NCBI RefSeq assembly: GCF_003334385.1
Contig: NZ_QOWN01000213.1
Length of the DNA stretch: 289 nucleotides
Strand: one strand, 5' to 3'
Source: Escherichia coli
GTDB lineage: Bacteria > Pseudomonadota > Gammaproteobacteria > Enterobacterales > Enterobacteriaceae
Shown: piece after piece, positions 1-289 of the stretch
How positions within the stretch are numbered: position 1 is the first letter of the stretch
Layout of the letters: each line of letters starts with the position of its first letter
Position numbers and translations under genes: made by a program
Notes under the pieces: model-generated
What the model was told of the DNA's origin: nothing
Database searches by the model: none
What the model saw: the letters and a program-made list of their open reading frames with translations, nothing else

Positions 1-1
1 C

Positions 2-77
2 TGGTGGGTCGTGCAGGATTCGAACCTGCGACCAATTGATTAAAAGTCAACTGCTCTACCAACTGAGCTAACGACCC
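2..77 (-). tRNA. tRNA-Lys, anticodon UUU, complete 76-nt gene with encoded CCA
   Basis: Reverse complement of 2-77 reads GGGTCGTTAGCTCAGTTGGTAGAGCAGTTGACTTTTAATCAATTGGTCGCAGGTTCGAATCCTGCACGACCCACCA. It folds as a canonical cloverleaf: acceptor stem GGGTCGT/ACGACCC, D stem GCTC/GAGC, anticodon stem GTTGA/TCAAT, anticodon loop CTTTTAA with anticodon TTT (plus-strand 42-44 = aaa), variable loop TGGTC, T stem GCAGG/CCTGC with T loop TTCGAAT, and 3' CCA at plus-strand 2-4 (tgg). From memory it is identical to the E. coli tRNA-Lys(UUU) gene family. The paralog cannot be named from the sequence alone; lysZ is possible if this is the lysY-lysZ interval. Confidence 0.97.
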
Positions 78-111
78 ATACGGGTGTTACCTGAAAGATT
101 TTTACTCGGGG

Positions 112-128
112 CCAATCTTTAAGATTGG
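112..128. other. Inverted repeat / hairpin ccaatct-(tta)-agattgg that overlaps the CCA of the orphan tRNA fragment
   Basis: 112-118 ccaatct is the reverse complement of 122-128 agattgg, giving a 7-bp stem with a 3-nt loop (the pairing could notionally extend to 8 bp but that leaves a 1-nt loop). On the minus-strand transcript the orphan CCA is the 5' strand of this stem. Function not established. Confidence 0.45.
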
Positions 129-143
129 TGGGTCGTGCAGGAT
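126..143 (-). repeat. Orphan 18-nt duplicate of the tRNA-Lys 3' end (part of T loop, 3' T stem, 3' acceptor strand, discriminator and CCA) inside the inter-tRNA spacer
   Basis: Plus-strand 126-143 tggtgggtcgtgcaggat is an 18/18 match to 2-19 and 224-241. Identity stops abruptly at 144 (gactc versus tcgaa in the genuine genes). No 5' acceptor strand, D arm or anticodon arm is recognisable upstream of it on the minus strand, so it is not a functional tRNA. Confidence 0.75.
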
Positions 144-157
144 GACTCGCTTCGCTC

Positions 158-184
158 GCCCTACGGGCCGTTGCTGGCGCAACG
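158..184. other. Two adjacent short GC-rich hairpins in the spacer: gccc-tac-gggc (158-168) and cgttgc-tggc-gcaacg (169-184)
   Basis: Read directly from the sequence: a 4-bp stem with 3-nt loop, followed by a 6-bp perfect stem with 4-nt loop. Neither is followed by a T/U tract on either strand. They are probably structural elements of the polycistronic tRNA precursor. Confidence 0.4.
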
Positions 185-197
185 TTATCCTTCACGC

Positions 198-220
198 TTA
201 ACATCTGAGTTTGATGTTAA
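198..220. other. AT-rich inverted repeat ttaacatc-(tgagttt)-gatgttaa, an 8-bp perfect stem with 7-nt loop, 3 nt downstream of the 3' CCA of the upstream tRNA-Lys copy
   Basis: 198-205 ttaacatc is the exact reverse complement of 213-220 gatgttaa. On the minus-strand transcript the hairpin starts 3 nt after the CCA of the 224-289 copy. No U-run follows, so it is not an intrinsic terminator. It is a candidate trailer-processing structure. Confidence 0.45.
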
Positions 221-223
221 AAC

Positions 224-289
224 TGGTGGGTCGTGCAGGATTCGAACCTGCGACCAATTGATTAAAAGTCAACTGCTCTACCAACTGAG
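224..289 (-). tRNA. tRNA-Lys, anticodon UUU, second copy truncated by the window edge (tRNA nt 11-76 present; 5' 10 nt would lie at 290-299)
   Basis: Positions 224-289 are 100% identical to 2-67, and position 223 equals position 1. The D stem/loop remainder, anticodon arm (TTT), variable loop, T arm, acceptor 3' strand and CCA are all present. Only the 5' acceptor strand is missing because the window ends. The repeat period is 222 bp. Confidence 0.93.

Follow-up and report, generated by a model that had tools for sequence, protein, structure and literature searches.

The window, by which we mean the whole 289-nt stretch of DNA analysed, is very probably Escherichia coli chromosomal DNA from the lysT operon, and consists of two identical tRNA-Lys(UUU) genes separated by a spacer that carries a module of the RtT type, which would behave as a mimic of the tRNA end at the RNA level and as a set of recombining repeats at the DNA level. 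Neither the region nor the repeat family is new: the first is a textbook E. coli tRNA operon, and the second, which goes back to the tyrT work of 1981-1991, has a curated entry in Rfam. No description of RtT units in the lysT operon was found in the literature searched.

A complete tRNA-Lys(UUU) gene with an encoded CCA was identified on the minus strand at positions 2-77 by ARAGORN and the Rfam tRNA model; it holds the position of lysZ in K-12. The second gene, at the lysY position (224-289, minus strand), is represented by tRNA positions 11-76, its 5' end being cut by the window edge. ARAGORN made a single call in the window (tRNA-Lys, anticodon ttt, minus strand 2-77) because the right-hand copy lacks its first 10 nt and only one gene is complete, and the Rfam tRNA model scored 79.2 bits at 5-77 and 54.7 bits at 227-289, the latter match being flagged as 5'-truncated by the window edge. 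Positions 1-67 and 223-289 were returned by the repeat finder as a direct repeat with 100% identity and a spacing of 222, and an exact repeat of 67 nt within 289 bases is far above chance expectation. Both copies have the K-12 tRNA-Lys sequence, with positions 2-77 identical to all of the lysT/W/Y/Z/Q genes, and the spacer between them occupies 78-223 (146 nt). A sequence-only reading made beforehand had described two head-to-tail tRNA-Lys(UUU) copies on the minus strand with a 222-bp period, on which ARAGORN, Rfam and the repeat finder agree, and had given the identity of 1-67 with 223-289 and the extent of the spacer exactly as the repeat finder did. The ARAGORN check that it proposed recovered the gene at 2-77, but the truncated second copy was seen by Rfam only.

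Positions 2-289 form an exact substring of the K-12-like chromosome NZ_CP026361 (locus L001 2501-2788), where the match takes in the sixth gene of a tRNA cluster (lysZ) together with the 146-nt spacer and, read in window orientation, the initial 66 bases of the fifth gene (lysY). This cluster (tRNA-Lys, Val, Lys, Val, Lys, Lys, Lys) lies between cpoB and nadA and is the lysT operon, and an annotated 'RtT sRNA' follows its last gene. Megablast matches were present in all 5,426 complete E. coli genomes, with 33,797 of the 33,808 matching places on chromosomes. The arrangement of valZ-lysY upstream, lysQ downstream and cpoB/nadA as flanks was seen in the matching genomes, although window base 1 disagrees with the trailer between lysZ and lysQ in K-12. 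The assignment to the lysY-lysZ interval made from the sequence alone was therefore right, since positions 2-289 are exact at this place between cpoB and nadA, and the spacer length of about 146 bp that it gave is also correct, the K-12-type interval being identical. The same reading had called the window an ordinary, highly conserved core region; the ordinary chromosomal location stands, but high conservation of the spacer does not, as a 98-nt unit within it is missing in about one-fifth of genomes.

The spacer has two parts. A 48-nt core (78-125, minus strand) is the 5' leader of the downstream tRNA and makes up the whole spacer in short-spacer strains such as KOr019. The remainder (126-223, minus strand) is a 98-nt unit of the RtT family, known first from the tyrT operon; it is a short variant and starts right behind the CCA of the upstream tRNA (lysY). 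At its far end, positions 126-143 repeat the terminal 18 nt of tRNA-Lys exactly (ATCCTGCACGACCCACCA) and make up a pseudo tRNA 3' end. The repeat finder detected this partial tRNA 3' end inside the spacer as a second direct repeat (119-143 against 217-241; 25 nt, 92%, spacing 98), which extends approximately 7 nt past the CCA. The unit and its pseudo tRNA 3' end had been overlooked when the spacer was treated as featureless, and reading it as a plain spacer is wrong: PGAP places the label 'RtT sRNA' only after lysQ and leaves four more units in the operon spacers unlabelled.

The RtT model (Rfam RF00391; gathering threshold 45 bits) scored 47.6 bits on the window and, in the genome context, 54.4 bits, in alignments where a part of the upstream tRNA fills the 5' third of the model. 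On the spacer alone it scored 41 bits over model positions 46-130, which is below the threshold because the short variant is without the 5' third of the model. The full-length RtT body (model positions 1-45 with two 5' hairpins, and the Tpr frame) is absent from the 98-nt unit, in which GGAUGAG... is replaced by GGAUAACG, hence there is no ATG. As expected by position for an RtT element, the unit lies directly downstream of a same-strand tRNA and ends with the 3' end of that tRNA including the CCA. RF00391 also matched all four long spacers of the lysT operon and the region after lysQ, and long Lys-type RtT variants are found elsewhere, for instance after lysQ in K-12 and in Erwinia. A Tpr-like reading frame is kept at window positions 102-182 on the minus strand (RQQRPVGRAKR, compared to RRQRPEGRSAQR of Tpr, the protamine-like peptide of the tyrT repeat); the Tpr ATG is lost (GGATGAG to GGATAAC), leaving only a TTG start.

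Other functional readings of the window were considered and set aside. The open reading frames of 20 aa or longer pass through tRNA or unit sequence and the Tpr-like frame has no Tpr ATG, so a coding role was rejected. No promoter-like site was found in the window. Two terminator-like hits fell on the non-transcribed strand, one of them being the internal hairpin of the unit, and an internal terminator was rejected. Plus-strand Rfam hits (Plastid-ycf2 and similar) were far below their thresholds and antisense to the tRNA, and were also rejected.

Folded alone, the 98-nt unit reached -32.7 kcal/mol (z = -3.5), and none of 200 shuffled sequences was as stable. The predicted fold, on the minus strand, begins with a 9-bp hairpin directly behind the lysY CCA (197-221; UUUAACAUC paired with GAUGUUAAG). 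This is followed by a closing stem, in which the 5' strand CGUG-A-AGGAU (187-196) is paired, except for one A·G mismatch, with the 3' strand AUCCU-G-CACG (134-143). Enclosed by the stem are three small hairpins, CGUUGC-GCCA-GCAACG (169-184), GCCC-GUA-GGGC (158-168) and GC-GAA-GC (149-155), and the unit finishes with a free tail, ACCCACCA (126-133).

Compensatory changes across Enterobacterales support this fold. A scan of GTDB, with one genome per species, for pseudo-ends not preceded by the real T-loop base gave at least 120 loci, nearly all in Enterobacterales. Among the matches listed there were 191 pseudo-ends, and every one of the 167 that had a same-strand upstream tRNA followed tRNA-Lys(UUU); the other 24 comprised 21 at locus edges with RtT bodies and three at chance level in unrelated MAGs. 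These last three, exact 19-mer matches outside Enterobacterales (L019, L048 and L081; cyanobacterial, Planctomycetota and Rhodobacteraceae MAGs), had neither a tRNA nor an RtT body and were rejected, being at chance level for a 298-Gb scan. Unit lengths among the matches listed fell into classes of approximately 100, 150 and 175 nt. From these matches, 43 distinct units of about 100 nt from many genera were aligned, and RNAalifold returned the same four-helix consensus, with 99.1% of cells paired compared to 28-44% when the partners were slid. Six pairs showed double-sided changes (21 cells), a level reached by none of 500 shuffles. Four of the six pairs in the hairpin at 169-184 have double-sided changes in other genera, and the hairpin at 149-155 appears in other copies as GGC-GAA-GCC, GAC-GAA-GUC or GGCC-AAA-GGCC. 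The trailer hairpin (197-221) is common to the lysW and lysY trailers and to other genera, between which its changes are double-sided and compensatory. The closing stem cannot covary within the Lys alignment, because its 3' strand is the search pattern. Published covariation work on the RtT family points in the same direction (PMC8250186).

The unit is polymorphic in E. coli. With the window as the query, 4,272 of 5,426 genomes matched at 80% coverage or more and the rest peaked at 72%, the value expected for a 48-nt spacer; approximately 21% of complete E. coli genomes are without the unit at the slot between lysY and lysZ and have a 48-bp spacer there. The four long-spacer slots measure 35, 51, 48 and 33 nt in strain KOr019, which equals the K-12 spacers minus a 98-100-nt unit; all four units are absent, and the breaks fall precisely at the CCA on one side and at the end of the pseudo-CCA on the other. 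Strain 19SZHZ663Rt is missing only the unit between lysZ and lysQ. The long K-12-type trailer at that slot occurs in only 1,775 genomes, the unit between lysY and lysZ (4,272) being commoner, and in the Lys/Val operon a unit can occupy five slots, each of them filled or empty independently, both among E. coli strains and among genera. Judging by these genomes, the RtT unit is dispensable.

The orthologous slot between two lys genes is long and has an exact pseudo-3'-end in Enterobacter, Kluyvera, Silvania and Pseudenterobacter loci and in Escherichia sp. ESNIH1, and the Enterobacter, Kluyvera and Silvania copies have the same type of trailer hairpin too. The same slot in Klebsiella pneumoniae is 146 nt long and approximately 82% identical to the window spacer, without an exact pseudo-end. 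Its presence in other genera indicates that the unit at this slot is old, and we infer that the short E. coli form arose most simply by precise deletion, or by conversion by an empty copy, across the direct repeat of 18-25 nt. Downstream of lysQ in NZ_CP026361 (L001 2106-2292), a 36-nt terminator (ATGTAAAAAAGCGCCCTAAAGGCGCTTTTTTGCTAT) occurs twice and brackets the long RtT unit that PGAP labels 'RtT sRNA', so that terminator and tRNA 3' end together form a 54-nt direct repeat on either side of this unit. In three other E. coli strains (L002-L004), a single terminator without a unit is found downstream of lysQ. The natural polymorphism of these units, and of the 222-bp blocks described below, provides isogenic-like material for asking whether RtT modules act.

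Processing of the operon has been described in K-12 (PMC4176162). The whole seven-gene operon is one transcript of approximately 1,100 nt, which RNase P divides into its tRNAs by cleavage at every mature 5' end, beginning near the 3' end and moving backwards; in window coordinates the RNase P cut falls at the 77/78 boundary (PMC4176162). As RNase P cuts at mature 5' ends, the 146-nt spacer stays on lysY as a 3' trailer. The long spacers remain on the Lys pre-tRNAs in this way until they are removed by RNase II and PNPase, with RNase T finishing the 3' end, and RNase E cleaves within the spacers only if RNase P is impaired (PMC4176162). The same study treated the spacers simply as trailers for degradation; it reported no stable spacer species and did not mention the repeat.

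Within this scheme, the lysY and lysZ tRNAs of the window are transcribed from right to left (window coordinates) in one polycistronic precursor, and 98 of the 146 trailer nucleotides are an RtT copy that starts after the CCA and ends with the last 18 nt of the tRNA. By analogy with the rtT RNA of tyrT, the module may be a structured, relatively nuclease-resistant and CCA-ended by-product of processing, a putative mimic of the tRNA end, and it is probably not needed for the production of tRNA-Lys. On the DNA, the direct repeat of 18-25 nt formed by the real and the pseudo tRNA 3' ends would permit precise loss or re-copying of the 98-nt module, and the identical 76-nt tRNA genes would permit unequal recombination that adds or removes whole 222-bp units of tRNA plus spacer.

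It is possible, although we consider it doubtful, that the spacer unit has no role at the RNA level and is neutral, a DNA relic left when the tRNA 3' end and trailer were partly duplicated in tandem long ago, and that it is carried along in the transcript only to be degraded. The unit is dispensable, being absent at this spacer from the one-fifth of strains noted above and at all four slots in KOr019, the K-12 processing study needs no role for it (PMC4176162), and the direct repeat reaches past the CCA, as a tandem duplication would leave it. Since strains without any unit are common, this explanation keeps substantial weight. Against it, the three hairpins maintain their pairing across genera through double-sided substitutions, and the same body is found on Tyr-specific ends at tyrT, which suggests a constraint on the RNA or on a single-strand fold and not free decay.

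A more far-reaching form of the mimic interpretation, which is speculative and rather improbable, is that RtT-type units are a module templated by tRNA ends that spreads from one tRNA gene to another, taking on a copy of the local tRNA 3' end by gene conversion seeded at the shared AUCCU/T-arm, and whose RNA is an uncharged CCA-ended mimic that buffers 3'-processing enzymes or feeds into stringent-response signalling. If this were true, the naturally filled and empty slots of the operon in E. coli would already supply the material for a genetic test.

The first base of the window (position 1, minus strand) is the first trailer base behind the left-hand tRNA and the only base that differs from K-12. 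It reads C in the window, which is G on the transcribed strand, where lysZ of K-12 is followed by A. This G matches the 'GTTTTAAC' trailer found after lysW and lysY. A K-12-type junction between lysZ and lysQ carrying the G was absent from the complete E. coli genomes (n = 5,426; best match 99.6%), and a simple SNP of the K-12 trailer at that junction was rejected, as it was found in no complete genome. A synthetic junction in which the tRNA is placed between a lysY-type trailer on the left and a lysZ-type leader on the right was instead found as one perfect piece (233/233) in strain cM8a. The operon of cM8a has eight tRNAs (KVKVKKKK) and two successive 222-bp periods, that is, one extra unit, and a single SNP, at another position, separates its relevant copy from the window. 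The extra unit suggests that a 222-bp block was gained by unequal recombination between identical tRNA genes. Taken by its sequence, window base 1 fits a strain with one more 222-bp unit, in a lysY-lysZ'-lysZ arrangement as in cM8a, and not the K-12 lysZ trailer.

It is also conceivable, although fairly unlikely, that base 1 and the odd ends of the window are an assembly or consensus artefact over a collapsed tRNA-Lys repeat and that there is no real extra tandem unit. The full 289 bases were not found exactly in the four E. coli loci compared, the first 150 bases had no exact match in the metagenome collection, and the G variant of the junction between lysZ and lysQ occurred in no E. coli genome. 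Two K-12 trailers behind tRNA-Lys start with G, so a collapsed repeat could yield base 1. Against this stands cM8a, a real genome that contains exactly the base-1 junction as a single piece. In the laboratory strains Stbl4 (NZ_CP081009 4534145-4534423) and Origami2-DE3 (NZ_CP084529 4661784-4662039), a match to tRNA-Lys plus spacer adjoins genes for replication protein O/P or hypothetical proteins near the end of the record, and these matches may be an engineered insert or a misassembly. Copy number of tRNA-Lys and spacer length at the lysT locus are unreliable in short-read assemblies.

An origin of the 98-nt unit as the scar of an integrative element, which would have inserted at the tRNA-Lys 3' end, duplicating it as an att site, and then been reduced by decay to about 100 nt, is very unlikely. 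The unit resembles attL/attR at tRNA genes: the inserted segment sits precisely at the CCA end, has a direct repeat of the tRNA 3' end on both sides and is polymorphic in its presence. Unlike the att-site duplications left by integrative elements, however, the segment is merely 98 nt long, and neither integrase or cargo genes nor remnants of them were found in these 98 nt between the repeated tRNA 3' ends; there is no intact ORF, and the short ORFs are without credible starts. The same conserved, structured body also occupies many slots within co-transcribed operons and, with an end specific to Tyr, is found behind tRNA-Tyr; viral contigs are essentially free of the pattern.

A phage or plasmid tRNA cluster as the source of the window, the context that the sequence-only reading had named as evidence against itself, is extremely unlikely and was rejected, for although the spacer matches some records filed as plasmids or phages, these are chromosomal-type sequences of 0.1-5 Mb, non-mobilizable records or Salmonella chromosome contigs, the E. 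coli matches lie almost entirely on chromosomes, and the lone hit in the viral-contig collection is a host operon of the valU type. The spacer search gave only two matches in the phage collection, both to Salmonella chromosome contigs, and 19 non-mobilizable records in the plasmid collection, mostly chromosome-sized (0.3-5.4 Mb). When 2.9 million viral contigs were scanned for the hallmark of the RtT unit, one hit was obtained, in a Val-Val-Val-Lys operon of host type. This contig (IMGVR_UViG_2663763280_000003 of IMG/VR; L127 4612-5165) carries a Val-Val-Val-Lys cluster of the valU-operon type with a pseudo tRNA-Lys end 156 nt later, and looks like host DNA inside a viral call.

Compared to the lysY-lysZ interval of K-12, the window is identical in 288 of 289 bases and shares the tRNA sequence, the 146-nt spacer and, in matching genomes, the gene order; it differs in the G, for A in K-12, after the downstream tRNA on the transcribed strand. 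The closest known counterpart of the unit itself is the RtT RNA (rttR), which corresponds to the 178-bp repeats of the tyrT operon (Bösl and Kersten, 1991, as cited in PMC3318445). In both, a unit lies behind a same-strand tRNA gene and ends with a copy of the 3' end of that tRNA including the CCA. They share a homologous core (AACGUUGC..GCAACGGCCCGNAGGGCGA..GCGAAGC..GAGU.AUCCU) and the same closing-stem logic, and the arrangement tRNA-unit-tRNA corresponds to tyrT-RtT-tyrV. The Lys unit differs in its length (98 nt compared to approximately 130-178 nt), in being without model positions 1-45 and the Tpr ATG, and in its terminal 18 nt, which are Lys-specific and not Tyr-specific.

The tyrT locus of NZ_CP026361 consists of tRNA-Tyr, RtT and tRNA-Tyr, followed by three further RtT units at 178 bp. 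The Lys unit can be aligned with these Tyr units over approximately 65 nt (AACGTTGC..GCAACGGCCCGNAGGGYGA..GCGAAGC..GARTMATCCT), beyond which each ends in the 3' strand of its own tRNA. Between the Lys and Tyr closing stems, one pair is compensated (U-A compared to G-C) and one is left as A·G. In Phytobacter massiliensis (L083 13406-13508), one Lys unit has GUGCAGGAU instead of the near-universal GUGAAGGAU in the 5' strand of the closing stem, a change that removes the A·G mismatch with the tRNA-Lys end. The A normally found at this place looks like a carry-over from a Tyr-type ancestor (GGGAAGGAU). Photorhabdus (L005 5581-7344, L033 8830-10255) has arrays of up to nine tRNA-Lys pseudo-3'-ends with a period of approximately 175 bp, a Lys counterpart of the 178-bp repeat array of tyrT and much larger than any in E. 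coli.

Transcribed spacers of tRNA operons can have functions of their own, as the 3'ETS of leuZ is an sRNA sponge. The Lys unit would resemble the leuZ 3'ETS as a functional analogue only, both being spacer RNAs released as by-products of the processing of a tRNA operon.

Follow-up and report, generated by a model that had tools for sequence, protein, structure and literature searches.

The 18-nt copy of the tRNA-Lys 3′ end in the Escherichia coli lysY–lysZ spacer is part of a tRNA-linked repeat

The 18-nt copy of the tRNA-Lys 3′ end that lies between lysY and lysZ in Escherichia coli belongs to a published tRNA-linked repeat (TLR); both the literature and Rfam already cover the element, its 18-nt copy and its relationship to the tyrT repeats. 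Our analysis adds four points, all drawn from sequence comparison. The 5′ arm predicted to pair with the first 10 nt of the copy differs between tRNA types in step with the copy; where local tRNA alleles vary, in Citrobacter, Hafnia and Rahnella, the copy varies with them; presence or absence of the cassette, between genera as well as within E. coli, has its boundary exactly at the 18-nt repeat; and the sequence upstream of the copy is not a decayed tRNA-Lys. The lysY TLR cassette is very probably a co-transcribed, non-essential structured spacer in which the 18-mer serves both as a helix strand and as a direct repeat for homogenisation and loss.

The window (the whole stretch of DNA analysed, 289 nt) is the E. 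coli lysY–lysZ spacer shown as the antisense strand, with the tRNA genes on the minus strand (Table 1), and is 100% identical to E. coli K-12-type chromosomes by sequence match. According to the annotation of the matching K-12-type locus, lysY and lysZ occupy the fifth and sixth places among the tRNA genes of the lysT operon, an array that contains five identical Lys genes and whose gene number varies between genomes. A promoter and terminator scan of the window returned no promoter-like site and two terminator-like matches, both on the antisense (+) strand, which are simply H1 and a distal-spacer hairpin. The Rfam scan gave significance for tRNA and RtT only; matches to Plastid-ycf2, YrlA and similar families, far under threshold, were dismissed as antisense-tRNA noise.

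Table 1 Features of the 289-nt window (positions are those of the strand shown).
Feature	Position	Strand	Evidence
lysZ, complete tRNA-Lys(UUU)	2..77	-	ARAGORN; Rfam tRNA 79.2 bits; annotation
Distal spacer, 5′ leader of lysZ, outside the cassette; directly 3′ of the lysY CCA in TLR-less E. coli	78..125	-	
18-mer ATCCTGCACGACCCACCA: 143-134, putative P1 3′ strand; 133-126, predicted single-stranded tail identical to the mature tRNA-Lys 3′ end	126..143	-	exact copy; pairing
Linker GAGTC	144-148	-	
Mini-hairpin H3, GC-GAA-GC	149..155	-	covariation
Hairpin H2, GCCC-GTA-GGGC, the family's most conserved block	158..168	-	Rfam RtT alignment; alignment A1
Hairpin H1, CGTTGC-GCCA-GCAACG, in the conserved TLR core	169..184	-	stem common to Lys, Arg, Pro and 5S TLRs
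P1 5′ arm CGTGAAGGAT, pairs with 134-143, one conserved A.G mismatch	187..196	-	centroid fold; covariation
Leader (spacer1)	198..223	-	inverted repeat I6; MFE and centroid folds of the spacer
Hairpin P0, begins 3 nt past the lysY CCA	198-205 with 213-220	-	
lysY, tRNA-Lys(UUU), 3′ 66 nt, cut at the window edge	224..289	-	Rfam tRNA 227-289(-), 54.7 bits, 5′-truncated; RefSeq annotation of the K-12-type locus
Master copy of the repeat, last 18 nt of lysY	224-241	-	

Exact matches to TGGTGGGTCGTGCAGGAT occur on the plus strand of the window at 2–19, 126–143 and 224–241; read on the minus strand, ATCCTGCACGACCCACCA corresponds to A59–A76 of tRNA-Lys(UUU), CCA included. The copy in the spacer lies 80 nt (223..144) downstream of lysY and 48 nt (125..78) upstream of lysZ, and has the same orientation as both. 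None of 200 dinucleotide-preserving shuffles matched the 18-mer, on which ground a chance origin was rejected; coordinates and shuffles thus bear out the first-pass annotation, which had reported an exact, CCA-bearing copy in this orientation about 80 bp and about 48 bp from the two genes. Identity ends after 18 nt, base 144 being G against T at gene base 20, and a weaker similarity (23 of 25 positions, 119–143 against 217–241) extends beyond the CCA and runs 7 nt into the trailer. The same annotation had proposed comparing the copy with its surroundings in related bacteria, and the 18-mer is indeed the more conserved: its identity across genera is 98%, as against 62% and 55% in the flanking spacers.

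The Rfam RtT model (RF00391; gathering score 45) matches the window at 47.6 bits, and at 54.4 bits when the locus context is included; the match overlaps the upstream tRNA and places the model's 5′ domain wrongly onto it, the real 5′ arm lying at 187–196. An origin of this score solely in the overlapped tRNA was ruled out by the similarity of the core to the tyrT, arg and proK units: the spacer and the tyrT units have the common core AACGTTGC-nnnn-GCAACGGCCCG-nAG-GGCGAG, and alignment of the 54 nt preceding the copy with the argQ, proK and tyrT TLR cores gives z = 13 to 25. Four more RtT matches follow the other Lys genes, and a TLR copy stands after all five tRNA-Lys genes of the lysT operon. 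The copy, which had been described as an orphan, instead belongs to a conserved structured element, of which it forms the tail and the 3′ strand and which is found after every one of these genes. PGAP annotates only one of the five, that after lysQ, as an RtT sRNA, and naive readers of the sequence will therefore keep rediscovering the others.

Stenum et al. 2021 (PMC8144298) count 22 TLRs in K-12, spread over ten loci and all with a terminal 18–19 bp identical to the upstream tRNA or rRNA 3′ end; they trace the class to Egan & Landy 1978 and its catalogue to Rudd 1999, and give it no known function. In the strain table of that paper, a deleted interval takes in the TLRs that follow lysT, W, Y, Z and Q, so that the lysY copy is counted, by way of this table, among the 22 catalogued K-12 TLRs. 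Our own census of K-12 loci reproduces TLRs at Lys, Tyr, Ser, Arg, Pro and 5S genes. The assignment of the lysY element to the class follows from its position and strand, its 18-nt 3′ identity, its profile score, its closing helix and its listing in the catalogue. Like the other K-12 TLRs, it lies directly 3′ of a tRNA gene in the same orientation, within a stable-RNA operon, and combines an 18-nt copy with the conserved core. Nothing categorical sets it apart: it is a short form (~73 nt without the leader hairpin, 98 nt with it) that is devoid of the ~40-nt GATGAGAAC...GCGAGAC domain present in the tyrT, proK, serX and Erwinia Lys units.

The tyrT locus with its rtT RNA, previously put forward as a parallel, proves to be the relevant comparison but is a homologue rather than a mere parallel, given an RtT score above threshold and a common core. 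The rttR units of tyrT–tyrV share the homologous core AACGTTGC(C)-loop-(G)GCAACG-[G/A]CCCG-AAG-GG... and a closing helix formed by a 5′ arm and the copied tRNA 3′ end. They differ in being 178-nt tandem repeats that score 133–138 bits and copy 19 nt of tRNA-Tyr, whereas the lysY unit is single, internal to its operon and scores 48–54 bits; one tyrT unit, moreover, has a documented 171-nt RNA and overlaps the tpr ORF.

In the sense direction, the cassette (223..126, minus strand) comprises the P0 leader hairpin, the 5′ arm, H1 to H3, the GAGTC linker and the 18 nt of the upstream tRNA 3′ end. In the RNA, the first 10 nt of the 18-mer and the 5′ arm would close a compact four-helix fold, leaving an 8-nt tail, ...ACCCACCA, predicted to be single-stranded and identical to the mature tRNA end. 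For 55 distinct TLRs of the Lys and Arg types, the share of paired cells is 94%; shuffles give 87%, none of 500 reaching the observed value, and pairing falls to 27–48% when the partners are slid. Changes on both sides affect seven pairs, located in P1 (4 of its 10 pairs), H3 (2 of 3, with 99% of cells paired) and the single closing pair of H1. The P1 5′ arm differs by tRNA type, being GGGGAAGGAT in Tyr, GGGGGGAT in Ser, GGGAGGAT in Arg and GAGGAT in Pro units, and the H3 stem covaries (GAC/GTC, GGC/GCC, GCC/GGC, GCCAC/GTGGC) around loops of GAA, GCAA or UUCG. In other genera, the P0 stem varies yet stays complementary (AACATC/GATGTT, AATGTC/GATATT, AACGTC/GACGTT). The H1 loop varies freely. 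Sense-strand G.U pairs outnumber A.C by 18 to 6. The cross-species loci were found with a pattern derived from H1 and H2, whose conservation is accordingly not unbiased evidence of covariation. Counting against the fold, the A.G mismatch in P1 persists in the Lys copies; the element folds modestly better than shuffles as a single sequence (z = -1.8), and in the MFE fold of the full spacer the partner of the 5′ arm is the distal spacer, not the 18-mer. A mimic of an RNase P minihelix was set aside on inspection, the tail after P1 placing the RCCA inconsistently across tRNA types.

The copy tracks the local tRNA allele. Two tRNA-Lys alleles, U4-A69 and G4-C69, occur in Citrobacter operons; C. 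youngae carries both, and each of its TLR copies matches the gene upstream. Citrobacter FP75 has the G4-C69 form throughout, in its four genes as in the TLR copy. A Hafnia tRNA-Lys variant is likewise reproduced in its TLR, and the same holds for variant tRNA-Arg 3′ ends in Rahnella and Hafnia, where the 5′ arm changes to match. The tail, which follows both the Citrobacter C69 acceptor-stem alleles and the Hafnia T-stem mismatch alleles, makes DNA exchange an easier explanation than independent selected mutations. A general role for pairing between the tail and the 5′ acceptor strand of the downstream tRNA (inverted repeat I3) was set aside, because two Lys TLRs precede tRNA-Val, terminal TLRs precede no tRNA at all and the C. 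youngae copy matches the upstream allele, not the downstream one.

Precise presence and absence at its boundary identify the 18-mer as the distal direct repeat bounding the cassette. E. coli ZJ3920 is missing all five TLRs and retains exactly the K-12 distal spacers of 35, 51, 48 and 33 nt; and E. coli PapRG-06-5 is missing the four internal TLRs, with flanks identical to K-12. Where the TLR is missing, as at two E. coli loci, the lysY–lysZ spacer is 48 nt, the distal spacer alone. The 78-nt empty junction is 100% identical to the K-12 flanks. For this query only single-piece top hits were used, joined BLAST pieces confounding a population count. About one-quarter of E. coli genomes are without the lysY–lysZ copy, some being without all five, and the same precise absences are seen in some Citrobacter and Pseudocitrobacter spacers. 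The comparative data indicate that the 18-mer and the tRNA gene's own 3′ end act as an 18-bp direct repeat, by means of which the cassette stays matched to the local allele, is multiplied in tandem where operons end and is lost precisely. Absence of the 18-mer from orthologous spacers of close relatives had been proposed as a sign of a lineage-specific chance event. The outcome is mixed, with the element present in many Enterobacterales genera and absent from the spacers and genomes just named; it does not amount to a refutation. The absences reflect loss of the cassette at the repeat and not lineage-specific chance. Together with a laboratory strain without any TLR, the natural strains devoid of them imply that selection for the element must be weak, and the conserved structure might benefit the element itself instead of the cell.

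The five identical Lys genes, the variable gene number and the similarity 7 nt past the CCA might also be explained if unequal crossing-over or internal deletion had removed the 5′ 58 nt of a tRNA-Lys gene and left its last 18 nt. We regard such a remnant as very improbable: aligned with nt 1–58 of tRNA-Lys, the 54 nt upstream of the copy score 9 against a shuffled mean of 11.1 (z = -1.2), ARAGORN calls no tRNA at the copy, and the boundary at 18–19 nt recurs at five tRNA types and in many genera, a recurrence that independent decay would not produce. A decayed tRNA-Lys was therefore rejected, the upstream sequence being no better than shuffles in this respect and a strong match to TLR cores. 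Of the recombination scar, one of two readings that the first-pass annotation thought more likely, the involvement of unequal recombination stands; the copy is nonetheless not a scar but part of the conserved element, and the sequence upstream of it retains no residual tRNA-Lys similarity.

As in integrase att sites, the 3′ segment of a tRNA is directly duplicated from the T-loop onwards, here as an identity block running to the CCA like the T-loop-class att cores, and alleles exist with and without the intervening DNA, the empty sites of ZJ3920 and PapRG-06-5 consisting of the tRNA followed by the distal spacer. Such empty-site alleles are not diagnostic, because homologous deletion between direct repeats gives the same result. 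That the copy is one half of an attL/attR pair left by a phage or island using the tRNA-Lys 3′ end is extremely improbable. Only 80 nt separate the repeats, and the ORFs of the window (26–54 codons) overlap tRNA genes or structured spacer and were rejected as credible genes, which agrees with the earlier judgement that a live att site was unlikely for want of space. The insert is a gene-free, structured element common to other tRNA types, it recurs after five adjacent genes within 1.2 kb, its inheritance is mainly vertical, and no integrase is associated with it. A blastn search with the core also turned up, in phage and plasmid collections, almost only misfiled chromosome pieces, and a phage or plasmid origin was set aside.

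This near absence of the core from genuine phage and plasmid records counts equally against a non-autonomous mobile or homing element that would target the T-loop and 3′ end of stable-RNA genes, matching its target through the 5′ arm and the 18-mer and using its hairpins for propagation. The attraction of this idea lies in the occurrence of the same core at six unrelated RNA genes (Lys, Arg, Pro, Tyr, Ser and 5S), always joined at the (A)ATCC of a shared GGTTCGAATCC T-loop, in TLRs on tRNA-Pro(UGG/GGG) of other genera at genes that are bare in K-12, in the precision of presence and absence, and in relatives of the core that are free-standing or in tandem at several unrelated loci in Alcanivorax and Alloalcanivorax and occur at single sampled loci in Marinobacter and Pectobacterium. 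However, no transposase or integrase is evidently associated, any 18-bp direct repeat would give precise loss, and cores of one tRNA type from different genomes cluster more closely (0.74) than cores of different types from one genome (0.71; background 0.65). At any one operon position, the TLRs of different genera look like orthologues, which argues for mainly vertical descent. Mobility of this kind is, on balance, improbable. Within Enterobacterales, copies occur only at the 3′ ends of certain stable-RNA genes.

At the RNA level, the element would be co-transcribed within the 1.1-kb operon transcript and, after the RNase P cut at lysZ, would stay in the 3′ trailer of pre-tRNA-Lys(lysY); by analogy with RtT and RrB, the RNA is probably released or trimmed to end at or just past the copied CCA, and the element as a whole appears dispensable. 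The 5S-linked TLRs RrA, RrB and RrF, downstream of rrnA, rrnB and rrnD, share H1, H2 and a terminal copy of the upstream gene end; RrB has its ends 3 nt past the 5S gene and 3 nt past the repeat, which suggests that the repeat recreates a processing site. Unlike the lysY element, these three copy 5S rRNA, sit between two terminators, contain GGA motifs and bind Hfq and CsrA in vitro. The 3′ETS-leuZ is similarly a by-product of a tRNA-operon transcript able to persist after processing, but has a demonstrated sponge function by base-pairing and is without a tRNA-end copy, whereas the Lys TLRs have no known target or partner.

A rival reading is that the excised TLR persists as a stable small RNA whose CCA end resembles that of a tRNA. 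This RNA would either regulate or sponge in trans or modulate pre-tRNA-Lys 3′ maturation in cis, and functional selection rather than recombination would hold the 18-mer identical to the tRNA. Several observations are compatible with such a role, namely the covarying helices and sense-strand G.U bias, the stronger constraint on the P1 half of the copy than on the tail (4 against 14 mismatches in 111 copies), the survival of the element in many Enterobacterales genera although its own repeat offers a way to be deleted, the 171-nt rtT RNA from tyrT, and, in PMC8144298, the processing of RrA/B/F and their binding of Hfq and CsrA in vitro. The same paper reports that the original rtT phenotype was retracted and that the 19 tRNA-linked TLRs score below 0.01 as CsrA binders, so that these members are predicted non-binders. 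Further evidence against this role comes from the loss of the lysY copy in about one-quarter of E. coli genomes and of all five copies in some, from the way in which the unpaired tail tracks the Citrobacter C69 and Hafnia T-stem alleles, and from the study of the operon by Agrawal et al. 2014 (PMC4176162), which reported no discrete spacer RNA and proposed simple exonucleolytic removal of the trailer. Literature on RttR and on a lysY–lysZ sRNA offered nothing useful. We consider a selected small-RNA function possible but doubtful, and the reading of the cassette as a dispensable spacer that carries its own repeat remains the preferred one.

As a discovery, the lysY element matters little. The question of what TLRs are for is nevertheless sharpened by the 5′-arm compensation, the tracking of alleles, the precise losses of four or five copies and the free-standing relatives outside Enterobacterales. 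One speculative and rather unlikely answer is that TLRs are self-perpetuating cassettes and not passive spacers: a four-hairpin repeat, free-standing in some other gammaproteobacteria, would have become tied to the 3′ ends of stable-RNA genes, with a 5′ arm and an 18–19-nt copy that could be retargeted, allowing copying between genes for the same tRNA and restoration after loss; alternatively or in addition, an RNA with a tRNA-like end would tune the 3′ maturation of the upstream tRNA. If true, this would supply a function or a propagation mechanism for a class of repeats that has been without either since 1978. The TLR-less E. coli strains are natural empty-site alleles and could guide isogenic tests of function. 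Outside Enterobacterales, matches to the search pattern in Paraburkholderia, actinobacteria and others have no tRNA nearby and were treated as chance; those in Paraburkholderia appear within conserved coding sequence.

The spacer between the two tRNA-Lys(UUU) genes, of which the window's + strand is the antisense, carries an exact 18-nt copy of the tRNA-Lys 3' end, as the first-pass annotation had observed. Specifically, TGGTGGGTCGTGCAGGAT occurs three times in the window (2-19, 126-143 and 224-241) and in 0 of 200 dinucleotide-preserving shuffles; its - strand reading, ATCCTGCACGACCCACCA, corresponds to tRNA-Lys nt 59-76, CCA included. The middle copy (hereafter the 18-mer) lies, in transcript orientation, 80 nt past the upstream tRNA-Lys gene and 48 nt ahead of the next, a placement that the annotation had also given correctly. 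The window matches E. coli K-12-type chromosomes at 100% identity, related sequence is present in 5,426/5,426 complete E. coli genomes of the collection, and its two genes are tRNA genes no. 5 and 6 of the operon annotated 3' of cpoB, the lysT operon, the gene order of which was described by Agrawal et al. 2014 (PMC4176162).

An Rfam scan placed an RtT (RF00391) match in this spacer, scoring 47.6 bits for the window and 54.4 bits for the full locus (gathering score, 45), with its 3' limit exactly at the orphan CCA. An RtT match follows every one of the operon's five Lys genes, all terminating in the identical 18-mer; RefSeq annotation marks only the last of the five. Such tRNA-linked repeats (TLRs) are described by Stenum et al. 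2021 (PMC8144298), whose strain table lists TLRs behind lysT, W, Y, Z and Q, and according to whom TLRs have no known function and an early rtT phenotype was retracted. As cited there, TLRs were first observed at tyrT (Egan and Landy 1978) and later catalogued as 22 TLRs at ten K-12 loci (Rudd 1999). Our analysis reproduced the census of K-12 loci: the copied 3' end spans 18 nt for tRNA-Lys, 19 nt for tRNA-Tyr, tRNA-Ser(GGA) and tRNA-Pro(CGG), 18-19 nt for tRNA-Arg(ACG) and 13 nt (exact) for 5S rRNA, and no 3'-end copy was found at the K-12 loci of tRNA-Val, tRNA-Ser(GCU) and argY. Given the Rfam match, the published TLR listing and this census, the lysY-lysZ element is therefore a catalogued member of the known TLR/RtT family, and the feature is already known. 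The first-pass annotation was correct in its observation and right only in part in its interpretation: the comparison with tyrT was relevant, but the tyrT case is a homologue within this family rather than a mere parallel. An origin as a decayed tRNA-Lys gene is effectively excluded, since the 54 nt upstream of the 18-mer are unlike tRNA-Lys nt 1-58 (z = -1.2) and strongly resemble the TLR cores at argQ (z = 25), proK (z = 21) and tyrT (z = 13). An integrase att site is effectively excluded as well.

Features of the lysY element and its flanks in the window
Feature	Sequence	Window position	Strand
lysY, tRNA-Lys(UUU), cut by window edge		224-289	-
Cassette		223-126	-
Leader hairpin P0		220-198	-
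5' arm	CGTGAAGGAT	196-187	-
Hairpin H1	CGTTGC-GCCA-GCAACG	184-169	-
Hairpin H2	GCCC-GTA-GGGC	168-158	-
Hairpin H3	GC-GAA-GC	155-149	-
Linker	GAGTC	148-144	-
18-mer		143-126	-
lysZ, tRNA-Lys(UUU), complete		2-77	-

A ~40-nt domain present in the tyrT, proK and serX units and in the Erwinia Lys unit is missing from the lysY element, a short form; the RtT model was derived from the long form, and in the Rfam alignment its 5' domain falls on the upstream tRNA and includes non-canonical pairs. The 5' arm complements nucleotides 1-10 of the 18-mer (143-134) save for one A.G mismatch, and the final 8 nt of the 18-mer, ACCCACCA, are unpaired in the predicted fold. A separate hairpin is formed by the leader, which joins the tRNA CCA to the 5' arm; in the window (198-220, -) and the orthologous leaders of L102, L042, L073 and L124, its stem varies by genus with complementarity kept (AACATC/GATGTT, AATGTC/GATATT, AACGTC/GACGTT, GACATTG/CAATGTC), and a second leader type (ATCG..GGTGGAA..) occurs at other operon positions.

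Covariation shows the 18-mer to be one strand of a predicted closing helix, P1. In an alignment of 55 distinct short-form Lys and Arg TLRs (A1), standard pairs of the proposed fold fill 94.2% of cells versus 87.1% in shuffles, 0 of 500 of which equalled the observed value, and sliding the partners by 1-3 columns reduces pairing to 27-48% of cells. Two-sided changes affect seven pairs (4 of 10 in P1, 2 of 3 in H3 and the single closing pair of H1), with the proviso that H1 and H2 lay in the search pattern and so are not judgeable from A1. In the K-12 census, the 5' arm fits the copied 3' end of each tRNA type (5' arm / 3' arm: Tyr, GGGGAAGGAT / ATCCTTCCCC; Ser, GGGGGGAT / ATCCCCCC; Arg, GGGAGGAT / ATCCTCCC; Pro, GAGGAT / ATCCTC; Lys, GTGAAGGAT / ATCCTGCAC), and Rahnella and Hafnia, with AATCTTCC... 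as the end of tRNA-Arg, show a changed copy together with a changed 5' arm (GGAAGAT). Hairpin H3 is kept across the stems GAC/GTC, GGC/GCC, GCC/GGC and GCCAC/GTGGC, with loops GAA, GCAA or UUCG. On the sense strand, G.U pairs outnumber A.C (18 versus 6), a bias that points modestly to the transcript, not duplex DNA, as the target of selection. Folded as a single sequence, the element improves only moderately on shuffles (z = -1.8), and in the MFE structure of the whole spacer the 5' arm has a partner other than the 18-mer. That alternative joins window 88-100 to 187-197 (-), setting the 5' arm on AUCUUUCAGG of the distal spacer (between cassette and lysZ); the pairing may be coincidental, because AUCUUUCAGG is conserved in TLR-less genomes too.

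The copy also follows the local tRNA allele. Citrobacter operons contain two functional tRNA-Lys(UUU) alleles, U4-A69 and G4-C69, a compensated acceptor-stem pair (L019 1405-2018; L022; L012). Every TLR copy of C. youngae, which has both alleles, bears the base of its own upstream gene, and Citrobacter FP75 has the G4-C69 form in 4/4 genes and in the TLR copy. In the 3' half of its T stem, the tRNA-Lys of Hafnia paralvei (L121 7-82) has CCCGC, a sequence that would create an A51.C63 mismatch; sequencing error is unlikely, as the copy in the downstream TLR, which ends ~170 nt past the gene, has CCCGC too. Pairing within the TLR cannot explain these Citrobacter and Hafnia cases, and Citrobacter allele position 69 falls in the TLR's unpaired tail. 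The simplest account would be unequal crossing-over or conversion that exchanges DNA between the two 18-bp repeats. The K-12 tandem arrays (three full units at tyrV, three at serX, one unit plus repeated trailer at proK and lysQ) would be the kind of product expected from such exchange.

Some orthologous spacers in other species consist of the K-12 'distal' spacer alone, abutting the tRNA CCA. Empty lysY-lysZ and lysZ-lysQ spacers occur in Citrobacter werkmanii, Citrobacter Cu233 and Pseudocitrobacter, and empty lysT-valT and lysW-valZ spacers in one divergent Escherichia genome; close relatives of genomes with empty spacers contain the full cassette. E. coli ZJ3920 (L129 806-1560) has 7/7 tRNA genes, but its five lysT-operon TLRs are precisely absent: the spacers measure 35, 51, 48 and 33 nt, and the terminal unit is missing. 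E. coli PapRG-06-5 (L130 672-1531) has seven tRNA genes and retains the terminal RtT, with the four internal TLRs gone, and a 78-nt stretch across its empty lysY-lysZ junction matches the K-12 flanks at 100% identity. In both strains, the four internal copies are jointly absent. The TLR-containing junction is matched by 4,197 of 5,426 complete E. coli genomes (~77%). These comparisons show the 18-mer as the boundary both of cassette homogenization with the tRNA gene and of cassette loss, and the two strains provide natural empty-site alleles, potential templates for isogenic constructs.

A core-pattern scan of 100,044 species genomes detected at least 120 loci. Among the matches listed, about half are from Enterobacterales and represent roughly two dozen genera, ranging from Escherichia to Yersinia, Hafnia and Budvicia; there, the core typically sits 38-110 nt 3' of a tRNA gene on the same strand, and the tRNA 3'-end copy ~50 nt beyond the core. 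The tRNA preceding the core in the matches listed is Lys(UUU), Arg(ACG), Pro(CGG/UGG/GGG) or Tyr, and tandem units place the core farther 3'. Again among the matches listed, 95 of the 111 copies with at most two mismatches from the local tRNA are exact, and mismatches over these 111 number 4 in the paired half and 14 in the tail. Between genera, mean identity of Lys spacers is 0.62 for the leader, 0.90 for the body (partly fixed by the search pattern), 0.98 for the 18-mer and 0.55 for the distal spacer. TLRs that occupy the same operon position in different genera look orthologous, as exemplified by the leader type ATCG...GGTGGAA...GTAAAACG, which recurs behind the first Lys gene. Mean identity of cores is 0.90 within a genome and tRNA type, 0.74 for the same type in different genomes, 0.71 for different types in the same genome and 0.65 when both differ. 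The vertical signal in these values, together with the essential absence of the core from phage and plasmid records, makes it improbable that the TLR is a homing or mobile element. From these patterns, we read TLRs as old and mostly vertical, apparently with concerted evolution within arrays and repeated loss via inter-repeat deletion, gain by conversion being conceivable too.

The lysT operon yields a single transcript of ~1,100 nt, in which RNase P cleaves each tRNA 5' end, proceeding 3' to 5'; pre-tRNA-Lys trailers of up to ~150 nt are shortened by RNase II and PNPase and finished by RNase T, and long spacers are cut by RNase E only when RNase P is inactive (PMC4176162). We infer that the lysY TLR would persist as a structured 3' trailer of pre-tRNA-Lys, as supported by analogy with the discrete rtT RNA product and with the RrB 3' end, which maps 3 nt beyond its repeat (PMC8144298). 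On these analogies, the copied tRNA end probably sets a trimming pause or an endonuclease cut site, either of which would yield an RNA ending near window 126. The element is dispensable, because TLR-less strains exist, both natural and engineered, the latter including one with all 22 TLRs deleted (strain table, PMC8144298). That a trans- or cis-acting RNA function is the main reason for TLR conservation seems to us rather unlikely. The comparative details of structure, allele tracking and cassette gain and loss may help work on the role of TLRs, an old question.

Free-standing, tRNA-distant relatives of the TLR core occur in Alcanivorax, Alloalcanivorax (five loci in one genome), Marinobacter and Pectobacterium as single or tandem units of ~77 nt (L027 6300-6560; L026; L092-L096; L066 ~400-520; L087, a tandem pair on the - strand; compare L008 ~540-625), with no Rfam family match at gathering score. 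Their order is an A-rich flank, a AAAAATCGCCGGGAGCGATTTTT hairpin, AACGTTGC-nnnn-GCAACG, GCCCG-nAG-GGT, a GC-rich hairpin and an A-rich flank; the E. coli 5S-linked TLR rrB has the same four hairpins, likewise ordered. Near the catalogued serW TLR remnant (~MG1655 925,836-925,875), a CRISPR-DR4 match (50 bits; gathering score, 35) lies 3' of serW at L003 754-781 (MG1655 925,753-925,780), with sequence TTTCTAAGCTGCCTGTACGGCAGTGAAC and a partial second copy close by; the two copies resemble orphan type I-F CRISPR repeats, situated between clpA and infA. L007 476-555, which lies a few hundred bases from the proK TLR, matches naRNA4 (RF02564) on both strands at 69 bits and is probably a REP-derived element.

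Follow-up and report, generated by a model that had tools for sequence, protein, structure and literature searches.

A conserved trailer hairpin displaced onto an orphan tRNA-Lys 3' end in the lysT operon of Escherichia coli

The small hairpin that pairs the CCA of an orphan tRNA-Lys 3' end in the lysY-lysZ spacer of Escherichia coli is an ordinary lysY-trailer/lysZ-leader element, which was moved next to the orphan by the insertion of an RtT-like unit. We conclude this because alleles and genera devoid of the unit carry the hairpin on the genuine lysY CCA. Judging from aligned spacers, the 5-bp core of the stem, its only constant part, is kept by compensatory changes. Taken together, we hold these structural and evolutionary statements with good confidence. 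The best explanation overall, to which we assign a probability of roughly 0.6, is that of a displaced ordinary trailer hairpin with a mild role in delaying processing.

The window, that is, the whole stretch of 289 nucleotides that was analysed, finds a match in all 5,426 complete E. coli genomes. Its minus strand is the transcribed one and belongs to the lysine-tRNA (lysT) operon. According to ARAGORN and Rfam, the tRNA genes in the window are a complete lysZ and the 3' part of lysY, both on the minus strand. The features are as follows.

2..77, minus strand: lysZ, complete tRNA-Lys(UUU) gene (ARAGORN; Rfam tRNA model, 79.2 bits; annotation).
78..111, minus strand: rest of the 48-nt lysY-trailer/lysZ-leader module, CCCCGAGUAAAAAUCUUUCAGGUAACACCCGUAU, kept in 21-22 orthologues.
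112..128, minus strand: CCA hairpin, composed of CCAAUCU (128-122), a UAA loop (121-119) and AGAUUGG (118-112).
119..143, minus strand: the downstream one of the two 25-nt direct repeats on either side of the 98-nt RtT unit, the upstream one being at 217-241 (repeat finder).
126..143, minus strand: orphan copy of the tRNA-Lys 3' end, AUCCUGCACGACCCACCA, 18 nt (direct repeat; end of the RtT model).
126..197, minus strand: RtT-like core, GCGUGAAGGAUAACGUUGCGCCAGCAACGGCCCGUAGGGCGAGCGAAGCGAGUC plus the orphan end (Rfam RF00391).
198..220, minus strand: trailer hairpin after the genuine lysY CCA, UUAACAUC-AAACUCA-GAUGUUAA, 8 bp (inverted repeat and folding).
223-78, minus strand: lysY-lysZ spacer, 146 nt.
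226-224, minus strand: genuine lysY CCA.
224..289, minus strand: 3' part of lysY (tRNA-Lys UUU), cut by the window edge (Rfam tRNA model at 227-289, 54.7 bits; annotation).

In the predicted fold, the trailer hairpin at 198..220 leaves the genuine lysY CCA unpaired. The module segment at 78..111 ends with A(-2)U(-1) before lysZ and is conserved with or without the RtT unit. A sequence scan of the spacer found no promoter or terminator on the tRNA strand; on the plus strand, two terminator-like matches are the antisense of the RtT-core stem (169-184) and of a lysZ-leader segment (81-93). Other Rfam matches (Plastid-ycf2, YrlA and the like) fall on the tRNA genes themselves, far below gathering scores.

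The RtT model of Rfam (RF00391) scores 47.6 bits over positions 126-289 of the minus strand, for a gathering score of 45. In the full operon context, the copies in the lys spacers reach 54.4-60 bits and the copy downstream of lysQ 46.7 bits, the latter being annotated as an RtT sRNA by PGAP. An operon of the K-12 type contains five RtT-like copies, each with GAGUCAUCCUGCACGACCCACCA at its end, so that the orphan CCA can be recognized as the 3' end of an RtT-like repeat. The unit immediately follows a tRNA gene and ends in the repeat of the tRNA 3' end with its CCA. The 18 nucleotides at 126-143 are identical to the tRNA-Lys 3' end, and the direct repeat extends to 25 nt (119-143 versus 217-241, 92% identity in the window); in the O157 allele this 25-nt repeat is perfect (ATCCTGCACGACCCACCAATTTTAA). 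Neither ARAGORN nor the Rfam tRNA model finds a tRNA or tRNA pseudogene at 112-160.

Several side observations concern this unit. When the RtT model is aligned to the lys spacers, its 5' half falls on the tRNA-Lys body with a 44-nt insertion; the model positions that look truly homologous are ~57-130 only, and the scores exceed the gathering threshold by little. Substitutions or a deletion have altered the acceptor-strand part of the orphan in the E. coli strains FORC_043, H9Ecoli and MLI104K1 (L125, L128 and L129; homologues of 126-136), where we observe ACGACACACCA, ACGAGCCACCA and ACGAGC-ACCA; despite these mutations, the CCA and the hairpin are unchanged. We also considered the leader segment 111-78 as a decayed second orphan or RtT end and rejected this idea, as its alignment score is reached by 21% of shuffles for the RtT end and 38% for the tRNA end.

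An earlier note on this DNA had pointed out the palindrome and suggested that it places the orphan CCA inside a stem on the minus-strand transcript. Both statements are confirmed here, the second by structure prediction. The plus strand reads ccaatct (112-118), tta (119-121), agattgg (122-128), and a repeat finder agrees, with arms 112-119/121-128 that are 100% complementary. The minus strand thus reads 5'-A(129)CCAAUCU-UAA-AGAUUGG(112), in which bases 128-126 are the orphan CCA. Seven perfect Watson-Crick pairs give this hairpin a predicted ΔG of -6.0 kcal/mol on its own, and it is part of the minimum-free-energy structure of the spacer as well as of the whole window. In four sequence contexts, the pairs from 128-112 to 123-117 form with probabilities of 0.96-1.0, and the one that closes the loop with 0.8; minimum-free-energy folds and pairing probabilities therefore agree in predicting a stable stem around the orphan CCA. 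Within the full spacer the CCA hairpin dominates, the alternative helix not exceeding 0.02.

This competing helix, 123-114/100-91, was discarded as the main structure: its probability is at most 0.02 in every context, and its comparative support is weak (76.8% paired, for 73.5% in shuffles; the register slid by +1 gives 60%). Elsewhere in the minimum-free-energy fold of the minus strand, the 5' strand of RtT, UGAAGGAU (187-194), pairs with the leader sequence AUCUUUCA (93-100). In the closing stem of the Rfam RtT model, UGAAGGAU pairs instead with the orphan sequence AUCCUGCA; the two partners are alternatives. Furthermore, the acceptor 3' strand CGACCC of the upstream tRNA or orphan (135-130) is fully complementary to the 5' strand GGGUCG of the next tRNA-Lys (77-72), and RNAalifold pairs the two (alignment columns 2-7 with 70-75). 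This complementarity is a possible hazard of misfolding between copies in tandem identical tRNAs.

Within this operon, RtT units are present in some strains and absent from others. All four inter-tRNA RtT copies are missing from DS566, and strain 300709 is without the lysW-valZ copy only (a presence/absence polymorphism seen at L126 versus L127; L001 1371-1421; L003). The lysY-lysZ spacer of DS566 is 48 nt long and presents, directly after the genuine lysY CCA, the sequence AUUUUAAACAUUGGUUCCGAGUAGAAAUCUUUCAGGUAACACCCGUAU, which is homologous to the sequence following the orphan CCA of the window. GN04275 has the same arrangement as DS566 plus one extra tRNA-Lys unit; its operon comprises eight tRNAs, after a tandem duplication of the tRNA-plus-48-nt-spacer unit in which the hairpin was duplicated too (L004 1143-1575). 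PK12, at a genuine end, and O157:H7 F1273, at an orphan end, have an identical 48-nt spacer, with the hairpin CCAAUUU-UAA-AGAUUGG. About 4,272 of the 5,426 E. coli genomes have at least 80% of the window in one place, hence the RtT-bearing form. A 65-nt segment containing the hairpin occurs at a median of one place per E. coli genome and at three at the highest, a low copy number that rules out a dispersed palindromic repeat of the REP/BIME type.

The 98-nt unit, comprising the trailer hairpin, the RtT core and the duplicated tRNA 3' end, is located between the 25-nt direct repeats. As these repeats flank it, the unit can be lost by recombination between the genuine and the orphan end. Each repeat consists of the tRNA-Lys 3' end plus AUUUUAA, and its boundary lies inside the hairpin loop. 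The hairpin closes on the orphan CCA rather than on the genuine one because the unit was inserted between lysY and the 48-nt module. The sequestration of the CCA is therefore inherited and is not an adaptation to the orphan.

Related rearrangements were seen in two other places. Superficieibacter sp. 1612_C1 (L104; spacer ATCTAGCATCAAACTCAGATGTAGACTGG...) has retained the CCA hairpin, apart from one mismatch, and the loop holds an inner hairpin, CAUC-AAACUCA-GAUG, with the sequence of the trailer hairpin of the RtT unit (198-220); on account of this identity, it may be a remnant of an RtT unit. The tyrT-tyrV operon is polymorphic too: SK1144 (L130) has a 33-nt spacer and no annotated RtT copies, and the K-12-type operon (L131 10140-11140, MG1655-type) has one copy between the genes and three after tyrV.

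What could such a hairpin do on a genuine end? In the RNase P reaction, the RCCA pairs with G292-U294 in the L15 loop, and pairing of the RCCA with the leader inhibits the ES->ES* step, i.e. the formation of the catalytic complex (PMC9433436). In the lysT operon, RNase P processing proceeds 3'->5' with a minor role for RNase E; RNase II and PNPase shorten the long trailers, and a long 3' trailer makes for poor cleavage by RNase P (PMC4176162). Agrawal et al. describe the basis for protecting nascent transcripts from processing as unclear, and suggest secondary structure or Hfq-like RNA chaperones; they mention neither the hairpin nor the orphan CCA, and report no stable or discrete RNA species from the lysY-lysZ spacer in the wild type (PMC4176162). 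A limited literature search returned no paper describing the CCA hairpin or the orphan ends of the lys operon.

By analogy with this enzymology, the most likely function of the hairpin would be to mask the RCCA and the adjacent AU-rich trailer during processing by RNase P and exonucleases. In the basic form, the encoded C74-C75-A76 of the upstream tRNA and the next two to four trailer bases pair with the conserved segment ending in UGG. The resulting helix would keep the RCCA from docking in the L15 loop of RNase P, and the AU-rich segment it contains would not be offered to RNase E; both would be released only once RNase II or PNPase had trimmed the trailer from its 3' end. The hairpin would then behave as a mild anti-determinant or delay element for RNase P on the upstream tRNA and for RNase E beside the CCA. 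Such a function, derived from established enzymology, remains tentative, and we would put its odds well under even. It would fit the RNase-E-independent, 3'->5' processing by RNase P reported for the lysT operon. However, no such helix is found in 80% of the tRNA-Lys trailers listed, nor in tRNA-Val trailers belonging to these operons, so that the hairpin cannot be the general cause of 3'->5' processing. Next to the orphan, it would at most slow 3' exonucleases a little before they reach the structured RtT core. The CCA that is paired in the window's allele lacks a tRNA body, and there the hairpin is probably a passenger, although it is kept with covariation at a site where it has no obvious relevance to RNase P.

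A broader version of masking would make CCA-masking trailer hairpins a recurrent, selected device in operons of tandem identical tRNAs (Lys-Lys, Ala-Ala) of enterobacteria. Here again, the RCCA would be kept from L15 and the AU-rich trailer from RNase E until trimming from the 3' side; this would impose a 3'->5' order of one tRNA at a time and, in RtT-bearing alleles, silence a decoy RCCA. We consider this generalization unlikely.

A little less probable still is an exonuclease roadblock, at which RNase II or PNPase, running 3'->5' after the RNase P cut at lysZ, would pause at the stem; the pause would either determine where a metastable RtT-like RNA ends on its 3' side or, in alleles that lack the unit, hold back trimming just short of the genuine CCA. 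Seen from the 3' side, the stem is indeed the first structure, followed by the strongly structured RtT core (spacer z-score -3.4), and the tyrT RtT is annotated as a processed RNA; RNase II and PNPase do trim the long trailers of the operon (PMC4176162). However, stabilities of -1.5 to -6 kcal/mol are weak for such a role, and wild-type cells have no reported stable species from the spacer.

The conservation of the hairpin was analysed in spacers matching a pattern of tRNA-Lys end, 30-60 nt and tRNA-Lys start, in one genome per species (at least 120 stretches and at least 165 unique spacers); as the sample was picked by this lys-lys pattern, the figures cover the matches listed. Orthologues were chosen solely by the hairpin-free part of the spacer, CCGAGUAAAAAUCUUUCAGGUAACACCCGUAU, which gave 22 unique sequences among the matches listed. 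These come from Escherichia, Citrobacter, Kluyvera, Enterobacter, Raoultella, Phytobacter, Silvania, Pluralibacter, Pseudescherichia and other Enterobacteriaceae. UGG is found 2-3 nt before CCGAG in all 22 orthologues among the matches listed, and is absent from two weaker orthologues (L058 and L013).

We aligned 21 of the 22 orthologous spacers with MAFFT and scored six rungs starting from C74. In these 21 sequences, 90.4% of the positions are paired, versus 79.4% in shuffles, with a covariation score of 0.331 versus 0.121; none of 500 shuffles (0/500) reaches either value, in a set of related, not phylogenetically independent sequences, which can exceed a shuffle control without any structure. 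Registers slid along the same alignment are 12.7-49.5% paired. Covariation across orthologous spacers, which the earlier note had proposed as a check, takes the form of compensatory changes at two rungs in these 21 Enterobacteriaceae sequences, namely rung 4 (AU13/CG4/UA2/GU1) and rung 5 (UA13/UG5/AU1/CG1). The weak rung 6 is unpaired in 8/21 sequences, and RNAalifold on its own predicts the same 5-bp hairpin. Eight cells of the alignment are G.U and none is A.C, the pattern expected if the structure forms in the tRNA-sense RNA rather than in the DNA or the antisense strand. The discriminator A73 could pair with the base following UGG in 16/21 sequences, the window's allele not being among them. 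Within Escherichia, the top of the stem varies between C-G, U.G, U.U and, in DS566, a non-compensatory U.C; the DS566-type allele with its U.C mismatch has a ΔG of only -1.5.

The earlier note had allowed for a coincidental palindrome. A Watson-Crick helix of at least seven pairs anchored at the first C of the CCA arises in 3/5000 dinucleotide shuffles of the 48 nt after the CCA (0.06%, P=0.0006), and any perfect hairpin of at least seven pairs, anywhere in a shuffled 146-nt spacer, in 2.8%. Together with the compensatory covariation, this 0.06% rate leads us to reject the coincidence. A neutral palindrome arising in AU-rich spacer DNA without selected structure would be in keeping with a stem that is short and AU-rich, whose top varies in E. 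coli down to a non-compensatory U.C allele, and which is missing from two orthologues; the shuffle control, as noted, can be exceeded by related unstructured sequences. However, chance accounts poorly for a stem anchored with P=0.0006, for the presence of at least four pair types at each of two rungs with changes on both sides, for slid registers that remain at or below 49.5%, or for a ratio of 8 to 0 between G.U and A.C. It also leaves aside the excess over shuffles, about 3- to 6-fold by sample among the matches listed, and the C74-anchored helices of unrelated trailers. We therefore consider a chance palindrome improbable.

Does the stem distinguish the pseudo-3' end from genuine ends during precursor processing, as the earlier note had proposed? 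In the window's allele the contrast holds as a description, with a free CCA on lysY and a paired one on the orphan. As a general marker of ends it fails, and five lines of evidence speak against it. The homologous hairpin stands directly on the genuine lysY CCA in DS566, GN04275, PK12 and several other genera; a hairpin shared by genuine ends in so many strains and species is no marker of fake ones. Helices anchored at C74 occur at similar rates in genuine (20%) and orphan (15%) trailers. Conversely, 85% of orphans do without such a helix, and the orphans of tyrT have none. Finally, orphan and genuine hairpins do not differ significantly in stability (-4.4 versus -3.1 kcal/mol, p=0.19). A higher stability of orphan hairpins was thus discarded as a trend only, with n=12 versus 10.

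The underlying counts, all among the matches listed, are the following. C74-anchored helices of at least 5 pairs are present in 63/310 genuine tRNA-Lys trailers (18.5 expected) and in 19/127 orphan trailers (5.7 expected), both rates being ~3.4 times the shuffle expectation. Of the 60 RtT-bearing spacers listed, 40 have no helix at either end; it stands on the orphan alone in 14 and on the genuine end alone in 6. Uninterrupted C74 helices of at least 5 pairs are found in 30/165 unique lys-lys spacers listed, for 5.3 expected, and 20 of these 30 helix-bearing spacers follow genuine tRNAs. The excess is concentrated, among the matches listed, where the same tRNA follows (32 versus 9.0 expected); last-in-operon tRNAs listed show none (7 versus 5.6 expected). 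The archetypal RtT copies, those of the K-12 tyrT operon, have orphan ends with the trailer of genuine tyrV and no CCA stem. C74-anchored helices are missing after the tRNA-Val genes that share RNase-P-dependent operons with tRNA-Lys; unrelated trailers with such helices occur in Tatumella, Chimaeribacter, Pantoea and tRNA-Ala spacers.

The tRNA-Ala trailers deserve separate mention. In Photorhabdus, Xenorhabdus and Moellerella, the tRNA-Ala(GGC) that comes first in a tandem pair is followed by C74 helices of 6-12 bp, for example CCAAAUACUUUA...UAAAGUAUUUGG (loci L005, L011, L023, L040, L047, L052, L053 and L085), and among the matches listed 8/19 unique trailers of this tRNA have a C74 helix, for 0.5 expected. 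The stem arms in Moellerella, CCAAUCU/AGAUUGG, are those of the window. Another register is found in K-12, where the genuine lysT and lysZ trailers (L002 967-990 and 1783-1803), as well as L002 1353-1376, contain GGUGG or GGUGGGU, complementary to CCACC/ACCCACC of the tRNA-Lys 3' end (C71-C75). This would be a second end-masking register, one that would have the acceptor stem as its competitor at genuine ends.

Could the stem nonetheless have evolved to hide the orphan CCA from 3' exonucleases, RNase P or the CCA-adding enzyme? The window itself invites this thought, with an orphan CCA paired at 0.96 or more beside a free lysY CCA; among the matches listed, orphan-only hairpins also outnumber genuine-only ones in RtT-bearing spacers (14 versus 6), and hairpins in orphan context are on average more stable (-4.4 versus -3.1 kcal/mol). 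However, RtT-less E. coli and other genera have the same hairpin on a genuine CCA, its frequency is equal at the two kinds of ends (20% genuine, 15% orphan) with 85% of orphans unmasked, the tyrT orphans have no stem, and the stability difference has a p-value of 0.19. Maturation of tRNA 3' ends depends on the tRNA body, namely the acceptor and T arms. As the 18-nt orphan has no such body, a special mask would be needless. An origin in hiding the orphan is thus very unlikely in our view. Even less probable is a DNA-level palindrome at which the RtT unit would have inserted or recombined: the 25-nt direct repeat flanking the 98-nt unit does end in the hairpin loop, and in Superficieibacter (L104) this loop contains a different insertion, but the hairpin is conserved with covariation in RtT-less loci, the occurrence of G.U and not A.C pairs suggests RNA, and the other RtT copies of the operon are not beside such a palindrome.

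The displaced trailer hairpin thus stays the preferred reading, and its interest depends on whether it is functional. If so, it would be a structure acting in cis from the trailer of a pre-tRNA to mask the CCA end, which is universally required, and could explain why lysT is processed by RNase P from the 3' end and why RNase E is dispensable. The RtT-like repeat, for its part, is shown to be a presence/absence unit between 25-nt direct repeats. Its alleles therefore amount to natural matched constructs in E. coli, with the same hairpin on either a genuine end or an orphan one. Without a function, the hairpin is a small conserved stem in a discarded spacer, of minor interest.

Several known systems bear comparison with this element. 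As for RtT RNA (RF00391; tyrT archetype), the spacer scores above the gathering threshold, directly follows a tRNA gene and has a duplicated 3' end with CCA. However, the CCA hairpin is outside the model and overlaps it at the CCA only, the tyrT copies have no CCA-pairing stem after their orphan ends, and the 5' half of the alignment in the lys spacer is borrowed from the tRNA body, with the 44-nt insertion. Lalaouna et al. reportedly described in 2015 the 3'ETS of leuZ as an sRNA sponge. Like that sponge, our hairpin is conserved, belongs to a tRNA spacer that is transcribed and may do more than be discarded, but it is a 17-nt stem-loop, whereas the sponge site is single-stranded. The structured 3' trailers and terminators of the valU and lysT operons, which maturation removes (PMC4176162), also include a stem-loop directly after the encoded CCA in the lysT polycistronic transcript. 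The hairpin differs in having only 2/7 G-C pairs and no U tract, in being followed by CCCCGAG, and in a stem that contains the CCA itself instead of starting after it. The scan found no terminator-like site on the minus strand, and the hairpin does not qualify as an intrinsic (Rho-independent) terminator.

The closest parallel is the anti-determinant of RNase P in which the RCCA pairs with the leader. In both cases C74-C75-A76 are Watson-Crick paired by flanking precursor sequence, which would preclude docking in L15 until unwound; for the hairpin, these three bases are paired with a predicted probability of at least 0.96, with covariation in the adjoining rungs. The partner differs, being the 3' trailer, in a local structure, where the known system uses the 5' leader. 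In the window, the RCCA belongs to an 18-nt orphan rather than to a complete tRNA with a 5' end for RNase P to cut; in RtT-less alleles and other genera, it belongs to a complete tRNA. By this analogy, we infer that the mode of action closest to that of the hairpin would be RCCA pairing with the leader, the 3' trailer here taking the leader's place.

Follow-up and report, generated by a model that had tools for sequence, protein, structure and literature searches.

What is the role of a perfect hairpin that lies directly behind the CCA end of a tRNA inside a multi-tRNA transcript? The question is raised by a 289-nt stretch of Escherichia coli DNA (the window), which is the lysY–lysZ part of the lysT tRNA operon, transcribed from the minus strand. 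The window matches K-12-type E. coli chromosomes with 100% identity and with tRNA-Lys annotated at both match ends; the MG1655 names of these two genes are lysY and lysZ. The upstream gene, lysY (tRNA-Lys(UUU), 224–289, minus strand), is cut by the window edge and represented by its 3′ two-thirds, with the CCA at 226–224 and an Rfam tRNA match at 227–289 (54.7 bits, cut at the 5′ end). The downstream gene, lysZ (tRNA-Lys(UUU), 2–77, minus strand), was called by ARAGORN and scores 79.2 bits with Rfam. In a self-comparison of the window, 223–289 is an exact repeat of 1–67. Sub-threshold Rfam matches to Plastid-ycf2 and Plastid-psbI-rps4 at 4–77 and 227–265 on the plus strand lie antisense to the tRNA genes; these plastid UTR family matches are artefacts of the tRNA-like sequence. 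The genes are separated by a spacer of 146 nt (78–223), which is unusually structured as a whole (−43 kcal/mol, z = −2.9).

The hairpin, here called P0, occupies 198–220 on the minus strand and is supported by a perfect inverted repeat, covariation, strand-specific G·U pairs and a consensus fold. Its arms at 198–205 (TTAACATC) and 213–220 (GATGTTAA) are 100% complementary over 8 bp, with 7 nt between them. In the minus-strand RNA, the 5′ arm UUAACAUC (220–213) is followed by the loop AAACUCA (212–206) and the 3′ arm GAUGUUAA (205–198). The linker between the lysY CCA and the 8-bp stem (221–223, minus strand) consists of G223, U222 and U221, and a U221·G197 wobble adds a ninth pair. The 30-nt hairpin segment folds at −7.2 kcal/mol (z = −4.0), and none of 200 shuffles folds as well. 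Dinucleotide shuffling produces a perfect 8-bp hairpin with a loop of 3–10 nt in 1.1% of cases for the 146-nt spacer, and shuffling of the whole window does so in 2.5%. Thus the description given in an earlier note, a perfect 8-bp AT-rich hairpin 3 nt after the CCA, on the transcribed strand and within the 3′ trailer of the upstream tRNA-Lys, is accurate in each of these respects. P0 resembles an intrinsic (Rho-independent) terminator in being a stem–loop 3′ of a gene, but its stem is A/U-rich, with two G–C pairs out of eight, it is followed by GCGUGAAGG and not by a U tract, and transcription runs on into lysZ. No terminator-like site was called on the minus strand of the window. As the earlier note had also held, an intrinsic terminator is therefore ruled out.

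To follow the hairpin across species, genomes representative of their species were scanned for a tRNA-Lys 3′ end followed, after 20–45 nt, by AGGATAACG. The scan returned 89 loci (L002–L090), nearly all labelled enterobacterial, with 150 trailers, or 154 together with the four of the K-12-type locus L001. The trailers sort into several classes, of which the P0 class, defined by UUAACAUC...GAUGUUAA, occurs in at least 17 enterobacterial genera: Escherichia, Salmonella, Citrobacter, Enterobacter, Klebsiella, Raoultella, Kluyvera, Kosakonia, Leclercia, Lelliottia, Pluralibacter, Pseudescherichia, Pseudocitrobacter, Silvania, Superficieibacter, Trabulsiella and Huaxiibacter. The class is commoner after Val–Lys pairs (31 of 45 trailers) than at other positions (22 of 102). 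Other classes include a lysT-type (ATCGyT..GGTGGA..GCGAT) and a lysZ-type (ATTTAAAGGTGG), found at L001 984–1018 and 1799–1830 and in many scanned loci; both carry a conserved GGTGG complementary to the CCACC of the tRNA 3′ end, and GGGGTGGA is also present in some Kosakonia hairpin loops. One locus, L084, bears the label Chryseobacterium sp. 18061, but its lysT operon, hairpin unit included, is of typical enterobacterial form, and the assembly is probably contaminated or mislabelled.

Covariation was assessed on 49 distinct trailers, which were chosen by similarity of the 5′ arm alone (at most two substitutions) in order to avoid circularity, and the 3′ arm was then inspected. Standard pairs fill 97.3% of the pair cells in these trailers, and compensatory double changes, such as C–G to U–A, A–U to G–C and U–A to C–G, are present in seven of nine pairs. 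None of 500 shuffles matches any observed pairing measure, and sliding the 3′ partner by 1–3 columns reduces pairing to 35–45%. G·U-type cells number 44 on the tRNA strand, against two A·C-type cells, which would be G·U on the other strand. This asymmetry places the constraint on the sense transcript and not on duplex DNA or an antisense RNA, and both of these readings were rejected on that ground. The loop columns are variable in sequence, 7 nt being the commonest length, and the K-12 lysW trailer carries the same stem with another loop (GAAGACA), the lysW and lysY units differing further at window positions 192 and 176–177; a loop acting as a pairing or recognition sequence is accordingly unlikely. 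P0 is thus a conserved RNA secondary-structure element in which the pairing, and not the loop sequence, is under selection. The earlier note had left the conservation of the palindrome across species to be checked, with a non-conserved hairpin sequence as the contrary outcome; conservation, with covariation, is what was found. Two open reading frames overlap this region. A 54-aa ATG frame (40–204, minus strand) starts in the 3′ arm of P0 and runs into lysZ, and it was rejected as coding because many homologues lack its ATG (GATATT, GGTGTT and GACGTT variants). A 26-aa TTG frame (102–182, minus strand) is equivalent in frame to tpr, the 'protamine-like' ORF of the tyrT RtT, with RQQRPVGRAKR corresponding to RRQRPEGRSAR.

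The sequence that follows P0 belongs to a known type of repeat. The Rfam RtT model (RF00391) matches 126–289 on the minus strand with 47.6 bits, above the gathering score of 45, and the lysY–lysZ spacer with its full flanks in L001 scores 54.4 bits; RtT matches occur after all five K-12 tRNA-Lys genes of the lysT operon. The lysT-operon units share with RtT/RttR of tyrT–tyrV their place directly 3′ of a tRNA gene within a tRNA operon, a homologous GC-rich core (the CGUUGC hairpin and GGCCCG(A/U)AGGGC), a closing helix formed with a duplicate of the cognate tRNA 3′ end, the ...CCACCA ending and the occurrence of several repeats per operon. In the window, the 5′ strand of the closing helix (CGUGAAGGAU, 187–196, minus strand) is paired with 134–143 by RNAalifold, as CGUG(A)AGGAU with AUCCU(G)CACG, and the same helix is part of the Rfam consensus. 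The core contains an internal hairpin, CGUUGC-GCCA-GCAACG (169–184, minus strand), which is supported by folding, the Rfam match and the consensus fold and shows one compensatory U–A to C–G change and four U·G cells at one pair. The match ends with a duplicated tRNA-Lys 3′ end (AUCCUGCACGACCCACCA, 126–143, minus strand), which lies mid-spacer as an exact 18-nt copy of the tRNA-Lys end (ATCCTGCACGACCCACCA). Its positions 134–143 provide the 3′ strand of the closing helix, while 126–133 (ACCCACCA) form a free tail. The likeness of this copy to the real gene end extends 7 nt past the CCA (119–143, 25 nt at 92%). The element at 187–196 (GUGAAGGAU) has alternative partners, namely the decoy tRNA end at 134–143, as in the Rfam and alifold structures, or AUCUUUCAGG at 91–104; the latter pairing is the minimum-free-energy structure of the isolated spacer, and the two competing closing helices are similar in energy.

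P0 itself is no helix of the RtT consensus. Relative to the model, which has four positions there, it lies within an insertion of 44 nt; the first 14 positions of the consensus are unstructured, and it is the tRNA T arm, not P0, to which the 5′ part of the model aligns. The Tyr units have other 5′ parts, the Lys units end in the tRNA-Lys and not the tRNA-Tyr 3′ sequence, and release of a stable RNA is annotated for tyrT alone. The closing helix tracks the end of the cognate tRNA, being GGGGAAGGAU/AUCCUUCCCC in the Tyr units and CGUGAAGGAU/AUCCUGCACG in the Lys units, which amounts to covariation at the level of the family. P0 is an addition confined to one class of Lys trailers. Although the family score threshold is passed, P0 lies outside the family model and the Tyr 5′ parts differ, and the element is therefore best described as an RtT-like repeat that is linked to tRNA-Lys and carries an additional covarying helix on its 5′ side. 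The spacing of its parts is tight. In 45 of 47 trailers, 1–2 nt separate the CCA from the first paired base, and in 44 of 47 a single nucleotide, which pairs within the closing helix, lies between the last paired base and GUGA. In the consensus fold of 38 hairpin-class units computed with RNAalifold, P0 abuts the closing helix, with 187–196 following directly after G197 and zero unpaired bases between. P0 thus forms in the sense transcript, 1–3 nt after the CCA, with its last base contiguous with the closing helix, and is the first helix of an approximately 98-nt RtT-related structured repeat unit in the tRNA-Lys trailers of enterobacterial lysT operons.

Comparison of E. coli strains delimits this unit to 126–223 (minus strand), comprising the linker, P0, the RtT-like core and the copy of the tRNA 3′ end. 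The lysY–lysZ spacer measures 146 nt in K-12 and 48 nt in O127:H6, and those 48 nt correspond to window positions 78–125. The four long spacers of K-12 (135, 149, 146 and 132 nt) have counterparts of 35, 51, 48 and 33 nt in O127:H6, while HS and O157:H7 carry a mix of long and short spacers. Across the four operons compared, K-12-type (L001), HS (L093), O157:H7 (L094) and O127:H6 (L095), indels of 98–100 nt occur at all four long spacers, and the tRNA-Lys copy number varies from four to six. The unit is bounded by a direct repeat of the tRNA 3′ end (18 nt exact, 25 nt at 92%), and recombination between these 18–25-nt repeats explains the indel. The precise presence or absence together with the flanking direct repeats of the tRNA 3′ end shows that the unit is inserted or deleted as a whole and is dispensable. 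Empty sites are frequent: for many tRNA-Lys genes in the fetched loci, including those of other genera, the adjoining 3′ sequence is the one found behind the pseudo-CCA in K-12. Among 5426 complete E. coli genomes, whose matches were used for presence and absence only, 4068 carry at least 80% of the lysY–lysZ spacer and 1219 gave no megablast match to it. Since the unit is absent from many strains, any benefit it confers should be small or conditional.

The remainder of the spacer (78–125, minus strand) is the 5′ leader of lysZ and contains a palindrome at 112–128 (CCAATCTT/AAGATTGG) that overlaps the pseudo-CCA. Genomes without the 98-nt unit have a similar, less perfect inverted repeat directly 3′ of the real tRNA-Lys CCA and pairing with it, as in L067 (CCAATCT-TTG-AGATTGG, 7 bp) and O127:H6 (L095 749–796, CCAAT-TTTAAAC-ATTGG, 5 bp). 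At the other end of the operon, 13 hairpin-class units sit after the last tRNA-Lys, directly before the operon terminator. In L001 (2007–2200), this terminator (AAAAAAGCGCCCTAAAGGCGCTTTTTT) occurs twice after lysQ, flanking a further RtT unit with a tRNA-Lys 3′ copy that RefSeq labels 'RtT sRNA'; HS and O157:H7 have a single terminator and lack the unit.

Published work describes how the RNA of this operon is processed. Agrawal, Mohanty and Kushner found a single lysT transcript of about 1100 nt and a requirement for RNase P in separating all seven tRNAs, in 3′ to 5′ order (PMC4176162). The mature Lys fraction was 0.95 in rph-1, 0.89 in rne-1 rph-1 and 0.17 in rnpA49 rph-1, and on Northern blots rne-1 showed no new intermediates and rnpA49 was strongly defective (PMC4176162). 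RNase E has a minor role, its cuts in the long spacers occurring chiefly upon loss of RNase P activity, and the RNase E intermediates that then appear end after lysT and lysW (PMC4176162). The authors proposed that the Lys trailers of 133–150 nt are removed by RNase II and PNPase and that RNase T finishes the end; they reported terminator removal via an RNase P cut 2–3 nt after the lysV CCA, and nascent transcripts seemed to be protected until transcription is completed, possibly through structure (PMC4176162). That paper mentions neither the hairpin nor RtT-like repeats, and the literature searched contained no description of P0 or of RtT-like units in the lysT operon.

Mapped 3′ ends lie close to the tRNAs. 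Term-seq places them +3/+5 nt after the CCA for lysT, +3/+4 for lysZ, +2 for valT and +3 for valZ, with the lysT and lysZ ends, 3–5 nt after the CCA, being abundant (PMC7815308). For the lysT operon, its supplement lists ends only for lysT, valT, valZ, lysZ and lysQ (PMC7815308). The Term-seq tables searched hold none at Lys pseudo-CCA positions or in the lysW and lysY trailers, where multi-mapping may hide them, and the text of a Salmonella TIER-seq supplement has no rows under these lysT-operon gene names. In the tyrT–tyrV spacer, an abundant 'orphan' 3′ end was reported 4 nt after the pseudo-CCA of the unit (PMC7815308), at L092 1360, equivalent to NC_000913.3 position 1287359. Its offset equals that of the tyrT 3′ end, which suggests that the decoy end is processed in the manner of a tRNA end. 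The RttR RNA is annotated in the tyrT operon alone; its 5′ end lies 8 nt after the tyrV CCA, and its 3′ end coincides with the pseudo-CCA.

Considering these data together, the function that we infer, with slightly less than even confidence, is that P0 compacts the trailer repeat, confines the unpaired RNA to a few nucleotides behind the CCA and caps the excised spacer RNA on its 5′ side. Together with the closing helix, P0 would pack the unit into a compact fold that sequesters the decoy tRNA end, and the unpaired RNA beside the tRNA would be limited to ACCA plus 1–3 nt. With so little unpaired RNA there, the 3′ end would be made close to the CCA, whether by cutting or by trimming. The excised spacer RNA would resemble RttR from tyrT in having a tRNA-like ACCCACCA tail at its 3′ end, and its 5′ end would be base-paired, an arrangement that is known to slow 5′-end-dependent decay. 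The likeness here is to the stabilizing 5′ stem–loops of the ompA and papA 5′ UTRs. If the trailer were cut 1–3 nt after the CCA, the released RNA would start with a hairpin after at most 2–3 unpaired nucleotides, the geometry that blocks RppH and the 5′ sensor of RNase E; 5′ stem–loops lower both RppH action and RNase E 5′ sensing (PMC3985628). In contrast to those mRNAs, the lysT spacer RNA would be a processing by-product, and the cut is hypothetical. Against the capped-spacer reading, the published model, with 3′ exonucleases acting on the long Lys trailers, needs no defined spacer RNA. Under the compaction reading, the hairpin would serve the repeat unit itself, keeping it harmless, stable or both, and would not be a signal on which separation of the tRNAs depends. 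A role of P0 as an 'insulator' that aids tRNA folding was rejected: in partition-function folding of lysY with its trailer, a purely thermodynamic model that ignores co-transcriptional folding, the acceptor-stem probability is 0.24 with P0 and 0.62–0.97 when the hairpin is disrupted or deleted. The idea that P0 keeps the tRNA safe is thus without computational support.

The earlier note had gone from the position of the hairpin to a guide function, in which P0 would present A/U-rich nucleotides after the CCA to RNase E for the cut that separates the tRNAs. Its placement of the hairpin in the trailer of the transcribed strand and its non-terminator assignment stand, and the hairpin is conserved, but the guide role does not find support, and we regard it as unlikely. 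Several features do speak for it. The linker and stem base, (A/G)UUU, resemble the in vivo RNase E core motif RN|WUU (PMC5222698) and are conserved after the CCA; only 1–2 nt are unpaired before the 9-bp stem, although the basal U·G and U–A pairs could open transiently. A/U-rich nucleotides right after the CCA are likewise shared with the RNase E trailer sites of the argX-hisR-leuT-proM and glyW-cysT-leuZ type, and the position matches the 1–3-nt trailers reported there. Cutting of the long spacers upon RNase P inactivation and the abundant 3′ ends 3–5 nt after the lysT and lysZ CCA would also fit. Unlike in those operons, separation here depends on RNase P, as judged from mutants (PMC4176162), whereas RNase E inactivation yields no new intermediates and leaves mature tRNA-Lys at 0.89 versus 0.95; an RNase E cut within the 1–3-nt linker would offer a back-up route only. 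The A/U run is mostly base-paired, leaving a linker of just 1–3 nt, whereas Kime et al. attributed direct entry of RNase E on tRNA precursors to adjacent unpaired segments and not to stem–loops (PMC3985628). Moreover, the 13 homologous units behind the last tRNA lie where nothing remains to be separated, and the unit is missing from the O127:H6 spacers and unmatched in about one-fifth of complete E. coli genomes, unit-free strains having the same tRNA-Lys genes. The 3′ ends near the CCA could alternatively reflect an exonuclease roadblock, in which P0 slows RNase II and PNPase, as these digest the trailer from the 3′ end left by RNase P at the next tRNA, and passes a short-tailed precursor to RNase T, thereby protecting the CCA. 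This would agree with the published pathway, in which RNase II and PNPase degrade the long Lys trailers before RNase T acts, and with the pile-up of ends after lysT and lysZ. Yet those ends lie within or before the genes' own trailer structures, the Term-seq tables searched list none at the 3′ foot of the hairpin, the P0 stem is weak and A/U-rich, and an exonuclease arriving from the 3′ side would run into the far more stable RtT core before reaching it. Duplexes are not digested by RNase T, and a hairpin abutting the CCA would consequently hinder rather than help the final trimming, which makes a roadblock decidedly unlikely.

A co-transcriptional role is improbable. P0 might act as a pause hairpin that lets the tRNA fold before the decoy 3′ end emerges, or the densely structured spacer might deny Rho a loading site on an untranslated stretch of 146 nt. 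The folding energy of the whole spacer and the apparent protection of nascent transcripts until completion (PMC4176162) are compatible with such a role, but the loop and flanks have no recognisable pause signal, and short spacers of 33–51 nt work in unit-free strains. We find it highly improbable that P0 mimics an acceptor/T minihelix and is cut by RNase P at its 5′ foot just after the CCA. Its 7-nt loop and its position 1–3 nt after the CCA are suggestive, the terminator hairpins of lysV and lysQ have been proposed to be removed in this way, and the reported RNase P cut 2–3 nt after the lysV CCA offers a precedent (PMC4176162); the stem, however, has 9 and not 12 pairs, is followed by (G/A)CGU and not RCCA, and the linker lacks the U|G step that the authors invoked as context (PMC4176162). 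Scarcely credible is a function of the palindrome in DNA, as a protein-binding or recombination site such as a relic attachment site at the tRNA 3′ end. The direct repeats of the tRNA 3′ end bound the unit as they bound integrated elements, but recombination between these repeats accounts for the indel, and pairing maintained through G·U on one strand only would be unexpected for duplex DNA.

Beyond the compaction reading, each lysT-operon transcript might release up to four spacer RNAs of about 95–98 nt that act as decoys by mimicking the tRNA-Lys 3′ end, a possibility that we hold to be doubtful. Each such RNA would begin with P0 and end in the tRNA-Lys-like ACCCACCA tail, and candidate targets would include 3′ exonucleases, the CCA-adding enzyme or the stringent-response machinery. 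A decoy or mimic role of this kind was once suggested for RtT. As units are gained and lost by repeat recombination, the dose of decoy would vary between strains. A transcribed tRNA-operon spacer conserved beyond the apparent needs of tRNA maturation is also known in 3′ETS-leuZ, an sRNA sponge; that RNA acts through a single-stranded pairing sequence and Hfq, whereas here the stem is conserved and the loop is variable.

The spacers of tRNA operons are usually regarded as disposable, and for this operon the default equation of a hairpin after the CCA with an RNase E site is corrected, the genetics pointing to RNase P. The RtT-type repeat was already known; what is new, as far as the literature searched describes it, is the covarying 5′ helix of its Lys-linked version. 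This helix has been kept by compensatory evolution over at least 17 genera, and yet the unit that it opens is cleanly deletable within one species. Such a combination suggests selection on the repeat unit itself, either for its RNA product or for its harmlessness. Natural strains with and without the unit, together with a mutable stem, provide a handle on the function of RtT-type repeats.
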